Part shown: positions 1-64,000 of the stretch, piece by piece | Layout: each line of letters opens with the position of its first letter | Numbering within the stretch: the first letter of the stretch is position 1 | Source: Bacillota bacterium | GTDB lineage: Bacteria; Bacillota; Sulfobacillia; JACIYH01 | DNA length: 64,000 nucleotides | Reading direction: 5' to 3' | Assembly (NCBI GenBank): GCA_040757085.1 | Contig: JBFLXJ010000011.1 | Coordinates: 36,086-100,085 of the forward strand | Program-made: the position numbers and the translations under genes | Notes under the pieces: generated by a model | Seen by the model: the letters and a program-made list of their open reading frames with translations, nothing else | Databases searched by the model: none | What the model was told of the DNA's origin: nothing

Positions 1-121
1 TTTTTGGCGTAGGTGTAGAACCCTTCTTTCCGTTACCGCTGGCAAAGTACCCGGCTGGCGGGAGTGCACGGTGAGCTGCCAGGACCAAATTCATTAGGTT
101 CGGGGAAGGGAGTAGGGCAAC

Positions 122-679
122 GTGCTGGGGGATGTCGTCAGGCAGTTGCGCAGGGCCAAAGGGCTCACCCTGCAGCAGGTTTCCGAGTTGACCGGGTTGA
201 GCGCTGCCTTTATCTCGCAGGTTGAGAATAATCAGGCGAACCCCACGTTGTCTTCGTTGCGCAAAATCGCCAGTGCCGTAGGGACTTCGGTATTCGCGTT
301 GTTGGCTCAGGGCGAGCTGGGGGAGGCGGCCTGTGTCCGCATACCACGCGACCACCGCAGGTCGTTCGTGGCCCCTGGATTCAACACCACCTTCGAGCTG
401 GCCTCGGCGTCCCACCCCGGGGCGAAAATTCAGGCTGTGTGGGTGGAACTTGAACCGGGTATGGAGACGTGCGACGAGCCCATGTGTCATGGTCCGTGGG
501 ACGCCGAGGAGTGGGCACTGGTAATAGAGGGCGAGGTGGATCTTGAGGCTGGTACCGAAGGATGCCGGCTCCAGGCGGGCGATGCTGTCCACTTTCGTCC
601 CGCAGTTCCCCACAAGTATCGCAACACGGGCAAGACGCGCGCGCGGTTCATATGTATCATGTGCCCGCCCACGTTCTAG
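122..679 (+). CDS. XRE-family HTH transcriptional regulator with C-terminal cupin domain
   Basis: N-terminal helix-turn-helix pattern (LTLQQVSELTGLSAAFISQVENNQANPTLSSLRKIA) followed by cupin-like C-terminal half; GTG start with GGGAG ~9 nt upstream. Confidence 0.75.
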   Translation: MLGDVVRQLRRAKGLTLQQVSELTGLSAAFISQVENNQANPTLSSLRKIASAVGTSVFALLAQGELGEAACVRIPRDHRRSFVAPGFNTTFELASASHPGAKIQAVWVELEPGMETCDEPMCHGPWDAEEWALVIEGEVDLEAGTEGCRLQAGDAVHFRPAVPHKYRNTGKTRARFICIMCPPTF

Positions 680-697
680 CCGGTCGGGCGGCGGGAG

Positions 698-2410
698 GTG
701 CGAGAGTTGCTGGATCTACTTATCAAGAACGCCAGGGTGGTTGATGGCTCTGGCAATCCGTGGTTTCGGGGTGAGGTGGGAGTGCGGGGAGGAAAGGTGG
801 CGGTGGTTTCACGCCACTCGCTCGATGCCCCTGCGGCTCGCGCCATCGACGCCGCCGGTATGGTAGTTTGTCCCGGATTCATCGACCTGCACAGCCACTC
901 CGATTACACCGTTTGGGTGCACAATCGGGCCGAGAGCGCATTGCGTATGGGCGTGACCACGGAGGCTGTGGGTCAGTGCGGGGGTACTGTACATACGTTC
1001 TCCGGCGAGGCGTTGCGCGACCGTATCCGGGATACCATGGCCTCTTTCTCACTGGTCCTCCCGGCCGAAGCCGAGGTGCGGTGGAACACTCTGGCCGAGT
1101 GGCGGTCGGCGCTCGAGTCCCGGGGCATAGGAATCAATCTCTGCCCCTTCATCGGCCACGGCACGGTGCGCGAATCCGTGCTGGGAACGGAGGGTAAGGG
1201 CGGGGAAAGAAGCGAGCCGGCTCCCGAGGAGATGGAGAGGATGAAAGCCCTGGTGCGGCAGGGAATGGAGGACGGGGCCTTCGGAATCTCAACCGGACTC
1301 CGCTATGCCCCGGGGCGGAATGCGTTTACGGAAGAAGTAGTCGAACTCGCCAGGGTGGTGGCGGAGTGCGGCGGAGTTTATACTTCGCACATCCGCAGCG
1401 AAGAAGAGTACCTGGTCTCCGCGGTTAGGGAGCTTGTCCGCATCAGCCGGGAGGCCCGCTTGCCGGCATGCGTGTCCCACCACAAGGCCATGCTACCCGA
1501 GAACTGGGGCAAGACGTTCGAAACTATTCGCGTCCTTGAGCGTGCTCGCGACGAGGGTGTGGACGTCATCTGCGACGTTTATCCGTGGACGCTGGCGCGT
1601 CAGGCCAACCTCGGAACCTGGTTCATGGGGCACATCCTGTCTCCCGACAGCGGCACTCCGGAGTCCGAGCAGTTGTTCCGGCGCCTGAAGGACGATGGCG
1701 AGTGGGGCAAGATCAGGGAAGCGGTCCGAGCGGGGCATGCAAAGGAGGTGCAGCTGAACGAGGAGCGTCGCCGGGTTCTTGCCAGGAAGGGAGTGATGGT
1801 GCCTGACATCTGGGACCCGGAGACGTTCGACTACATAGTGTGGTCCCCGGCGCATCCCGAACTGGAGGGGCTGAACTTCCGCGATGTGGGGCGGGTCCTG
1901 GGCTGCGACGATTACTGGGATGCCGTGCGAATGGTGTACCTCGAAGACGAGGGCTTTACCCAGGTAGCGGCGGGCGGCATGGCCGAGGAAGACATGCTGC
2001 ATGTTCTGAGGTGGCCGTGGTCTTGCGTTTCGACGGACGGATTTGCGCTGGACAACTCTCCCGACCTTAGTCGCCCGCAATGCGGGGTGCACCCGCGGCA
2101 ATATGGGACCTACCCGAAGGTGCTGGGCCGATACGTACGGGAAGCCAGATTTCTCCGGCTGGAGGAAGCCATCCGCAAGATGACGTCGTTGCCTGCACAG
2201 TTCCTGGGGTTGAGAGACCGGGGGCTGGTGCGGGAAGGGATGTGGGCTGACCTGGTGGTTTTCGATCCCGAGACGGTGGCCTGCGCTGCGACGCACCGTG
2301 AGCCCTCGAAGTATCCGATGGGAATCGCGTACGTCCTGGTGAACGGGCAACTTGTGATAGACCAGGGGCGGCACACGGGTATTCTGGCTGGGAAGGTTTT
2401 GTCCAGGTGA
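698..2410 (+). CDS. D-aminoacylase / N-acyl-D-amino-acid deacylase (amidohydrolase superfamily)
   Basis: 570 aa; metal-binding amidohydrolase signature VCPGFIDLHSHSDYT; overall D-aminoacylase architecture. Confidence 0.75.
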   Translation: MRELLDLLIKNARVVDGSGNPWFRGEVGVRGGKVAVVSRHSLDAPAARAIDAAGMVVCPGFIDLHSHSDYTVWVHNRAESALRMGVTTEAVGQCGGTVHTFSGEALRDRIRDTMASFSLVLPAEAEVRWNTLAEWRSALESRGIGINLCPFIGHGTVRESVLGTEGKGGERSEPAPEEMERMKALVRQGMEDGAFGISTGLRYAPGRNAFTEEVVELARVVAECGGVYTSHIRSEEEYLVSAVRELVRISREARLPACVSHHKAMLPENWGKTFETIRVLERARDEGVDVICDVYPWTLARQANLGTWFMGHILSPDSGTPESEQLFRRLKDDGEWGKIREAVRAGHAKEVQLNEERRRVLARKGVMVPDIWDPETFDYIVWSPAHPELEGLNFRDVGRVLGCDDYWDAVRMVYLEDEGFTQVAAGGMAEEDMLHVLRWPWSCVSTDGFALDNSPDLSRPQCGVHPRQYGTYPKVLGRYVREARFLRLEEAIRKMTSLPAQFLGLRDRGLVREGMWADLVVFDPETVACAATHREPSKYPMGIAYVLVNGQLVIDQGRHTGILAGKVLSR

Positions 2411-2464
2411 GGCCGGCGGCTATAGGGCTGCATTGTACGGGCATATGGCAGGAGGTGTAACATC

Positions 2465-3559
2465 GTGAGCAAACCTGTGGCGGTGCTGGGCGGAGGTAAC
2501 GGGGGTCACTGCATGGCGGCTGACCTGGCCCTGGCGGGGTACCGGGTGAATTTTTACGAACTACCCGACTTCGCCGGTCGGGTTGAGAAGGTCCTGAGGA
2601 CGGGGGAGATCAAGCTTACGGGGATCGGGAGGCAGGGGATTGCTCGGCTGCACACGGCTACGACCGACATGGCCGAGGCCCTGCGGGACGTGGAGCTTGT
2701 CAACGTGGTGGTCCCCGCATTTGGCCACGGGCGGTTTTTCCGGGAAATGTTGCCTCACCTGCGGGACGGGCAGTTGGTGGTGATGTGGGCGGCTGACTTC
2801 GGTTCTCTGGAGCTGCTGCACTTTCTCAGGCAGAATGCCCCCGACTTGCGGGTAGACATCGTGGAGACCAACACTTTACCCTACGGGACCCGGATGGTGG
2901 AACCGGGCTGGGTTCACCTTGCCCTGGTTGCTCCCCTTGTTACGGCGGCTGCCCTTCCGGCCATGAGAAACGCCTCGGTGATTCCGCAACTGCAAGGGTA
3001 TTTCCCCATGGTGCAGCCGGCCCGGGACGTCCTCTCGTGTGCGTTCAGCAACCCCAACCCCATTGTCCATCCCCCCGGTTCTCTCCTCAACGTGGGTCGT
3101 ATCCAATACAGTGGCGGCGACTTCTACATGTACCGGGAAGGGATAACCGAGGCGGTGGCCAGGGTCATCCGCCGGGTGTTCGACGAGGTGAAGAGGGTGG
3201 CGGACGCCTACGGGACGGAGGTGATCGAGTACGAGGACCGTGACTTCAACACCACGGGGAGCATCATGGCGGTGGCTTTCCAGGCGCCATTTAACACCCT
3301 CGGTGTAATCGCCCAGATCAAGGGACCCAGTTCCGTACACGACCGGTATATCACCGAGGACCTGCCCCAGGGTTTGGTTCCCATCTCCCAGCTTGCCCGC
3401 AAGGCGGGCGTGAGCACGCCGCTCATCGACGCCATCGTTTCGCTGGGCTCGGCTGTGTGCGATCGGGATTTCTGGTCGGAGGGAAGGACACTGGCGAAGC
3501 TGGGAATCGACGGCCTTTCCGCCGCTGAAATCCAGCGCCTGGTGCGGGAGGGACTCTGA
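2465..3559 (+). CDS. opine dehydrogenase-family NAD(P)-dependent oxidoreductase (octopine/nopaline DH-like), copy 1
   Basis: N-terminal Rossmann motif VAVLGGGNGGHCMAADLALAGYRV; ~360 aa typical of opine DH family; GTG start 8 nt after GGAGGTG. Confidence 0.7.
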   Translation: MSKPVAVLGGGNGGHCMAADLALAGYRVNFYELPDFAGRVEKVLRTGEIKLTGIGRQGIARLHTATTDMAEALRDVELVNVVVPAFGHGRFFREMLPHLRDGQLVVMWAADFGSLELLHFLRQNAPDLRVDIVETNTLPYGTRMVEPGWVHLALVAPLVTAAALPAMRNASVIPQLQGYFPMVQPARDVLSCAFSNPNPIVHPPGSLLNVGRIQYSGGDFYMYREGITEAVARVIRRVFDEVKRVADAYGTEVIEYEDRDFNTTGSIMAVAFQAPFNTLGVIAQIKGPSSVHDRYITEDLPQGLVPISQLARKAGVSTPLIDAIVSLGSAVCDRDFWSEGRTLAKLGIDGLSAAEIQRLVREGL

Positions 3560-3627
3560 GCAGGTGCGCGAGTGTGAGGATTTATGAAACATCGCCCTGG
3601 ACAACCGCACGGGGAGGGAATGTAGCG

Positions 3628-5055
3628 ATGACGGGTGATTGGGCGCCATTTGAGGCGTATGCTGAGCGCATGATGGCGGCGTATCAGGTACCCGGGATTG
3701 CAGTCGCGGTAGCACAGGACGGCAAGCAGGTTTTCGGCCGCGGGTTCGGGTGGCGCGACCGGGAACGCGAGTTGCCGGTTACTGAGAACACGGTTTTTGG
3801 CATTGGCTCGATCACCAAGTCGTTCACCGCCGTGGCGATTATGCAGCTGGAGGAGGAAGGCAAGCTTTCGGTGGAGGACCCCGTCGTCAAGTACCTCCCG
3901 GAGTTCCGGGTGGGTAAGGACGGGGCCGCGGGGAAGATCACGATCCACCACTTCCTGACGCATACCAGCGGGCTGCCTCCTCTGCCTTCCCTGTTCTTGT
4001 GCATGGCCCCCAGCATGCAGGGCGATCCCAGCGTAAAGGACTTCCCGCTCAGCGTGGGCGTTGACGGTAAGCAACCGATTTACACGTACGAGCAGCTGAT
4101 GGACTTCATTGCCAGCCTGGACGTCCAACTGCTCGGCCCGCCCGGGGCATACTTCAGCTACTCCAACGATGCTTATGCCCTCCTGGGGGCGATTGTTGAG
4201 CGTGTGAGCGGGCAATCTTACGAGTCCTTCGTCACCGAACGCATCCTTGAACCGCTGGGGATGGAGCACACGACCTTTGATCTGAAGGTCATGGAGCAGT
4301 TTCCGGAAGTCACGGAGCTGTACGCTGCCCGGGAAAATAACGGCAAAGAGGAAGCGTATGCGGCACCCCAGTGGTGGGAGGCACCTGCCATGGTGGCAGC
4401 AGGCTTTCTGCGTTCCAACGTGGGTGACCTGCTGCGGTACATGGAGGTGTACCGCACGGGAGGCGTGGGAAACGGCCGACGCATCCTCTCGGCCGAAAGC
4501 GTGGCCCGGATGACAGCACCCCATGTCTGGTGTGAACCGGGGCTGTATTACGGCTATGGTCTGGTAATTCACCCCAACTACCACGGCGTATCTCTGGTCG
4601 AGCACGGGGGTGGCATCAAGGGGGTATCTGCGTACGTCAGTTGCGTTCCCGAAAAGGGTGTGACGGGGGCAGCTCTGGCCAACCTTGCGGGGGTTCCCTC
4701 GGGCCAGATCCTGCTTGGTGCGATGAATATCATCCTGGGCCTGCCGGTGGATACCCGCCGTTTCGACTACCCCGATTATGCGTGTCCCCCCGAGCGGCTG
4801 GAGCGGTATGCGGGTGAATACCGTTCGGGCGAGGGAGCTCAGATCAAGGTATCAGTCACGGACGGCACGCTCCAGGTCGAGATGCAGGGCAAGCGCATGC
4901 ACGCGAGGCCCGTTGGCGTTGGCATGTTCGTGATTAAGCAGAAAGAAGAGGAATCGTTGCTGCGTTTTCTCTTCAACGCCCGCGGTGAGGTATATGCGGT
5001 TGCCTCCGGTTTTCGCATCATCCCACGGGTGGGGGGCCTCGCCAGAACGGCGTGA
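3628..5055 (+). CDS. serine hydrolase, beta-lactamase/S12 D-aminopeptidase-like
   Basis: SxxK active-site motif GIGSITKSFTAV, YxN-like region (YSNDAY); ATG at 3628 preceded by GGGAGGG; six-frame ORF extends upstream to 3574. Confidence 0.7.
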   Translation: MTGDWAPFEAYAERMMAAYQVPGIAVAVAQDGKQVFGRGFGWRDRERELPVTENTVFGIGSITKSFTAVAIMQLEEEGKLSVEDPVVKYLPEFRVGKDGAAGKITIHHFLTHTSGLPPLPSLFLCMAPSMQGDPSVKDFPLSVGVDGKQPIYTYEQLMDFIASLDVQLLGPPGAYFSYSNDAYALLGAIVERVSGQSYESFVTERILEPLGMEHTTFDLKVMEQFPEVTELYAARENNGKEEAYAAPQWWEAPAMVAAGFLRSNVGDLLRYMEVYRTGGVGNGRRILSAESVARMTAPHVWCEPGLYYGYGLVIHPNYHGVSLVEHGGGIKGVSAYVSCVPEKGVTGAALANLAGVPSGQILLGAMNIILGLPVDTRRFDYPDYACPPERLERYAGEYRSGEGAQIKVSVTDGTLQVEMQGKRMHARPVGVGMFVIKQKEEESLLRFLFNARGEVYAVASGFRIIPRVGGLARTA

Positions 5056-5134
5056 GGCGCGCGGCGAAGGTCTGTTGGACTTGTGACCTCCCGGGAATAC
5101 ATCGTCAGGCGTGGGCTGAGAGGAGGCAGGAGTT

Positions 5135-7114
5135 GTGTCTGCCACCAGGTTGCCAAAGTATGAGGATTTGTATGACATCAAAATGGTGTCGGATCCACAG
5201 ATTGACCCTCAGGGCAACTGGGTAGTGTTTACGGTCACAGAGGTAGACAAGGAGTCAGATGGCTACCGTTCTTCGCTGTGGCTTGTCCCCACGCGGGGCG
5301 GGGAACCCCGCCGGCTCACCCACGTGGGCAAGGTTAACATGCAACCCCGGTGGTCGCCGCAGGGAGACAAGCTGGCCTTTATTTCCGATCGCGGGGGCGG
5401 CAATCAGGTTTGGGTGCTACCCTTTTCCGAGGGAGGGGAGGCGTACCCGGTCACTGCGGATCTCAGGGGGATTTCGTCTCCACCCGTGTGGCGCCCTGAT
5501 GGGAAAGCCCTGGCAGTAGTCGCTCTGGGTCCGGCTCAGCCGGGAGAAGATCTGCCCGAGAGATCTGAAATCAAGACGTCGGACCGTTTGCTACACAAGT
5601 TCGACGGGACAGGAGTGTTCGGTCCAGGCAGGCAGCAGGTGTACGTGGTTCCCTCTTCAGGAGGAAAAGCAACTCAGGTAACTTGGGGAGATTGCGATCA
5701 CGGCGTGCCCGCCTGGTCGCCCGACGGTCGCCGGCTGGCCCTGGCCGTCAGGCGTAGCGCTGATGCGGACCACACCGCCCTTAGCGATCTGTATCTGCTG
5801 GATGTCGGCTCGGGCGAATATCAACTCCTGCGTACGAATTTCTCCCGCTTCCTGCTTCCCAGCCCCGTGTGGTCGCCAGACGGAAGTAGGCTGCTAATGG
5901 TGGCCGCAGAGGGCAGGTCCTGGGGGAACCGCACTCCGGAAATATGGTTAGTCGAAGTGGAAAGCGGTCATGCCGAGAGCCTGACGCGCGAATTCGATCG
6001 ACCGCCAGCCCCGGTCGATAGCGGGGACATCGTGACGGTGGATGCCCGTCCTCTGCCGCAGTGGAGCCCGCACGGAGACAGGGTCTTTACCCTCTTCGCT
6101 GAAAGGGGGCAGTGCGAGCTTTATTCCCTCGACTTGCGTACGAGGGATATTGAGCGGCTCTCCAAAGGTCATCGCAGGGTCCTCACGGCCTTTTCCATGG
6201 CTCGCGACGGATCCTTCGCTTACACCGTTACCGATCCTTCCCGGCCCAACGAGGTGTACTACCTCAGTCCCACCGGAGAGGAAAAGAGGCTTACCGACTT
6301 CAACGGGTTCTATTTCGGCGAGATGGCGTTGCGACCGGTAGAGTTGGTCACGTATCAAGGACCTGATGGCCTCCCGCTGGAAGGCTGGCTGATAACCCCC
6401 GGGGGACAGGGGCCTCACCCCCTGATCCTCAGCATCCACGGAGGGCCCCACGGGGCTTACGGGTTTGCCTACCATCACGGGTTCCAGTGCCTGGCGGCCC
6501 AGGGTTACGCCGTGCTCTACACCAACCCCCGCGGCAGCCAGTCATACGGGACTGCCTTCGCCCAAGGTTGCGTGCGGGATTGGGGTGGCAAGGATTTCGG
6601 TGACCTCATGGCTGGCGTGGATGAAGCGGTCAGGCGGGGGGTCGCCGATCCCGATCGGCTGGGAGTGTCGGGATATAGCTACGGCGGCTTCATGACCAAC
6701 TGGATCATAACCCACAGTGCTCGATTCAAGGCTGCGGTCTCGGGCGGGTGCCTTAGCAACCTATTGAGCTTTTACGGCTCGTCCGACCTGGGGTATTTGT
6801 TCCTTCTGGATGAAATCGGAGGGCCTCCTTGGGAAACGGTAGAAGCCCTTCTCCAGCACTCTCCCCTGATGCACGTGGCCAACGTTACCACTCCCGTGCT
6901 CTTCCTGCACGGAGAAGCCGACGACCGTTGCCCCATTGAGCAGGCCGAGCAAATTTACGTGGCGCTCCGGCAACTGGGAAAGCAGGCGCAACTCGTGCGC
7001 TACCCCCAGAGTAGCCATCTGTTCATACTCACCGGCAAGCCGAGCTTCAGGATCGACTACTGGCGGCGCCTCACCGAATGGTTCGACCGGTATCTGAAGG
7101 ACCGGAGCAGCTGA
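5135..7114 (+). CDS. S9 family serine peptidase (acylaminoacyl-peptidase/prolyl oligopeptidase type) with N-terminal beta-propeller
   Basis: WSPDG-type propeller repeats in N-half; C-terminal alpha/beta hydrolase with GYSYGGFM nucleophile motif and HGEADDRCP; GTG start after GAGGAGG. Confidence 0.8.
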   Translation: MSATRLPKYEDLYDIKMVSDPQIDPQGNWVVFTVTEVDKESDGYRSSLWLVPTRGGEPRRLTHVGKVNMQPRWSPQGDKLAFISDRGGGNQVWVLPFSEGGEAYPVTADLRGISSPPVWRPDGKALAVVALGPAQPGEDLPERSEIKTSDRLLHKFDGTGVFGPGRQQVYVVPSSGGKATQVTWGDCDHGVPAWSPDGRRLALAVRRSADADHTALSDLYLLDVGSGEYQLLRTNFSRFLLPSPVWSPDGSRLLMVAAEGRSWGNRTPEIWLVEVESGHAESLTREFDRPPAPVDSGDIVTVDARPLPQWSPHGDRVFTLFAERGQCELYSLDLRTRDIERLSKGHRRVLTAFSMARDGSFAYTVTDPSRPNEVYYLSPTGEEKRLTDFNGFYFGEMALRPVELVTYQGPDGLPLEGWLITPGGQGPHPLILSIHGGPHGAYGFAYHHGFQCLAAQGYAVLYTNPRGSQSYGTAFAQGCVRDWGGKDFGDLMAGVDEAVRRGVADPDRLGVSGYSYGGFMTNWIITHSARFKAAVSGGCLSNLLSFYGSSDLGYLFLLDEIGGPPWETVEALLQHSPLMHVANVTTPVLFLHGEADDRCPIEQAEQIYVALRQLGKQAQLVRYPQSSHLFILTGKPSFRIDYWRRLTEWFDRYLKDRSS

Positions 7115-7274
7115 GACAACACGTAGCATGCCCGCGGTACACCGCAATGCCCTGTGCAACACCCGAGGAGGGAAGCCCTGGAAAGGGGGTGACGGCCGGG
7201 AAACTCTGGGTATTCACTACGGGTCAAGTTGGTTTGTGTGTGCGGGAAGGATGTCAGCTTCAGGAGGTGAGAAG

Positions 7275-8909
7275 ATGAGACGGTGGCGGTACATGGCCAT
7301 TACTTTAGTAGTGGTCCTGGTCGCGACGGTGCTGGTGGGTTGTCGGACGCGGTCAACCGGGGAGGGCGCGAAGGAGCCTGCCCAGGAGGTCAGGCGGGGC
7401 GGGACCGTGGTCATTGGCTACATGGAAGAACCCAACACGCTCGATCCCCACAAGACCGCAGCTGGTGCTGCCTATTTCGTGATGAGTCTTATATCCGATC
7501 CCGTCGTGCAAACCGATCCCCAAACCGGCGACTTCATCCCGCACCTGGCCAAGCGGTGGGAGGTATCCGGGGACGGGCTGGAGGTCACGTTGTACCTGCG
7601 CGATGACGTAAAGTTCCACTCAGGTGTTCCGTTCACCGCGCATGCCCTGAAAGCTACGTGGGACCGAGCCTTTGATCCCAAAACCAAGACCGTCGCAGCT
7701 TCGAAGATGCTCGGGCCGGTGAAGGAAATCATCGCCCTGGACGATTACACCCTCAAATTGCGTATGGAGAAGCCTTTTGGTCCCTTGTTCTACGGCTTGT
7801 CCCTGGGAGGGTATACGCACGCCATCGATCCCACCAACCTGGAGAAGTACGGTGAAGATTATGGCCGGCATCCGGCCAGCACCGGGCCGTACAAGTTCGA
7901 AGAATGGGTGACCGGTCAGTGGATCACGCTGGTGCGAAACGAGGACTACAAGTGGGCACCCAGTTTCGCCTCCAACCAGGGTCCCCCCTATCCCGAAAAG
8001 ATCCAGATCAAATACATCCTCGAGGATGCCACCCGCGTGGCGGCCCTGGAGGCCGGCGAGGTCCATATTGCCCCCGTGCCCCCCATGGAAGTTGACCGGT
8101 TCACGAATAACCCGAACTTCAGCGTGTTCTCCTACCTTGCATCAGGAGTAAGTATGTCCCTGTGGTTTAATCAGAACAAGCCCCCTCTGAACGACGTGCG
8201 GGTCAGGCAGGCCCTCTCTTACGCGATCGACAAGCAGGCCATTATAGAGGGAGCCGCCGCTGGGCACGCCCGCCCGGCCCACGGTCCCCTGCCCCCTACC
8301 ATATGGGGCTACTGGAAGGGCGTAGAGGATATCAGCTACAAATTCGACCCGGAGAAGTCCAAGGCGTTGCTGGAGGAAGCCGGCTGGAAGCTGGCCCCCG
8401 GGGACACGGTTCGAAAGAAGGAGGGTAAGCCCCTCAAGCTGAGCCTCTTCATCATGCCGGCGGATGCGTGGAGGCGCACGGCCGAGCTCCTGCAGGCACA
8501 GTTCCGTGATGTTGGGGTCCAGGTGGAGATCCAGAGCTACGAGTGGGGTGCGCTCATGCAGTACCTCGGCGAAGGGCGCCACCACATGAACCTGATGGGA
8601 TACGGTTACGGTGACCCCGACATCCTGTACCTCGCCCTGCACTCCTCCCAGGCGGGTTCGGGAGTGAACTGGTGTTTCGTGCGCGACCCTGACATCGACG
8701 CTGCTGTTGCGGGTCAGAGGAACACCGTGCTCCCCGAAGAACGCCTCCGCTATGCGGCCGAGGCGCAGCGGTTGGTCGTGGAACGGGCCGTTTGGGCCCC
8801 CATATACATCTCCGAGAATTACGTGGCGGTGAATAAGAAGGTGCAGGGCTTCAAGCTGAACTTCCGGGGGACCTGGCTATTGCATGACATCTGGTTGAAG
8901 GACAACTGA
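7275..8909 (+). CDS. ABC transporter substrate-binding lipoprotein, family 5 (peptide/opine/nickel type)
   Basis: ATG at 7275 with AGGAGGTG RBS; signal peptide plus lipobox (LVATVLVGC); length and motifs of DppA/OppA family. Confidence 0.8.
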   Translation: MRRWRYMAITLVVVLVATVLVGCRTRSTGEGAKEPAQEVRRGGTVVIGYMEEPNTLDPHKTAAGAAYFVMSLISDPVVQTDPQTGDFIPHLAKRWEVSGDGLEVTLYLRDDVKFHSGVPFTAHALKATWDRAFDPKTKTVAASKMLGPVKEIIALDDYTLKLRMEKPFGPLFYGLSLGGYTHAIDPTNLEKYGEDYGRHPASTGPYKFEEWVTGQWITLVRNEDYKWAPSFASNQGPPYPEKIQIKYILEDATRVAALEAGEVHIAPVPPMEVDRFTNNPNFSVFSYLASGVSMSLWFNQNKPPLNDVRVRQALSYAIDKQAIIEGAAAGHARPAHGPLPPTIWGYWKGVEDISYKFDPEKSKALLEEAGWKLAPGDTVRKKEGKPLKLSLFIMPADAWRRTAELLQAQFRDVGVQVEIQSYEWGALMQYLGEGRHHMNLMGYGYGDPDILYLALHSSQAGSGVNWCFVRDPDIDAAVAGQRNTVLPEERLRYAAEAQRLVVERAVWAPIYISENYVAVNKKVQGFKLNFRGTWLLHDIWLKDN

Positions 8910-9001
8910 ACACATACCGGGAGGGATGCGGCCTCCGGGGGCGGGGGATGAGGATCCTCCGCCCCCGGCGGATGCAACCGCAGGGCAGGAGGATCACCTA
9001 A

Positions 9002-9922
9002 ATGTCTACTTACCTTGCCAAGCGGGTTCTGGGAACCATTCCGGTGCTGGTGGGCGTGTCGATACTGGTGTTCTCTATGCTACATTTTGTGCCCGGGGAC
9101 CCGGCACGCATCATGCTGGGCATGGAGGCGGGAGCAGAAGACGTGGCCCGGCTGCGAAAGCAGCTGGGTCTGGATGATCCGTTGGCAGTGCAGTACCTGA
9201 GGTTTGCTGGGGGGGCTCTGCGGGGTGACCTGGGACGTTCCCTGAAGAGCAATCGCCCGGTTGTGGAGGAAATAACGGCGCGGTTCCCTGCCACCTTGAA
9301 ACTGGCATTCTGTAGCCTCAGCATAGCCGTCTCCGTCGGCGTCGTGGCTGGAGTGCTGGCAGCAAAGCACCATCAATCACTGCTGGATAACGCGGTCATG
9401 TTAGGGGCGATAGTGGGGGTCAGCGTCCCCGGTTTCTGGCTCGGACTGATGCTCATCTTCCTTTTTGCGGTCAATCTCCGCTGGTTCCCGGTCGCGGGAG
9501 CCGCGACTCTTCGGCACCTGGTGTTGCCGAGCCTTTCGTTGGGGCTGATGGCGTCCGCAGTTGTGGCGCGCATTACCCGTTCTTCGGTTCTGGAGGTCAT
9601 GCGCCAGGACTACATCCGAACGGCACGTTCGAAGGGCCTATCGGAACGAATCGTCATGTACCGTCACGCGCTCAAGAACGCCCTGATACCCGTGGTCACC
9701 GTCGTGGGATTACAGTTCGGCGGCCTCCTCGGCGGCGCGGTGATTGTCGAGCAGGTGTTCGCCTGGCCTGGCCTGGGGACGTTAGCCGTCACTGCTTTAC
9801 AGGCCCGAGACTTTCCTATGGTGCAGGGCATTGTTCTGTACATGGCGCTGGGATACGTGCTTGTGAACCTGATAGTGGACGTAATGTACAGCTATCTTGA
9901 TCCACGCATCCGTTATCAGTGA
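9002..9922 (+). CDS. ABC transporter permease (DppB/OppB-like)
   Basis: six predicted TM segments, conserved permease EAA-like loop (YIRTARSKGLSERIVMYRHALKNA). Confidence 0.85.
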   Translation: MSTYLAKRVLGTIPVLVGVSILVFSMLHFVPGDPARIMLGMEAGAEDVARLRKQLGLDDPLAVQYLRFAGGALRGDLGRSLKSNRPVVEEITARFPATLKLAFCSLSIAVSVGVVAGVLAAKHHQSLLDNAVMLGAIVGVSVPGFWLGLMLIFLFAVNLRWFPVAGAATLRHLVLPSLSLGLMASAVVARITRSSVLEVMRQDYIRTARSKGLSERIVMYRHALKNALIPVVTVVGLQFGGLLGGAVIVEQVFAWPGLGTLAVTALQARDFPMVQGIVLYMALGYVLVNLIVDVMYSYLDPRIRYQ

Positions 9923-10824
9923 GCTGGGAAGGTGGAACCTTGGCGGTGGTGGTTAAGAGAAAGGATATGCGTCGTGCCACGCCCGACTCGTTTTCGTTCC
10001 GGAAGTACGCCGTGCGCAGGTTCGTTCAGAACCGGGGCGCTGTGCTGGGCTTGTTGCTGTTTGTCTCCCTGATAGTCTCCGCCGTCCTGGCCCCCTGGAT
10101 TGCCCCCTATGACCCATACGAAGTGAGTTCTAACCGTCTCGCTCGTCCCTCGCGGGAGCATCCCCTGGGAACAGATGCGCTGGGAAGGGATGTCCTGAGC
10201 CGGATCCTGTACGGAGGCCGGATTTCCCTGCAGGTGGGAGTGATAGCGGTAGGCATTGCGGCAGTAACTGGGACTGTGCTGGGCCTCATCGCCGGCTACT
10301 TTGAAGGTTGGCTGGACCATGTCATCATGCGCTTGATGGAAGTCATGTTAGCCTTTCCAGGTATACTCCTGGCAATGGCAATTATCGCCGTGCTTGGCTC
10401 CGGCCTGTTCAACGTTATGATCGCGGTGGGCATTGCCTCCGTTCCCTCCTACACCAGACTGGTGCGGGGAGTGACTCTGTCGGTTAAGCAGAACGAATAT
10501 GTGCAGGCTGCTCGCGCGTTGGGTAGCGGGACCGGGCGCATCATGTTGCGCCACCTGGTGCCAAACATTGCTGCCCCCATCGTGGTTCTGTCCACCCTGG
10601 GGGTGGCGAGTGCCATCCTCACCTGTGCGGGGCTGAGTTTCATCGGGTTGGGCGCACCTCCTCCCACTGCGGAGTGGGGTGCCATGCTGGCTGCGGATCG
10701 GGTTTACCTGCGTCGTGCCTGGTGGGTGGTGGCTTTCCCGGGCCTGGCCATTACCATTTCAGTGCTAGCCATCAACCTGTTGGGTGACGGTCTGCGGGAC
10801 GCGCTGGATCCTCGGCTCAAGTGA
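9919..10824 (+). CDS. ABC transporter permease (DppC/OppC-like)
   Basis: GTGA start/stop overlap with upstream permease; DppC-type motif (YVQAARALGSGTGRIMLRHLVPN). Confidence 0.85.
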   Translation: MSWEGGTLAVVVKRKDMRRATPDSFSFRKYAVRRFVQNRGAVLGLLLFVSLIVSAVLAPWIAPYDPYEVSSNRLARPSREHPLGTDALGRDVLSRILYGGRISLQVGVIAVGIAAVTGTVLGLIAGYFEGWLDHVIMRLMEVMLAFPGILLAMAIIAVLGSGLFNVMIAVGIASVPSYTRLVRGVTLSVKQNEYVQAARALGSGTGRIMLRHLVPNIAAPIVVLSTLGVASAILTCAGLSFIGLGAPPPTAEWGAMLAADRVYLRRAWWVVAFPGLAITISVLAINLLGDGLRDALDPRLK

Positions 10825-11078
10825 GACGCCTCGAGGGACTGGGACGAGGGTCCTCCCGCGTAATCTGTTCCGGGTGAGAGGGTGGTTGACCGGGAAAGCA
10901 AGAGGGAAGTGGCCACCGATCCGGGCAACGCCGCCCGCACCGGGTCCAAGAGGCGCTTCCGGGTGATTCTGCGCGTCATCCCCGACGGGGGTCACGCCCT
11001 GACGAGGGCCAGGGGCTTCATCATCGACCGGTTTCTGGGCGAAATACTGGCGGAGCTCGAGGGCGAGGGCGACGGGCG

Positions 11079-12632
11079 TTGCGGGCGGTGATATACGCGC
11101 GCGTCTCCACCGACGAGCAGGCGACCCGGGGCTACTCCTTGGAAGACCAGGTGGAACGGTGCACTGCCCACGCCCGGGAACTGGGGGCAATCCAGATCGA
11201 AATCTTCCGTGATGTGGAATCCGGGAGTGTCCTCACCCGGCCGGGACTGTTGGCCGCACGGGAACGGGTGGCGAGGGGCGGGGTGGAGCTTTTCGTGTGC
11301 TACGACCCGGACCGGCTGGCGCGCAATCTATCCCACCAGCTCCTGCTCACGGAGGAGATCGAGTCACGGGGGACACGGCTGGAATTCGTCAACTTCGCAT
11401 GGAAGAACACCCCCGAGGGGAAGCTCTTTTACTCGCTGCGCGGCGCTATTGCCGAATACGAGAAAGAGAAAATCAGGGAACGGAGCGTGCGCGGCAAGTT
11501 GCGGAAGCTACGGGAGGGTCGGCTTACTCACGACCCGCGCACCTACGGTTACCGGTTTGATCGGGAGCGGGATACGCTGCTGGTGGTCCCCGAGGAGGCG
11601 ACCGTGGTGCGCCGTATCTTTTCCTGGTACGCCGATGAAAACCTGGGTTGCGGCGCCATTGTATCGCGGCTCACTTCCCTCGGCATCCTCCCTCCCCGGG
11701 GGAGAAGCTGGCACCGGTCAACCGTGTCCCGTATCCTGCGTAACCCGGCGTACATCGGTTCCGCCTGCTTTCACCGGTACAACGCCGAGGGCGTGCACGC
11801 CACCAGGAGACTTCCCCCCGGCCAGAGGGTGCTCAGGAAGGAACGACCTCCGGAGGAGTGGGTTGAGGTCCCCGTTCCCGCCATAGTGGACCGGGAACTG
11901 TTCGAGCGCGCGCAGGAGAAACACCGGATGGCGAGACGCCTCTGGGCGGGGAAGTCGAGAACCCAGTATCTCCTGCGGGGCCTGGTGTGGTGCGGGGTAT
12001 GCGGGGGCAGGATCAACGGCAACCTCATCACGTCTAAAGCTAAGAAGCGGAGGTATTATGTGTGCCGGGCCGGAACAGGCCGTACACAAGGAGGCAGGGC
12101 AGGGCCTGCTTGTACGCTGGGGTACGTCCCCGCCGACGACCTGGAACGGGCGGTCTGGTATGTGGTGCTCACCGCACTGTCCGACCCGGACGCCTACCGC
12201 CGTGATCTGCAGGAAAGGACCAGGGAGGCGTGCCTGTATTTGAACACGACCGTTGAGGGCATCCAGGAGCAGATCTCCCGGTGGGCAGAACGTCGTCGCC
12301 GCCTGCTCGAGTTGTACGAGAAGGGAGTGATCCACCTGGGGGAGGTCGAGGAGAGGCTTGCGCAGTTGGGACGTTTGGTGGCCGAGCTGACCCGGCGACG
12401 AGATGACCTCCTCAGGAATGGGCCCCCGGTGGTGGTTCCCACAGATCCGGCCAGGCTGGAGCACGTCGCGGCTAAACTGGTGGAGCGGTTGGGTCGCCTG
12501 GGTTTCGAGGAGCGTCAGACCCTGGTGCGCACGCTGGTTGCCGGGCTCACCGTTCTCCCTGACGCGGTGATCCTGCACGTGCGCTGGCCCGCCGGTGCGG
12601 CAGTCTCGGGGAAAGTTGCCTCGTGCGTATAG
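11079..12632 (+). CDS. large serine recombinase (resolvase catalytic domain + recombinase domain + zinc ribbon/coiled coil)
   Basis: N-terminal AVIYARVSTDEQ catalytic serine motif, CYDPDRLARN, GRLTHDPRTYGYRF recombinase-domain motif, Cys cluster WCGVCGG...YYVCRAG; ~517 aa. Confidence 0.85.
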   Translation: MRAVIYARVSTDEQATRGYSLEDQVERCTAHARELGAIQIEIFRDVESGSVLTRPGLLAARERVARGGVELFVCYDPDRLARNLSHQLLLTEEIESRGTRLEFVNFAWKNTPEGKLFYSLRGAIAEYEKEKIRERSVRGKLRKLREGRLTHDPRTYGYRFDRERDTLLVVPEEATVVRRIFSWYADENLGCGAIVSRLTSLGILPPRGRSWHRSTVSRILRNPAYIGSACFHRYNAEGVHATRRLPPGQRVLRKERPPEEWVEVPVPAIVDRELFERAQEKHRMARRLWAGKSRTQYLLRGLVWCGVCGGRINGNLITSKAKKRRYYVCRAGTGRTQGGRAGPACTLGYVPADDLERAVWYVVLTALSDPDAYRRDLQERTREACLYLNTTVEGIQEQISRWAERRRRLLELYEKGVIHLGEVEERLAQLGRLVAELTRRRDDLLRNGPPVVVPTDPARLEHVAAKLVERLGRLGFEERQTLVRTLVAGLTVLPDAVILHVRWPAGAAVSGKVASCV

Positions 12633-12792
12633 TTCCGGCACCTAAAAGGTGGGGGGCGGGGTTCTCCCTTTGTTGCGACCACGTGCGTGGTGGCGCCCAA
12701 GATCCCGTGCCCGCCCGGGTACCCGCCGCAGTTCCTGTTCCCGACTGTCGGAGTCGGCTAACCAGGACTATTACCCCCACCTGGCGTCATAG

Positions 12793-12813
12793 GGGGAGGG
12801 TGCATCCCTCCCC
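12793..12813. repeat. perfect 8-bp GC inverted repeat GGGGAGGG-TGCAT-CCCTCCCC in intergenic region 3' of recombinase
   Basis: seen directly; followed on + strand by AATCTTTGTCT; could be a terminator or a protein-binding site. Confidence 0.3.
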
Positions 12814-12887
12814 AATCTTTGTCTGGGGGATCGAAGTGAGATGACCAGGCAGAAAGACGGGCAACAACAAGGCCCCAGGCTGGGCCG

Positions 12888-13271
12888 TCAGCGTACGAGA
12901 ACGTGTTCTGCCCCCAGCTGGCGGAGGGCGGTGGTTACCCCCGCCAGCCGTTCTCTTTCCAGGTCCGTGATCACGACCAACATGTGATTCAGCCACTGCC
13001 GTTCCACAGCGGGGAGATCGCCCCCGGGGCGGGCCGACTCCAGGGCATCCCCCGCCTGCGTGGCAGCACGCAGGGCCGGGTTCTCCTTTCCTGCCCGTCC
13101 GGCCACGATGCTCTGTTCCGGCTCGGCCAGAGCGGCCTGGGCATCCAGCCAGCTCTGGGGACCCACCATTTGCACCTTTTCGGAGGGGAGGCCCGCCTGC
13201 ACCAGTTCCTGGCGGGCGAAGCGCGCCTTGTCTTCAGATGGGAAAGCTGCCACCACGGTGGCCATGCGCAA
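12888..13271 (-). CDS. small hypothetical protein, YflT/general-stress-protein-17M-like N-terminus
   Basis: 127 aa; N-terminal pattern TVVAAFPSEDKARFARQELVQAGLPSEKV resembles DUF1269/YflT family; weak. Confidence 0.4.
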   Translation of the reverse strand: MRMATVVAAFPSEDKARFARQELVQAGLPSEKVQMVGPQSWLDAQAALAEPEQSIVAGRAGKENPALRAATQAGDALESARPGGDLPAVERQWLNHMLVVITDLERERLAGVTTALRQLGAEHVLVR

Positions 13272-13553
13272 GCCTCCTTTCCGACCCCCGTGTATTTTCT
13301 CCCGGGGATGTGCAGGGGAATGAGCCCCCGGCCGTGGCGCAGGGCATCAATCTCCACGCAGGGGGATGGGGCCGTGACCGAAGTCGGTGAGGAGCATGTG
13401 GATACCGGTGCGCTCAAGGGGCGGCTTCCATGGACGGGCCAGTGTCCACAAGCGTGTGTCAGGAGCAGGACTTTCCGGCCAGGCGTCGAATACACACACC
13501 ATCGGGCAGCTGGGCTGCCCAGTGTCTGTGCAGTCATGGGCGGGAGTCGAGCG

Positions 13554-14243
13554 ATGTCGTTCCAGAAGGTCAGCCGGTATCGCTTGTACCAGGACGTGGT
13601 AGGACAGCTGGTCGAGCACATAAGGAGCGGCCGGATCCGGCCCGGTGAGCGTTTCCCTTCCGAACGGGAACTGGAGCGGCAGATGGGGGTGAGCCGGGGC
13701 ATCCTGCGGGAAGCGTTCCGGGTGCTGGAGGTTCGGGGCATTATCGAATCCCGGCCCGGGGGCGGTAGGTTTCTCAGGCAGCTTGATGGCCAGAGCCTGT
13801 TCGATCTGGAGGCGGGCTTCGTCAGGCTGGAAAAGGCAGTTTTGCTGGACATTTGCGAGGCTAGACAGATCATCGAGGTTAGGGCGGCCCAGCTGGCGGC
13901 GGAACGGGGCAAGGATGAGGAAATCAGCCACATCGGGAGGGTAATCAACGACTTCTTCAGTACGCAGTTCGATTTGGGAGAGCAGATGGACCGCGACCTG
14001 GACTTTCACGTGGCCGTGGCGCGTTCTACCGGGAATCTGGTGATATGGGAGCTGGTGCGGGTGCTGGTCGGGATCCTGCGGGAACACCGGCAGCAGATGC
14101 ACCTGCCACGCGAAGAATGGGCCACGATGTGCCGCCAGCACTGCCACATCTACGAGGCAATCAGAGGCCGCGACGGCCCGGAAGCAGCCCGGCGCATGGC
14201 GGAACACCTGGATCGGTTGCGGAAAGCGTTACAGGAATCATAG
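13554..14243 (+). CDS. GntR-family transcriptional regulator (FadR/FCD subfamily)
   Basis: winged HTH signature (PSERELERQMGVSRGILREAFRVLEVRGII) plus C-terminal FCD-like helical domain; ATG with GGGAG RBS; six-frame ORF upstream part overlaps antisense and is rejected. Confidence 0.85.
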   Translation: MSFQKVSRYRLYQDVVGQLVEHIRSGRIRPGERFPSERELERQMGVSRGILREAFRVLEVRGIIESRPGGGRFLRQLDGQSLFDLEAGFVRLEKAVLLDICEARQIIEVRAAQLAAERGKDEEISHIGRVINDFFSTQFDLGEQMDRDLDFHVAVARSTGNLVIWELVRVLVGILREHRQQMHLPREEWATMCRQHCHIYEAIRGRDGPEAARRMAEHLDRLRKALQES

Positions 14244-14259
14244 CCGGGAGGCGGTAGCG

Positions 14260-14643
14260 GTGCGGATCAGGGAGCATCCCATCCTGACTTTCCCTGCGCG
14301 CAGGAAGGTGACGTTTTTCTTCGAGGGCCGTCCCCTGGAAGGGTATGAGGGGGAACCGATTGCTGCGGCGCTACACGCGGCCGGAATCCGGGTATTGCGC
14401 GAGAGCCCGGTGCTGGGCCGGCCGCGGGGGTTCTTCTGTGCGGTGGGCAACTGTTCCTCGTGCCTGATGGTGGTGGATGGGGTGCCCAACGTGCGGGTGT
14501 GTGTGGAGAAATTACGGGAAGGAATGCGGGTGGAGCGTCAGGCGGGGAAGGGTAACCTGCTCGCTGCCGTGGGTGGGGGCCGGGCTTCCGGGCTGGACTC
14601 TGGCGCGGCGCTGCACGGGTGTGGGGGTGAGGAGGGTGCTTAA
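14260..14643 (+). CDS. (2Fe-2S)-binding small subunit (HcnA / opine oxidase / sarcosine-oxidase-alpha N-terminal-like)
   Basis: Cys cluster CAVGNCSSCLMVVDGVPNVRVC typical of HcnA-type 2Fe-2S subunits; GTG start after GGGAGG. Confidence 0.7.
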   Translation: MRIREHPILTFPARRKVTFFFEGRPLEGYEGEPIAAALHAAGIRVLRESPVLGRPRGFFCAVGNCSSCLMVVDGVPNVRVCVEKLREGMRVERQAGKGNLLAAVGGGRASGLDSGAALHGCGGEEGA

Positions 14644-14650
14644 CCCCCAG

Positions 14651-15736
14651 GTGATGGTGGTGGGTGCGGGGCCGGCGGGGATGTCGGCGGCCTTGGCGGC
14701 GGCGGAATGGGGAGCCCGGGTTCTTCTGGTGGATTTGTTCTCGGAGCCGGGTGGGCAGCTGGTGAAGCAGACCCACAAGTTCTTTGGGTCCCGGGGGCAG
14801 TATGCGGGCACGCGGGGGATCGAGATTGCCCGCCTGCTGGGGGAGAAGGTGCGGTCTCATCCCGGCATAGATCTGTTGCTGGACACCCAGGTGCTGGGGT
14901 ACTACCCCGACGGGGTGCTCACCATGGAGCGATCGTTCAACGGGGAATCGGAGTACCTGAAGGCGCGTCCGCGCCGGCTGGTGGTGTGCACGGGTGCGCA
15001 GGAGAGGCCGCTTGCTTTTCCCGGCAATGACCTGCCCGGGGTGTACGGGGCGGGGGCGGTGCAGACGCTGATGAACGTGCATGGGGTGAAGCCGGGGCGG
15101 CGGGCGGTGATGGTGGGTGCGGGCAACATTGGTCTCATCATCTCGTATCAGCTTCGCCAGGCGGGCGTGGAGGTAGCCGCGGTGGTGGAAGCTGCTCCCA
15201 CGATCGGGGGGTATGCCGTGCATGCCTCCAAGATCCGCCGGCTGGGGATACCCATCCTGACGTCGCATTCGGTGAAGGAGGCCCGTGGTGAGCGGGAGCT
15301 GGAGGGTGTGACGGTGTGGAGGCTGGACGAGAGGTGGCAGGGTATCCCGGGTACCGAGTGTGACTTCGAGGCGGACGTGCTGTGCCTGGCGGTGGGTTTG
15401 TCGCCCCTGACGGAGCTTCTGTGGCAGGCGGGGTGCCGCATGGTGTACGTGCCCGAGCTGGGTGGTCATGTTCCCTGGCGTGATGAGCACCAGCAGACGT
15501 CGGTGCCGGGGATATTTGTGGCTGGTGATGCCTCCGGGGTGGAGGAGGCGTCGTCGGCCATGGTGTCGGGGCGGATTGCGGGGCTGGCGGCGGCGGCTTC
15601 GCTGGGGTTGTGCCCGTGCTACCGGGAACTGGCCCGGGAGGCACATGCCCAGCTTGAGGTGCTGCGGGCGGGTCCTCCGGGGGAGAAGATTCGCCGGGGT
15701 CTTGCGCGTCTGGGGGAGGTGGCGCGGGCATGCTGA
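14651..15736 (+). CDS. FAD/NAD(P)-binding oxidoreductase subunit (HcnB/OoxA-like alpha subunit)
   Basis: two dinucleotide-binding folds: VVGAGPAGMSAALAAAEWGARVLLVD and AVMVGAGNIGLIISYQLRQAGVEV; start set at GTG 14651 downstream of the upstream gene's stop. Confidence 0.75.
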   Translation: MMVVGAGPAGMSAALAAAEWGARVLLVDLFSEPGGQLVKQTHKFFGSRGQYAGTRGIEIARLLGEKVRSHPGIDLLLDTQVLGYYPDGVLTMERSFNGESEYLKARPRRLVVCTGAQERPLAFPGNDLPGVYGAGAVQTLMNVHGVKPGRRAVMVGAGNIGLIISYQLRQAGVEVAAVVEAAPTIGGYAVHASKIRRLGIPILTSHSVKEARGERELEGVTVWRLDERWQGIPGTECDFEADVLCLAVGLSPLTELLWQAGCRMVYVPELGGHVPWRDEHQQTSVPGIFVAGDASGVEEASSAMVSGRIAGLAAAASLGLCPCYRELAREAHAQLEVLRAGPPGEKIRRGLARLGEVARAC

Positions 15737-16233
15737 GGCAGACGGGGGTGCCCGCGGTGGAAGACCTGGCGCGGGTGATGCCTCCTGAGGAGGTGAGGCG
15801 CCGGGGGCCGGTGGCGATATTCGAGTGTTTTGAGCGGATCCCGTGTGATCCGTGTTACTGGGCGTGCAAGCGGGGTGCGGTGAGGCCGTTTAAGGACATC
15901 AATGATCTTCCCGGTGTTGATTGGGAGAGGTGCAATGGGTGCGGTCTGTGTGTGGCTGCCTGTCCGGGGCTGGCCGTATTCGTGGTGCACGAGGGGTACA
16001 CGGATAGCACGTCGCTGATCAAGTTGCCCTATGAGTTCCTCCCCCTGCCCGAGGTGGGGCAGGTGGTGGAAGCCCTGGACCGCGAGGGGAATTGCGTTGG
16101 TGAGGCGCGGGTGGTGAAGGTGCAGAGGTCGCGGGAGAAGGTGGGCACCCCGGTGCTGTGGATCGAGGTGGAGAGGGACCTGGCCCATGTAGTAAGGAAC
16201 ATTGCCGTGGCCGGGGGTGGGCAAGGTGAGTGA
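15730..16233 (+). CDS. ferredoxin-like Fe-S subunit (Cys-rich)
   Basis: CDPCYWAC...CNGCGLCVAACPGLAV 4Fe-4S-type motif; 7-nt overlap with upstream gene. Confidence 0.55.
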   Translation: MLRQTGVPAVEDLARVMPPEEVRRRGPVAIFECFERIPCDPCYWACKRGAVRPFKDINDLPGVDWERCNGCGLCVAACPGLAVFVVHEGYTDSTSLIKLPYEFLPLPEVGQVVEALDREGNCVGEARVVKVQRSREKVGTPVLWIEVERDLAHVVRNIAVAGGGQGE

Positions 16234-16594
16234 CCGGGATCAGGACGTGGTGATCTGCCGCTGTGAGGATGTCACGTTGGCCGAGATCAGGCGTCTGGTT
16301 GCCGAGGGTGCCTGTACTCTGGATGAGATAAAGAGGCTGACGCGGGCGGGGATGGGTTTGTGTCAGGGGCGTACGTGCCGGCACCTGATCCTGCAGGAGG
16401 TGTCGCGGCTGACCGGGGTGCCGGTGGAGGAGCTGGTGCTGCCCACCTTCCGTCCTCCCACCCGTCCTGTGAAGCTGGGTGTTATCGCGCGCGCGGCGGC
16501 TGCCCATGAGGCCGGCGCCGGGGTGGCTGCCCAGCACGCTGTCGGCGAGGTGCCTGCCTGCCAGGCTCCGGCAGGGGATGGTGGCCATGGTTAA
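16226..16594 (+). CDS. BFD-like (2Fe-2S)-binding domain protein
   Basis: CRCEDVTLAEI...GMGLCQGRTC pattern of BFD-like [2Fe-2S] domain; start uncertain (TTG 16202 / GTG 16226). Confidence 0.55.
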   Translation: MSDRDQDVVICRCEDVTLAEIRRLVAEGACTLDEIKRLTRAGMGLCQGRTCRHLILQEVSRLTGVPVEELVLPTFRPPTRPVKLGVIARAAAAHEAGAGVAAQHAVGEVPACQAPAGDGGHG

Positions 16595-17732
16595 GACGGC
16601 GGATGCGGTGGTGGTGGGTGGGGGGATCCAGGGGGTATCGGTGGCCTACCAGTTAGCGCTGCGGGGCCTGAAGCCGCTTCTGGTGGAGAAGGGGTACCTG
16701 GCCTCCGGGTCCACGGGCCGGTGTGCGGCGGGTGTGCGGCAGCAGTGGGGTACGGAGATGAACATCCGGCTGGCCCGGGCCAGCATCAAGATGTTCGAGC
16801 GGCTTGAGGAGGAGCTGGGTTACGCGCGGGGGATAGAGTTCAAGCAGCGAGGGTATTTGATTCTGGCGTACCAGGAGAGGCAGTGGGAGCAGTTTTTGCG
16901 GAACGTGGCCCTGCAGCGTTCGCTGGGTGTTCCCGTGGAGGTGCTTACGCCCGAGGGGGCGCGGGAGATAGTACCCTACCTGAACCCTGAGGGGGTGGTG
17001 GGTGCCACTTTCTGTCCGGAGGATGGGCATATCAATCCCTTCCGGGCGGTGGAGGCGTATGCGCAGGGGGCCTGCCGGCTGGGGGCAGAGATTTGGACTT
17101 TCACGCGGGTGACGGGGGTCAGGGTGGAAGGTGGGCGGGTGGTGGGGGTGTGCACCACCCGGGGAGAGGTTTCCACTCCGGTGGTGGTGAACACCGCCGG
17201 TCCCTGGTCGGACGAGGTGGCGGAGATGGCGGGTCTTGACATCCCCACCTATGCTCAGCGGCATCAGATTCTGGTCACTGAGCCGGTGGGGCCAATGCAG
17301 GGTCCGATGGTGATTTCCTTCTTCCACGGGCTGTACTGCCAGCAGACGCCGCACGGGAGCTTCATCATGGGGCTGGGGGATCCCCACGAGCCCCGCAACC
17401 TGGACTGCGGGGCCACCTGGCGTTTTCTGGAGGAGATGGCTGGTATCGTTGTGCGCATCCTGCCGCCTCTGGCCCATCTGCGGGTAGTGCGGCAGTGGGC
17501 GGGTTCTTACGACATGACGCCCGATGCCCAGCCCATTGTGGGGCCGGCTCCCGAACTGGAGGGCTACTACTATTCGGTGGGGTTCTCCGGGCACGGCTTT
17601 ATGCTGGCTCCCATGACGGGGAAGCTGCTGGCGCAGATCATCGTGGGCGAAGAGCCGGACATCCCTGTCGACCGGCTGGGTCCGGATCGCTTCGCACGCG
17701 GTGAGTTGATCCTTGAACCCGCGGTGGTGTGA
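16587..17732 (+). CDS. FAD-dependent oxidoreductase, sarcosine-oxidase-beta/HcnC/OoxB-like (beta subunit copy 1)
   Basis: DAVVVGGGIQGVSVAYQLALRG FAD fold, C-terminal GFSGHGFMLAP motif of DAO family. Confidence 0.8.
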   Translation: MVKTADAVVVGGGIQGVSVAYQLALRGLKPLLVEKGYLASGSTGRCAAGVRQQWGTEMNIRLARASIKMFERLEEELGYARGIEFKQRGYLILAYQERQWEQFLRNVALQRSLGVPVEVLTPEGAREIVPYLNPEGVVGATFCPEDGHINPFRAVEAYAQGACRLGAEIWTFTRVTGVRVEGGRVVGVCTTRGEVSTPVVVNTAGPWSDEVAEMAGLDIPTYAQRHQILVTEPVGPMQGPMVISFFHGLYCQQTPHGSFIMGLGDPHEPRNLDCGATWRFLEEMAGIVVRILPPLAHLRVVRQWAGSYDMTPDAQPIVGPAPELEGYYYSVGFSGHGFMLAPMTGKLLAQIIVGEEPDIPVDRLGPDRFARGELILEPAVV

Positions 17733-17808
17733 AGGAGCCCCCGCCGCAGGACGGGCGTGACCCCTGAGGCGGGAGGGAGCCGGGCAGGGCGGAGCGCGGG
17801 GTGGGAGC

Positions 17809-18963
17809 GTGGCAGACCTGATCGAGCGCACAGCCGACGCGGTCATAGTGGGGGGCGGGGTGCACGGGTGTGCGGTTGCCTACCACCTCTGCCGCCGTGG
17901 GCTCAAGGTTTCTCTGTTCGAACGGGGATACCTGGCCAGCGGCGCCACCGGGCGTTCTGCGGCGGGGGTCCGCCACCAGTTCGGCACCGAGATAAACTGC
18001 CGCCTGGCCATCTGGAACATTCGTCTCCTGGAGCACCTGGGGGAGGAACTCGACTACCCGTACGACCTGGAATTCACCCAGGGAGGGTACCTCCTGCTGG
18101 CGTACACACCCGGCCAACTGGAGCAGTTTGCCCGGAATGTGACCCTGCAGCGCAGCCTGGGCATTCCGTCAACCATCCTGTCTCCCGAGGAAGTGGCCCG
18201 GGTCGCACCTGGTCTCAACCTGGACGGGGTTCTGGGAGCCAGTTTCTGCGCGCGGGACGGTCACGTCAACCCCTTCCACCTCACCTGGTCGTACGCCCGG
18301 GCGGCCCGGCGCCTTGGTGCCCGCATTCACTGTTTTTGCCCGGTACATGCCGTGCTCGCCGGTGACTCGCGGGTGCGCGGCGTGCTTACCGGTGCCGGAC
18401 GGGTGGAGGCCCCGGTGGTGGTGATATGTGCGGGGGCGGAAGGAGCGGAACTGGCCCGCGCTCTGGGGCTAGATGTCCCTGTGTATGGTGAGCGGCACCA
18501 GATCCTGGTCACTGAGCCCGTGGCCCACTTCCTCGATCCCATGGTGCTCTGTTTCGAGGACGGCAGTTACTTCAAGCAGACCCCTCACGGCAGCCTGCTC
18601 ATGGGTATCGGAAGCCCCTTCGAGCCCAAAGGGTACGGGCAGGGGTCCAGCTGGCACTTTATGGAGGAGATGGCGTCGCGCATCGTGCGCCACGTTCCTG
18701 CCCTGGCCGGCGTGCGGGTGGTGCGGCAATGGGCCGGCCTCTATGATATCACTCCGGATTCCCAAGCCATCGTGGGGCCTGCCCCCCTGGAAGGGTTGTG
18801 GCTGGACCTGGGCTGGAGCGGCCACGGTCTGCAATTTGCCCCCAGTATCGGCCTCATCCTGAGCCAGCTCATCGTGGGAGAGCCTCCCTTGGTGGATGTC
18901 AGCCCGTTCCGCCTGGGGCGTTTTGCCACCGGCGAACTGGTACCGGAACCGGCCTGTGTGTGA
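17809..18963 (+). CDS. FAD-dependent oxidoreductase, sarcosine-oxidase-beta/HcnC/OoxB-like (beta subunit copy 2, tandem paralog)
   Basis: DAVIVGGGVHGCAVAYHLCRRG; collinear similarity to the upstream 16587-17732 gene (e.g. RHQILVTEPV, VVRQWAG, GWSGHG). Confidence 0.8.
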   Translation: MADLIERTADAVIVGGGVHGCAVAYHLCRRGLKVSLFERGYLASGATGRSAAGVRHQFGTEINCRLAIWNIRLLEHLGEELDYPYDLEFTQGGYLLLAYTPGQLEQFARNVTLQRSLGIPSTILSPEEVARVAPGLNLDGVLGASFCARDGHVNPFHLTWSYARAARRLGARIHCFCPVHAVLAGDSRVRGVLTGAGRVEAPVVVICAGAEGAELARALGLDVPVYGERHQILVTEPVAHFLDPMVLCFEDGSYFKQTPHGSLLMGIGSPFEPKGYGQGSSWHFMEEMASRIVRHVPALAGVRVVRQWAGLYDITPDSQAIVGPAPLEGLWLDLGWSGHGLQFAPSIGLILSQLIVGEPPLVDVSPFRLGRFATGELVPEPACV

Positions 18964-19075
18964 TGCAAGAGGAAGGAGGCGAGAGCGACCCATATTCCGG
19001 TGACTCGTAGCGGCCCCAGAGGCCAGGTCAAAGGCGGTTAGAGTCAAGCTCACCATCAGCCAGGAGGAGAGAACG

Positions 19076-20227
19076 ATGAGAAAAATAATGGTGTGTGTGG
19101 TTGTCCTGGGTCTATTGCTCTCCGTATCCGCTGCCTGCGCCCAGCAACCCAAGGCCAAGCCTACGATCAAAATCGGTTACTTGGCGCCTCTAACGGGTGA
19201 TTGGGCGTTCGAAGGCCAGGAGGGCATAAAGAAGCCACTCGAAATGCTGGTCGAGCAGGTGAACAAGCAAGGCGGGTTGTTGGGAGGCAGGCAGATCGAG
19301 CTTATCTCCGCCGACGATCAGAGTGATGCCAAGCAGGCTGCTCTAGCTGCCCAAAAGCTCATAACAGCCGGTGCGAAAATCGTTATCGGGTCTTACGCTT
19401 CCACGTGTACCGAACCGGCTTCGCAGCTGTTCAACGACGCAGGGATCCTGCACATCACGCCGATATCCACGGCTACACGGCTAACGGAAAAAGGCTACAA
19501 ACGATTCTTCCGTACCTGCGTTACGGACGACAAGCAGGGGCTGTTTGCTGCTGAGTTCATTTCCAAGACGCTGGGCAAGAAGCGGGTAGCCATCATACAC
19601 GACAACACCACGTACGCCAAAGGCCTTGCTGATTGGAGCAAGAAGTACATGGAAGACGCCGGGCTGGAAGTGGTGTTCTTCGATGCAATTACTCCCAAAG
19701 AAAAGGACTACACGGCTGTTCTTACGAGGCTCAAGGCCGCTAAGCCCGAGGTCTGGTACTTTACCGGCTATTACCCAGAAGCTGCTCTACTGGTCAGACA
19801 GGCCGCAGACGTGGGTTTGGATGCGCAGATGATGGTGGGCAATGCAGTTAACAACCCCGAGTTCGTGAAGATGGCGGGAATTGAGTTTGCCAAGCGTGTG
19901 ATCATCACTACCGAGCCGATGCCGAAGGACCTCCCATGGCCGGAGGCCAGGAAGTTCCTGGAAGATTACAAGGCTCGGTATGGCGAATATCCGCGCAGCG
20001 TCTGGGCGCCTTTCACCGCAGATGCTTTCCGCGTAATCGTGGAGGCGATCAACCGCACGAACTCGGACGACCCAGCCAAACTTGCTGAGTACCTGCATAA
20101 TGAGCTTAAGGATTTCCCTGGCATCAGCGGACTGATACCAGGCTTCGATGAAAAGGGCGACCGTAAGGGCACCATCCACATGGCGTATACCGTTAATGAC
20201 CAGGGCGAGTTCGTGCTGTGGAAGTAG
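19076..20227 (+). CDS. ABC transporter substrate-binding protein, branched-chain/hydrophobic amino-acid (LivJ/K) family
   Basis: signal peptide; type-I periplasmic binding fold motifs; AGGAGG RBS. Confidence 0.85.
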   Translation: MRKIMVCVVVLGLLLSVSAACAQQPKAKPTIKIGYLAPLTGDWAFEGQEGIKKPLEMLVEQVNKQGGLLGGRQIELISADDQSDAKQAALAAQKLITAGAKIVIGSYASTCTEPASQLFNDAGILHITPISTATRLTEKGYKRFFRTCVTDDKQGLFAAEFISKTLGKKRVAIIHDNTTYAKGLADWSKKYMEDAGLEVVFFDAITPKEKDYTAVLTRLKAAKPEVWYFTGYYPEAALLVRQAADVGLDAQMMVGNAVNNPEFVKMAGIEFAKRVIITTEPMPKDLPWPEARKFLEDYKARYGEYPRSVWAPFTADAFRVIVEAINRTNSDDPAKLAEYLHNELKDFPGISGLIPGFDEKGDRKGTIHMAYTVNDQGEFVLWK

Positions 20228-20233
20228 CCGTGG

Positions 20234-20266
20234 GGGGGAGGGGCGGTCGAGTACCGCCCTTTCCCC
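20234..20266 (+). promoter_or_regulatory. strong GC stem-loop immediately after the SBP gene stop (possible intra-operon attenuator/partial terminator)
   Basis: GGGGGAGGGGCGGT-CGAGT-ACCGCCCTTTCCCC, ~13 bp stem; no U-tract. Confidence 0.3.
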
Positions 20267-20299
20267 TGTCGATCCTGAAGGGGTAGGGTGGTTCGAGCC

Positions 20300-21301
20300 A
20301 TGGCGTGCTGCTTCGAGGTGGTTGACACCCACACGCAGGGGGAACCCACGCGGGTTGTGGTGAGAGGTGTCGAAGATGTGCCCGGCTCCACCATGCGAGA
20401 GAAGAAACAGTATCTGGCTGAACACCTGGACCACATCAGGCAGTTGCTGATGTTTGAGCCACGAGGGCACATCGATATGTTCGGAGCGATCATTCTCCCG
20501 CCGACCTCCCCGAAAGCCCACCTGGGCGTGATCTTCGCGGAGGGTGCAGGGTACCTGGACATGTGCGGACACGGTACCATGGGAGTCGTCCGGGTTGCCA
20601 TTGAGTTAAAGCTTGTTCCTGTCCAAGAACCACACACGACGATTGTTCTTGATACCCCTGCGGGGCTCGTTACGACCCATGCACAGGTGAAGGATGGTAA
20701 GGTCTCCGCGATCACCGTCGCAAATGTTCCCTCCTTTGTACGGTACCCCAACGTTCGTGTTCGGCTCCCCGATGGGCGCACTGTAGACGCAGCCGTGGCT
20801 TACGGTGGAAACTTCTTCGTCCTTGTGCGGGCCAGGGACGTTGGGCTGAACATCGAACGGGGCAACGTGCAGCAATTCAGGCAGATGGGGGAACTGATCA
20901 GGCGAGCGGTGTCAGATGCGGTTGATATAACTCACCCGGATGCGCCGTCGGTTAGGCACACGCCCTTGGTTGAGTTTTACGAAGAAGCCGATTCCGTGAC
21001 CGGTCGACCTGCGCGGAACGTGGTGTTCTTCGGGGCTGGCCAGATCGACAGGTCGCCGTGCGGAACAGGCACCTGTGCTAAGATGGCGTGGATGTACGCC
21101 CGGGGGGAGTTACGGCTGAATGAGGACTTTGTGCATGAGTCTATCCTGGGAACTAGATTCGTCGGGCGTGTCATAGGCGAAACGACCGTGGGGTCCTATC
21201 GTGCGGTGATCCCGCAGGTAAGTGGCAACGCCTTTATAACCGGCTACAATCGGCTGGTCTTGGAGGAGGACGATCCGTTTCCCCACGGGTTCCTGCTTTG
21301 A
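20300..21301 (+). CDS. proline racemase family enzyme (proline racemase / 4-hydroxyproline 2-epimerase)
   Basis: both catalytic Cys contexts present (DMCGHGTMG and DRSPCGTGTCA); N-terminal VDTHTQGEPTRVV; start ATG 20300 or GTG 20288. Confidence 0.8.
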   Translation: MACCFEVVDTHTQGEPTRVVVRGVEDVPGSTMREKKQYLAEHLDHIRQLLMFEPRGHIDMFGAIILPPTSPKAHLGVIFAEGAGYLDMCGHGTMGVVRVAIELKLVPVQEPHTTIVLDTPAGLVTTHAQVKDGKVSAITVANVPSFVRYPNVRVRLPDGRTVDAAVAYGGNFFVLVRARDVGLNIERGNVQQFRQMGELIRRAVSDAVDITHPDAPSVRHTPLVEFYEEADSVTGRPARNVVFFGAGQIDRSPCGTGTCAKMAWMYARGELRLNEDFVHESILGTRFVGRVIGETTVGSYRAVIPQVSGNAFITGYNRLVLEEDDPFPHGFLL

Positions 21302-21373
21302 AGCTCCCAGGTGTTGCTGGCTGGGACGCCAGGGGGCTCACTGGGCCTTGTTAGGTGGAGGTAGGCGAGGCGC

Positions 21374-22279
21374 ATGGAGCAAATCGTTCAGCAGGTGTTA
21401 AATGGGCTCACGGTGGGGTCGGGTTACGCCCTGGTTGCCCTGGGCTACACGATGGTATACGGGGTCCTGAAGTTCATCAACTTTGCTCACGGAGACCTGT
21501 TCATGTTGGGCACGTACGTCGGCCTCAGCGTGGCCCTTGTTTGTCTGGGCGGCGGCTTGTCGAATCAATGGCTCGTTCTCTTACTGGTATTCGTCGCAGC
21601 CATGAGTCTGGTCGGCCTCGTCGGGGTATCCATAGAGCGCGTTGCGTACCGTCCTCTCCGCAGGTCGGGCAGGCTGGCCCCGGTCGTGTCTGCCCTAGGA
21701 TGCGCGGTTGTATTGCAGAACGCGGTTATGCTGGCTTCCGGTGCTCGCTACCAGGTGTTCCCGGAAGGGCTGGTGCCAAGCGCGGCATGGAGGGTGGCAG
21801 GCATGACCGTCCCCTTGCTGAGAGTAAGTGTGCTGATCCTCTCTTTGATCTTCATGGGACTCTTGTACCTGTTCATCCATCGCACTACTGTGGGGGCGGC
21901 CATCCGCGCCACTGCGCTGGATCACGATACTGCCCGGCTCATGGGCATCAATGTGGACCGCATCATAATGCTGGTGTTCCTGATCGGCCCTGCCTTGGGC
22001 GCGGCAGCAGGCATTATGATCGGGCTCTACTACCGGCAAGTATACTTTACCATGGGCTGGAGCTATGGTCTGAAGGCTTTCACCGCGGCCGTCTTGGGAG
22101 GGATTGGCAACATCCCCGGGGCTATGGTAGGTGGCATAATCCTCGGCTTGTTGGAGACCCTTGGTGCAGCATACATCTCGGCGGCTTGGAAGGATGCCTT
22201 CGCCTTTCTCCTGCTCATCAGTATCTTGATCTTGCGCCCCACCGGCCTCTTGGGCGAGCGGGTAGCGGAAAAGCTTTAG
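21374..22279 (+). CDS. livH: branched-chain amino acid ABC transporter permease (LivH-type)
   Basis: typical LivH N-terminus MEQIVQQVLNGLTVGSGYALVALGYTMVYG, 8 TM. Confidence 0.8.
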   Translation: MEQIVQQVLNGLTVGSGYALVALGYTMVYGVLKFINFAHGDLFMLGTYVGLSVALVCLGGGLSNQWLVLLLVFVAAMSLVGLVGVSIERVAYRPLRRSGRLAPVVSALGCAVVLQNAVMLASGARYQVFPEGLVPSAAWRVAGMTVPLLRVSVLILSLIFMGLLYLFIHRTTVGAAIRATALDHDTARLMGINVDRIIMLVFLIGPALGAAAGIMIGLYYRQVYFTMGWSYGLKAFTAAVLGGIGNIPGAMVGGIILGLLETLGAAYISAAWKDAFAFLLLISILILRPTGLLGERVAEKL

Positions 22280-22291
22280 GGGGCGGCAGAG

Positions 22292-23278
22292 ATGGTGAGC
22301 AAGATACCCCGCAGAGCTTGGGTCAGTGTTCTGGTAGCAGGTCTCGTTGCTTGCCCATGGCTGGTAAGTGACTATTGGGTAGATGTAATGAACTTCTGCG
22401 GCATCTACATCTTGCTGGGCCTGAGTTTGAACGTCATCGTCGGGTACGCGGGACTGTTCAATCTGGGGCATGCGGCATTCTATGCGGTAGGTGCGTACAC
22501 CACAGCTATTCTTTCTACCCGCCTGGGCATACCATCGCTGCTACTCCTGCCTGTGTCCGCGCTGGCAGCTGCCGCCTTCGCGTATATCATCTCCCGTCCC
22601 ATTATCCACCTCCGGGGCGACTACCTGTGCGTAGTGACCATCGGGTTCGGCGAGATCGTGCGCATTGCCCTGCTCAACAATCCATGGGGCCTCACGGGCG
22701 GAGTCAACGGCGTGTTTGGTATCCCGCGACCCAGCCTGGGATTCTTCACCATACGGACGGTGGACCAGTACTACTACTTCATCCTGCTGTTCATCGTGCT
22801 GTTCGTGTGGGCCATGAGGCGCTTGGAGAGGTCCCGCGTGGGCAGAGCATGGACGTGCATAAGGGAGGACGAAACGGCAGCCGAGGCCATGGGGATGGAT
22901 ACCGCATCGCTGAAGCTGCTTGCGTTCGTGCTGGGGGCGGCGGGGGCGGGAATCGCCGGCAACATCTATGCATCCAAGATGACCCTGATTGCCCCCGAGA
23001 GCTTTAACTTCTGGGAGTCGTGCGTCATGTTTTGCATCGTGGTACTGGGCGGAACTGGTTCCATCCCAGGGGTAATTGTAGCCTCCTTGGGCATGACCGC
23101 CCTGCCCGAACTGTTCCGGGAATTTGCCCGGGCGCGCATGCTCGTCTTCGGCCTGGCCATGGTGCTCATGATGATCTTCCGCCCCCAGGGGTTGTGGCCC
23201 AGCGCCCACTGGCGCCGGCAGGTCCAGCGAGAGGGGGACCTGGCCGGGACTCCAACGGCGGCTACAGGTCCCGGCTAG
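22292..23278 (+). CDS. livM: branched-chain amino acid ABC transporter permease (LivM-type)
   Basis: hydrophobic LivM-like permease, follows livH. Confidence 0.8.
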   Translation: MVSKIPRRAWVSVLVAGLVACPWLVSDYWVDVMNFCGIYILLGLSLNVIVGYAGLFNLGHAAFYAVGAYTTAILSTRLGIPSLLLLPVSALAAAAFAYIISRPIIHLRGDYLCVVTIGFGEIVRIALLNNPWGLTGGVNGVFGIPRPSLGFFTIRTVDQYYYFILLFIVLFVWAMRRLERSRVGRAWTCIREDETAAEAMGMDTASLKLLAFVLGAAGAGIAGNIYASKMTLIAPESFNFWESCVMFCIVVLGGTGSIPGVIVASLGMTALPELFREFARARMLVFGLAMVLMMIFRPQGLWPSAHWRRQVQREGDLAGTPTAATGPG

Positions 23279-23372
23279 CGGGCTTTCGCCCGATGCTTGC
23301 TGGTGAGTGCTCTGGCGGTGGGGGCTGGGTGCCGCATCCTGGGCCAGTTTCGCAAGGAGCAGGTGGTGACCC

Positions 23373-24143
23373 TTGCTGGAAGTGAAGTCCCTGACAAAGC
23401 GGTTCGGTGGACTGGTGGCGGTCAACCGGGTGGAGTTCGAGTTACGTCCGGGCGAGATCCTGGGCATGATAGGGCCCAACGGGGCCGGCAAGACCACGGT
23501 TTTCAACATGATCACGGGGATTTACCGGCCTGACGAAGGGAGCATCCGCCTTGAGGGCCGGGAACTGGTGGGGCTGCGCCCCCACGACATCACCGCCCTG
23601 GGGATCGCGCGGACCTTCCAGACCATCAGGCTTTTTCCTAACCTGACTGTCATGGAAAACGTGATGGCGGGCCAGTACTGTCGCACGCGGGCGGGGATAT
23701 GGGACGCCCTGGTGCTCAGCCGGCGCCACCGTCAGGAAGAAGCGGCTATCCTGGAGGAAGCGGAGAGGCGACTGGCCTTCATGGGCCTTTCCCACCTGGC
23801 GGAGGAACTCGCCCGCAACCTCCCCTATGGTTTGCAGCGCCGGCTGGAGATCGCCCGTGCCCTGGCCACGCGGCCCAAGCTCCTGGTCCTGGACGAACCC
23901 GCGGGGGGATTAAACGACCAGGAGACTAGAGAGTTGATGGACTGGGTGGTCCAGATCCGGGACAGTGGGATCACCGTTTTCCTGATCGAGCACGACATGA
24001 CGGTGGTAATGGGGATCTGCGACCGCATCATCGTGCTGGATAACGGCGAAAAGATCGCCGAAGGCACACCCGCAGAGGTACAGTCCAACCCGCGGGTGAT
24101 CGAAGCATATCTGGGGAAGGAAGAAGAGGGGTTCCATGGTTGA
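23373..24143 (+). CDS. livG: ABC transporter ATP-binding protein (LivG-type)
   Basis: Walker A GPNGAGKTT, signature and Walker B LLVLDEPAGGLN, LivG C-terminal extension. Confidence 0.85.
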   Translation: MLEVKSLTKRFGGLVAVNRVEFELRPGEILGMIGPNGAGKTTVFNMITGIYRPDEGSIRLEGRELVGLRPHDITALGIARTFQTIRLFPNLTVMENVMAGQYCRTRAGIWDALVLSRRHRQEEAAILEEAERRLAFMGLSHLAEELARNLPYGLQRRLEIARALATRPKLLVLDEPAGGLNDQETRELMDWVVQIRDSGITVFLIEHDMTVVMGICDRIIVLDNGEKIAEGTPAEVQSNPRVIEAYLGKEEEGFHG

Positions 24144-24861
24144 CCAAGGCATCCTGGAAGTGCAAGACCTGCACGTCTATTACGGTCACGTCCATGCCCT
24201 CAAGGGCGTTACGTTTCAGGTCTACCCGGGAGAAATCGTGGCCCTGCTTGGAGCCAACGGGGCGGGCAAGTCCACCACCCTGCGGGCAATTTCCGGGTTG
24301 GTCCGTCCCCGCCAGGGGGATGTGCGGTGGCAGGGCCAGTCTCTGCGTAACGTCCCTGCTCATGCCATCGTGGCCAGAGGGGTTTCCCACGCCCCCGAGG
24401 GGCGCAGAGTGTTCAGTACCCTTACCGTGGAGGAGAACCTGAACCTGGGCGCGTACAGCAGGCGCGGGGATCGAGAGGGTGTAGCCCGCAGCAAGGAGCG
24501 TGTCTTTACCCTCTTCCCCCGGCTGGCCGAGCGCCGCCACCAGCTAGCCGGCACGCTCTCGGGAGGAGAACAGCAGATGCTGGCGATCGGCCGGGCCCTG
24601 ATGTCCTCGCCCCGTCTTCTCCTCCTGGACGAGCCCTCCCTGGGACTGGCCCCTCTGCTGGTGCGTGCCATCTTTCAGACCATCCGGGAGATAAACGAGC
24701 AGGGGGTCACCATCCTGCTGGTGGAACAGAACGTGCGGGCGGCCTTGCGTCTGGCTCACCGCGCCTACGTTCTGGAAACGGGTAGGCTGGCCCTGGCGGG
24801 TACGGCGGAGGAATTGCGCCAGGATCCCCGCGTGCGCAAGGCCTACCTGGGCGAGAAATAG
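24136..24861 (+). CDS. livF: ABC transporter ATP-binding protein (LivF-type)
   Basis: Walker A GANGAGKSTT, LSGGEQQMLAIGRAL signature, 8-nt overlap with livG. Confidence 0.85.
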   Translation: MVDQGILEVQDLHVYYGHVHALKGVTFQVYPGEIVALLGANGAGKSTTLRAISGLVRPRQGDVRWQGQSLRNVPAHAIVARGVSHAPEGRRVFSTLTVEENLNLGAYSRRGDREGVARSKERVFTLFPRLAERRHQLAGTLSGGEQQMLAIGRALMSSPRLLLLDEPSLGLAPLLVRAIFQTIREINEQGVTILLVEQNVRAALRLAHRAYVLETGRLALAGTAEELRQDPRVRKAYLGEK

Positions 24862-24939
24862 CTGGCCCGAGACCTGCCCGGGGTGGGAACGCGGTCTCGG
24901 GGAAAACGCCCGGTCCCGCCGGGCAAGGAGGTGCTCGCT

Positions 24940-25938
24940 GTGCCCGGGGATTTGCTCATACTCACGGCGGACGACGTCAGGCGGGCTCTGCCCATGGAGC
25001 GGGCCATTTCGGCGTGTGAGGAAGCCTATGGAGCCTACTCCTCAGGCCAGGCCCTGGTTCCCCTGCGCACCCAGATTCCCGTGCCCGAATTCGAAGGGGT
25101 CAGCGTTTTCATGCCCGGTCACGTTTCCGGCGCGGGGGCGACCGGTCTCAAGGTGGTCTCCGTGTACCCGCGCAACCCGGAACACGGGCTGCCCACGATC
25201 ATGGGGATGGTGGTCCTGCTCGATGCTTCCACAGGTACCCCCCTGGCCCTGCTGGAAGGTGGGTACCTTACCGCCCTGCGCACGGGAGCGGCAGCGGGGG
25301 TGGCAGCCCGGTACCTTGCCCCCGCCGGTGCCCGGGTGGCAGCGCTGTTTGGGGCCGGGGTCCAGGGCCGCACCCAGGTGCTGGCGCTGGCGGCCGTGCG
25401 ACCCATCGAGGAGGTGCGGGTGTTCGATCCCGTGCCCGGACGCGCCCAGGCGCTGGCCCGCGACCTGGCCGGCGAGCTCCCCGCGGTAAGGTGGGTGTTT
25501 CCCTCCCACCCCCGGGAGGCAGTGGCGGGAGCGCAGGTGGTGCTCGCTGCTACCACTTCCTCGCGGCCGGTATTTCCCGGCGATGCTCTCGCCCCGGGTA
25601 CCCACGTCACTGCCATCGGGGCATTTACCCCCAGCATGCAGGAGATAGATGAAACTACTATCTTGCGCGCCAGCAAACTGGTGGTGGATTCCCGGGAGGC
25701 GGTGCTGGCCGAGGCCGGGGACATCATCATTCCCCTCCGGGAGGGGAAGATCACCCGTGATCACATCTTCGCAGAAATAGGCGAGATAGTGCTCGGCCGT
25801 AAACCCGGCCGCCAGGCCGCCGACGAGACCACCGTGTACAAGGCGGTGGGTCTGGCGGTGCTCGATGTGGCGGCCGCGGCCGCCGCCTACCGGGGCGCCC
25901 GGGAACTGGGCCTGGGCACCAGAGTGCGGCTGCTCTGA
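24940..25938 (+). CDS. ornithine cyclodeaminase / mu-crystallin family enzyme
   Basis: OCD-family Rossmann segment ALFGAGVQGRTQVLALAAVRP; GTG start 8 nt after AAGGAGG; six-frame ORF upstream extension rejected. Confidence 0.8.
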   Translation: MPGDLLILTADDVRRALPMERAISACEEAYGAYSSGQALVPLRTQIPVPEFEGVSVFMPGHVSGAGATGLKVVSVYPRNPEHGLPTIMGMVVLLDASTGTPLALLEGGYLTALRTGAAAGVAARYLAPAGARVAALFGAGVQGRTQVLALAAVRPIEEVRVFDPVPGRAQALARDLAGELPAVRWVFPSHPREAVAGAQVVLAATTSSRPVFPGDALAPGTHVTAIGAFTPSMQEIDETTILRASKLVVDSREAVLAEAGDIIIPLREGKITRDHIFAEIGEIVLGRKPGRQAADETTVYKAVGLAVLDVAAAAAAYRGARELGLGTRVRLL

Positions 25939-26063
25939 CCGCATCCCGGCGCTTCCCACGTCCACTCAATTGCAGGCTGTGCTTTGTAACTCAGGTCAGC
26001 CGCCCTCGTCCGCGGCGCGAAGACGCCCCCCTGGGGAAAAGTATGGGCGAGAGGTGATCGCCC

Positions 26064-27206
26064 GTGGGCGTGGGCAAAACGCGCCCAGTGTTCGCTGTGC
26101 TGGGGGGAGGCAACGGGGGGCTGGCCGCTGCCGCCGACCTCGCGCTGAAGGGGTTTGAGGTCAGGCTGTTTGAACTTCCCGAGTTCGCCCACACTGTAGC
26201 ACCGGTGTCGGAAGCGGGAGGAATCCAGTGCGAGGTGCTCCCCAGCACCGGGCTGAGGGAGGGATTTGCCCGCCTGGCTGCCGTCACCACGGACATCGGG
26301 GCGGCGGCCAGGGGGGCCGACGTGGTACTGGTCATCGTGCCCTCCTTTGCCCACCGCCGCTTTGCGGAAATGTGTGGTTCCGTGCTGGAACCCGGCCAGG
26401 TGGTGCTGGTCGCGCCCGGGAACTTCGGTGGGGCGCTGGAGTTTGCGCTCACCTGGAAGAGACAGGGGATGAACCCGGGCGGGGTGGTGCTGGCCGAGGC
26501 GGAGTCCCTCATTTACGCCTGCCGCAAGAAGGGACCCACCACCATCTGGATTCGGGGATACAAGCGGTCCTTGCGCGTAGCAGCCCTCCCCGCCACCCGC
26601 ACGGATCGAGTTCTGGCGACCCTCAAAGAAGCATATCCCACCCTGGAGGCAGCCCAGAATGTCTTGGAAACCAGCCTGAGTAATCCCAACGCCCCCACCC
26701 ACCTTCCCGTGATGATTCTCAACGCCGCGCGCATTGAACGGACGCAGGGCGATTTCCTCTTCTACAAAGAGGGGATGAGTCCGGCAGTGGGACGGGTAAT
26801 CGAGGCGATAGATGCCGAGCGCCTGGCGGTGGGCAGGGCCCTGGGCCTGCGAAGGATGCGCTCCCTGTACGAGCAGGACATGTCCTGGTATGCCCACCAG
26901 GGTACCTTTGGACAGAACATTTACGAGACCAACGTAAACAATCCCATATACAGTTGGAGCCGGGCGCCCGAGTCCTTCGAGCACCGCTACGTCACGGAAG
27001 ACGTCCCTTACGGTCTTGTGCCCCTCGAGGACCTGGGGGCAACGCTGGGGATCCCGACCGCCACCACCACGGCCGTCATCCACCTGGCGGGGGTGATTGC
27101 TGACCGGGACCTGCGCGAAGGTGCCCGCACCCTGCAGGCGCTGGGCCTCGGTGACGTTCCCCTCACACGCCTGATAGAGATGGTCGAGGAGACGGGCGTG
27201 GCATGA
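26064..27206 (+). CDS. opine dehydrogenase-family NAD(P)-dependent oxidoreductase, copy 2
   Basis: VFAVLGGGNGGLAAAADLALKGFEV; collinear with copy 1 (e.g. YELP/FELPEF, VVPAFGH/IVPSFAH, NPN..HPP/NPNAPTHLP, TEDVPQGLVP/TEDVPYGLVP). Confidence 0.7.
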   Translation: MGVGKTRPVFAVLGGGNGGLAAAADLALKGFEVRLFELPEFAHTVAPVSEAGGIQCEVLPSTGLREGFARLAAVTTDIGAAARGADVVLVIVPSFAHRRFAEMCGSVLEPGQVVLVAPGNFGGALEFALTWKRQGMNPGGVVLAEAESLIYACRKKGPTTIWIRGYKRSLRVAALPATRTDRVLATLKEAYPTLEAAQNVLETSLSNPNAPTHLPVMILNAARIERTQGDFLFYKEGMSPAVGRVIEAIDAERLAVGRALGLRRMRSLYEQDMSWYAHQGTFGQNIYETNVNNPIYSWSRAPESFEHRYVTEDVPYGLVPLEDLGATLGIPTATTTAVIHLAGVIADRDLREGARTLQALGLGDVPLTRLIEMVEETGVA

Positions 27207-28642
27207 GGTACTTCGTCACCGGTGGGACGGTGGTTACCGGGGACGGGCGTACTGTGCTGGAAGAAGCCGCCGTGGTGGTGGAGGGGACGCTCATCGCGGA
27301 TGTGCTCCCCGGTTCCCCTGCGGATAACCCCACAGCCCCCGATCCTTCGGGGGGTGCGACAGGTCCCTCCGGTTCGGCCTCCACTGCCTGCGCGGGAGAG
27401 GTCATCGATGCCCGCGGGTGTTACGTGGTCCCCGGTCTCATCAACCATCACGCCCACGGCTGCGCTCTGGGCCCCCTTTTTGCCAGCGGGGCCGAGCCCC
27501 TTTCCGGGGAGGAAGTACGACAGAACCTGCTCAGGCATCTGGAGGCCGGCACCACCACCATACTGAACGTGGACGGGTTCGCCCTGCCCGAGGAGGTGGA
27601 AGCCGCTCGTCGATACCATCCCCTGAACCTGAAGACGGCCAGTTCCCACACCCCGCTCAACCTCAAGGCGGCGGCGCTGGCGGATGGTAAGGGGCTTTCC
27701 CCGCGACACCGCAAGATGACGGCGGAGAAGATGGTGGAGGCCGGGGCCGTCTGCCTGGGAGAAATCGGAGGGGGTCATACCCTGGGTGGGGGTGGCCAGG
27801 AATACCTGTACATACCGCGGGCCATACGGGCACGGACGGGAAGGTACGTATCGCCGGCCGGGGCGCGAGCTCTTAAGACGGCCGTGCTGGGCCGGTACAT
27901 CGATCCCCGGGCTTACAGCGAGGAAGCCGTGCGGGCGGTGTTGGCCGAGCTGGGCCTCGCCGGCCTCCTTTCGCCCGAGGAGGCGAGACGACTGGTGGAA
28001 GACGCGGTGCTGCCTTCGTTCCGGGTGGCGCTGGACGGGATGCGGGAGGCCGCCGAAGTGGCGGCCCGGCTGGGAGTCCCCGTCATCCTCCACACCGCCG
28101 CCCCTTCCAAGGCCGTATTGCTGGAACTGAGCCGAAAGGCACCCCGGCTCACGGCGGGAGACCGGTCCGCGGGGGAATGCCGGTTCATCGCCGCCCACTG
28201 CAACCACGATTCCCTGCTGGTAGATGAAGCGGTCGACTTGGCCGTGCGGCTGCGGGCAGCCGGGATCCTGGTGGATGTGGCCACCTTCGATGCGTTGGGG
28301 GCCCGGTACACCACCCCGGGCCCGGAAGTCCTCCTGGAGCTGGTCGCACGGGGGGCTGCCGACCTGGTGTCCACGGACTACGCGGGAGGCCTGTTCGACC
28401 CCCAGGTGGTGGCTCTGGCGGAGGTGGTAAGGCGCGGATTGCGGCCCCTTCCCGAGGCAGTGGCCATGGTCACGGGAAGGGTGGCGGATGCCATCCCCTG
28501 CCTGGCTCCCGGTCGCGGTTACCTGGCGCGGGGCCGGGTGGCCGACCTGGTCCTTCTCCGCCAGGATGACCTGACCCAGGTGGAACTGGTGATGGTGGAG
28601 GGCCGAGTGGTGACCCATCGTGCCCCGGACGTCCGGGTATGA
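27203..28642 (+). CDS. amidohydrolase-family metal-dependent hydrolase
   Basis: GCYVVPGLINHHAHG HxH metal motif near N-terminus; 4-nt overlap with upstream gene. Confidence 0.6.
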   Translation: MRYFVTGGTVVTGDGRTVLEEAAVVVEGTLIADVLPGSPADNPTAPDPSGGATGPSGSASTACAGEVIDARGCYVVPGLINHHAHGCALGPLFASGAEPLSGEEVRQNLLRHLEAGTTTILNVDGFALPEEVEAARRYHPLNLKTASSHTPLNLKAAALADGKGLSPRHRKMTAEKMVEAGAVCLGEIGGGHTLGGGGQEYLYIPRAIRARTGRYVSPAGARALKTAVLGRYIDPRAYSEEAVRAVLAELGLAGLLSPEEARRLVEDAVLPSFRVALDGMREAAEVAARLGVPVILHTAAPSKAVLLELSRKAPRLTAGDRSAGECRFIAAHCNHDSLLVDEAVDLAVRLRAAGILVDVATFDALGARYTTPGPEVLLELVARGAADLVSTDYAGGLFDPQVVALAEVVRRGLRPLPEAVAMVTGRVADAIPCLAPGRGYLARGRVADLVLLRQDDLTQVELVMVEGRVVTHRAPDVRV

Positions 28643-28677
28643 CTCTCCGGCCCCGTCGGCGTTGTTTTTGATCGGTC

Positions 28678-29679
28678 ATGTTGGCTACAATGGACGTACA
28701 CAGGCAAGACGGTGTGCAGGAGGGGTTCTCGTTGAAGTGCACCGTGTGCAGGGGAGAGGCGGAGGTGAGGCTCCCTGCCCATAACTCCAAGTTCTGCCGG
28801 GAGCACTTCGACCGGTTCTTCTTGCGCCAGGTCGAGAAGGTTATCTCCGAGTTCAGGATGCTGGAGGCGGGGGCACCCGTGCTGGTGGCTGTGTCCGGAG
28901 GCAAGGACTCCCTGACCGTGGCCGATGTGCTGGCAAGGCTGGGATACTCCGTGGTGGGGCTGCACATCGACCTGGGGATCCACAGTGGCGGCTTCTCTGC
29001 TGCTTCACGGGAAGCAAGCGAACGGTTCTTTGCCCGCCTGGGCCGCCCCCTGCACATCCTCTCTCTGGAGGAGGAGTTTGGCCTGGGGGTGCCGCAGGTG
29101 GTGCGCAGGTTCGATCGGCCGTGCGCCGTATGCGGCCTGACCAAGCGGCACCTGCTCAACGAGTACGCTTACCGGCACGGGTTTACGGCTCTGGCCACCG
29201 GCCACCACCTGGATGACCTGTCGAGCACCCTGCTCGCCAACGTCCTGCGCTGGGACACGAGGTACCTGCGCAAGACGCTGCCGGTGCTCCCGGCCGGTGA
29301 CGGTCTGGCCAGGAAGATCAAGCCCCTGGCCTTCCTTACGGCGGAGGAGATCAGGACTTACGCCCGGTTCCGGGGGATCGAGCCGGTCCTGGGCAACTGT
29401 CCCTTTTCGGCGGAAGCCAAGTTCAAGAGATACGCCCGGCTTCTCGATGCCGTCGAAGACGAGTCTCCGGGCACCAAGCGGGGCTTTTACCAGAATTTCT
29501 TGCGTATCGCCTCCGTTTTTGCAGAGGCCGCCCCGGCTGCAGGGCAGGCCCCCCGGTCGGAGTTGCCCGAGCTACGCCGGTGCCGGGTGTGCGGTGCCCC
29601 CACTCCCTCAGAAGTGTGTGCCTTCTGCCGCATCTGGCGACCGGACCGCGCGAAGGCGGTTGGTGCCGCCCATGGCTAG
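28678..29679 (+). CDS. PP-loop ATPase, TtuA/NcsA-like tRNA 2-thiolation enzyme with N- and C-terminal zinc fingers
   Basis: SGGKDS PP-loop, CTVCRGE...CREH and CRVCGAP...CAFC zinc-finger pairs, internal CAVCGLTKRH. Confidence 0.65.
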   Translation: MLATMDVHRQDGVQEGFSLKCTVCRGEAEVRLPAHNSKFCREHFDRFFLRQVEKVISEFRMLEAGAPVLVAVSGGKDSLTVADVLARLGYSVVGLHIDLGIHSGGFSAASREASERFFARLGRPLHILSLEEEFGLGVPQVVRRFDRPCAVCGLTKRHLLNEYAYRHGFTALATGHHLDDLSSTLLANVLRWDTRYLRKTLPVLPAGDGLARKIKPLAFLTAEEIRTYARFRGIEPVLGNCPFSAEAKFKRYARLLDAVEDESPGTKRGFYQNFLRIASVFAEAAPAAGQAPRSELPELRRCRVCGAPTPSEVCAFCRIWRPDRAKAVGAAHG

Positions 29680-30290
29680 CAGATGACCTGGCGGAGGAGG
29701 CAGGCAAGAGAAGCCAGGTCTTGCTCCAGGGTGATTTTGAGTTCTTCCCGGTAAAACACGGCGGCGGGATGGTGGGTGGCGAAGATGATGCGTCCGTCCC
29801 GCTCCAGGGGGCGGCCACGCACCTCGCTGAGCTTGAATCCCGGGCCCAGGACGGCCCTGACCGCCGCCGTCCCCTGGGGGCAGATGATGCGTGGCCGTAT
29901 GATCTGGATTTGGGGCCAGAGGTAGTGACGGGCGCACACTTCGATTTCTGACGCCCTGGGCGTGCGGTTTCCCGGCGGCCGGCACTTCACAGCCCCGGTG
30001 ATGAATATCTCCTGCCGATCCAGCCCGGCTCCCTCCAGCAGGTGATCGAGCAGGTGACCGGTGTTGCCGACGTACGGGCGGCCGGTCTCATCTTCCTTTT
30101 CGCCGGGGGCTTCTCCCACCAGGACCAGCGCCGCATCCGGCGGGCCTTCGCCCGGCACGGCCAGGCGGCGCGACTCGCCCAGGGGGCACAGGTAACAACG
30201 CAGCGCCTCCTCCGCCAGGGCCTGCAGGCGCTGCCCCCGCTCGGCCCTCATTGCTCCACCTGCCCGGCCGATGGTGCTCTCCTCCCTCAT
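29676..30290 (-). CDS. uracil-DNA glycosylase, family 4 (Fe-S type)
   Basis: CxxC near N-term (CYLCPL), GEAPGEKEDETGRPYVGNTG motif, C-terminal CRPPGNRTP; start taken at internal ATG 30288-30290 (MREEST...), long upstream extension in six-frame track rejected. Confidence 0.7.
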   Translation of the reverse strand: MREESTIGRAGGAMRAERGQRLQALAEEALRCYLCPLGESRRLAVPGEGPPDAALVLVGEAPGEKEDETGRPYVGNTGHLLDHLLEGAGLDRQEIFITGAVKCRPPGNRTPRASEIEVCARHYLWPQIQIIRPRIICPQGTAAVRAVLGPGFKLSEVRGRPLERDGRIIFATHHPAAVFYREELKITLEQDLASLACLLRQVIC

Positions 30291-31144
30291 TTCTCCACCC
30301 GGCCGGCCAGGGGCGTGGTGTGGGCCTCCAGCACCGTCCGGGCGGTGACCAGAGGAGTAGGCCAGGTTAGCTCCAGCAACTCCCTGATCATGCGTCCGTT
30401 GATGACCGCCTGCCCTCGGCGGTGGTTGTTCATGCTCACGAATACCTTCCCCGCCTGCCGGTCCAGGAGGCGGATGCGAGGCACCCACTCGGCCAGTTCC
30501 TCCCGCGTGTACAGGTAATCGTAGCGTTCCGAAGGTTCTTCGTGGTGCCACCATTTCTGGTAGTTGCGCCCGTGGAAGCGAACATAGGCCACATCTGCCG
30601 TCGCACGCACTGCAGGGGGCACCAGGGTGCGGAATGCTGGTTCGTCCACACAGGTGAACCCCAGTCCGGTTTCTCTGAGGAGTTCGAACACATCCTCGCG
30701 CAGCCACTCCTGGTGACGGAATTCGACCACGGCCGGAGTCCCGTTGAGGTCCTGCCCCAGTTGCCGGACCAACATCGTGTTTTCGCCGTTGCAGCGGAAG
30801 CTGGTGGGAAACTGAAGCAGGACGCAGCCCAGGCGTCCCTCCTGGCGCAGGGGGTCCAGCGCCTGGAGCAGGGTGCGCAGGTCTTGCCGGGGTTTTTCCC
30901 GCTCGTGGGTGATGCCCCGGTATGCTTTCACGGCGAAGGAAAAGCGAGGAGGAGTCATCCTGGTCATGTTCCGCAGCATGTGCGGGCTGGGTTGCCGGTA
31001 GTAGGTGGTATTCAGTTCCACGAAGTCGAATTCCCGGCTGTAGAATTCCAGCATGCGGTTTTTGGGCAGGTCCGGCGGATAGAACACGCCCCGCCAGTCA
31101 TCGTACGAGTAGCCTCCTGTCCCCACCAGGATCATCTTCATCAC
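30287..31144 (-). CDS. DUF72 family protein
   Basis: 285 aa, DUF72-type conserved blocks (ILVGTGGYSYDDWRGVFYP, VAYVRFHGRNY, KVFVSMNNH); stop overlaps UDG start (ATGA). Confidence 0.7.
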   Translation of the reverse strand: MMKMILVGTGGYSYDDWRGVFYPPDLPKNRMLEFYSREFDFVELNTTYYRQPSPHMLRNMTRMTPPRFSFAVKAYRGITHEREKPRQDLRTLLQALDPLRQEGRLGCVLLQFPTSFRCNGENTMLVRQLGQDLNGTPAVVEFRHQEWLREDVFELLRETGLGFTCVDEPAFRTLVPPAVRATADVAYVRFHGRNYQKWWHHEEPSERYDYLYTREELAEWVPRIRLLDRQAGKVFVSMNNHRRGQAVINGRMIRELLELTWPTPLVTARTVLEAHTTPLAGRVEK

Positions 31145-34100
31145 CCCGCCTAGCTTTCTCCCCCAGGGCCGATGCTAAAAGACGCCAGTGACCGCCTCGC
31201 CGTTCCAGCCTCCCCCGGACCGTCAGGTGCCTGGGGTCGATCTCCAGGGCGTCCCTCTCGTATATCCTGGCGGGTACGTGCACGTGCACCATTTCGCGTC
31301 CGGTATCAACCAGCAGCACCAGGCGGTAAGCCCCTCTTGCTGCGGGAATGCGTTCCCCTTGCACCACCCTCCCCTCGAGCACTACCTCCTCGCCCTCCCG
31401 GGCGGCGAGTCCTTCCCGTTTCAATACTTGCCTGCCCTGGCGGGCGGCTTCTGCCTCGTGCCATGCGGCCACCAGGGAGGAGAGGGCGGTAGCCGATACC
31501 TTGTCCCGCAGGCGGGCAGCGAGGTCCTGGGGAGATCGGAACTCTCCACCGCTGGCCCGTTCCCGCAAGCAGGCCAGCGCCGCCTGGAAACCTATACCCG
31601 GGAGGGAGAGAAGCCCGGCGCGGATAGCTCCTTCTTCCACCCGCCAGAACGCCCCGCTGTGGTTGGGGTGGGGCGGCAGGACGGCGATTCCCAGGCGCCT
31701 GGCCTCGTACGCGTAGAGTGCGGGCGGATAGTACCCGCCGGGATTGGAAAGGAGGGCGGCCAGGTAGGGGGCAGGGTAGTGGGCCTTGAGGTACGCGGCC
31801 TGGTAGGCCAGGCGCGCGTAGCAGGTGGCGTGAGCGCGGTTGAAGGTGTATCCGGCTGCCCTGCGCAGCCAGCGGAAGGCCTCCCGGGCCTCGGCCTCGG
31901 CTATCCCCTGGTTGAGGGTACCCCGTATGAACCGGGATTCCCACTCCCGGATTTCATGACCGGGCTGGCGCTGCGCCTTTTCCAGGGCGCGTCGCATCAG
32001 GTCGGCTTCTCCCAGGCTCATTCCGGCCAGGCGGTGACCAGCTTCCATGACCTGTTCCTGGTACACCAGGATTCCACCGGTGGACCCCAGGATGGGCCTC
32101 AAACAGGGAGGAAGCCCTCCGGTGTGCGTGGGCGCCCCCGGTCTGCGTGCCCTCAGGGGTCCTGGTTTGTATGAGGCGATGGCGATGGCCAGGTCTCGCA
32201 GGGAGCGGGGCCGCATGCGCTCTAGCAGGTTACGGACCCCCTCGCTTTCCAGCTGGAAGCAGCCCACCGTCTGGCCGGTGGCTACGAGCTCCCAGGTGAG
32301 CGGGTCGTGCGGGTCGAGGTCTTCCAGTGAGAAGGACGGCTCGGTCTGCCTCACCATGCGCACCGTGTCGCTGGCCACCGTGAGGTGCCGCAATCCCAGC
32401 ACGTCCAGCTTGGGCAGACCCAGCATTTCCAGGGAGTCGGCGTCGTACTGGCTGACCGGTTGGCCGTCGGGAGCGACATACAGGGGCAGCATCTCTTCTT
32501 TGCCGGGCGGGACAGCGATTATGCCCGAAGGATGACGGGATCGGCCCACCGGTATGCCCTCCAGGAGCGCGGCCGCTCCAAACAGGGTGCGAAACGGCTC
32601 CCGGTCCCGGGGGATGGCCCGCAATTCTGGCACTGCGTCCAGGGCGTGGGCCAGGGCGCCCGGTCCCCGTTCCCGGGGCAAGGCGGCTGTCAGGGCACCG
32701 ATCTGCTCGGCGGGCAGGCCCAGGGCTTTCCCCACCAGGCGCAGGGCCGAACGGGCACCCAGGGTGGTGAAGGTGACCACTCCCAGCGCGCCGGCTTCCC
32801 CGGTGAGCATTTGGATGACGTCCGGGCGGCGGCGCTGGCACACATCCATGTCGATGTCGGGCAGGTCGGGCCTTTCGGGATTCAAGAATCGTTCGAACAG
32901 CAGCCCTTCCTCCAGGGGATCCACGTCGGTGATCCCCAGGCAGTAGCACACCAGGCTCCCCGCCGCCGAGCCGCGCCCTGGCCCTACCGGGATTCCCTCC
33001 TGCCGGCACCACGACGCCACCTGGTGCGCCAGCAGGAAGTAGTCGGCGAGGTGGCGGGCGAGGATGATTTCCAGTTCGCGTTGCAGGCGGGGAGCCACCC
33101 CGGTGGGTTCCCCGGCCGGATAGCGCCACCGCCTCCCCTGTTCGACCAGGTACCGGAGGATATCCCCTGACCCGGCGGACCCGGGGGAGTTGCTGGACCC
33201 GGCAGAGGTGACGGTGAACGGCTGGAGTTCCCAGCGGCACTCCTGCGCGATGGCCAGCGTACGGGCGAGAGCCTCTTGCCTCACCGGGCCAGGCAGGAAG
33301 GCCAGCCGTCGGCTCATTTCCTTTTCCGAACAAAGCCAGAGGTCACCTGGTTTCCCAGCTGCAGAGGTGGGCCCACCCCTGCCGGCCAGCAACAGGCGTC
33401 GCATCAGGGCCTCACGGCGCTCGGCGTAGTGGACGTCGGCCGTGGCCACCACGGGGATGCCCGCCTCCTGAGCCAGTTCGACCAGGCCGCGCAGCAGGTG
33501 CTCCATGGGAGGCTGGCGGCGTTTCCCGGCAGGTTGGGGGGCTTCGGCGGCGGGCGAGACCTGTTCCCCGGTAAAGAGCGTGGCCGGTAGCTCGACGAAG
33601 AACGCCCCTGGGAAGATTTCCGCAAGCAGGCGTGCCGTGCACATGGCCCGGTTGCGTTGACCCGCTGCGAGCAGCCGGACCAGGGGTCCTCGGTGGGAGC
33701 CGCTCAGGCACAACAGTCCCCCCGCGTTTTGCCACAGCAGCGACAGGGGCAGGGGGCGGCCCGCACCGCCCCCATCCCCTCCGCGGCCCAAGCCTCGCGA
33801 GCCGCCCGCACCGCCCGCGGGCCCCCCGCGGCTGGCGCCACCCCGGTGGCCCCCGTCGTCGTGACGGTATCCCTGAGTGGCGCTGCTCAGGCGGCACAGG
33901 TTGCGGTAACCCGTCTCATCGCGGCATAGGAGAACCAGGTGGAAGGGATCCGCCCCTGGTACCTCTGCGTTGCCAGCTTCCCCATCTGGCCAAAAGGAGA
34001 ACTCAATCCCCACCACTGGGCGTATGCCCTGGCGCCGGCAGGCGGCCACGAATGCCGGCACGCCATGGAGGACGCCATGGTCGGTGAGGGCCAGGGCGGG

Positions 34101-34214
34101 CATGCCGAGGGATGCAGCCCTCTTCGCCAGAGCCTCGGGAGGGGTGGGGGAATCGAAGAAGCTATAATGGCTTTGAACGTGCAGGTGTACGAACATCTCC
34201 CCTAGTTTTCCCAT
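31098..34214 (-). CDS. dnaE: DNA polymerase III alpha subunit (DnaE-type, PHP domain N-terminus)
   Basis: N-terminal PHP motif FVHLHVQSHYSFFDS...LALTDHGVLHG; polymerase core motifs; ~1040 aa; contains Gly/Arg-rich low-complexity insert. Confidence 0.8.
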   Translation of the reverse strand: MGKLGEMFVHLHVQSHYSFFDSPTPPEALAKRAASLGMPALALTDHGVLHGVPAFVAACRRQGIRPVVGIEFSFWPDGEAGNAEVPGADPFHLVLLCRDETGYRNLCRLSSATQGYRHDDGGHRGGASRGGPAGGAGGSRGLGRGGDGGGAGRPLPLSLLWQNAGGLLCLSGSHRGPLVRLLAAGQRNRAMCTARLLAEIFPGAFFVELPATLFTGEQVSPAAEAPQPAGKRRQPPMEHLLRGLVELAQEAGIPVVATADVHYAERREALMRRLLLAGRGGPTSAAGKPGDLWLCSEKEMSRRLAFLPGPVRQEALARTLAIAQECRWELQPFTVTSAGSSNSPGSAGSGDILRYLVEQGRRWRYPAGEPTGVAPRLQRELEIILARHLADYFLLAHQVASWCRQEGIPVGPGRGSAAGSLVCYCLGITDVDPLEEGLLFERFLNPERPDLPDIDMDVCQRRRPDVIQMLTGEAGALGVVTFTTLGARSALRLVGKALGLPAEQIGALTAALPRERGPGALAHALDAVPELRAIPRDREPFRTLFGAAALLEGIPVGRSRHPSGIIAVPPGKEEMLPLYVAPDGQPVSQYDADSLEMLGLPKLDVLGLRHLTVASDTVRMVRQTEPSFSLEDLDPHDPLTWELVATGQTVGCFQLESEGVRNLLERMRPRSLRDLAIAIASYKPGPLRARRPGAPTHTGGLPPCLRPILGSTGGILVYQEQVMEAGHRLAGMSLGEADLMRRALEKAQRQPGHEIREWESRFIRGTLNQGIAEAEAREAFRWLRRAAGYTFNRAHATCYARLAYQAAYLKAHYPAPYLAALLSNPGGYYPPALYAYEARRLGIAVLPPHPNHSGAFWRVEEGAIRAGLLSLPGIGFQAALACLRERASGGEFRSPQDLAARLRDKVSATALSSLVAAWHEAEAARQGRQVLKREGLAAREGEEVVLEGRVVQGERIPAARGAYRLVLLVDTGREMVHVHVPARIYERDALEIDPRHLTVRGRLERRGGHWRLLASALGEKARRGDEDDPGGDRRLLVR

Positions 34215-34340
34215 GCCTTGGTTGCAGGGTGGGGGTACTGGGCCCTCCAAATGCTGAAACTGAAGGTAAGATGTGGGCCGGTGGCGAATCCTTCCTGTGA
34301 TCAATTGGGGGCCAGTGTGCCCGTCAAGGGGGGGCTTGGG

Positions 34341-34973
34341 GTGCTGGTACGCGATCGCATGTCAAAAGACCTGGTGACGGTGTCACCTTCCACTCCCGTT
34401 CCCGAGGCCTTGCGCATGATGGAGCAAAGGCGCATCCGGCGACTGCCCGTGGTTCAGGATGGCCGGTTGGTCGGAATTGTCACCCTGCTCGACCTGTTCC
34501 GGGTGTCTCCTTCTCCGGCCACCAGCCTCAGCATCTGGGAATTGAACTACCTGATTGCGCGGCTCCCGGTGGAAGAGGCTATGACACGCAAGGTCATTAC
34601 GGTATCGCCGGATGCCACTCTGGAGGAAGCCGCTCTGCTCATGCGGCACCACCGGGTGGGCGGTTTGCCGGTGGTGGAAGACGGCCGACCTGTGGGCATA
34701 ATCACGGAGACGGACATATTCGATGCCTTCCTCGATCTGATGGGGCTGCGGCAGCCCGGTCTGCGCGTGACACTGGTATTGCCCGACAGGGTGGGCATGC
34801 TGGCGAGCGTGACTGCCATCTGCCGGGATCACGGCGTGAATATTGTCAGCGTGGCTTCTTTCCCGCCCCACGAGGGTGAGGCCAGGATCATCATGCGCCT
34901 GTCCGGCGAACAGGCGAGCAAGGCGGTGGAAGCTATCAGGGATGCCGGCTACCGGGTAGCCGATGTTCGCTGA
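34341..34973 (+). CDS. CBS-pair + ACT domain protein (AcuB-like)
   Basis: two CBS motifs (RRLPVVQDGRLVGIVT; GGLPVVEDGRPVGIITETD) then ACT-like C-terminus; GTG start after AGGGGG. Confidence 0.7.
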   Translation: MLVRDRMSKDLVTVSPSTPVPEALRMMEQRRIRRLPVVQDGRLVGIVTLLDLFRVSPSPATSLSIWELNYLIARLPVEEAMTRKVITVSPDATLEEAALLMRHHRVGGLPVVEDGRPVGIITETDIFDAFLDLMGLRQPGLRVTLVLPDRVGMLASVTAICRDHGVNIVSVASFPPHEGEARIIMRLSGEQASKAVEAIRDAGYRVADVR

Positions 34974-35937
34974 ACTTTGTCAGCAGGGCGGCTGACTCGG
35001 TCAGGGCCTGCAGTTCCTCGGCTGCCAGGGGTAGGGCCAGCACCTGTTCCCTTCCTCTCCTGCCCACTATGGTGGGAAGGCTGAGGCAGACGTCACCCAG
35101 GCCGTAGGCTCCTTCGACCAGGCCGGAGACTGTCAGTACGGAATGCTCATCGTTCAGGATGGCCTCCAGGATGCGGCGCAGTACCACTGCGATGGCGTAG
35201 TACGTGGCGCCCTTGCGTGAGATCACTTGTTGAGCAGCTTCCCGTACGCGGGCAAAAAAGGCGCTGCGGTCCCCTATGTGCTTTCCGGTCAGAGCTTCGA
35301 ACTCGGATACGGTGAAGCCGGCCACCGTGGCCCGGCTCCACAGTGGTACTTCGGTATCGCCATGTTCTCCTACCACATAGGCGTGGACGTTGCGGGGATC
35401 TACCCCGAAGTGATGACCCAGGGCCTGGCGGAAGCGCGCACTATCCAGCACCGTACCGGATCCGATGACCCGTGAGGGCGACCATCCCGTCAGCCGGAGG
35501 GCAGCCAGGGTGAGAACGTCCACGGGGTTGGAAACCATCAACAGGATGGCCTGGGGGCAGGCGGTCAGCAGAGGTAGTGAATCACGCAAAACCTCCAGGT
35601 TTTGCTCCACCAGGTCGAGGCGGCTCTGCCCCGGTCGTTGCGCAGCCCCAGCGCAAAACAGTACGAGGTCTGCATCCCGGCAGTCTTCATAACCGCCCGC
35701 TCTCACCTCCACGGGTGCCGTCAGGGGACTGCCATGCACCAGGTCCAGCGCATGTCCTTCGGCCCTGGCCCTGTCCACGTCTACCAGGACCAGACGGCGG
35801 GCCAGGCCCGAGAGCATGATGGTGTAAGCTGCGGTGGAGCCCACATACCCTGCCCCCACTATGGCCACTTTGGGCCCGGAATCAGTGCCCATTCCTCCAT
35901 CACCGTTTCCAGTATGTGCAGGCACATCCGCGTCCAT
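34936..35937 (-). CDS. ldh: L-lactate dehydrogenase
   Basis: KVAIVGAGYVGSTAAYTIM NAD fold, LVDVD...G.ALDL, catalytic-loop region GEHGDTEVPLWS; start uncertain (35937 or 35892). Confidence 0.8.
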   Translation of the reverse strand: MDADVPAHTGNGDGGMGTDSGPKVAIVGAGYVGSTAAYTIMLSGLARRLVLVDVDRARAEGHALDLVHGSPLTAPVEVRAGGYEDCRDADLVLFCAGAAQRPGQSRLDLVEQNLEVLRDSLPLLTACPQAILLMVSNPVDVLTLAALRLTGWSPSRVIGSGTVLDSARFRQALGHHFGVDPRNVHAYVVGEHGDTEVPLWSRATVAGFTVSEFEALTGKHIGDRSAFFARVREAAQQVISRKGATYYAIAVVLRRILEAILNDEHSVLTVSGLVEGAYGLGDVCLSLPTIVGRRGREQVLALPLAAEELQALTESAALLTKFSEHRLPGSRHP

Positions 35938-36209
35938 GCCCCAGCATCGGCTGGCGGCTGGAGTCCGGTGACCGGTCAGCGGGACGACCGGAGTGCCAGG
36001 ACCGTTGCGGGGGGCGTGTTCTGTTCTGAGTTGCGGGGAAGCAAGAGGAAATACCGGGTGGCGGTGGAACATAGTAATGCCGGGGGGATACCGTGGACTG
36101 GAGTCGCATTTTGGGTTGGGGATCGCCCATCGGTCTGGGTTTCTTCCTCGTTTGTTTGGCTATTTTCTTCTGGGGTTTCAGAAGCGGGACGGGCAGGCGA
36201 TAGGGCCCG

Positions 36210-37505
36210 GTGTGTTCCGATGACGGTTCGCAGGGGCTGCGTAAGGAAGTAGACCTGGGCAAGGCAGGAGCCCCAGTTCAGGTGTGCAGGGTCAGCCTGG
36301 TTCGTGCCAGCCAGGAACAGGCAGTCCGGCGCGCTGTGCAACTGGCCGGGGCGCTTGACCTGATGGTGGGGTCCGGGAGTCGGGTACTGATCAAGCCCAA
36401 CCTGGTGGCCGTGCCTCCGCACCCGCGCAACGGGGCGGTCACGTGGGTCGAGGTGGTCCGCGCGGTGGCCGACGTGGTGCGGGACATGGGGGGGCGTCCT
36501 GTCATCGCCGATTCGGCGGCGGTGGGGGCCTGCACCGAGGACGTCGTGGCCGTCTGCGGCTATGGTGCTCTCCGGGAGAAGGGATACCCGGTGCTGGACC
36601 TCAAGGACACCGAGGAAGTCGAGGTGGCGGTACCGGGCGGCGTCGTCCTTTCTCACCTGGTGACGTACCGGCCCGTGCTGGAGGCAGACCTGGTGGTGAG
36701 CGTGCCGGTCCTCAAAACCCACGACCAGTTGGGAGCCAGCCTGGCCATCAAGAATCTCAAGGGACTGCTCGCCGACCGGGACAAGAAGCGTCTGCACGCG
36801 GTGGGCGTGGTGGAGGGAGTATGTGACCTCCTCACCGTCCTGCCCCCCCTGTATGCAGTGGTGGACGGCACCGTGGGCCAGGAAGGACTGGGACCGGTGT
36901 TCGGGCGTCCGGTTCCTCTGGGGGTCGTGCTGGCGGGGGCCGACCTGGTAGCGGTCGATACGGTGGCGGGATGGATCATGGGCTTCGGGCCCGGGGAGCT
37001 GCCGCTTTCCCGCCGGGCAGCGGAACGGGGCCTGGGATGCGGGGATCTGGAGGCCATAGAGGTGACGGGGGAGGATCCTGCTCGGGTACGCCGGCGGTTT
37101 GTACGGGCAGAAGAGGATGTCTCCCTGGACATCCCCGGCTTCCGGGTAGTGTTCGCACCGCGGACCTGCACGGGGTGCCACCACACCGTGCTTTCCGTGG
37201 TGGCGGAGATCACAGGGGAGGGACGGACGGCCGCTCTGCACGGCAAGACGGTGGTGGCGGGGCGGCTTTCCCCTGCGGACGTGCAAGGCTTTGACCAGGA
37301 TAGGCGCGGGAGTGCAGCGGATTGTCCCGGTGGATGCAGCAGCCCCCGGTTTTTCCCTTGCCCCGGCGAGCCTTACGAGAAGAATGTGGTGCTGGTGGGA
37401 AACTGCCTGGCTGAGCATGCCCGCCTGGGAAGCTGCTGGGTGAGGGGATGCCCACCCCACAACGCCTGGGTCAAGGATGCCTTACTGCGGGGTCCCGGCC
37501 CCTGA
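36210..37505 (+). CDS. DUF362 domain protein (putative Fe-S/ Cys-rich C-terminus)
   Basis: DUF362-type core (VLIKPNLVAV...PVLKTHDQLGASLAIKNLKG) and C-terminal Cys cluster; start uncertain. Confidence 0.6.
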   Translation: MCSDDGSQGLRKEVDLGKAGAPVQVCRVSLVRASQEQAVRRAVQLAGALDLMVGSGSRVLIKPNLVAVPPHPRNGAVTWVEVVRAVADVVRDMGGRPVIADSAAVGACTEDVVAVCGYGALREKGYPVLDLKDTEEVEVAVPGGVVLSHLVTYRPVLEADLVVSVPVLKTHDQLGASLAIKNLKGLLADRDKKRLHAVGVVEGVCDLLTVLPPLYAVVDGTVGQEGLGPVFGRPVPLGVVLAGADLVAVDTVAGWIMGFGPGELPLSRRAAERGLGCGDLEAIEVTGEDPARVRRRFVRAEEDVSLDIPGFRVVFAPRTCTGCHHTVLSVVAEITGEGRTAALHGKTVVAGRLSPADVQGFDQDRRGSAADCPGGCSSPRFFPCPGEPYEKNVVLVGNCLAEHARLGSCWVRGCPPHNAWVKDALLRGPGP

Positions 37506-37612
37506 ACAGGCGGGTCAGAGCGCGAATATCATTGCGAATATCATTCCCTGCCCCCCAGTCTACTCGGCCGGGTAGGGCCCCGGTCGGCCCGGTCGCGGCC
37601 CCGGCCGGCTGG

Positions 37613-37641
37613 TTGACAGAAGTGGTAGGCTGTGCTATAGT
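37613..37641 (+). promoter_or_regulatory. sigma-A type promoter (TTGACA-17 nt-TATAGT, with TGn extended -10)
   Basis: TTGACA at 37613-37618, TATAGT at 37636-37641, 17-nt spacer; ~30 nt upstream of riboswitch. Confidence 0.6.
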
Positions 37642-37669
37642 GGGCGCCAAACACAATACGGGTCGGGGG

Positions 37670-37811
37670 ACTCTTATCCAGAGCGGCGGAGGGACTGGCC
37701 CGATGAAGCCCGGCAACCGGTCACGGGGCTAAGGCCGGCGACGGCCCCAGCCCGAGAGCGTGATGACGGTGCCAACTCCTGCGGAACCCCACGGTTCCGA
37801 GAGATGAGAGG
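37670..37811 (+). ncRNA. SAM-I (S-box) riboswitch
   Basis: matches S-box consensus blocks: CTCTTATCcAGAGcGGCGGAGGGACTGGCCCGATGAAGCCCGGCAACC ... GGTGCCAACTCCTGCGG ... GAGAGATGAGAGG. Confidence 0.85.
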
Positions 37812-37821
37812 TCCGGCTGGA

Positions 37822-37849
37822 CGCCTCTTCCTCTCGGAGAGGCGTTTTT
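37822..37849 (+). terminator. riboswitch expression-platform intrinsic terminator
   Basis: CGCCTCTTCCTCTCGGAGAGGCG hairpin followed by TTTTT; 5' arm can alternatively pair with the riboswitch P1 3' strand (antiterminator). Confidence 0.7.
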
Positions 37850-37889
37850 CGTTCTCCGGGGCTCCCGGGGGTCCCCCACCCGGGAGGAG

Positions 37890-39431
37890 GTGCCCATCTT
37901 GCCCAAGACGTTCGCCGAGATCAACCAGCGCATCCGGGAGGGCAAGGCGGTTGTGGTCACCGCCGAGGAAGTCATCCCGCTGGTGCGGGAGAAGGGCCCC
38001 CGCCGGGTGGCCCAGGAGGTGGATGTGGTTACCACGGCCACCTTCGCCCCCATGTGCTCGTCGGGAGCGTTCCTGAATTTCGGCCACAGCGAACCGCCCA
38101 TCAAGATGCAGTCGGTACGCCTGAATGACGTCCCCGCCCATGCCGGGGTGGCGGCGGTGGACGCCTACCTGGGGGCCACCGAACTCAGCCGCGTGCGGGG
38201 GATGGACTACGGGGGCGCGCACGTCATCGAAGACCTGGTATCGCGGCGGCCGGTCCTGCTGGAGGCGGAGAGCTACGGGACTGACTGTTACCCGCGGCGG
38301 TCGATCCGTACTTTCATCAGCCTGGACTCCCTGAACCAGGCCTACCTTTTTAACCCCCGGAACTGTTATCAGAACTACGCCGCCGCCACCAACGGCTCGG
38401 ACCGGATCATCTACACCTACATGGGCAAGCTCCTGCCCCGCTTCGGTAACGTGACGTATTGCAGTGCCGGCCAGCTCAGCCCCCTGCTCAACGACCCCGA
38501 CCTGCGTACGGTGGGCATTGGCACCCGGGTGTTCCTGGGCGGGGGCATCGGATACGTGGCCTGGGAGGGAACGCAGCATTTCCCGGCGCGCCGTCGCCGG
38601 GGTGACACACCGGTGGGGCCGGCGGCCACCCTGGCGCTGGTAGGGGATTTACGGGGGATGGACCCGCGCTTCCTGCGCGCCGCCACCTTCACGGGCTACG
38701 GGGTCACCCTGTTCGTGGGGGTGGGGATTGCCATCCCCATCCTGGATGAGGATCTGGCTCGCCAGGTGGCGGTGAGCGACCGGGAAATCCACACGGTGGT
38801 CCTGGACTACGGCCAACCCCACCGGGATCGCCCCGTGGTGGCCGAGGTGAGCTACGCGGAGCTACGCTCCGGGCGTGTGCTGTTGCGGGATCGCTGGGTG
38901 CCCGCTGCGCCGCTGTCCAGCCTGCGCAAGGCGCGCGAGATCGCTGTCATCCTGAAAGATTGGGTGGCGAGCGGACGTTTCTTGCTAACGGAGCCGGTTG
39001 CTCCCCTTCCCTGGCGTGATTCCCTGCACACCCTGGCCGTTACTCCGCGGGCCGGAAGCGATCCTGCTGCGGCGGAGACAGCTGCCTCTGCAGAGGGGGA
39101 CGGTCGGGGAGCATCGGGTAGGGCGGGTGTACCTGCTGCCCCGGAGGTCGCGGCCCCGGCGCAGGGGGCCGAGGGCAAGGGGGTAGAGGTTCCCCCCAGC
39201 CCTGCGACCGATCTTCTGCGGAACGGCAGGGGAAGGCCCGAACCGGATGGGGAACGCTGTGTGGCGTGTGGTGCCTGCACCGGGGTGTGCCTGCCGGGGG
39301 CGCTGCACCTTGACCCGGCCACCTGGGAGCTCTGCTGGCGGCCGGATCTGTGCACATCCTGCGCCCTGTGCCTGGATGCTTGCCCGGTGGGGGCCCTGGG
39401 CGTGGCCGTGCCCGCTGGAGGAGAGGGGTGA
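37890..39431 (+). CDS. homocysteine biosynthesis enzyme, COG1900/DUF39 family (sulfur incorporation) with C-terminal 4Fe-4S ferredoxin domain
   Basis: DUF39-type N-terminal region (AVVVTAEEV...VDVVTTATFAPM), C-terminal CVACGACTGVCLPGA...CTSCALCLDACPVGA; sits under SAM riboswitch. Confidence 0.7.
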   Translation: MPILPKTFAEINQRIREGKAVVVTAEEVIPLVREKGPRRVAQEVDVVTTATFAPMCSSGAFLNFGHSEPPIKMQSVRLNDVPAHAGVAAVDAYLGATELSRVRGMDYGGAHVIEDLVSRRPVLLEAESYGTDCYPRRSIRTFISLDSLNQAYLFNPRNCYQNYAAATNGSDRIIYTYMGKLLPRFGNVTYCSAGQLSPLLNDPDLRTVGIGTRVFLGGGIGYVAWEGTQHFPARRRRGDTPVGPAATLALVGDLRGMDPRFLRAATFTGYGVTLFVGVGIAIPILDEDLARQVAVSDREIHTVVLDYGQPHRDRPVVAEVSYAELRSGRVLLRDRWVPAAPLSSLRKAREIAVILKDWVASGRFLLTEPVAPLPWRDSLHTLAVTPRAGSDPAAAETAASAEGDGRGASGRAGVPAAPEVAAPAQGAEGKGVEVPPSPATDLLRNGRGRPEPDGERCVACGACTGVCLPGALHLDPATWELCWRPDLCTSCALCLDACPVGALGVAVPAGGEG

Positions 39432-39435
39432 CCCC

Positions 39436-40177
39436 CGTGCAGGTGGAGGAAAGATTCTACCGCCACGTCATGGGGGGTGCCGACCTGGTCACCTTCCAGG
39501 TGCAGGAAGGAGAAACAGACCTGTGGGTAGGGGTGGATCGGGAGAGTTGGCGTCTCGATCTCCCCGACCGGGTCCGCGAAGTCGTGCGGCGTGTGCGCCG
39601 GGACCTGGAAGACTACATCGGCAGAGACAGCAGGTTTATGACTTCCCTGGTGCCGGTGCCGGTCCCCGAGGATGTCCCCGGCGTGGTCCGCGAGATGGCC
39701 ATTGCCGCTGCCCGGGTGGGGGTAGGTCCCATGGCGGCTGTGGCCGGCGCGGTGGCCGAAGAGGTGGGACGGGCCCTTCTGGGCGAGGCCGGCGAGGTCA
39801 TCGTGGAGAACGGCGGTGACATCTTCCTCTGCAGCCGCAAACCGCGCCGGGTGGCGATCCTGGCCGGAACGTCGCCGTTCTCCATGCGGGTGGGCCTGCT
39901 CATCCGGGGAGACGGCCGTCCCGTGAGCGTGTGCACCTCGGCGGGACGCTGGGGGCATTCGCTGAGTTTGGGGCGGGCGGACGCGGCGGTGGCGGTGGCC
40001 CCGTCAGGGGCTCTGGCCGATGCCGCCGCTACCTGGCTGGGGAACCTGGTTCGGGAAGTGGGGGACCTTCCCACCGCTCTGGAACAGGCCCGCCGCCTGT
40101 CCGGGCTGACGGGGGCGGTGCTGATCAAAGACGCTCAGTTGGCGGCCTGGGGCGACATCCACCTTACCCCCGTCTGA
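39436..40177 (+). CDS. UPF0280/COG2122 (ApbE-like) family protein, partner of COG1900
   Basis: size and conserved blocks (GPMAAVAGAVAEEVG, VIVENGGDIFL) consistent with COG2122; GTG start after GGAGGAGAGGGG. Confidence 0.6.
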
Positions 40178-40286
40178 CCCTCAGGCCGCTCGAAGGCTCG
40201 CCAGGGGCTGCCGGGGTCCCGGCGCCCGGATGCCGGCCCCGGCAGGCGCTGGCTGGCGCGGGTGGTGTGGGCGGGTGGTGGCGGCG

Positions 40287-40316
40287 TTGACAACATGAGC
40301 GGGCAGATGCTATTTT
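40287..40316 (+). promoter_or_regulatory. sigma-A type promoter of hrcA operon (TTGACA-18 nt-TATTTT)
   Basis: TTGACA 40287-40292, TATTTT 40311-40316, immediately upstream of CIRCE. Confidence 0.55.
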
Positions 40317-40327
40317 CTTGATGGGTT

Positions 40328-40354
40328 TTAGCACTCTGCTGGCCGGAGTGCTAA
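40328..40354 (+). promoter_or_regulatory. CIRCE operator (HrcA binding site), perfect consensus
   Basis: TTAGCACTC-TGCTGGCCG-GAGTGCTAA, perfect 9-N9-9 inverted repeat. Confidence 0.85.
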
Positions 40355-40363
40355 GGTGAGACG

Positions 40364-41401
40364 GTGGACGAGCGCAAGCGGAGGATACTGCAGGCCATAG
40401 TGGAGGACTACGTGGCCACGGCCGAGCCGGTGGGTTCTCGCACCATCGCGCGCAAGTACGGGCTCGGGGTCAGCGCGGCCACTATCCGCAATGAGATGGC
40501 GGATCTGGAAGAGTTGGGGTACGTGGAGCAGCCCCATGCTTCGGCGGGGCGTATCCCATCTGACCGGGGATACCGCTACTACGTGGACGAACTGATGGAG
40601 GTGAAGCCGCTACCTGCCCCTGTGGCCGAGCGTGTCCAGGAACTGTGTGAGGGCCGCGTGCGGGCCATGGAAGCGGTGCTTCAGCAGGTGGCGCGCCTCC
40701 TCAGCGAGGCTACCAGTTCGTTGGCCATCCTGGTGGGGCCCCATGCTGGTCAGATGGTGTTCCGCAGCCTGGATCTGGTTCCCATCGGGCCCGGGCGGGC
40801 GCTGCTGGTGGCCGTGGCGGACCTCGGATTGCTGGAGTCGGGTATGGTGGAAGTCCCTGCGGATCTTACCCGGGCTGAACTCCAGTACATCTCCCAGGTG
40901 CTCACCCGGGCGCTGCGTGGCCTGACGGTGCAGGCACTGACTCAGAGCGTATTGCGGGAACTGGACGCGGAGCTGGCCCGTTACCGTCAGGTGCTGGAGC
41001 AGGTCCTGGAGATTCTGGTGGCCTCGGCCGGCGAACATCCCTCCGAGCGTATGTACCTGGTAGGGCTGAGCGCCCTGCTTTCGCAGCCCGAGTTCCACGA
41101 TCGGCAGCGGCTGCGGGCGGTGATATCAGTCCTCGAACAGGAGGTCCTGGTGAAGTACCTGCTTCTGGCCTCGGGGGAGCGAGCGGTGGAGTCGGGGGTG
41201 ACGGTGAGCATAGGCCAGGAGAATCCTCTGGGCGAGGTGCGCGACCTGAGCCTGGTGTTCGCTCCCTATCGGGTGGGCATGTCCCTGGGACGGCTGGCGG
41301 TGATAGGTCCCAAGCGTATGGACTACGGCCGGGTCGTGGGGGCGGTGTCGGAGTTCGAACGGGTACTGAGCGATCTCCTGGGGAGGTGGACCCTCGTGTA
41401 G
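40364..41401 (+). CDS. hrcA: heat-inducible transcription repressor HrcA
   Basis: N-terminal RKRRILQAIVEDYVATAEPVGSRTIARKYGLGVSAATIRNEMADLEELGY; GTG start. Confidence 0.9.
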   Translation: MDERKRRILQAIVEDYVATAEPVGSRTIARKYGLGVSAATIRNEMADLEELGYVEQPHASAGRIPSDRGYRYYVDELMEVKPLPAPVAERVQELCEGRVRAMEAVLQQVARLLSEATSSLAILVGPHAGQMVFRSLDLVPIGPGRALLVAVADLGLLESGMVEVPADLTRAELQYISQVLTRALRGLTVQALTQSVLRELDAELARYRQVLEQVLEILVASAGEHPSERMYLVGLSALLSQPEFHDRQRLRAVISVLEQEVLVKYLLLASGERAVESGVTVSIGQENPLGEVRDLSLVFAPYRVGMSLGRLAVIGPKRMDYGRVVGAVSEFERVLSDLLGRWTLV

Positions 41402-41464
41402 GGAGGGCGTCACCGGCCCCAGATTTCGCTCCTAAATCTTTTTTTTGTGCAGGGAGGTCTATAG

Positions 41465-43060
41465 ATGGCGCTCAAGCAGGTGGCGTCCGGTGCCGAGATC
41501 GACGAAAAGCTGGCGGCCCTATTGACAAATGCCAACGCGGTGCGTGCGATCGCCTCCGCAGTGGAAGGCACCATCGGTCCCAAGGGTCTCAACACCCTGC
41601 TGGTTGACCGCTTCGGAGACGTGACCATAACCAACGACGGGGTGACCATCCTTACCAAGATGGACGTCAACCACCCCGCCGCCAAGATGGTCATCAACGT
41701 GGCCCGTGCCCAGGAAGAGGAAGTGGGGGACGGTACCACAACCGCCACCATCATGGCAGGAGCGCTCCTCACCGAGGGTGTGAACCAGGCGGTGAGAGGG
41801 GTACCGGTGACGCGCATCATCGAGGGGGTCAAGCTCGGCATCCGCAAAGCGATCGAGGAAGTGGAGGCCAGGTCGCGACCGGTAGCCGGAGTGGATGATC
41901 CCATCCTGCGCCGGGTGGCGTACATTTCCGGACGGGAACAGGAGGACATCGCCGACCTGGCGGTGCGGGCGGCCGCCATGGTGGGAAAAGAGAAACTCCT
42001 CGACCGCTCTTTCAAGCTTTCGGACACCGTGGTGGCCAAGGCCGGGGCGGATAACGAAGTGTTCATGGGGGTCATCGTGGACAAGCAACGCACGAACAGG
42101 GAGATGCCCAAAGAGGTGTTCCCCGTCCGGGTCCTGGTGGTGGACGATGCTCTGGAGCCCGAGGAGATAGAAGAGGAAGCCCTCGGCACCGAGGCCGGCT
42201 TTGGCCGCTACATGCAGTTGCAGGAAGAGTTCCGTGCCAACGTGCGCAAGGTGATCTCCCTGGGCGTCAACCTGGTAGTGGTGGACCGCGGAGTGGACGA
42301 GGCCGCGGAGGAAATGTTCACTGACGCCGGGGTCATGGTGCTGCAGCGGGTATCGTCCCGGGAGCTGCGCCAGGTGGCCGAGCATACTGGGGCCAGAGCG
42401 ATCAAGCGCACCGCCCTGCGCAAGGAGCCGGCGGAACTGGAGAAGTATCTGGGCGCGGCGGACCGGGCGTACGAAGACGAGAAGCTGGAGCACGTGCGCA
42501 TCCTGGGTGGAAAGGGCAAGCCCATGGCCACCATCCTGGTGGGTGCAGCCACCCAGGAGGTGGTGGGTGAGCGGGAACGCATCGCCAAAGATGCCACCTC
42601 GGCCGTGCAGGCAGCGGTGCGGGGCGGGGTGGTCCCGGGAGGAGGGGCCATCGAGCTGGCGGTGGCGCGGGAGGTAGAGAAGCTACGCGCCAGCGTGCGG
42701 GGGATGGCAGCCTACGGGGTCGATTGCGTGGCGGAAGCCCTCAAGAAGCCCCTTTCCCAGATTGTGGCCAACGCCGGTTTCAATCCCCTGGAGAAAGTGG
42801 GGGACGTAATCGCTGCTCAGGTGGAGAGGGGCTCGGATTCGCTCGCGGTGGACTGCGACACCGGTGAAGTGGTGGACATGTACGAGGCGGGGGTGGTCGA
42901 TCCCACTCCTGTCAAGACCTATGCTCTGCGGGCGGCGGGAGAGATCGCGGAAGCTATCCTGCGCATCGACACGATCATAAAGAAGAAGGATGAGGGAGGA
43001 CCCGGCCAGCAGGGCGGGGAAGAGACTGGCGGTTCCCCTGGGGGAGAGATGGACTTCTGA
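41465..43060 (+). CDS. group II (thermosome/TCP-1 family, archaeal-type) chaperonin
   Basis: TCP-1 signatures LGPKGLNTLLVDRFGDVTITNDGVTIL, HPAAKM, EVGDGTTTATIMAGALL; 531 aa; GGGAGG RBS. Confidence 0.85.
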   Translation: MALKQVASGAEIDEKLAALLTNANAVRAIASAVEGTIGPKGLNTLLVDRFGDVTITNDGVTILTKMDVNHPAAKMVINVARAQEEEVGDGTTTATIMAGALLTEGVNQAVRGVPVTRIIEGVKLGIRKAIEEVEARSRPVAGVDDPILRRVAYISGREQEDIADLAVRAAAMVGKEKLLDRSFKLSDTVVAKAGADNEVFMGVIVDKQRTNREMPKEVFPVRVLVVDDALEPEEIEEEALGTEAGFGRYMQLQEEFRANVRKVISLGVNLVVVDRGVDEAAEEMFTDAGVMVLQRVSSRELRQVAEHTGARAIKRTALRKEPAELEKYLGAADRAYEDEKLEHVRILGGKGKPMATILVGAATQEVVGERERIAKDATSAVQAAVRGGVVPGGGAIELAVAREVEKLRASVRGMAAYGVDCVAEALKKPLSQIVANAGFNPLEKVGDVIAAQVERGSDSLAVDCDTGEVVDMYEAGVVDPTPVKTYALRAAGEIAEAILRIDTIIKKKDEGGPGQQGGEETGGSPGGEMDF

Positions 43061-43066
43061 CCTGGA

Positions 43067-43357
43067 GTGGTGGGTTTGGAAGCCGGCGATGACCCACTGG
43101 TACTCAAGCTGGCCCAGTACCTGACCACCGAGTTCCGGGAGCGAACCGGGGTGGACCTGCGCTCTGACCCGGTGGCCTGGGACAAAGTCCTGCGGGCGGC
43201 CAGGCAGGCACGCCGGCAACTCGCCCGCTCCACGGTATACAGCGTCTCGCTCCCCTTCCTCGTGAGGGGGAATGAAGGACCCCTTCACCTGGACGTGGTG
43301 ATCACGCAGCGCCAGTTCCTGGAACTCATGATGGGGGAGGTACCCGGGGAGGGCTAG
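43067..43357 (+). pseudogene. Hsp70/DnaK-like fragment (96 aa, corresponds roughly to DnaK residues ~225-320); probable remnant
   Basis: alignable to DnaK segment [58 protein letters not shown]...IKVTRAKLESL (~30% identity by eye); no N-terminal ATPase start or C-terminal SBD. Confidence 0.45.
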
Positions 43358-43359
43358 CT

Positions 43360-44469
43360 TTGCCCGACAAGCGGGACTACTACGAGATCCTCGGTGTGAG
43401 CCGGGATGCCAGCCAGGAGGAAATAAAGAAGGCGTTCCGGCGGCTGGCTCGCCAGTACCACCCGGACGCCAACCCCGGTGACCCCACTGCCGAGGAGAAG
43501 TTCAAACAGATTAACGAGGCGTACGCGGTCCTTTCCGACCCTGAGAAGCGGGCGCGCTACGACGCCTTCGGCGCGGTCGACGGTGCCCCCGACCTGGGGA
43601 GTCCCTTCGCTGGCATCCAGGACCTGTTCGACATGTTCTTCGGGACCGGCCGGCCCCGGGGGCCGCGGCCCCATGAGCCCAAGCGGGGGGCCGACCTGCG
43701 CTTGGATCTGGACATCACCCTGGAGGAAGCCTTCGCCGGGGTCGAGAAAGAGCTGGAAGTACCGCGGGTGGAGCGGTGCCCCATCTGCGATGGGACGGGG
43801 GCCCGGCCCGGGAGTCCACCGGTAATATGTTCCCGATGCCGGGGTAGCGGGCAGGTGGAAACGGTGTCCGACAGCCTGTTCGGTCGCTTCGTCTCCATCC
43901 GCACCTGCCCGGCGTGCGGCGGAGAAGGGAGGGTGGTGACCGACCCCTGTCCCGACTGCGGAGGACTGGGCCGGGTGCGGCGGGTGCGGCACATCAACGT
44001 CAAGGTCCCCCCGGGGGCGGACAGCGGTTTGCGGCTGCGCCTGGCCGAAGAAGGTGAACCCGGTGCCCGGGGTGGACCTCCTGGCGACCTGTACGTGGAC
44101 ATCCATGTGCGGCCGCATCGCTTCTTCCGCCGGGAAGGCGACGACCTGCACTGTGAGGTAACCATCAGTTTCATCCAGGCTGCCCTGGGCACCGTGCTGG
44201 AAGTACCCACTCTGGAGGGGTCAAGTCCGGTTAAGGTGCCCGAGGGGACGCAACCCGGAACGGTGATCCGGCTGCGGGGCCTGGGGATGCCCCGCCTGCG
44301 GGGAGGAGGAAGGGGTGACCTGCACGTACACCTGGACGTGCGCACTCCTACCGGGCTCAGCCCCCGGGAGAAGGAGTTGCTGCGGGAGCTGGCTGCCATC
44401 CGCGGGGAGGGCGTCAAGGGGAAGGACAAGGGGATATGGGGGCGCGTGAAAGAAGCCTGGAACAGCTGA
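43360..44469 (+). CDS. dnaJ: molecular chaperone DnaJ
   Basis: J-domain DYYEILGV...HPD, Gly/Phe region, four CxxCxGxG zinc-finger repeats. Confidence 0.9.
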
Positions 44470-45254
44470 ACCCCTGCCCCCATGCCCGCTTCACCGTGGA
44501 AGCGGGGGCCATCCGGGGCGACGAAGTGCTGTTCGGACAGGAGGCGGCCTGGCAAATGGCGCGCGTCCTGCGTCTCGGGCCCGGCCAGGTGGTGGGGGTG
44601 ATGGTGGAAGGGCGGGAACTGGCCGTCAGGCTCGAAGAGGTGGGGCCACGGCAGAGCAGGGGGCGGGTGCTGGGGCCGGTGGACAGGTTCACCGAGCCGG
44701 GGGTAACGGTGGCCATCCTCCAGGCCCTGCTCAAGGGGGACCGCACGGACCTGGTGGTGCAGAAAGCCACCGAACTGGGGGTCAGCTACATCTTCCCCGT
44801 TATCACCGCCCGAACGGTGGTGCGCCCCTCCGCATCCCCAGGGAAATTGCAGAGGTGGGAGAAGATCGCCCGCGAGGCTGCCGAACAGTCACTGCGCACC
44901 CGGGTGCCGGCCATCTTTCCTCCCCAGAATCTGGAGCAGGCCCTGGAGCAGGCCCGTCAGTTGTTGCCGGGGGCTACTCTTGTCGTCCTCTGGGAAGAAG
45001 AGCGGAAGGTGGGTTTGTGCGATGTGCTGGCGGGCGACGGTAAGGAAATCATATTGCTGATGGGACCCGAGGGAGGCCTGACGGCGGACGAGGTGGCCGG
45101 GGTGCTGGCACTGGGTGGCAGGTCGGCCAGCCTGGGTACCCGCATCCTGCGTTCGGAGACGGCGGCGCTCGCTGCCCTCACCCTGGTGCTGGCGTCCCGG
45201 GGCGAGATCGGCCGCGCCCCCGGGGGGTGGAGACCGGGGTGTGTTTCGTCTTGA
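44436..45254 (+). CDS. rsmE: 16S rRNA (uracil1498-N3)-methyltransferase RsmE
   Basis: RsmE-type N-terminus (ARFTV...) and C-terminal SPOUT motif [15 protein letters not shown]...[17 protein letters not shown]; start uncertain (overlaps dnaJ). Confidence 0.75.
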
Positions 45255-46633
45255 GCGAGGGCGGGCCGCGGGGGAAGGTGGCCTTTTACACCTTGGGTTG
45301 CAAGGTGAACCGGTACGATACCGAGGCCATGGCCGAACTTTTCCGCCGGGCGGGATGGGAGATAGTCGACTTCCGGGATATGGCCGACGTGTACGTCGTC
45401 AACACGTGCACGGTCACGGCCCGGAGCGAGGCCCAGTCCCGTCAGGCGGTGCGGCAGGCACGGCGTCGGAATCCCGCCGGCCTGGTGGTGGTGTGCGGTT
45501 GTTATCCCCAGGTGCAGGGGGAAGAAGCACTTTCTGCCACGGGCGCCGACGTGGTGCTGGGAACGCGGGGACGGGGTAAGATCGTCTCCCTGGTGGAAAG
45601 GGCCCTGCGGGGCGAGAAGCCCTTGGTGGAGGTGGCGCCCGGGCCCGCCATGAGCACCCGCCCTGCACCGGTTACCCCGGAGGCTGCTACGGCTCCAGAG
45701 CAGTACGAGGAGGTTCCGGTGGTGGGCCAGGGTCGCACGCGGGCTATCCTCAAGGTGCAGGAAGGGTGTAACATGCGCTGTACATACTGCATCGTCCCCG
45801 CTGCCCGGGGACATGCCCGCAGCCGCGACCCGGGGGCTGCCCTGGAGGAAGCCCGCCGCCTGGTGGCGGCCGGGTTCCGGGAGATCGTCCTTACCGGCAT
45901 CCAGCTGGGCGCCTACGGCCGCGACCTGGGCATTCCCGATGGGCTGGCCTGGCTGGTGGAGAAGATGGCCGCCATCGGCGGCCTGTGGAGGCTGCGCCTG
46001 AGTTCCATCGAGCCGGTGGACCTCACGGACGCGCTCGTTGGCACCATGGCTTCTCAGCGGGTTGTTTGCCCCCACCTGCACCTCCCCCTGCAAAGCGGCT
46101 CCGACCGCGTCCTGGCGGCCATGGGGCGGCCTTACTCCGCCGGGGATTACCTGCGCCTGGTGGAGCGGGCCCGGGAAAAGATGCCGGGAATGGCCCTCTC
46201 CACCGACGTGATGGTCGGGTTCCCCGGCGAGACGGACGAGGACTTCGCCGCCACGCTGCAGGTGGTGGAAAAGGCTGGTTTCATGCGGCTGCATGTCTTC
46301 CCCTATTCCCCCAGGCCAGGCACGGCCGCTGCCCGGTTGCCGGACGGGGTGCCCGAGAAAGTGAAGGAGGAGAGGGCTCGCGTCCTGCGCGAACTGGGTA
46401 TGCGTCTGGGCCGGGCCTTTGCGGAGCAAATGGTGGGACAGGTGGTGGAGGTTCTGGCGGAGCGGGAGCAGGACGGCCAGGTGTCCGGGTTGACCCGGAA
46501 CTACGTGAGGGTTCGCTTCCCCGGCGGGCCGGAACTGGAAGGATGCCTGGTCGAGGTGCGCGTCATCGGTGCCGACCCCGACGGTGCGCGGGGCGAGTTG
46601 ACGGGCGTGCTGGCAGCTCCGGAAGACGAATAG
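45227..46633 (+). CDS. mtaB: radical-SAM methylthiotransferase, MtaB (YqeV)-like
   Basis: MTTase N-domain (VAFYTLGCKVNRYDTE), radical SAM CxxxCxxC (CNMRCTYC), TRAM C-terminus; conserved position after rsmE as in Bacillus yqeV. Confidence 0.75.
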   Translation: METGVCFVLSEGGPRGKVAFYTLGCKVNRYDTEAMAELFRRAGWEIVDFRDMADVYVVNTCTVTARSEAQSRQAVRQARRRNPAGLVVVCGCYPQVQGEEALSATGADVVLGTRGRGKIVSLVERALRGEKPLVEVAPGPAMSTRPAPVTPEAATAPEQYEEVPVVGQGRTRAILKVQEGCNMRCTYCIVPAARGHARSRDPGAALEEARRLVAAGFREIVLTGIQLGAYGRDLGIPDGLAWLVEKMAAIGGLWRLRLSSIEPVDLTDALVGTMASQRVVCPHLHLPLQSGSDRVLAAMGRPYSAGDYLRLVERAREKMPGMALSTDVMVGFPGETDEDFAATLQVVEKAGFMRLHVFPYSPRPGTAAARLPDGVPEKVKEERARVLRELGMRLGRAFAEQMVGQVVEVLAEREQDGQVSGLTRNYVRVRFPGGPELEGCLVEVRVIGADPDGARGELTGVLAAPEDE

Positions 46634-46653
46634 GCTAACGCGGGGGTGGGACG

Positions 46654-47796
46654 GTGCCGCAAAAACTGCGGGTGGGCATCGTCTTCGGAGGACGTTCCGG
46701 GGAACACGAAGTTTCCCTGATGTCCGCTGCTTCGGTCATCTCGGCCCTTGACCGGGAGAAGTACGAGCGCGTGCTGGTGGGGATAGACAAGGAGGGCCGA
46801 TGGCGCCTGTTGCCGCCCCTGACGGGACAGGTGAACCCGGTGATGCTGGCCGAGGCCATGGCGCGAGCACCGGTGGTGACGCTGGCCGCCGATCCCCGGG
46901 AGCCCTTCCTCTTCGGGTTACCAGGGCGGGACGCCGCAGCGGTCATGCAAAGGATGGACGTGGTGTTCCCCGTCCTCCATGGTCCCTACGGCGAGGACGG
47001 CTCCGTGCAGGGGCTCCTCGAACTGGCCGGCATCCCGTACGTGGGGGCCGGGGTGCTTGCCTCTGCCCTGGGGATGGATAAGGCGGTCATGAAGGTGGTT
47101 TTTTCCGCCCACGGTCTCCCCGTAGCCCCCTTTCGGGTGGTGTTGAGGAGTCGCTGGGAAAAGGCCCGGGATGCGGTGGCCGAGGAACTGGAGGCGGCGT
47201 TCGGTTATCCCTGCTTCGTCAAACCGGCCAACCTGGGTTCTTCGGTGGGGGTTGCCCGATGCCAGAACCGGGGGCAGCTGATGAAGGCGATGGACAATGC
47301 TGCCCGGTACGACCGCAAACTGGTGGTGGAGAAGGGTGTCCGCTGCCGGGAGCTGGAGTGCAGCGTGCTGGGCAACGACGAGCCCCTGGCGTCGGTGGTG
47401 GGTGAGATCGTTCCCGGGCGGGAGTTTTACGACTACGCCTCCAAGTACCTGGATCCCCGCACCCGGCTGGTCATCCCGGCCCCGGTGCCCGATGAGGTTT
47501 CCCGCCAGGTGCAGGATCTGGCTATCCGGGCCTTCCGGGCTATTGACTGTTCCGGGATGGCCCGGGTGGACTTCTTCTGGGACCAGGATTCGGGGGAGGT
47601 GCTGGTGAACGAGATCAACACCATCCCCGGGTTCACCGCGGTGAGCATGTACCCCAAGCTCTGGGAGGCCACCGGCCTGCGATACTCGCACTTGCTGGAT
47701 CGGCTCATCGAACTGGCCCGGGAGCGGCACCGGGAAATGAGCCGTCGCCTAACCAGCTACGTGCCCGAAGAGGATGACGGGCAGGGAGCGCCTTGA
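46654..47796 (+). CDS. ddl: D-alanine--D-alanine ligase
   Basis: N-terminal VGIVFGGRSGEHEVSLMSA, ATP-grasp motifs (GYPCFVKPANLGSSVGV; MARVDFF; NEINTIPGFT). Confidence 0.85.
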   Translation: MPQKLRVGIVFGGRSGEHEVSLMSAASVISALDREKYERVLVGIDKEGRWRLLPPLTGQVNPVMLAEAMARAPVVTLAADPREPFLFGLPGRDAAAVMQRMDVVFPVLHGPYGEDGSVQGLLELAGIPYVGAGVLASALGMDKAVMKVVFSAHGLPVAPFRVVLRSRWEKARDAVAEELEAAFGYPCFVKPANLGSSVGVARCQNRGQLMKAMDNAARYDRKLVVEKGVRCRELECSVLGNDEPLASVVGEIVPGREFYDYASKYLDPRTRLVIPAPVPDEVSRQVQDLAIRAFRAIDCSGMARVDFFWDQDSGEVLVNEINTIPGFTAVSMYPKLWEATGLRYSHLLDRLIELARERHREMSRRLTSYVPEEDDGQGAP

Positions 47797-47810
47797 CGGA
47801 GGCGAGGTCC

Positions 47811-48155
47811 ATGGAGGAATGCCCATTCTGTCGGATCGTGAAAGGGGACCTGCCCTCCCAGAAGGTCTACGAAGGGGAGAGGGTAGTGGCCTTCCGGGAC
47901 ATCCGTCCCCAGGCGCCCGTGCACGTGCTGGTGATTCCCCGCCGGCACGTGGGGTCGCTCCTGGAACTGGGGGATGCTGACGGGGATCTGGCCGGCGAAC
48001 TGCTGCTGACGGCGGTGCGGGTAGCTCGCCAGGAGGGAGTGGACCGCGACGGTTTTCGCCTGGTGGTGAACACGGGATGGCGCTCGGGGCAGACCGTGGG
48101 CCACCTGCACATCCATGTGCTGGGGGGTCGCATCTTCCGCTGGCCTCCCGGCTGA
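47811..48155 (+). CDS. HIT family (histidine triad) protein
   Basis: CPFCRI...APVHVLVIPRRHV...GQTVGHLHIHVLGG histidine triad. Confidence 0.8.
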   Translation: MEECPFCRIVKGDLPSQKVYEGERVVAFRDIRPQAPVHVLVIPRRHVGSLLELGDADGDLAGELLLTAVRVARQEGVDRDGFRLVVNTGWRSGQTVGHLHIHVLGGRIFRWPPG

Positions 48156-48218
48156 CGGTTGCCCGGCTTACCCGTGCGGTGGCTTCCCGGCTGAGGTCCC
48201 CGCACGGCCCTTCGCCGA

Positions 48219-48247
48219 TTGACAGGCCCCTGCTGGTGCCATACAAT
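48219..48247 (+). promoter_or_regulatory. sigma-A type promoter for rpsU (TTGACA-17 nt-TACAAT)
   Basis: TTGACA 48219-48224, TACAAT 48242-48247. Confidence 0.6.
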
Positions 48248-48303
48248 GGCGGTGTTGGCGCGGGTGGCGTTTGCTCCCCGCGGAGATTCGTCGGGGAGGA
48301 GGG

Positions 48304-48486
48304 ATGCAGGTGACCGAAGTACGCGTCGGGAAGGACGAATCCCTCGACAACGCCTTGCGCCGCTTCAAACGGGAATGTCAGAAGACGGGAATCCTGGCGG
48401 AAATCCGGCGACGTGAGCACTACGAAAAGCCCAGTGTCAGGCGCAAGAAGAAGTCCAAGGCGGCCCAGCGCAGAAAGCACCGTTGA
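48304..48486 (+). CDS. rpsU: 30S ribosomal protein S21
   Basis: [45 protein letters not shown]; GGGGAGGAGGG RBS before ATG 48304. Confidence 0.85.
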
Positions 48487-48553
48487 GCAGGCCCGAGCAC
48501 CGTGGAGAAAGACCCAGGCGACCAGTCCCCAGCGGGACTGGTCGATAATTTTG

Positions 48554-50332
48554 GTGGGACCATTACGCGCCGGGGGCGGGAGTGGGCAGGTGGTGGTAGG
48601 CGAGGTGGCAAGGGTCTGGGTGGAAGACGGAAAGGTGCGAGTTGAGCACCCGGAGGGAGGACCGTACCCGGTGGTCCTGCCCGGTCCGGGTATGCTGCTG
48701 TACGTCAACGGACAGCTTCAAGCGGGGCCGGTCGAGGTGAAGGCGACAGACCAGGTGGAGGTGCGGTTGCGCGATGAGGAAAGGGCCGGTGCCTGGCGCC
48801 TGGAGATTACCCCCGATGGGATGGAGGCGGCCGTGATCGTATCCATGGCTGTCACCGTTCGGCGCAGGCTCCGGGACCTTCCACCTTCCCCGCGGTTGCA
48901 ACTTCAGGTGGAAGAGGAGATCAGGACCCGGTCGCCCCTCGAACCCGGGGAATTACGGACGGCCCTGGCCCGGGCGGGGGTGGTGTACGGGATTGACGAG
49001 CAGGCTGTGGACCGGGTGGGAGACCTTACCCGTGATACCAGACTGGTGGTGGCCCGAGGCAAACCCCTTGTGCCTCCACAGGACGCGCGGGTCGAGCACT
49101 TCTTCTCTCCGGAGGAGAGGTTGCCCGTTTCCTACGGGGAAGCGGCTGCTGACCTGCGCCTGCGTTTCACCTTCACCTCCGTAGCACCCGGCGAGTTGCT
49201 GGCCCGCCGGCACCCACCGATACCGGGCGAGCCGGGGACCACGGTACGGGGCGAAGCCGTGCCCGTGAAGGCACCCCGAGACCTGGTGCTGGTGGCCGGA
49301 CGGGGGGCGGAACTCAGCCAGGACGGGCAGGAGGTGCGGGCCACCTCCTGCGGTCGTCCCATGTCGGTGCGAAAAGGGGACCGGGTGCAGGTATACGTGG
49401 TGTCGGAACTGGTACATCCCCGCGACGTGGACCTTTCCACCGGACACGTGCACTTCAAAGGGGACGTTAAGGTGGGGGGCAGCGTGCTGGAGGGCATGGA
49501 GATAATGGCCCTGGGCACGGTGGAGATCGGGGGAAGCGCCGTGGGGGCCAGGGTTGTGGGCGGGGGCGGGGTCAAGGTAGGCCGGGGTGTGATTTCCAGC
49601 ACGGTCGTGGCCGGGCAGCGCCCGGGATGGCTATCTGCCGTCCTCCCCCTTCTGACCGGGGTAGTGAAGGACCTGGGGGACCTGGGAGCAGCCCTGTCCC
49701 AACTGTGGGAGGCCGGCGAAGTGCTGCCGGGACCCGCCCTGCGCCTGCTGCTGGAGAGCAGTCGGTTCGGGCAACTCGGGAGCCGGGTGGGGCAGTTGAC
49801 GTCCCAGTACATGAGCGTTCCTATCCGGGAACGCGACGAGGATCTGGCGGCAGCGCTGAAGAGGCTGCAACGGCTCCTCTCTGCCCCCATGGGATTGCGG
49901 GATCCCCAGGAACTGTTTGGTCTCTTGCGTGCCCTGCAGGAAAGGGGTATGGAACTGGAAGGGATGAACCAGGAGACTGCTCCCCTCAGGTGTGGATACG
50001 CCATGAACTCGACCCTGCAGGCCACCGGGGATATCCTGGTGGCTGGCGACGGCTGCCATAGTACCCGCCTGGTTGCCGGCGGTTCCGTGCGGGTGGAGAA
50101 AGTGTTTCGAGGGGGCGAAATCCAGGCCGGACGTGAGGTGTGGGTGGGGGAACTGGGTGCCCCCGGCATCCCCACCCGGGTCCGGGTGCCGCATTCCGGG
50201 CAGGTGAAGCTGCGCCGGGTGGCCGAAGACAGCGTGGTGCAGGTGGGGGACCGCGTTTACCAATTCCTCAAGGAAGAACAAAAGGTGGGCCTGCGCCTCA
50301 ACTCCGAGTCCCAGCTGGAATTCTTCTGGTAG
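48554..50332 (+). CDS. DUF342 (FapA-like) domain protein
   Basis: C-terminal glycine-rich beta-helix repeats (VKVGGSVLEGMEIMALGTVEIGGSAVGARVVGGGGVKVGRGVISSTVVAG); start uncertain (TTG/GTG ~48551-48554; six-frame ORF from 48413 overlaps rpsU). Confidence 0.6.
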   Translation: MGPLRAGGGSGQVVVGEVARVWVEDGKVRVEHPEGGPYPVVLPGPGMLLYVNGQLQAGPVEVKATDQVEVRLRDEERAGAWRLEITPDGMEAAVIVSMAVTVRRRLRDLPPSPRLQLQVEEEIRTRSPLEPGELRTALARAGVVYGIDEQAVDRVGDLTRDTRLVVARGKPLVPPQDARVEHFFSPEERLPVSYGEAAADLRLRFTFTSVAPGELLARRHPPIPGEPGTTVRGEAVPVKAPRDLVLVAGRGAELSQDGQEVRATSCGRPMSVRKGDRVQVYVVSELVHPRDVDLSTGHVHFKGDVKVGGSVLEGMEIMALGTVEIGGSAVGARVVGGGGVKVGRGVISSTVVAGQRPGWLSAVLPLLTGVVKDLGDLGAALSQLWEAGEVLPGPALRLLLESSRFGQLGSRVGQLTSQYMSVPIRERDEDLAAALKRLQRLLSAPMGLRDPQELFGLLRALQERGMELEGMNQETAPLRCGYAMNSTLQATGDILVAGDGCHSTRLVAGGSVRVEKVFRGGEIQAGREVWVGELGAPGIPTRVRVPHSGQVKLRRVAEDSVVQVGDRVYQFLKEEQKVGLRLNSESQLEFFW

Positions 50333-50438
50333 TGGCCGGGCCCTAACTTCGTACGGGGTGGACATAAGGCGACGCGTCGCGGGGTGCTTGGGCGTGGGGT
50401 ACGAGCAGGCGAGCATAGACTAGAGGCGGGGAGACTGT

Positions 50439-50717
50439 TTGCCGCAACGACAGCGCGGGCGCCTCTCAGAACGCGTCGCCGGCGTGCTGGAGTTGCCGCG
50501 GGAAGTGGTGCTCCACGTGCCCCGGTTGGTGATCGTGGGGAACCTACACCTTACCATTGAGAATCACCGGGGCGTGGTGGAGTTCGGCCCCGAGAGGCTG
50601 GTGGTGGGGGTAGGCGAGGGTCAGGTCGCGGTCGAAGGCGAGGACCTCACCATCGTCCGCATCGGGCGCGAAGACATGGCGGTGACCGGACGTATCAGGT
50701 GCCTGCGCTTCTCCTGA
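50439..50717 (+). CDS. yqfC: sporulation protein YqfC
   Basis: 92 aa; YqfC-family pattern (LPREVVLHVPRLVIVGNLHLTIENHRGVVEF...) and conserved position before yqfD/phoH. Confidence 0.7.
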   Translation: MPQRQRGRLSERVAGVLELPREVVLHVPRLVIVGNLHLTIENHRGVVEFGPERLVVGVGEGQVAVEGEDLTIVRIGREDMAVTGRIRCLRFS

Positions 50718-50733
50718 CAGGCGAGGCCGCAGC

Positions 50734-51915
50734 ATGAGGCTGGTGCTTTTGTGGCTGGGGGGCTTTCTGCGCGTCACCATCCGGGGGGCCGCGCCGGAGC
50801 GATTCGTCAACCTGGCAGCCCGCCGGGGGATTCCTCTCTGGCAACTGCGTGACCGGGGAGACTGCATGTCGGCCGTCATGGCTGCTTCCCATTTCGGGCT
50901 CACCCGGCCCCTGGCCCGGCGGTCCCGCTGTCGCCTGCACGTGGAGGCCAGGGTGGGCCTACCCTTTCTCTGGCGTAAGGTTGGCCGTCGACCGGGGCTG
51001 GTGGCTGGCGCCGCCTGTGCACTGGCCTTGCTGGCGGTATGCAACGCCCTGGTCCTGTTCGTGGAGGTGAGCGGGGCTTCTGCCGGACACCGGGAGGAGA
51101 TTCTGGCCCTGGTGCACCAACTGGGGTTGCGTCCCGCTACCCTCCGTTTCACGCTGAATGGCCCCGCGCTGGAGGAGCAGGTAGCCGGCCGCCTCCCCTA
51201 CGTGTCCTGGGCCCGGCTTACGTTTCAGGGAACCCTGGCCCGTCTGGAGGTGGGGGAGCGGGAGTTGCCGCCTCCTCCGTCGCCGCCCGCAGGGCCTGCC
51301 GACGTGGTGGCGGCAAAGAGCGGTGAACTGGTGTACTTTCTTCCCCTCATGGGCGTACCCCAGGTGCAGATCGGGCAAAAGGTAGTGGCCGGGCAGGTGC
51401 TCATATCAGGGGTGATTCCGGGGAGAAAGGTAAACGAAAAGGAGGTGGGGCCTCCCCGGTTGGTGGCGGCCAGAGGCGTCTGCCTGGCTCGGGTCGCTTA
51501 TCAGGCCATGGTGTGGGTGCCCTGCCGCGAGGTGGTGAACCGGCCCACGGGGCGGACGTGGCAGGGGTGGGTTGTCTTCGTAGCAGGAAAGGAGATAGTA
51601 TGGAGAGGGAAGGTCCCCTTTGACCTGTACGAGATGTCGCGCACGCGGGCGGCTTGCTGGGGGAGGAATGGAAAGCCGATCGTCGAAGTCTTAAGAACAA
51701 CCTATCACGAAATGGAGCCGGTGACCTTCGTGCGCACGGCAGAGGAAGCTGTCCGGGTGGCACGGGAGCGTGCTCTCGGGCAGGTGCTGGCGGAGGTGCC
51801 GCCCGCCGCAGAGAGGGAATTGATCGAGGCAGAAGTGGAGGTACGAGATGAGGGAGCCACCGCTCGGGTGACTGTGGTGGCCATCGAGGATATCGGCCGG
51901 GTGGTGCCCCGTTAG
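50734..51915 (+). CDS. yqfD: sporulation protein YqfD (stage IV sporulation family)
   Basis: ~390 aa membrane protein, synteny yqfC-yqfD-phoH. Confidence 0.7.
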   Translation: MRLVLLWLGGFLRVTIRGAAPERFVNLAARRGIPLWQLRDRGDCMSAVMAASHFGLTRPLARRSRCRLHVEARVGLPFLWRKVGRRPGLVAGAACALALLAVCNALVLFVEVSGASAGHREEILALVHQLGLRPATLRFTLNGPALEEQVAGRLPYVSWARLTFQGTLARLEVGERELPPPPSPPAGPADVVAAKSGELVYFLPLMGVPQVQIGQKVVAGQVLISGVIPGRKVNEKEVGPPRLVAARGVCLARVAYQAMVWVPCREVVNRPTGRTWQGWVVFVAGKEIVWRGKVPFDLYEMSRTRAACWGRNGKPIVEVLRTTYHEMEPVTFVRTAEEAVRVARERALGQVLAEVPPAAERELIEAEVEVRDEGATARVTVVAIEDIGRVVPR

Positions 51916-51941
51916 GCTTTCGGGGAGGGATATGACCGGTA

Positions 51942-52916
51942 TTGGACACGACCAGAGTCGCCAGTGAACGCCTGCGCCTCAACGACGCCCAGGACGCGCT
52001 GTACCTTTTTGGGCACAACGATGCCCACCTGCGGGCAATAGAGCAGCAGTTTGACGTAAAATTGCAGAGCCGGGGAAGCGAGGTGGTGGTGACCGGCTCT
52101 GATGAAGAAGTGGCACGGGTGTCCCGGCTGCTGCACAGCCTCTTACCCCTGGCGCGGGAGGGGACCCTGGACAGTCACGACGTGGCATACGCCATCCGGC
52201 TGGCCCGGGAGGGGAACGAAGAAGCCCTCGCCGCCCTGCGGGGGGACACGGTGATCGTAACTTACCGGGGCAAGGCGATTCGCCCCAAGTCGGCGGGCCA
52301 GAAGAAGTACGTGGAGGCCATCCGCAATCACGGTATCACCTTCGGGATCGGCCCGGCGGGAACGGGGAAGACTTACCTGGCCGTCGCGGTGGCCGTGGCA
52401 GCGTACAAGGCCAAGGGATGCAACCGCATCGTACTCACCCGTCCGGCGGTGGAAGCGGGCGAGAAACTGGGGTTCCTGCCTGGTGGCCTGGAAGAGAAGG
52501 TCAACCCGTATCTGCGGCCCCTGTACGACGCCCTGTTCGATATCCTGGGGGTGGAGGCATTCGAGCGCCTGCTGGGGCGGAATCTGATCGAGGTGGCACC
52601 CCTGGCGTATATGCGCGGCCGTACCCTGGATGACTCTTTCATCATCCTGGACGAGGCGCAGAACACCACCCCCGAACAGATGAAGATGTTCCTCACCAGG
52701 CTGGGACTGGGTTCGCGGGCGGTGATCACGGGCGACATCACGCAGGTCGACCTGCCCCGGGGACAGGTGTCGGGCCTGGAAGAGGCCCGCCGCGTGCTGG
52801 CGGATGTCGAAGGCATCGCCTTCGTCTACCTGACCGAAGAGGACGTGGTCAGGCACGAACTGGTCACCAGGATAATCAAGGCCTACGAGCGCTGGGACAG
52901 GGAAAAAGGAGGTTAG
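51942..52916 (+). CDS. phoH: PhoH-like ATPase
   Basis: Walker A GPAGTGKTYLAV, Walker B SFIILDEAQNTTP, PhoH C-terminal region. Confidence 0.85.
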   Translation: MDTTRVASERLRLNDAQDALYLFGHNDAHLRAIEQQFDVKLQSRGSEVVVTGSDEEVARVSRLLHSLLPLAREGTLDSHDVAYAIRLAREGNEEALAALRGDTVIVTYRGKAIRPKSAGQKKYVEAIRNHGITFGIGPAGTGKTYLAVAVAVAAYKAKGCNRIVLTRPAVEAGEKLGFLPGGLEEKVNPYLRPLYDALFDILGVEAFERLLGRNLIEVAPLAYMRGRTLDDSFIILDEAQNTTPEQMKMFLTRLGLGSRAVITGDITQVDLPRGQVSGLEEARRVLADVEGIAFVYLTEEDVVRHELVTRIIKAYERWDREKGG

Positions 52917-52919
52917 GGC

Positions 52920-55091
52920 TTGACCACCTCCCGCTGGCGGCAAGTGTCGGGGATTTCCTGGCGCAGAGCAGGCTGGGGCTTGCTCTTCCTCATACTGTGG
53001 TCGACGGTGTTTTACGCGGATCTGGCTCCTCGTCCCCTCAACCTGCTGGAGGGGCAACTGGCCCCTGAAACCATACGGGCGCCCCGCCAGGTGGTTGATC
53101 GGGTTCGGACGGAACAGTTGCGGGAGGAGGCCGCTGCCGCCGTCCCGGACGTGTTTGACCTGGATCCCCGGGCCACGGCGGAGGCGGAGCGTGCCGTCGC
53201 CGATGCCTTTGCCCGGTTGAGGGAAGTGGCCGCCCAGGCCGGGAAACCCGATGAGAAGGCGCGCCTGCTGGCAGGGGAACTGGGCATCACCGATCAAGAC
53301 GCCATCCTGGCCGCCCTGCGTGCCGATCCTGGCCAGCTGGAAACGCTGGAGGCGTGGGCGCGGGACACCCTGGTGGCTGTCATGCAGGTGGGGGTGCGAG
53401 AAGAAAACCTGGACGCCACCCGCCAGCAGATAAGGCAGCGCGTGGAGGTGCTGCGGCAGCCCCGGGACCTGAAGAATTTTGCCGCCGAGGTGGCGGCAGC
53501 CAGGGTGCGCCCAAACCTGGTCTTCAACGCCAGGGATACGGAGGCCCGGCGCCAGCACGCCCGGGAGCAGGTGCGGCCCGTATACGTCCAGCGCGGTGAC
53601 GTAATCCTCCGCAAGGGAGAGCTGGTCACCGCGGCCCATCTGGTCCTGCTGCGGGACCTGGGCTTGATGCAGGGTGGGGGCAACTGGCTGCTGGGCGCCG
53701 GTGCAGTGGTGCTGGCGCTGTTGCTGGGAGGAGCGCTCGTCGTTTACCTGCGCGTATTTGCCCCGGCGGTGTGGAATTCCGAGCACCTCCTGGTCCTGGT
53801 GGGACTGGTCACCTCTGTGGCCCTGGTGCTGGGTCACCTGGTGCGGGGAGTGTCCGGGCACCTGACCCCTGTCGCTACCGCATCCCTGCTCCTGGCCGTG
53901 CTGGTGCGGTCCGAAGTGGCGGTGGTGGCCTCTCCCGTGCTGGCCGTGGGCGTGGCTGCTATGAACGGGCTGCACGCGGAGTTTGCGGTGACCAACCTCT
54001 TCGGTGCCCTGGCGGGGGCCTACGCCGTGGGGCGGATCACCCAGCGCACCGACTTCCTGCGGGCAGGCTTCCTGGCGGGGATGGGGCAGTTGGGGGCGGC
54101 GGTGGCGCTCAGCCTGGTGGGCGGGCTGGCGCAGGACAGCCTGGCTCTGTGGCAGGTGTACCTCTTCTCGTTCCTGAGCGGACCCACCTCGGGCGTGCTG
54201 GGGGTGGGCCTGCTGCCGTTCCTGGAGAGCGCCTTCGGGGTGGTCACCCCCATCAAGTTGCTGGAACTCTCCAATCCCAACCATCCCCTGCTGCGACGGC
54301 TCCTGGTGGAAGCACCGGGCACGTACCACCACTCCATCCTGGTGGCCAACCTGGCCGATGCCGGGGCGGAGGCCATCGGGGCCGACGGTCTGCTTGCCCG
54401 GGTGGGAGCGTATTACCACGACATAGGCAAGATCAGGCGTCCCTACTTCTTCATTGAGAATCAGATGGGCCAGGAGAACCCCCACGACAAAATGTCGCCG
54501 GCCCTATCCGCGGTGGTGATCACCGCTCACGTGAAAGACGGGCTGGAACTGGCCCGCGAGTACCGGTTGCCTCCCAGCGTGACCGCTTTCATCGCGGAGC
54601 ACCACGGTGATTCCCTGGTCTCCTACTTTTACAGCCGTGCAGCGGAGAACGGCGGTCCGGTAGAGGAGCAGGGCTTCCGCCACCACGGGCCCCGTCCTCA
54701 ATCGCGGGAGACGGCCATCGTCATGCTGGCCGACGCCGTGGAGGCCGCAGTGCGGGCCCTTCCCGATCCCACCCCGGCGGCTATCGAGGGGGTAGTGCGG
54801 AAGATCATCAGGGACCGCCTGCAGGATCGCCAGCTCGACCAGGCTCCCATCACCCTGCGGGACCTGGACCGGGTGGCGGCGGCGTTCGTGCGCGTCCTGA
54901 GCGGGATATACCACCCCCGCATTGAGTACCCGGAGGGGAAGGGTGAAGGCGATGAAACCAAGGGTGGCAGTGACCCGCGATCCGGGGGTCAGGGTTCCCC
55001 CGGGGACCGTGGGGTTGGTACGGCAAGCGGTGAAGATGACGCTGGAGAAAGCCGACAAGTCGGGGACGGTGAGCGTGGCCCTGGTGGGTGA
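52920..55091 (+). CDS. pgpH: 7TM receptor with intracellular HD hydrolase (PgpH/YqfF family c-di-AMP phosphodiesterase-type)
   Basis: N-terminal extracellular region, 7 TM helices, HD domain (HHSILVANLA...YHDIGK); TTG start after AAGGAGG; Gly/Asp-rich low-complexity C-tail. Confidence 0.8.
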   Translation: MTTSRWRQVSGISWRRAGWGLLFLILWSTVFYADLAPRPLNLLEGQLAPETIRAPRQVVDRVRTEQLREEAAAAVPDVFDLDPRATAEAERAVADAFARLREVAAQAGKPDEKARLLAGELGITDQDAILAALRADPGQLETLEAWARDTLVAVMQVGVREENLDATRQQIRQRVEVLRQPRDLKNFAAEVAAARVRPNLVFNARDTEARRQHAREQVRPVYVQRGDVILRKGELVTAAHLVLLRDLGLMQGGGNWLLGAGAVVLALLLGGALVVYLRVFAPAVWNSEHLLVLVGLVTSVALVLGHLVRGVSGHLTPVATASLLLAVLVRSEVAVVASPVLAVGVAAMNGLHAEFAVTNLFGALAGAYAVGRITQRTDFLRAGFLAGMGQLGAAVALSLVGGLAQDSLALWQVYLFSFLSGPTSGVLGVGLLPFLESAFGVVTPIKLLELSNPNHPLLRRLLVEAPGTYHHSILVANLADAGAEAIGADGLLARVGAYYHDIGKIRRPYFFIENQMGQENPHDKMSPALSAVVITAHVKDGLELAREYRLPPSVTAFIAEHHGDSLVSYFYSRAAENGGPVEEQGFRHHGPRPQSRETAIVMLADAVEAAVRALPDPTPAAIEGVVRKIIRDRLQDRQLDQAPITLRDLDRVAAAFVRVLSGIYHPRIEYPEGKGEGDETKGGSDPRSGGQGSPGDRGVGTASGEDDAGESRQVGDGERGPGG

Positions 55092-55404
55092 TGAGCAGAT
55101 ACGGGAACTCAACCGCCGTTTTCTGGACCGGGACCGGCCCACCGACGTGCTGGCCTTTCCCCTGGGCACCGGTGAGCCGGGGGCCTGGGGTGAGGTGGTG
55201 GTGTCAGTGGATACCGCCCGCCGCCAGGCAGCGGAAAGGAATGGCGGCCTCCAGGAAGAATTGCTGCTTCTGGCTGTTCATGGCACCCTCCACCTGCTGG
55301 GGCAGGACGATGACACCCCCGCGGGGTGGCAGCAGATGATGGAAGATGCCCGGGAGATAGTGGCGGCCTGCCTGCGTGAGAGAGGGGCCGGATCACCCGG
55401 CTAG
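54952..55404 (+). CDS. ybeY: rRNA maturation RNase YbeY
   Basis: PTDVLAFP, HGTLHLLGQDD zinc motif; start at ATG 54952 (overlaps pgpH tail by ~140 nt) inferred from family length. Confidence 0.8.
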   Translation: MKPRVAVTRDPGVRVPPGTVGLVRQAVKMTLEKADKSGTVSVALVGDEQIRELNRRFLDRDRPTDVLAFPLGTGEPGAWGEVVVSVDTARRQAAERNGGLQEELLLLAVHGTLHLLGQDDDTPAGWQQMMEDAREIVAACLRERGAGSPG

Positions 55405-55504
55405 CGAGCCCAAGGGCTTCGCAGGGTACCCCAAAGTTGGGGCGTTGCCCCCCGGACCTGGGACGCGGCCAGGGGACGGGGGTGGCCTGAGCCGGGAGGC
55501 GGTG

Positions 55505-56104
55505 ATGACGTTGGGAGGGAGATTTCGTAACCTGTTCCTGAGCGGGCTGGCGGTACTGGTTCCGGTGGTCCTCACCGTGTTTGCCCTCAAATGGCTGTTC
55601 AAGGTGGGGGATGGCGTCCTGCGTCCGCTGGTGGTGGGGCTGCTGGGCAGGTATGTGCCCGGGTTGGGCATCGTTTCCGGAGTCCTGTTCGTCCTGCTGG
55701 TGGGGTGGCTGGCGCGGGCGTATGTGGGCCGGTGGATATTCCGCGCGGTGGAGACGGCCTTCCTGCGCGTGCCCGTTGCCCGGGAGGTCTACAGTACGGT
55801 GAAGGCGGTGGTTGACGCGTTCTCCGGCCAGCACATGGCCCTGGGCCGGGTGGCCATGGTGGAGTACCCCCGTCCTGGCCTGTACTCAGTGGGGTTTGTC
55901 ACGGGAGCAGGGCTCCGGGAAGCCTCTTCTCGCCTGGGAGAAGAGACCGTTTGTGTGTTCATCCCCACCACGCCCAATCCTACTTCCGGGTGGATGGTAG
56001 TGGTTCCCCGCTCCCAGGTGGTCTTCCTCGATCTAACCCCGCAGGAGGGGATGCGACTGGTGATATCGGCCGGGGCTGCGGAGTTGCGTCCGCGGAGGGA
56101 GTGA
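55505..56104 (+). CDS. DUF502 family membrane protein
   Basis: ~200 aa, N-terminal TM helices (LFLSGLAVLVPVVLTVFALKWLF), DUF502-like layout. Confidence 0.6.
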   Translation: MTLGGRFRNLFLSGLAVLVPVVLTVFALKWLFKVGDGVLRPLVVGLLGRYVPGLGIVSGVLFVLLVGWLARAYVGRWIFRAVETAFLRVPVAREVYSTVKAVVDAFSGQHMALGRVAMVEYPRPGLYSVGFVTGAGLREASSRLGEETVCVFIPTTPNPTSGWMVVVPRSQVVFLDLTPQEGMRLVISAGAAELRPRRE

Positions 56105-56110
56105 AATGAC

Positions 56111-57169
56111 GTGCGGTACATATGCATGTTATTGCTCCTGGTCGCCGTTACGGTGTTGGCCTGCGGATGCTTCCGGGGCGGGGGCGAGCCCGCCGTGCCC
56201 GCCCGGGGGCCGGAGGGCCCCCCGGGGGGCACAGCAGCCCAACCGGAGGTACCCAGGCGGCCCTGCCCCCTTTGCGGGCAGCCGGTTCCCGAAGGCCTGA
56301 TACATAGACGCCCTTTCGCCCTCATGATCGACAACGCCCCCCAGGCCCGCCCCCAATCCGGACTGGGGGAAGCGTGCCTGGTGTACGAGATGCTGGCGGA
56401 AGGCGGTATTACGCGTTTTCTGGCCTTCTACCTGCACCAGGACCCGCTCAGGGCTGGCCCCGTGCGCAGCGTGCGCCCCTACTTCCTCGACCTAGTCCTG
56501 CCCCTGGATGCCGTGCTGGGTCACGCGGGGGCAAGCGACCAGGGATTCGCGGACCTGCGGGCGCTGGGCGTACCTCACCTGGACGAGATATACGGAGGCG
56601 GGGAAGCTTACTGGCGGGTTTCCCCCTCGGAACGGAAGCCCCCCCACGCCACCTACACCTCGGGCGAGCTTTTCCGTGCCGCCATGGAGAAGCGGGGTTG
56701 GGAGAAAGAGGGACCGTTCCCGTCGCCGTTCCCCTTCCGGGACGCCGGGAAGGAAGGGCCGCCGGGCAAGGACGCCGTCCTGGTGACGGTATGGTACCCG
56801 GGAGGGTGGCAGGGATACCGGGTAAGTTATGCGTATGACAGGGACACGGGCAGATGGTTGCGCTCCGTGGATGATGAGCCCCATCGGGATACAGAAGGCC
56901 GCACCCTGTGGGCGCGCAACGTAATCGTACAGTTCGTCGAGATGCGGCAGATCCCCGGGGACAAACTCTTGCACATGGAAGCCAAGATGACCGGGCAGGG
57001 ACGGGTGGTCGTGTTCAGCGGGGGCAAGTACCGGGAGGGGATCTGGCGCAAGCAGAGCCGCAAGTCTCCGGTCGTGTACCGGGACGAAAAGGGCCATCCC
57101 CTGGAAGTGGAGCCCGGTCCCACCTGGGTGCTGGTGGTACCGGTGGGTACGAAGGTGGAGATCAGGTGA
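56111..57169 (+). CDS. DUF3048 domain lipoprotein (YerB-like)
   Basis: signal peptide with lipobox (LLVAVTVLACGCF); DUF3048-type body; stop overlaps era start (GTGA). Confidence 0.6.
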   Translation: MRYICMLLLLVAVTVLACGCFRGGGEPAVPARGPEGPPGGTAAQPEVPRRPCPLCGQPVPEGLIHRRPFALMIDNAPQARPQSGLGEACLVYEMLAEGGITRFLAFYLHQDPLRAGPVRSVRPYFLDLVLPLDAVLGHAGASDQGFADLRALGVPHLDEIYGGGEAYWRVSPSERKPPHATYTSGELFRAAMEKRGWEKEGPFPSPFPFRDAGKEGPPGKDAVLVTVWYPGGWQGYRVSYAYDRDTGRWLRSVDDEPHRDTEGRTLWARNVIVQFVEMRQIPGDKLLHMEAKMTGQGRVVVFSGGKYREGIWRKQSRKSPVVYRDEKGHPLEVEPGPTWVLVVPVGTKVEIR

Positions 57170-58086
57170 GCGGGGAGGGTGACGCTCTGGCGGAGGAGGC
57201 TTTCCGTTCCGGGTTCGTAGGGGTAGTGGGGCGTCCCAACGTGGGGAAATCCACACTGGTCAACGCTCTGGTCGGGCGCAAGGTGGCCATCGTTTCCGAG
57301 AAACCCCAAACCACCCGTAACCGCATCCTGGGGGTGCTCAACGGGTCCGGGTATCAGATGGTGTTCCTGGATACCCCCGGGATGATCGAGCCTCGCTGCG
57401 AACTGGACCAGTTCATGGTGAAGATCACCCGCGGCACGGTCAGCGACGTGGACGTGGTGCTCTTGGTGGTCGATGGCACCCAGAATCCCGGTCCCGGCGA
57501 GAGGGCGCTGGTGGCCAGTTTCCCCCGCAAGCCTGTGGCGGCGGTGCTGGCCGTCAATAAGGTCGACCTCCTCACCGGACCAAAGGTGGCGGCTGCCCTG
57601 GAGGCATACCGGGAACTGTATGCCTTCCGGCATGCGGTGGCCATTTCTGCCCTCCTGGGCACCAACCTGGATCTCTTGCGGGATGCGATTTACGACTGCC
57701 TGCCTCCGGGGCCCCGCTATTATCCCGAGGACCTGGTTACCGATCAGCCCGACCACTTTTACGTGGCTGAGGTCATCCGGGAGAAGGTGCTGGACCTGGT
57801 CCGAGACGAGGTACCCTATGCGGTGGCCGTGGTGGTGGAAGAAATTACGCCCCGGCGCGACGACCTGCTTTACATCAGGGCCTACCTCTATTGCGAACGG
57901 GCTGGCCAGCGGGGCATCCTGGTGGGACACAACGCGCGGGTCCTGAAGACGGCGGGGACCAGGGCGCGGCAGGAACTGGAGGCGTACTTCGGGAAGAAGA
58001 TATACCTCGACCTGTGGGTGAAGGTCAGGCGCGACTGGCGGGACGACCCCAGCACGCTGCAGCAACTGGGATACAGGTTGAAGTAG
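57166..58086 (+). CDS. era: GTPase Era
   Basis: G1 GRPNVGKST, G3 DTPG, G4 NKVD, C-terminal KH domain; GTG start. Confidence 0.9.
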   Translation: MSGEGDALAEEAFRSGFVGVVGRPNVGKSTLVNALVGRKVAIVSEKPQTTRNRILGVLNGSGYQMVFLDTPGMIEPRCELDQFMVKITRGTVSDVDVVLLVVDGTQNPGPGERALVASFPRKPVAAVLAVNKVDLLTGPKVAAALEAYRELYAFRHAVAISALLGTNLDLLRDAIYDCLPPGPRYYPEDLVTDQPDHFYVAEVIREKVLDLVRDEVPYAVAVVVEEITPRRDDLLYIRAYLYCERAGQRGILVGHNARVLKTAGTRARQELEAYFGKKIYLDLWVKVRRDWRDDPSTLQQLGYRLK

Positions 58087-58089
58087 GTC

Positions 58090-58854
58090 ATGGCCCTTTA
58101 TCACGTGGAAGCCATAATCCTGCGCAGCCGCGACGTGGGCGAGGCTGACCGCCTGGTCACCGCGTATTCCCTGGAAGAGGGAAAGCTGGCTGCCATCGCC
58201 AGGGGCGCCCGTCGTCCGGGAAGCAGGCTGGCGGCGGCGGTGCAACCCTTTGCCTGCGCCCGTCTCCTTCTCTGGCGGGGGAAGCGCCTGGACGTGGTCA
58301 CCCAGAGCCAGTTGCGGCAATCATTCCCCCGCCTCCGTTCCGACCTGGCCGGGGTGGCGGCGGCCAGCCTGCTCACGGAACTGGTGGACTCCTTCGCCCA
58401 GGAGCGCGACCCCGCCCCGTCTCTATTTGCGCTCCTGCGGGGCAGCCTGGCTGCCCTGGACGAGGCGGTGGGGGAAGCGGGGCGGTCGGTGGAGGCAGTG
58501 GTGTACGCCTTCGTGCTGGGCCTTCTGGCCCTGGCCGGGTACGCCCCGCGGCTGAGCCGTTGCGTATACTGCGGTGAGGATCCCGGGACAGGGGGTTGCT
58601 CCTTCGACGCCGGCGCGGGAGGGGTGGTGTGCGCGCGCTGCCGCGCCGGTAACCGTACTTCCCACCTGTCGGAAGCCTCCCGCAGGGTGCTGCTGCACCT
58701 GGCAGGTGCTTCCCCCCAGATGGCGTCCCGCCTTGCTGTGAGCCCGGGGACCATGGACGAGGTGCGGGCAGCGGTGGTGTCCTGCCTGGAGGTACGGCTG
58801 GATGCCCGACCGCGGGCCTGGGAATTCTGGTACCAGCAGGTGGGAAGGCGGTGA
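58090..58854 (+). CDS. recO: DNA repair protein RecO
   Basis: N-terminal OB-fold region MALYHVEAIILRSRDVGEADRLV..., C-terminal zinc motif CVYCG...CARC; conserved era-recO order. Confidence 0.85.
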   Translation: MALYHVEAIILRSRDVGEADRLVTAYSLEEGKLAAIARGARRPGSRLAAAVQPFACARLLLWRGKRLDVVTQSQLRQSFPRLRSDLAGVAAASLLTELVDSFAQERDPAPSLFALLRGSLAALDEAVGEAGRSVEAVVYAFVLGLLALAGYAPRLSRCVYCGEDPGTGGCSFDAGAGGVVCARCRAGNRTSHLSEASRRVLLHLAGASPQMASRLAVSPGTMDEVRAAVVSCLEVRLDARPRAWEFWYQQVGRR

Positions 58855-58860
58855 ATCCCC

Positions 58861-59856
58861 TTGCCCGCTGATCCGGTTGCGCCGGACGTGCGGCGGCTGG
58901 TGTTGCCCACCCCGTATGCCGTGGGCCCCGTCAACGCCTACCTTCTCCTGGGGTCGGAACCCACGCTCGTCGACGCCGGTCCCGCCACCCCGGAGGGGGT
59001 GGAGACCCTGCTTGCGGGGCTGGCAGCGGCAGGGATGGAGCCGGGGGACGTGCGCCGTGTGGTCGTCACCCACGCCCATCCCGACCACTACGGAGGGTTG
59101 GCCCTGCTCCAGGAGGCCGGCTGGGAGGTGGCCGCCCACCCCCGGGCCCTGCTGTGGATGTCGGGCGACCCGGTTTTGCTGGAAGCCCGGGTATCGTTCT
59201 ACCTGGGGTTCCTGCACCGGGCCGGGGTACCAGACAGGGTCCTGCGAGTCATGGAGCGACAAGGCCTGGGGCTGCGGCAGTACCCCCGGGGGGTCAGCGT
59301 GCACCGTTTCCTCGAGGAGGGCGACTTGGTGCCGGCCGGAGATGACCTGCTGGTGGTGCACCACACGCCGGGGCACGCCTCTTCGGCGCTCTGCCTGGAG
59401 CGTCCGCGGGACGGCCTGCTTTTCTCGGGGGATACCCTCCTGGGCCACATATCTTCCAACGCCGTCGTGGAGCCGGTGGATTCCTGGTCGGGGGAACGCC
59501 GGCACAGTTTACCCGAGTACCTGAGGACCCTGGCGCACCTCCAGACCATGGCGGTTCGTCTCGTGTTGCCCGGTCACGGCGACCCCATCTGCGACCCGGG
59601 TGAGCTGGTCTCGCGGCGCCTGAAGTTCTACGAGTTGCGCCGGGATCGGGTATTGGACCTCTTGCGGGCGGGTCCGGCTAGCGTGTACGCCCTCTCTCTT
59701 TCCCTGTTTCCCGATCTCGCGGAGGACCAGCTCTTCCTGGCGCTGTCCGAAACCGTGGGTTACCTCGACCTGCTGGAAGAAGAAGGGCTGGTGGGGCATA
59801 CCGCGCATGCTGGTGTGCATATGTATCACCGTATCCCCGGCGGGGCAGCGGTCTAG
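58861..59856 (+). CDS. MBL-fold metallo-hydrolase
   Basis: HxHxDH motif VVVTHAHPDHYGG and downstream His/Asp ligands. Confidence 0.7.
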   Translation: MPADPVAPDVRRLVLPTPYAVGPVNAYLLLGSEPTLVDAGPATPEGVETLLAGLAAAGMEPGDVRRVVVTHAHPDHYGGLALLQEAGWEVAAHPRALLWMSGDPVLLEARVSFYLGFLHRAGVPDRVLRVMERQGLGLRQYPRGVSVHRFLEEGDLVPAGDDLLVVHHTPGHASSALCLERPRDGLLFSGDTLLGHISSNAVVEPVDSWSGERRHSLPEYLRTLAHLQTMAVRLVLPGHGDPICDPGELVSRRLKFYELRRDRVLDLLRAGPASVYALSLSLFPDLAEDQLFLALSETVGYLDLLEEEGLVGHTAHAGVHMYHRIPGGAAV

Positions 59857-59895
59857 CCCGGCGTTCCGGGTGCTCATCAGAGGCAGGGGACGGGG

Positions 59896-61494
59896 ATGCC
59901 GGTCACGCTCACGTTTCTCGACGGTGTGGGGTGCATAGGAGGCACCAAGGTACTCCTGGAGGCGGACTCGGGAAGCCTGCTCCTCGACTTTGGGGTCAAC
60001 TTTGCTGCGGAACGGGCGTTCTTCGATGAGTTTCTCCGTCCCCGCGGTTCTGTGGGGATCGGTGACCTGCTGGAGCTGGGCCTCCTACCCCCGCTGCGGG
60101 GCATATACCGCCGCGACCTGGATCAGCCCGCCCGGCAGTGGTGGAGCCGGTTGGAGGGGCGACGAGGTTACCGCCAGGTGGAGGTGGCGGGTGTGCTCCT
60201 CAGCCACGCCCACCTCGACCACAGCGGGTACACATCCTTCCTGGAAGGCACCATCCCGGTCTTTACCGGCCTGGCGTCGGCGGTGATCGCCAAGGCGGTG
60301 CAGGACACCGTCCCCGGCACCATGGAGCGGGAAGTGGCCTATCTCACCCCGCGGGAAGAAAAGGAGGGCCTGCTGCGGGCGGTCGATTACCGCAAAGCTC
60401 CCGCCCGGCTGCGCCCCTTCGTGGTATTTTCCCCTGGGTTCACCGCTGCCCGCTCCCAGGCTGCTGCGGAGTTCTGGCTGCGACCAGCCGCCTCCCGCGA
60501 GCTGGAAGGGGATCCCCTACGGGTGGTGGAAGGCCGCGAGGCTCTAGTGGCGGGGATGCGCGTGCGCTGGTGGCCCGTGGATCACTCTGTGCCGGGTGCC
60601 GGTGCCTTCGCTGTCGAGACCCCGGCCGGATGGGTGGTGTACACCGGCGACCTGCGCCTGCACGGGTCGCGCGGTCACCTGACCCGGGCCTTCGCAGAGG
60701 AAGCTGCACGTCTGCAGCCCGCCCTGCTCCTCTGCGAGGGTACCCACCCCCGCACCGGGACCCCCGTGGGCGAAGAAGAGGTACGGCAGAGGGCGTGCGA
60801 GGCGATCCGTCGGGCGGAGGGGCTGGTGATCGCCGATTTCGGGCCCCGGCATGTGGAGCGCCTGCTCTCCTTCCTGGAGGCTGCCCGTGTTGCGGGGCGT
60901 CGGCTGGCGGTCACCGCCCGCGACGCGTACCTCCTGGAAGCGCTGCATGCAGCCGGAGAAGGCGATGCGCCCGACCCGTTTGGCGAGCCCTGCCTGGCGG
61001 TGTACTTCGAGGCCAAGGTGCAGCGGCCAGTATGGGAGCGCATCCTGATGGAGCGTTACCTGTCCTCGTGCCCGGACCGGGTGGTTTCCGCCCGCGAAGT
61101 CGCCGCCCGGCCGGGCGAGTACGTGTGCGCTTTCTCTTACTGGGACCTGAGCGAACTGGTGGACATTGCCCCGCGCGGGGGCACGTATATTTACTCATCC
61201 ACGGAGGCGTTCAACGAGGAAATGCACACGGACCTGGACCGCCTCCGCAACTGGATCTCCCACTTTGGCCTGCGTCTGCTCGGTGATCCGGGCGACCGCG
61301 CCGGCCAGGGCCGCGATCCCGGCTGGCACGCCAGCGGGCATATCCACGGCGCCGGCCTGGTGGAACTGGTAGAGACCATCCGCCCCCGCGCCCTGGTGCC
61401 CATCCATACGGAGGACCCGGCCTTCTTCCGGGAGAACCTGGGCCACCTCGCCCGGGTGGTCATCCCCGAGCCCGGCTCGACCCTCACGCTGTAA
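59896..61494 (+). CDS. MBL-fold metallo-hydrolase with beta-CASP-like C-terminal region (RNase J/CPSF-like layout)
   Basis: LLSHAHLDHSGY motif, C-terminal H-containing motifs (HASGHIHGAGLVELV; PIHTE). Confidence 0.65.
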   Translation: MPVTLTFLDGVGCIGGTKVLLEADSGSLLLDFGVNFAAERAFFDEFLRPRGSVGIGDLLELGLLPPLRGIYRRDLDQPARQWWSRLEGRRGYRQVEVAGVLLSHAHLDHSGYTSFLEGTIPVFTGLASAVIAKAVQDTVPGTMEREVAYLTPREEKEGLLRAVDYRKAPARLRPFVVFSPGFTAARSQAAAEFWLRPAASRELEGDPLRVVEGREALVAGMRVRWWPVDHSVPGAGAFAVETPAGWVVYTGDLRLHGSRGHLTRAFAEEAARLQPALLLCEGTHPRTGTPVGEEEVRQRACEAIRRAEGLVIADFGPRHVERLLSFLEAARVAGRRLAVTARDAYLLEALHAAGEGDAPDPFGEPCLAVYFEAKVQRPVWERILMERYLSSCPDRVVSAREVAARPGEYVCAFSYWDLSELVDIAPRGGTYIYSSTEAFNEEMHTDLDRLRNWISHFGLRLLGDPGDRAGQGRDPGWHASGHIHGAGLVELVETIRPRALVPIHTEDPAFFRENLGHLARVVIPEPGSTLTL

Positions 61495-61502
61495 CGCAGG
61501 TG

Positions 61503-62366
61503 TCAGCGCAGGCCCAGGTATTCGGCGATGTTGGCCCGCTCCACCTGCACTGGGCGGATCCTTCCGGTCAGAGAGGTCATCAGGGACGTCACCCCCGGCC
61601 CGTGACCCGAAGTGTAAGAGTCACTGTGGACCACGACGCCGATAATGACTGCTCCCCGGCGGTAGCTGCGTCCGTAGTACGAGGAAGCGTCCCGGATGGC
61701 CACAATGTCGCCCAGGCGGAGCCGGTCCAGCCCCAGTTCGCGCAGTCCCTCTTTCTCCATGGAGGTGATGTCGTAGTCGCCCCGCTCGGCGGCCGCCGAT
61801 CCCAGCCCGCTCCCCATGAACTCAGGGGGGACGATGCCCGCCACCGGCACCTCCAGGACGCCATTCTTCTCCTGGATACCCATCTTGTCCAGCAGGCGCG
61901 GGTCCAGGTTCATACACTTGACGTCGGGGTATCCCTCGATCTCCAGGCCCTGGCCCCACGCCCGCACCTGGATCTTATCGCCAATTACCAGCTTCTCCAG
62001 TACCTCGGGCGGGAAGTCGATGAGGACGTGCTCTATCCCCCCGTGCTTGCCCGTCACCACTCCTTTGGCCCCCTTGGCATCGCCCGAGACCACATAGGCA
62101 TCGTTGCCCACGCAGCACAGGGTGTTGTAGCCGTGGTTGGGGTTGTCGTCCTTGTTCCTGGTGCTTACACCGGGCTCCACGTGGTCACCCGCCCAGCCGA
62201 AGGCGGGGTCGCCCACCCTTACGTTGTAGGTGATGCCACCCGTAGCCGGCAGCACCCGGGCCACCCCGTCGTATCCCACCCGGTGCGGAGGCTGTGCTCC
62301 TCCCGGGCTCGATACCTCGCCCAGCACCGATATCATAACCAGCCGCTCCCTGTTCGTCTTCAGCAC
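61503..62366 (-). CDS. conserved hypothetical protein
   Basis: 287-aa ORF with coding-like composition, divergent from mrp; no family recognised with confidence. Confidence 0.5.
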   Translation of the reverse strand: MLKTNRERLVMISVLGEVSSPGGAQPPHRVGYDGVARVLPATGGITYNVRVGDPAFGWAGDHVEPGVSTRNKDDNPNHGYNTLCCVGNDAYVVSGDAKGAKGVVTGKHGGIEHVLIDFPPEVLEKLVIGDKIQVRAWGQGLEIEGYPDVKCMNLDPRLLDKMGIQEKNGVLEVPVAGIVPPEFMGSGLGSAAAERGDYDITSMEKEGLRELGLDRLRLGDIVAIRDASSYYGRSYRRGAVIIGVVVHSDSYTSGHGPGVTSLMTSLTGRIRPVQVERANIAEYLGLR

Positions 62367-62546
62367 ACGAACACCCCTCTCTCGCAGGTACGTGTATCAG
62401 GCTTCGCCACCCTGCCCCCGCCGACCTGCCGGCGCCGACGTGCGGTTCGTCAGTTTTCGCGGGCCGGGCAGGGATGCAGGGGGAAACTGAAGTAAGAGGG
62501 AGTAGGCAAGCTTGCCGCGCGATGTGCACATGGAGGAGAGAAGCAC

Positions 62547-63602
62547 ATGGTTTCACGGGAGCAGGTTCTGGAAGCACTTGGCAGGGTGATGGATCCGGAG
62601 CTCGGTCGCAGCCTCACCGAGCTGGGTATGGTCAGGAGTGTTCAGGTCGAGGGAGGGAAAGTGCGGGTGGGGGTGGCTCTCACCGTGCCGGGGTGCCCCC
62701 TGCGCAACAAGATCCGGGACGATGTGGTGGCCGAGGTCGGGCGTCTCCCTGGGGTAGAGGGGGTGGAGGTAGACCTGTCGGCCATGACCGACGCCGAGCG
62801 CGACGCCCTGGGTGAGCGGCTGCGGCGGGAGATGGCCCGTCCCACTGGCATCATGAGCCCCGCCTCCCGCACCCGGGTAATCGCAGTGGGTAGCGGCAAG
62901 GGGGGTGTGGGCAAGTCCACTGTCACCGTCAACCTGGCGGCGGCGCTGGCGGCAGCCGGCCGCGAGGTGGGCCTGCTCGACGCCGACATCCACGGCTTCA
63001 GCATTCCCCACCTGCTGGGGATCAATGGTACCCCCCGCGCCGAGAACGGGAGGATCATCCCCCTGGAGCGCCACGGCATGAAGGTGATGTCCATCGGCTT
63101 CTTCCTGCCCGAGGACCAGCCCATCATCTGGCGGGGCCCCCTGCTCATCCGGGCACTGCAGCAGATGCTCCAGGACGTAGAGTGGGGCGACCCCGAGTTC
63201 CTCTTCATCGACCTCCCGCCCGGAACCGGCGACATCCCCCTGTCGGTGACCCAGATGCTGCCCCGGAGTGCGCTGGTGCTGGTGACCACCCCCCAGCCCG
63301 CCTCGGTCCAGGTGGCCACCCGGGCGGGGGCCTTCGCCCGCCGGGCCCATCAGGAGATCCTGGGTGTGGTGGAGAACATGTCCTGCTTCATCTGCCCGGG
63401 GTGCGGTCGCCGCAGCTACGTGTTTGGCCGGGGTGGGGGAGAGGAGCTGGCACGGCACCTGGGCGTGCCTTTCCTGGGGGAAATTCCCCTCACAGAGGAG
63501 GTCCGCGCCGGTTCGGACCTGGGCCGACCGGTGGCCATCTACCAGGCGGACAGCGAGGCCGGACGCGCATTTGCTGCCATCGCCCGCCGACTGACGGGCT
63601 GA
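62547..63602 (+). CDS. mrp: Mrp/NBP35/ApbC family Fe-S cluster carrier ATPase with N-terminal DUF59 (MIP18) domain
   Basis: VIAVGSGKGGVGKSTVTVNLAAALA deviant Walker A, CxxC (CFICPGC), DUF59 N-terminus. Confidence 0.85.
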   Translation: MVSREQVLEALGRVMDPELGRSLTELGMVRSVQVEGGKVRVGVALTVPGCPLRNKIRDDVVAEVGRLPGVEGVEVDLSAMTDAERDALGERLRREMARPTGIMSPASRTRVIAVGSGKGGVGKSTVTVNLAAALAAAGREVGLLDADIHGFSIPHLLGINGTPRAENGRIIPLERHGMKVMSIGFFLPEDQPIIWRGPLLIRALQQMLQDVEWGDPEFLFIDLPPGTGDIPLSVTQMLPRSALVLVTTPQPASVQVATRAGAFARRAHQEILGVVENMSCFICPGCGRRSYVFGRGGGEELARHLGVPFLGEIPLTEEVRAGSDLGRPVAIYQADSEAGRAFAAIARRLTG

Positions 63603-63609
63603 CCTGGCA

Positions 63610-64000
63610 TTACGGCGCCTTCCTGGAAACGCGGTCTTGCTCTGCGGCGGCCCGGTCCTCTCGTTCCTCCGGATGACGGAGCAAATCGGTCAGATCTCGG
63701 GCGTTTTGCAGGGCAAACCCCTGGGCGTCGTTGTTGAAGTAAGCGAAGACGTCCCGGCCCCCCGCGCGCCACCGGGTGATTTTCTCCACCCAGGCCCTCA
63801 ACTCTTCCGTAGAGTAGCAGGAACTGTAAAGCCTGTGGCTGCCGTGAAAGCGGACGTACACGAAATCGGCAGTGACCTCCTCGCAGGAGGGCCAGCGGGG
63901 TGCGTCCGCCACGCACAGGGCCAGATTGCGCTGTCTCAGGAACTCATAGAGTTCTGGGGTGAACCAGCTCTGGTGCCGGAACTCGAAGGCGTGCCGGGTG
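63610..64000 (-). CDS. DUF72 family protein, second paralog (partial; 5' end beyond window)
   Basis: collinear with C-terminal half of the 30287-31144 DUF72 (FEFRHQSW..., DFVYVRFHG, DVFAYFNND); reading frame stays open to window edge. Confidence 0.65.
   Translation of the reverse strand, partial: TRHAFEFRHQSWFTPELYEFLRQRNLALCVADAPRWPSCEEVTADFVYVRFHGSHRLYSSCYSTEELRAWVEKITRWRAGGRDVFAYFNNDAQGFALQNARDLTDLLRHPEEREDRAAAEQDRVSRKAP

Follow-up and report, generated by a model that had tools for sequence, protein, structure and literature searches.

A group III chaperonin operon without grpE-dnaK encodes a stand-alone protein resembling Hsp70 subdomain IIB in a Bacillota lineage

Introduction

Group III chaperonins, the thermosome-like chaperonins of bacteria, have already been described within HrcA-regulated hsp70 operons (PMC5635000, PMC5904260), and, one exception aside, they are reported inside an operon for Hsp70, Hsp40, and GrpE (PMC5635000). 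Their hallmark is a nucleotide-sensing loop six residues shorter than that of group II chaperonins, with an arginine (Arg155 in Ch-CPN) in place of a lysine (PMC5635000). Bacteria described as lacking Hsp70 have also lost J-proteins and GrpE (PMC8215388).

Here we analyze a heat-shock locus in a 64-kb stretch of Bacillota DNA, referred to below as the window. A first-pass annotation had read it as an operon in which an archaeal-type (group II) chaperonin replaces grpE-dnaK and dnaK is reduced to a 96-aa fragment. Its statement that archaeal-like chaperonins of a few bacteria, such as Carboxydothermus, sit in the dnaK operon agrees with the two studies cited first. As part of the explanation developed below, we consider it fairly probable that the locus is an HrcA/CIRCE-repressed heat-shock operon of an uncultured, spore-forming Bacillota lineage with 65% G+C.

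Results

Each element was found where the first-pass annotation had placed it, from the promoter-like site and a perfect CIRCE through hrcA, the gene for a thermosome-like chaperonin, and a short Hsp70-like open reading frame (ORF) to dnaJ, and the Bacillus-like synteny that the annotation had noticed downstream is likewise intact (Table 1). CIRCE lies between the promoter-like site, 12 nt upstream, and the gene for its repressor, HrcA. It is the single match in the window with up to 3 mismatches permitted (0 in 100 shuffles), and an identical perfect CIRCE precedes hrcA in 83 of 92 related loci. The chaperonin gene is directly 3′ of hrcA and CIRCE and 5′ of dnaJ, in an operon without dnaK and grpE. 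No terminator-like site was found on the plus strand from hrcA to position 48519, and rsmE, which overlaps the end of dnaJ, probably shares its transcription unit. Upon heat shock, HrcA would leave CIRCE, and the chaperonin, the short Hsp70-like protein (mini-Hsp70), and DnaJ would be coproduced in coupled amounts.

TABLE 1 Features of the heat-shock locus, in window coordinates
Feature	Position	Strand	Evidence
Sigma-70-type promoter-like site, TTGACA-18 nt-TATTTT with TG extension	40287-40316	+	10/12 consensus matches
CIRCE operator (predicted HrcA binding site), perfect TTAGCACTC-N9-GAGTGCTAA	40328-40354	+	Motif search
hrcA, heat-inducible repressor, 345 aa	40364-41401	+	PF01628, E=7e-56; TIGR00331, 313 bits (cutoff 197)
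Group III (bacterial thermosome-like) chaperonin, 531 aa	41465-43060	+	Pfam Cpn60_TCP1, E=4e-114
Mini-Hsp70 (predicted NBD subdomain IIB alone), 93 aa from TTG	43076-43357	+	Pfam HSP70 match
dnaJ, type I J-protein, 369 aa	43360-44469	+	TIGR02349, 419 bits (cutoff 377)
rsmE, 16S rRNA m3U1498 methyltransferase	44436-45254	+	Profile search; overlaps dnaJ end
mtaB, tRNA ms2t6A methylthiotransferase	45227-46633	+	TIGR01579, 428 bits (cutoff 357); conserved downstream synteny

The chaperonin is thermosome-like, as the first-pass annotation held, and not GroEL-like: its best NCBIfam models are those of the thermosome (309 bits), ahead of GroEL (at most 197 bits). The assignment to group II was rejected, because the protein misses the thermosome cutoffs (309.5 versus 400 for thermosome_beta, 306 versus 450 for thermosome_alpha, and 307 versus 671 for TIGR02339), prefers the Carboxydothermus group III chaperonin 5x9u (488 bits) over thermosomes (at most 248 bits), and has the short loop with arginine. 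In this loop, the segment AYISGREQEDIADL aligns gap-free to AKIAGRGDERVA of 5x9u, whereas gaps of 2 and 4 residues separate it from the thermosome 1a6d and from 9rwp, and Arg157 stands opposite the thermosome lysine. Around residues 236 to 250, in the lid region, the window protein lacks 3 and 1 residues when aligned with either of the two group II sequences, and its alignment with 5x9u is free of gaps. The protein also scores 713 bits against a resurrected ancestral chaperonin, 9rwq, and is 67 to 77% identical to proteins of Thermosinus, Pelotomaculum, Thermincola, and Sporomusa. We conclude from these comparisons that it belongs by sequence to bacterial group III.

We surveyed 80 species-representative loci, 3 of which were cut and 77 classifiable. 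The commonest gene order, seen in 62 of the 77, is hrcA-chaperonin-grpE-dnaK-dnaJ; the interval between the chaperonin gene and dnaJ holds the mini-Hsp70 ORF alone in 5 and nothing in 10, so that grpE-dnaK is missing from the operon in 15. The first-pass annotation was right that grpE and full-length dnaK are gone between hrcA and dnaJ, with only a short Hsp70 piece left. Since the chaperonin gene sits between hrcA and grpE in most loci, alongside grpE-dnaK, its claim that the chaperonin replaced these genes is wrong, and the window would represent a later deletion. In the window lineage, the operon has no grpE, and of dnaK it keeps only the segment for subdomain IIB of the nucleotide-binding domain (NBD). 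In a neighbor-joining tree of concatenated HrcA, chaperonin, and DnaJ sequences, dnaK-less lineages interleave with dnaK-bearing ones: the window clade pairs with the dnaK-bearing locus L016 (80% bootstrap), L017 pairs with the dnaK-bearing L020 and L062 (94%), and another clade, entirely dnaK-less, has 100% support. On this evidence, grpE-dnaK appears to have been deleted from the operon in at least two to three separate events, and we take the window locus to be a secondary deletion derivative of the known group III chaperonin/Hsp70 operon.

Deep nodes of the tree have 13 to 41% support, and its shape is possibly distorted by amino acid composition driven by G+C content, L016 having 70% G+C.

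The mini-Hsp70 gene starts 15 nt past the chaperonin stop and ends 2 nt before the dnaJ start. Gene callers and homologues choose TTG at 43076 (93 aa); GTG at 43067 is an alternative start that gives 96 aa, and a Shine-Dalgarno sequence, GGAG, lies at 43064-43067. The Pfam HSP70 match, limited to positions 229 to 303 of 599 (E=1.5e-9), reaches 37 bits and exceeds the gathering score, which is 20.6. DnaK equivalog models give 39 to 49 bits against cutoffs of 648 to 1019. A complete Hsp70/DnaK was rejected as an identity for the protein: subdomains IA, IB, and IIA, the linker, and the substrate-binding domain are absent.

The ORF is uninterrupted in all 13 loci of the main classification, window included, and in L093 to L095, which were found later. 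It measures 84 to 119 aa, always between the chaperonin gene and dnaJ, in lineages so deeply split that their HrcA proteins are 41 to 48% identical. Homologues with 62 to 98% identity have 93 to 106 aa, and 44 of 93 positions are invariant in the window-type family. GC3 is 0.82, like that of the neighboring genes. The ratio dN/dS is 0.14 to 0.20 within the window clade, compared with 0.04 to 0.10 for hrcA, the chaperonin gene, and dnaJ, and 0.11 to 0.42 in other pairs. Because length and position are kept and dN/dS stays in this range, we regard mini-Hsp70 as a conserved gene under purifying selection rather than a decaying dnaK. The description as a dnaK reduced to a fragment thus holds for the short Hsp70-like piece but not for its status as debris. 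Ten related lineages do without the ORF, which must be dispensable at least there.

An AlphaFold2 (AF2) model of mini-Hsp70 (pLDDT 82) has a helix-helix-hairpin-helix topology, and Foldseek superimposed it on lobe II/IIB of the DnaK NBD (TM 0.80; rmsd 1.4 Å over 80 residues). The model suggests that the protein is exactly subdomain IIB, a lobe of the Hsp70 ATPase domain, and that it retains the IIB fold. Compared with IIB of DnaK (PDB 5oow, 1dkg, and 7rax), it shares the boundaries (about 228 to 310 in Escherichia coli DnaK), the order of two helices, a beta-hairpin, and a helix, and the core motifs G(I/V)DL, LPF, and GPxHLD. In contrast to that subdomain, it is free-standing, and the cleft-facing E264 and E267 are both arginine in the window protein. 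Both are invariantly glutamate in 10 of 10 aligned DnaKs, but across mini-Hsp70 subfamilies E264 becomes R, Q, or A and E267 becomes R, K, or A. In E. coli DnaK, the two residues latch the cleft through salt bridges to K55/R56 of IB, and E264 also contacts GrpE (PMC8215388, PMC10803776). Identity between mini-Hsp70 and DnaK IIB segments is 22 to 44%, compared with 65 to 86% among the DnaK segments themselves. This divergence and the replacement of E264/E267 in every subfamily suggest that its function has diverged from that of DnaK. IIB is also found detached from Hsp70 within other domain architectures, and so it can be a free module.

DnaJ has a J domain with HPD at residues 34 to 36, a Gly/Phe-rich region, four CXXCXGXG zinc-finger motifs, and C-terminal client-binding domains. 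Pairwise J-domain identity is 0.72 among the dnaK-less lineages and likewise 0.72 among those with dnaK; each of the 74 J domains carries HPD. To our knowledge, the one role of HPD is to stimulate the Hsp70 ATPase. Since the J domain is as conserved in lineages without dnaK as in those with it, HPD included, and the Hsp70-less bacteria described so far have dropped J-proteins too, a full-length Hsp70 partner of DnaJ probably persists elsewhere in the genome.

Discussion

The explanation that we favor, and hold to be reasonably likely as a whole, is a derived group III operon that carries a selected IIB mini-protein as an accessory and a DnaJ served by an Hsp70 encoded elsewhere. Without the nucleotide cleft, the remaining ATPase, and the substrate-binding domain, mini-Hsp70 itself could hardly act as a chaperone. 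It would most likely be a small protein-binding accessory that keeps or repurposes a DnaK IIB contact with another operon product; the chaperonin is the first predicted partner and DnaJ the second. A search of the chaperonin alignment for columns specific to mini-bearing lineages found none. DnaJ would still work with the full-length Hsp70.

A chimeric or collapsed assembly, with grpE-dnaK truly between the chaperonin gene and dnaJ, was a worry of the first-pass annotation. Nothing was found in its support, and we put its probability at next to nothing: the order hrcA-chaperonin-mini-dnaJ (L001 to L009, L011, L012, L017, and L093 to L095) recurs with the same junctions in 15 or more assemblies that are independent of each other and were drawn from four repositories (JGI, NCBI, ENA, and Logan); one instance is on a 725-kb contig. 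The junctions are short and gene-dense, with ribosome-binding sites, and the copies differ in a coding-type divergence pattern. It is also quite improbable that the 93-aa ORF is a nonfunctional dnaK remnant, open by chance. Its divergence from DnaK IIB, at 30 to 37% identity and far beyond that of any DnaK, its complete loss from ten related lineages, and a dN/dS above that of its neighbors would fit such a remnant, but dN/dS is not near 1, the frame is intact, and the length is conserved with exact subdomain boundaries in the 13 loci and L093 to L095. The GC3 of coding type, the gene's own Shine-Dalgarno sequence and start, the tight spacing to dnaJ, the invariant positions, and the confident, compact AF2 fold argue the same way. 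The dN/dS of mini-Hsp70, 2 to 5 times that of its neighbors, was counted against the explanation that we favor.

Another role for a selected mini-Hsp70 would be that of a heat-induced decoy for GrpE or the ClpB middle domain, by which it would tune how a DnaK encoded elsewhere exchanges nucleotide or recruits the disaggregase. Both GrpE and the M domain of ClpB dock onto IIB (PMC10803776), and the structural neighbors of the model include DnaK-GrpE (1dkg, 4ani, and 8gb3) and ClpB-DnaK NBD (6w6e) complexes. We nevertheless find this role unlikely: the residue that is replaced at E264 in all subfamilies, along with E267, corresponds to E236 of the Mycobacterium tuberculosis (Mtb) protein, which forms a GrpE salt bridge and whose E236A/Y257A double mutant abolishes GrpE binding (PMC10803776), and GrpE and ClpB both bind the joint IB and IIB cleft, whereas mini-Hsp70 has no IB. 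A whole-genome loss of Hsp70, with the group III chaperonin taking over and DnaJ, maybe with the IIB adaptor, feeding it clients, has more to be said for it but is still doubtful. The independent deletions of grpE-dnaK occurred, among sampled loci, only in chaperonin-bearing operons; five chaperonin-less relatives (L091, L092, and L096 to L098) all keep grpE-dnaK, although their GrpE-based retrieval requires grpE. A tblastn search of the window, with six DnaK queries and three GrpE queries taken from related loci, found no further dnaK or grpE, and no dnaK-less locus has either gene within 8 kb. Neither gene was found from genomes with dnaK-less operons in a search that could not be targeted to those genomes, and the 120 top-scoring hits of the GrpE profile contained none from them. 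Several source samples also look thermophilic, and such loss is known in thermophiles (PMC8215388). This evidence of absence is weak, being limited to the window, the 8-kb flanks, and the GrpE profile hits, and the equally conserved J domain, the invariant HPD, and the joint loss of DnaJ and GrpE with DnaK in described Hsp70-less bacteria speak against the reading. A second operon copy exists in this group (L088), so relocation by duplication is plausible. Repeated independent deletion would be more simply explained if dnaK were already dispensable, a point that we count against an Hsp70 persisting elsewhere.

A group III chaperonin in an HrcA-controlled hsp70 operon is known, and a stand-alone IIB mini-protein is not described in the literature searched. 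The closest system is the group III operon known from Firmicutes, Carboxydothermus hydrogenoformans among them (Techtmann & Robb 2010; An et al. 2017, PMC5635000), which shares the chaperonin family (5x9u), the short loop with arginine, the lid deletions, the chaperonin gene directly downstream of hrcA, CIRCE/HrcA control, and dnaJ downstream. It differs in that the window has a stand-alone IIB-lobe protein instead of grpE and dnaK, and the published description of the operon does not extend to the roughly one-fifth of classifiable species loci (15/77) without Hsp70 and GrpE. With the hrcA-grpE-dnaK-dnaJ operon of the Bacillus subtilis type, the window has CIRCE, hrcA, dnaJ, and the downstream rsmE-mtaB...rpsU-yabP-yqfD-phoH neighborhood in common, but it has the added chaperonin gene, no grpE or dnaK, and no prmA between dnaJ and rsmE. 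The Aquificales, for which loss of DnaK, DnaJ, and GrpE is recounted in PMC8215388 from Warnecke 2012, resemble the window lineage in that dnaK and grpE are gone from their usual place and in that the source samples of the latter appear thermophilic. According to that account, all three genes are lost genome-wide in the Aquificales, whereas the window keeps a dnaJ with an intact J domain.

Organization of the operon

The 4.2-kb region has the elements and gene order described in the first-pass annotation. Four plus-strand genes, hrcA, a chaperonin gene (cpn), a short Hsp70-like ORF (mini-Hsp70), and dnaJ, are tightly packed behind a promoter-like site and a perfect CIRCE operator. The mini-Hsp70 ORF is separated by 15 nt from cpn and by 2 nt from dnaJ, and a Shine-Dalgarno sequence precedes every gene. 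All four ORFs show the GC3-rich codon pattern typical of real genes (the window has 65% G+C), with GC1/2/3 values of 0.74/0.41/0.82 for the short ORF. No second CIRCE match was found in the 64 kb at up to 3 mismatches and none in shuffled sequence, and a perfect CIRCE lies upstream of hrcA in 83 of 92 related loci.

Features of the operon and its surroundings (window coordinates)
Feature	Position	Strand	Evidence or remark
SAM riboswitch	37671-37810	+	RF00162, 84.5 bits
HcyBio gene	37890-39431		PF01837 (homocysteine biosynthesis) and ferredoxin domains
AbpE-like gene	39350-40177
Promoter-like site	40287-40316		Motif scan; TTGACA, 18 nt, TG-TATTTT
CIRCE operator	40328-40354		TTAGCACTC-N9-GAGTGCTAA, perfect; sole match in 64 kb
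hrcA	40364-41401	+	TIGR00331, 313 bits (cutoff, 197)
cpn	41465-43060	+	Cpn60/TCP-1 protein, 531 aa
Short Hsp70-like ORF	43076 or 43067 to 43357	+	93-96 aa; Pfam HSP70 profile, only positions 229-303
dnaJ	43360-44469	+
rpsU	48271-48486	+	Promoter TTGACA-17-TACAAT, 11/12; region 48219-48544
Terminator-like hairpin	48519-48544	+	After rpsU, strong

The downstream synteny is kept as well, with rsmE, mtaB, ddl, a HIT protein gene, and rpsU following dnaJ. No terminator-like site was found between hrcA and position 48519. The near-consensus promoter of rpsU and the hairpin behind it mark the end of a long series of genes in one orientation, of which hrcA is the first. On the other side of the operon, a SAM riboswitch directly precedes an HcyBio-ferredoxin gene, which is followed by an AbpE-like gene; this set suggests that homocysteine is made here by a sulfur-incorporation route under SAM control.

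The arrangement is not an assembly artefact, a possibility raised in the first-pass annotation, as the same order is seen in independent assemblies. An identical chaperonin is encoded on an 18-kb JGI contig with unchanged gene order. Homologs of the short ORF (93-106 aa, 62-98% identity) are embedded in the order hrcA-cpn-mini-dnaJ in assemblies from NCBI, Logan, and ENA; one of the contigs is 725 kb long.

The chaperonin belongs to group III

The chaperonin had been taken for an archaeal-type group II protein, but its scores miss the curated thermosome cutoffs (309 versus 400 and 307 versus 671), and it is a group III chaperonin. Its relatives with 67-77% identity are bacterial proteins from Thermosinus, Pelotomaculum, Thermincola, Sporomusa, and Desulfotomaculum. 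Among solved structures it matches the prototype group III chaperonin of Carboxydothermus hydrogenoformans (5x9u) with 488 bits and thermosomes with at most 248 bits. The alignment with 5x9u is free of gaps in the nucleotide-sensing loop and the lid, whereas that with the thermosome 1a6d has gaps in both. The hallmark of group III is a nucleotide-sensing loop that lacks six residues relative to group II and has Arg in place of Lys (PMC5635000). In residue-level alignments the window protein carries this hallmark, with Arg157 opposite the group II Lys.

Two further observations concern the chaperonin family. Behind a variable Gly/Glu-rich tail, group III chaperonins have a conserved Asp-Phe C terminus (MDF, ADF, or LDF), observed in the window (43052-43057), in the related loci L009, L011, and L094, and in alignment A1; it could be a docking motif. 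PDB entries 9rwq and 9rwp are both named "Ancestral Group II Chaperonin (ACII)," with 713 and 312 bits, respectively, to the window chaperonin. The molecule name of 9rwq is probably wrong in the record copy, and the entry would then be the group III ancestor (ACIII) described in PMC12696368.

Repeated deletion of grpE and dnaK

We classified the interval between cpn and dnaJ in 80 species-representative loci encoding a group III chaperonin. It holds grpE and a full dnaK in 62 loci, only a short Hsp70-like ORF in 5, and nothing (9-79 nt) in 10, and it is cut by a contig end in the remaining 3; the form without grpE and dnaK thus accounts for 15 of 77 species loci. The idea that the chaperonin replaced grpE-dnaK does not hold, since the two coexist in 62 loci. 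The chaperonin is part of the common form hrcA-cpn-grpE-dnaK-dnaJ, and the window operon is therefore a deletion derivative.

A neighbor-joining tree was built from concatenated HrcA, CPN (the chaperonin), and DnaJ (1195 columns, 100 bootstraps, own distance code). The window clade pairs with the dnaK-bearing locus L016 (80% bootstrap; L016, with 70% G+C, is possibly attracted by composition), and the mini-bearing L017 pairs with the dnaK-bearing L020 and L062 (94%). A separate, wholly dnaK-less clade (100%) contains L009 and L012, which have the short ORF, and L014, L025, and Fermentithermobacillaceae-like loci, which have none. Deep nodes are weak (13-41%). This interleaved placement suggests that grpE-dnaK was deleted independently at least two or three times.

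In L017, a 377-aa ORF with C-terminal CxxC...CxxC motifs is inserted between the short ORF and dnaJ in the opposite orientation (10077-11210, minus strand); by its sequence it appears to resemble a TnpB/OrfB-type IS200/IS605 accessory protein. The records of six loci (L012, L013, L016, L059, L062, and L088) are labelled Pseudomonadota, Ignavibacteriales, Acetobacteraceae, Patescibacteria, or Chloroflexota. All six have a typical Bacillota operon and neighborhood, and the labels probably reflect mislabelled or contaminated bins.

The short ORF encodes a stand-alone subdomain IIB

The mini-Hsp70, named "Hsp70 family protein" by NCBI, is collinear with residues ~228-310 of E. coli DnaK, that is, with the entire subdomain IIB of the nucleotide-binding domain (NBD) and nothing more. 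The Firmicutes DnaKs in this alignment were taken from the loci. An AlphaFold2 model from an eight-sequence alignment (pLDDT 82, pTM 0.72) shows a helix-helix-hairpin-helix fold, which Foldseek places on DnaK lobe II/IIB with a TM score of 0.80 and an rmsd of 1.4 A over 80 residues. The family includes the type of the window; that of L009, L011, and the profile-search match P0130; that of L017, P0135, and P0137; and L012. Domain boundaries are shared by all members, which measure 84-119 aa. Wherever the context is retrievable (all but P0135 and P0137), the gene sits between cpn and dnaJ. Its dN/dS is 0.14-0.20 in the window clade, versus 0.04-0.10 for hrcA, cpn, and dnaJ, and 0.11-0.42 in other pairs, where dS is saturated. 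The protein is a selected, folded, stand-alone IIB domain whose cleft-facing side has changed and become more basic. While DnaK IIB segments are 65-86% identical among themselves, the mini proteins share only 22-44% identity with them and have left DnaK sequence space.

Two glutamates invariant in DnaK, E264 and E267 (E. coli numbering), are Arg/Arg in the window protein, while the other types have R, Q, or A at the first position and R, K, or A at the second. In DnaK the two glutamates are salt-bridged to subdomain IB through its K55 and R56 (PMC8215388). In the mycobacterial (Mtb) protein, E236, which our alignment maps to E264, salt-bridges GrpE, and a protein with both E236A and Y257A no longer binds GrpE (PMC10803776). 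Consisting of IIB only and with both glutamates replaced, the mini-Hsp70 cannot bind nucleotide as DnaK does. The replacements also make it unlikely to mimic DnaK toward GrpE, and mimicry toward GrpE or IB is disfavored.

The cpn and mini ORFs share a frame, a TGA and five codons apart, in the window (41465-43357) and in the related locus L002 (8390-10282). A conserved read-through fusion of the two proteins is nevertheless unlikely, as the frames differ in L006, L008, and L009; the shared frame is presumably coincidence.

An exhaustive profile search found IIB domains detached from Hsp70 in unrelated architectures. P0129 has a TIR domain (TIR_2) followed by two IIB copies, P0134 and P0136 combine an FHA-like N terminus (Yop-YscD_cpl), a membrane segment, and two copies of IIB, P0131 is of surface type, 1305 aa long, and also contains IIB twice, and P0132 is a bare tandem pair. 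IIB is therefore able to fold and serve alone. The TIR-IIB fusion hints at a defense or signalling use. The stand-alone mini-Hsp70 further supports the view of subdomain IIB as an autonomous, reusable module.

Does DnaJ still have an Hsp70 partner?

That operons with a chaperonin gene lost grpE-dnaK more than once would have its simplest explanation if dnaK had become dispensable, and the dnaK-less lineages might then have lost Hsp70 genome-wide. Six DnaK and three GrpE sequences from related loci, used as tblastn queries against the window and all dnaK-less loci, matched only the mini ORF. A GrpE profile built from the five closest dnaK-bearing lineages gave more than 7900 matches; among the best 120, the GrpE matches P0283, P0297, P0299, P0289, and P0360 are all in other lineages.

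However, the J domain is as conserved in the ten dnaK-less lineages as in the 58 dnaK-bearing ones (mean pairwise identity 0.72 in both), and its HPD motif is present in 74 of 74 sequences, whereas the only Hsp70-less bacteria described also lost J-proteins and GrpE (PMC8215388). Moreover, second operon copies do occur in the group. L088 (3122-7917), and likewise L090 and L089, contains a decaying copy beside an rve-type transposase. In this copy CIRCE, hrcA, and grpE are present, the group III cpn has a frameshift, and dnaK stops at residue 390, which leaves only the NBD. The truncated product is 97% identical to the DnaK of L062. This copy shares the MAG GCA_040758135.1 with the intact operon L020, so that either an operon was duplicated and is caught here in decay, or two strains were binned together. 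Because of the conserved J domain, the joint loss in known Hsp70-less bacteria, and the second operon copies, we consider genome-wide loss of Hsp70 unlikely; the sequence comparisons point indirectly to a DnaJ that still has an Hsp70 partner in the dnaK-less lineages.

Proposed function and relation to known systems

With a retained partner, the operon may work as follows. Heat would release HrcA, so that CPN, mini-Hsp70, and DnaJ are produced together, and DnaJ would keep working with an Hsp70 encoded elsewhere. The mini-Hsp70 would be a small module that binds some other protein encoded in the operon, and this may be a contact that the IIB lobe of DnaK would have made with the chaperonin in the common operon form. 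Ten lineages manage without it, and no columns of the chaperonin alignment were found that mark the mini-bearing lineages beyond phylogeny.

To our knowledge, group III chaperonins have always been treated as DnaK partners from gene position, and a physical link has never been shown. Such coupling was suspected by An et al. (2017), with experiments "in progress" (PMC5635000). A bolder reading is that several deep Bacillota lineages are fully without Hsp70 and GrpE, that their heat-inducible, DnaK-free folding pathway consists of a J-protein, a free IIB lobe, and a thermosome-like chaperonin, and that the mini-Hsp70 was formerly the part of DnaK that docked on the chaperonin. We regard this as quite improbable; if true, DnaK and group III chaperonins would be physically coupled and the surface used would be revealed.

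The locus and its relatives show that a group III chaperonin operon can lose its Hsp70 and GrpE genes repeatedly, and that in several lineages exactly one DnaK lobe is retained as a separate small protein wedged between cpn and dnaJ. This protein offers a concrete handle on chaperonin-Hsp70 coupling, and the survey points out genomes whose J-protein may have no Hsp70 encoded in its operon. Group III chaperonins in HrcA-regulated hsp70 operons are known (PMC5635000 and PMC5904260). In the full-text literature searched, we found neither a stand-alone IIB protein nor a dnaK-less group III operon. As far as this literature goes, the frame of CIRCE, hrcA, group III chaperonin, and dnaJ is known, and new are the operon form lacking grpE and dnaK and the conserved stand-alone IIB protein.

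Follow-up and report, generated by a model that had tools for sequence, protein, structure and literature searches.

A heat-shock operon of a Bacillota bacterium carries, between a chaperonin gene and dnaJ, a short open reading frame that resembles one piece of DnaK. The question raised by this locus is whether the frame is a decaying remnant of dnaK or a small gene in its own right and, in the latter case, what its product may do. The whole stretch of DNA analysed, 64 kb in length, is referred to as the window; the gene is called mini-Hsp70 and its product the mini.

The operon and the position of mini-Hsp70

The features of the locus are collected in Table 1. The promoter-like site is a prediction from a consensus scan in which 10 of 12 positions matched. 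The CIRCE operator has no mismatches, was matched in none of 100 shuffles and lies 10 nt upstream of hrcA. Among natural solved structures the chaperonin is closest to the Group III CPN of C. hydrogenoformans (5x9u, 2e-145), the best value for archaeal thermosome structures being 2e-72; its similarity to bacterial Group III exceeds that to archaeal Group II. The DnaJ protein has the full J domain with its HPD motif, the G/F region, the zinc finger and the C-terminal domains. No terminator-like site was found on the + strand between dnaJ and the HIT gene, the first being at 48519-48544, and the gene order from rsmE-like to HIT is repeated in loci L001, L003, L005 and L007.

Table 1. Features of the heat-shock operon and of the genes that follow it (positions in the window).
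Feature	Position	Strand	Evidence
Sigma-70-type promoter-like site	40287..40316	+	TTGACA-18-TATTTT, TG extension, before operon
CIRCE operator (HrcA binding site)	40328..40354	+	TTAGCACTC-N9-GAGTGCTAA
hrcA, heat-inducible repressor	40364..41401	+	TIGR00331 2.8e-93 (above cut-off), Pfam HrcA 6.8e-56
Group III (bacterial thermosome-like) chaperonin, 531 aa	41465..43060	+	Pfam Cpn60_TCP1 4e-114
mini-Hsp70 (stand-alone DnaK NBD subdomain IIB)	43076..43357	+	93 aa, TTG start
dnaJ	43360..44469	+	TTG start; TIGR02349 1.4e-125; Pfam DnaJ, DnaJ_CXXCXGXG, DnaJ_C
rsmE-like	44436-45254	+	Pfam Methyltrans_RNA
mtaB-like	45227-46633	+	Pfam UPF0004 + Radical_SAM
ddl	46654-47796	+	Pfam Dala_Dala_lig
HIT	47793-48155	+	Pfam HIT

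The initial annotation had described a 96-aa frame directly before dnaJ (43067-43357, + strand), and this frame is present, opening with a GTG at 43067 and ending 2 nt from dnaJ. The in-frame TTG at 43076 (MEAGDDP...) is most likely the conserved start, since the orthologues begin at the aligned codon and the upstream GTGs of L001 are out of frame. It is 15 nt from the chaperonin stop codon. An SD-like motif, GGAG..GGTGGG, precedes the start in the window, as such motifs do at most mini starts among the lineages. The GC contents of the three codon positions (0.75/0.42/0.82) follow a pattern like that of the neighbouring genes. The SD-like motif of dnaJ, GGGGAGGG, sits within the last codons of mini-Hsp70. 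Part of the C-terminal tail of the mini is constrained by this ribosome-binding site and not by the protein. Fusion of the chaperonin with the mini, or of the mini with DnaJ, by read-through or frameshift was rejected because the relative frames vary between orthologues; by coordinates, the chaperonin gene and the mini lie in one frame in the window and L001 and in different frames in L005. Membership of a defence system was also rejected as PADLOC gave no match.

Homology to DnaK and extent of the match

The initial annotation had aligned the frame to Hsp70/DnaK by eye, at about 30% identity, and had let this likeness stand or fall with a profile search. The search gave a significant match to Pfam PF00012 (HSP70; E=1.5e-9, 37.1 bits, gathering cut-off 20.6). 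The NCBIfam DnaK equivalogs matched with E of 3e-13 to 4e-10, the 49 bits obtained being far under their cut-offs of 648-1019. Searching the PDB with phmmer gave G. kaustophilus DnaK (2v7y, 1.3e-11) and a gapless alignment to residues 230-307 of E. coli DnaK (1dkg). The estimate of identity was also close, tblastn giving 32% across 75 aa for E. coli DnaK and 36% across 81 aa (E=2.7e-12) for the Firmicute DnaK of L058.

The PF00012 match is restricted to profile positions 229-303 of 599, in agreement with the earlier remark that the ATPase N-terminus and the substrate-binding domain are lacking. The alignments indicate that the mini covers only subdomain IIB of the nucleotide-binding domain (NBD), about E. 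coli DnaK residues 228-310. It ends at about residue 315, so the interdomain linker and the substrate-binding domain (SBD) are absent, and the actin-like ATPase domain (IA, IB, IIA, IIB and phosphate loops) is incomplete. The segment had been placed correctly in IIB but not correctly just before the linker, as the second half of IIA (~311-385) intervenes.

Further frameshifted pieces of dnaK had been suspected at 41.4-43.4 kb, but tblastn found only the mini there. Across the 64-kb window the DnaK and GrpE sequences of E. coli and L058 gave a single match, at 43085-43330, and no other dnaK or grpE pieces. The gaps of only 15 nt and 2 nt around the mini leave no space for hidden ones.

Distribution and origin of the mini

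Loci were classed as MINI, with the mini between chaperonin and dnaJ; NONE, with the chaperonin gene abutting dnaJ; or FULL, with the order hrcA-chaperonin-grpE-dnaK-dnaJ. The comparison with orthologous loci that the initial annotation had proposed as a check revealed a conserved slot, hrcA-Group III chaperonin-mini-dnaJ, in the window, L001-L015, L091-L094 and L101. When 1.84 billion proteins were searched exhaustively, the minis fell into at least 10 clusters at 50% identity, and a JGI metagenome search with a narrower alignment contributed a single further mini locus, L101, besides two ordinary DnaKs. The mini is 84-107 aa long in 15 aligned lineages and 92-119 aa in further cluster representatives. 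The FULL arrangement, in which the chaperonin lies between hrcA and an intact grpE-dnaK-dnaJ, was found in 59 related loci. All MINI and NONE loci are without grpE and full dnaK, and in the NONE lineages the chaperonin stop and dnaJ start overlap or are 2-36 nt apart. Assemblies with the mini include GCA_030019365.1, GCA_040756455.1, GCA_012842465.1, JACIYH01, JBFLYN01 and JAUYEF01; chaperonin gene and dnaJ alone occur in CP062796.1 (Ca. Fermentithermobacillus carboniphilus), DULO01 and DUSI01. The loss of dnaK had earlier been tentatively linked to insertion of the chaperonin gene. The order in these 59 loci contradicts this and indicates that the insertion predates the truncation and is independent of it.

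The MINI and NONE loci form a clade nested among FULL operons, with a bootstrap of 82% when L092 is left out; the clade enlarged by L058, L021 and L092 has a bootstrap of 98% in the operon tree. The NONE loci are not monophyletic (12.5% bootstrap). All minis form one clade to the exclusion of DnaK IIB segments (100% NJ bootstrap), but a single origin is not secure, as the operon tree joins the mini lineage L092 to the FULL operon L021 with 91% bootstrap. The ancestral operon, as reconstructed from these loci, is CIRCE-hrcA-chaperonin-grpE-dnaK-dnaJ, and the comparison demonstrates descent of the mini from the operon's own dnaK. One Bacillota clade evidently deleted grpE together with dnaK codons ~1-225 and ~315 to the end, leaving IIB. 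This remnant is a single subdomain, predicted to fold autonomously, that is equipped with a start codon and an SD-like motif. The alignments indicate fast divergence followed by purifying selection, and at least two sublineages, in which the chaperonin gene now abuts dnaJ, have evidently lost the mini again.

Selection on the mini

No stop or frameshift was present in the mini of any of the 15 aligned lineages, although amino-acid identity to the window copy falls as low as about 31%. The NG86 omega of the mini was 0.09-0.30 in the window group apart from L004 and 0.27-0.53 for L004, its most divergent member; omega for the chaperonin and dnaJ was 0.04-0.08. Five subclade pairs (window-L001, L005-L009, L010-L004, L012-L013 and L014-L015) gave pN/pS of 0.19-0.53, the upper 95% bootstrap limit being below 1 in each. 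Mini dS ranges from 0.6 to more than 2. Deep pairs, which are saturated, gave pN/pS of 0.76-0.81 with an upper confidence limit of ~1. Selection on the mini is thus weaker than on its neighbours, but the substitution patterns are those of a real, conserved protein-coding gene under purifying selection.

These results bear first on the proposal of a decaying dnaK pseudogene, a not-yet-eroded remnant without a function of its own. The mini did arise from dnaK by deletion, it evolves faster than its neighbours and it has been wholly lost in some lineages, all of which would suit decay. Decay is not compatible with a frame and length kept intact in 15 lineages at such synonymous distances, the pN/pS limits in five pairs, invariant fold-core residues (below), a retained start and SD-like motif, the lack of flanking dnaK debris by tblastn anywhere in the window and deletion end-points that match subdomain boundaries. 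The proposal is largely refuted and we give it very little credence. The alternative in the initial annotation, a retained mini-ORF, is borne out by the conservation of slot, frame, start, SD-like motif and selection.

The frame could also be held open only for the passage of ribosomes from the chaperonin gene to dnaJ and for the Shine-Dalgarno sequence of the latter, the peptide being irrelevant. The tiny intergenic gaps and the dnaJ motif within the last mini codons agree with this. However, if only the open frame were selected, dN/dS would not stay at 0.1-0.3 along the whole length, and the IIB fold-core residues would not be preserved down to about 31% identity. Moreover, such a spacer is not needed, as the lineages without the mini couple the chaperonin gene straight to dnaJ. 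We regard this explanation as improbable.

Predicted fold and remodelled residues

The AF2 model of the mini (pLDDT 82.5) superimposes on DnaK IIB with a TM score of 0.80 and an rmsd of 1.4 Å. The predicted fold has two long helices, a β-hairpin and a short helix. Residues were compared between the 15 mini lineages and 57 DnaKs from related loci. F244, G249, A258, L273, L283, P284 and H295 of the fold core are invariant in the alignment with the DnaKs, L296 and D297 are invariant among minis, and D251, D255 and D297 are also among the IIB core residues kept. In contrast, E264, E267, K270, S274 and the GGDDFD hinge, present in 100% of the 57 DnaKs, are not conserved across minis. The cleft or lobe-I-bridging residues E264, E267, K268, K270, E272 and S274 are replaced, mostly by Arg; K294 has become Leu and M259 Trp or Phe. 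Identity to DnaK IIB is 21-40% for minis compared to 76% for IIB among neighbouring DnaKs, and the mini evolves several-fold faster than IIB inside DnaK. Its best-conserved part is the β-hairpin with F/Y285.

Given that the ATPase site, linker and SBD are absent and that the cleft residues have been replaced, the mini is, as judged from its sequence, neither a nucleotide binder nor a chaperone of clients in the Hsp70 cycle. The same residues bear on whether the mini is one part of a split gene, with an IIB-less NBD and SBD encoded elsewhere and joined by the mini in trans to form an active Hsp70. The transketolase of the related thermophile C. hydrogenoformans offers a parallel, its split genes reportedly reconstituting an active enzyme (PMC7661550). 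The adenine/ribose-binding and IB salt-bridge residues E264, E267, K270 and S274 and the GGDDFD hinge that such an assembly would use are not conserved in minis, and no IIB-less Hsp70 was seen among the profile matches inspected. This is the least probable of the readings considered.

A further possibility is that full DnaK, GrpE and ClpB are encoded elsewhere in the genome and that the free IIB made on heat induction titrates GrpE or the M-domain of ClpB; nucleotide exchange or the activation of the disaggregase would be tuned in this way. IIB is the main docking lobe for both GrpE and ClpB (PMC10803776, PMC8209680, PMC8215388), and the well-conserved hairpin carries F/Y285, a contact for both. 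Furthermore, the HPD motif is invariant across all MINI and NONE lineages, and this invariance of HPD and J domain in the DnaJ of the operon argues that a full Hsp70 exists somewhere. Several observations count against titration. E264 (Mtb E236) forms a salt bridge to GrpE, and its loss plus Y257A blocks GrpE binding (PMC10803776), yet 13 of the 15 minis have R, Q, K or A at this position. L/M257 (Mtb M229) is needed for ClpB binding and 285 has a contact role (PMC8209680), yet position 257 varies (V/A/Q/T/L/E/R) and position 285, Phe in 73% of minis, is Cys in 27%. In addition, neither the operon nor the rest of the window contains grpE, and an isolated IIB would be without the IB, IA and SBD contacts that give GrpE affinity. 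Titration of this kind appears unlikely.

A possible role with the chaperonin and DnaJ

The best explanation of the locus as a whole, which we hold with slightly more confidence than doubt, is a selected, IIB-only gene derived from the operon's dnaK whose product is a docking accessory of the chaperonin-DnaJ pair. The functional part taken separately, a docking or accessory subunit of that pair regulated by CIRCE/HrcA, is tentative. The mini would be co-transcribed from the CIRCE/HrcA-controlled promoter, its translation coupled to that of the chaperonin and DnaJ, and would act as a small docking or accessory subunit for both. A partner may be bound through the conserved β-hairpin (V-x-L-P-F/C...P-L/R-H-L-D), and the former cleft-facing helix, which has changed from acidic to basic (AAR-x-A-R-R), may contact it too. 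In every readable locus the mini is linked to the genes for the chaperonin and DnaJ, which makes these two the best candidates, this choice being a guess from gene linkage. Physical cooperation of Group III chaperonins with DnaK/DnaJ has been suggested (PMC5635000, PMC5220055). The mini must be dispensable for both candidates, as it was lost at least twice while they stayed. A column scan of the chaperonin for residues that track the presence of the mini gave nothing convincing. In DnaJ a column scan showed that MINI-specific changes cluster weakly in the zinc-finger domain, which is a lead only.

The presence of DnaK elsewhere in the genomes

It is doubtful, though less so than titration, that the Bacillota with the mini are without full-length Hsp70 or GrpE genome-wide, the chaperonin, DnaJ and the IIB lobe forming a DnaK-less system. 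The mini would then be the surviving docking piece of an old DnaK-chaperonin/DnaJ hand-off complex. The L092 locus has the order lepA-hemN-...-hrcA-...-dnaJ-prmA-rsmE, that of the canonical and normally unique Firmicute dnaK locus. A DnaK search in a set of 5.8 billion proteins gave a flat plateau at 71-77% identity, with no match attributable to a MINI or NONE assembly; an amino-acid-composition filter for matches of high-GC origin was non-discriminating. P0280, P0316 and P0285 were rejected as DnaKs of the MINI clade, their contexts being dnaK loci that belong to other Firmicutes and include no chaperonin gene. A 2021 review lists just two free-living bacterial species that lack Hsp70 altogether, and both are also without J-proteins and GrpE (PMC8215388). 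If no dnaK is present elsewhere, the clade would be a notable exception to this pattern, a bacterial lineage keeping a J-protein, HPD included, without Hsp70, and it would give direct access to the way in which the Hsp70 system and Group III chaperonins communicate.

Relation to known systems

Group III chaperonins are reportedly embedded in the hsp70 operon, an arrangement attributed to Techtmann & Robb in 2010. The window chaperonin is of the same family as that of the Group III chaperonin-hsp70 operon (An et al. 2017, PMC5635000; PMC5220055), and the two operons are alike in that the chaperonin directly follows hrcA, control is by CIRCE and dnaJ stands last. The published operon encodes Hsp70, DnaJ and GrpE, whereas in the window grpE and all of dnaK but IIB are gone. 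Neither the mini variant nor the variant with only chaperonin and dnaJ is mentioned in PMC5635000 or PMC5220055. The Aquificales are likewise a thermophilic bacterial lineage in which dnaK and grpE were removed from the ancestral locus. They differ in having lost DnaK, J-protein and GrpE together, while the mini clade keeps a DnaJ with an invariant HPD and a gene for a DnaK lobe.

The mini shares sequence (30-36% identity) and predicted fold with DnaK NBD subdomain IIB (PDB 1DKG, 2V7Y and 5OOW lobe II), but IIB is there a lobe of an ATPase of ~620 aa while the mini stands free at 84-119 aa. IIB modules also occur fused or repeated, as TIR+2xIIB (P0129), 2xIIB (P0132), FHA-like+IIB (P0134, P0136) and Zn-ribbon-like+IIB (P0192). 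Like the mini, these are IIB taken out of its Hsp70 setting and employed apart from the ATPase; unlike it, they are far more DnaK-like, keep the EAAEKAK helix and have unrelated architectures. Such independent recurrence in other architectures indicates that IIB is an autonomous module.

Automatic annotation labels mini ORFs 'Hsp70 family protein'. This label should not count as a genome having DnaK. In a thermophilic Bacillota clade, which includes the complete genome of Ca. Fermentithermobacillus carboniphilus, grpE-dnaK has been removed from the canonical locus and dnaJ kept. Hsp70 is usually seen as indivisible; here one lobe appears to have been carved out by two deletions at subdomain boundaries. 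The mini thereby offers a clear natural example of a domain of an essential chaperone that has become a microprotein and been kept across a clade, and it may serve as a minimal candidate contact module for the proposed cooperation of Group III chaperonins with DnaK/DnaJ (PMC5635000).

The mini gene and its operon

The small ORF between the chaperonin gene (cpn) and dnaJ, here termed the mini gene, had been described in the initial annotation as an Hsp70/DnaK-like remnant, and the resemblance was confirmed by Pfam, NCBIfam, DnaK alignments and predicted fold. The ORF begins 6 nt past the cpn stop, a Cpn60/TCP-1 gene, and its own stop lies 2 nt upstream of dnaJ. The product, named 'Hsp70 family protein' by automatic annotation, matched Pfam HSP70 above the gathering score (E=1.5e-9), the match being confined to positions 229-303 of the 599 in the profile, and the NCBIfam DnaK models at 3e-13, yet far under their equivalog cut-offs. 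It aligned without gaps to residues 230-307 of E. coli DnaK, whose numbering is used below, and matched G. kaustophilus DnaK at 1.3e-11. Judged by these alignments the match covers one part of the nucleotide-binding domain, its subdomain IIB, as first noted, although its placing 'just before the linker' was imprecise. In an AlphaFold2 model computed from eight orthologues (mean pLDDT 82.5) the chain folds into a pair of long helices, a β-hairpin and one short helix; Foldseek superposed the model on IIB from numerous solved structures of DnaK and mortalin (probability 1.00, TM 0.79-0.83, rmsd 1.3-1.9 Å over 80-84 residues). Orthologues begin at the TTG codon at 43076 and upstream GTGs are out of frame in the related locus L001, so this TTG is the likely start. 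Searching with E. coli and Firmicute DnaK and GrpE (tblastn) gave no second piece of dnaK or grpE in the 64-kb window, such as the further fragments envisaged initially.

Features of the window around the operon and elsewhere
Feature	Position	Strand	Remarks
Large serine recombinase	11079-12632	+	Resolvase + Recombinase + Zn_ribbon_recom
SAM riboswitch	37671-37810	+	RF00162, 84.5 bits; ahead of the next gene
HcyBio gene	37890-39431		homocysteine-biosynthesis (HcyBio) + 4Fe-4S ferredoxin domains
275-aa ORF	39350-40177	+	just 5' of promoter/CIRCE; no match in the Pfam copy searched
Sigma-70-like promoter	40287-40316		upstream of hrcA
CIRCE operator	40328-40354		upstream of hrcA; perfect match, 0 in 100 shuffles
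hrcA	40364-41401
cpn	41465-43060		Group III (assigned by sequence), 531 aa
mini ORF	43067-43357	+	96 aa as listed; 93 aa from likely TTG start
dnaJ	43360-44469		TTG start

From hrcA the gene order is chaperonin, mini, dnaJ, rsmE-like, mtaB-like, ddl and HIT, and no terminator-like site was seen on the + strand before 48519. The chaperonin is assigned to Group III (bacterial thermosome-like); its nearest natural solved structure is that of C. hydrogenoformans (5x9u, 2e-145), against 2e-72 for archaeal thermosomes. Group III chaperonins have been described as embedded in an hsp70 operon beside Hsp70, DnaJ and GrpE (PMC5635000, PMC5220055), and the sampled literature on them, these papers included, mentions neither truncated dnaK nor cpn-dnaJ-only operons.

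The HcyBio gene also lies upstream of the operon in three related loci (L002, L003, L007), and positional counterparts of the 275-aa ORF in these and L001 are recorded as PF27030 AbpE_bact. The serine recombinase gene may lie at the edge of a mobile element; a peptide-transporter/peptidase cluster flanks it on one side and a GntR/FAD-oxidoreductase cluster on the other.

Conservation and selection

Seven short homologues, 93-106 aa long and 62-98% identical, came from a word-indexed protein search with the mini product. More were recovered when 1.84 billion representative proteins were searched exhaustively with a profile, and the copies in L091, L012, L013, L014 and L015 were found by reading the cpn-dnaJ gaps of related loci. 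The minis form at least 10 clusters at 50% identity. The order hrcA-cpn-mini-dnaJ was present in every inspected locus (window, L001-L015, L091-L094, L101), the length was 84-119 codons in all inspected copies, and no stop or frameshift occurred in the copies read.

Within the window group, Nei-Gojobori omega for mini was 0.09-0.30 at dS 0.4-1.0 without L004, and 0.27-0.53 for L004, the most divergent member; the neighbours gave 0.04-0.07 (cpn), 0.06-0.08 (dnaJ) and 0.08-0.15 (hrcA). Uncorrected pN/pS, which is biased upwards by saturation of pS and uninformative for the saturated deep pairs, was 0.19 (bootstrap 95% interval 0.10-0.33) for window-L001, 0.31 (0.20-0.45) for L005-L009, 0.49 (0.37-0.69) for L010-L004, 0.47 (0.33-0.63) for L012-L013 and 0.53 (0.36-0.73) for L014-L015. 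GC1/GC2/GC3 of mini (0.75/0.42/0.82, against 0.71/0.42/0.80 for cpn) follows the pattern of real genes in the window, and SD-like motifs precede most mini starts, e.g. in L092 and L012, where GGAGG stands 7-8 nt ahead of the start. Given the wide intact distribution, omega and pN/pS in the purifying range, coding GC and SD-like motifs, the earlier suggestion of a decaying dnaK remnant was not borne out, and mini is very probably a real, functional IIB-derived gene.

Remodelling of subdomain IIB

Fifteen minis were aligned to 57 DnaKs of related loci. The minis span DnaK residues ~226-231 to ~310-317, the IIB boundaries, at 21-40% identity to DnaK IIB, compared with 76% among the 57 DnaK segments themselves. 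F244, G249, A258, L273, L283, P284 and H295 are invariant in both sets and V/I281, L296, D297, D251 and D255 nearly so; these are the fold core and hairpin. Replaced in the minis are the DnaK-invariant hinge G228-G229-D-D231-F232-D233, Q260, R261, R302, K294 (to Leu) and E264, E267, K268, K270, E272 and S274 of the cleft-facing helix; a IIB helix now reads RAARQARRQLARS in the window mini. With these hinge and cleft residues replaced, the product cannot contribute to nucleotide binding, and a role as part of a split gene was ruled out on that ground.

The mini product might instead simply act as a decoy that mimics the surface by which DnaK binds its partners. In DnaK, E264 (Mtb E236) forms a salt bridge to GrpE and its loss together with Y257A blocks GrpE binding (PMC10803776), while ClpB M-domain binding needs L/M257 (Mtb M229) (PMC8209680). 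Both E264 and L/M257 are lost or variable in the minis, where of the partner contacts only F285 is mostly kept, making a simple decoy unlikely.

IIB without the ATPase also occurs in proteins of other architecture: P0129 (326 aa; a TIR domain then two IIB copies, with weak ThsB/SAVED-TIR PADLOC matches), P0132 (163 aa; a tandem IIB pair), P0134 and P0136 (927 and 882 aa; an FHA-like, Yop-YscD_cpl, N-terminus with IIB), P0131 (1305 aa; a large surface-type protein with IIB), P0192 (112 aa; a Zn-ribbon-like N-terminus with IIB) and the DnaK-like stand-alone P0169 and P0205 (86 and 91 aa).

Origin and probable losses

A chaperonin scan, one genome per species, gave 80 loci, annotated by tblastn. 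In 59, including Pelotomaculum, Thermincola, Pelosinus, Lucifera and Desulfocucumis, the order was hrcA-cpn-grpE-dnaK-dnaJ. The chaperonin therefore occurs beside an intact dnaK; its insertion predates the dnaK truncation and is unrelated to it, which speaks against a dnaK pseudogene left after this insertion, as first suggested.

In distance trees of the chaperonin and of HrcA+CPN+DnaJ, the mini-bearing loci fall into a single clade together with loci whose cpn and dnaJ are directly adjacent (support 82% without L092, 98% once L058, L021 and L092 are included). The mini-less loci (L016, L017, L019, L024, L035, L038, L039, L074, L084, L087, L089) also lack grpE and dnaK; their cpn stop overlaps the dnaJ start (e.g. 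TTGA in L038 and L074) or lies 2-36 nt from it, and Ca. Fermentithermobacillus carboniphilus, whose genome is complete (CP062796.1), is of this type. Since mini-less lineages are not monophyletic (12.5%), mini was probably lost at least twice.

The minis are monophyletic against IIB of the 57 DnaKs (NJ bootstrap 100%) and share the derived states A237, basic 247, aromatic 259 and basic 264/267, which favours a single origin. The most DnaK-like mini, that of L092 (40% identity to IIB), belongs to a locus that groups in the operon tree with the full grpE-dnaK operon L021 (91% bootstrap); either dnaK was independently cut down to this subdomain a second time, or the tree is in error. Its neighbourhood, lepA-hemN-x-hrcA-cpn-mini-dnaJ-prmA-rsmE, we take from the B. 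subtilis dnaK operon to be the canonical Firmicute dnaK locus.

Two full operons gave dnaK matches in two HSPs (L042 12200-13922, residues 1-158/199-638; L063 12224-13967, residues 1-443/436-566), which could be assembly errors or ongoing dnaK disruption. On a 64%-GC contig (L103 1351-2847, JGI Ga0070735_10022726) a DnaK homologue ends at ~residue 498, without most of the helical lid, and is followed directly by dnaJ; this truncated Hsp70 form is unrelated to mini.

Possible function

In all mini-bearing and mini-less lineages the DnaJ HPD motif is invariant and the DLFDMFF-type G/F segment is kept, which, given J-domain function, argues for a full Hsp70 elsewhere in these genomes. A DnaK protein search gave a flat plateau of hits at 71-77% identity, none assignable to a mini-bearing or mini-less assembly, and context look-ups of candidate DnaKs led to other Firmicutes. 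Only two free-living bacteria are described as lacking Hsp70, both also without J-proteins and GrpE (2021 review, PMC8215388). A DnaK-less lineage retaining DnaJ is improbable; it would be remarkable, if true.

The mini is a conserved, selected small ORF with a remodelled IIB fold, tightly spaced between cpn and dnaJ in a CIRCE/HrcA operon. It is probably translated, and its product may act by protein-protein docking, in which the retained hairpin and the helix that has turned basic would contact the co-encoded chaperonin and/or DnaJ, a proposal we hold tentatively. Against it count the repeated loss of mini while cpn and dnaJ stay and the finding of no clear chaperonin residues co-varying with mini. 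In DnaJ a weak cluster in the zinc-finger region (R149, L173, D195, D199, R205) is present in nearly all mini-bearing lineages and rare in full-operon and mini-less ones; this may hint at contact with the mini product, though phylogeny and GC bias confound the pattern. The mini is classified as an Hsp70 subdomain that stands alone and is probably neofunctionalised, which chaperone specialists would find surprising; it is a minimal object with which to probe the coupling of chaperonin and Hsp70 system.
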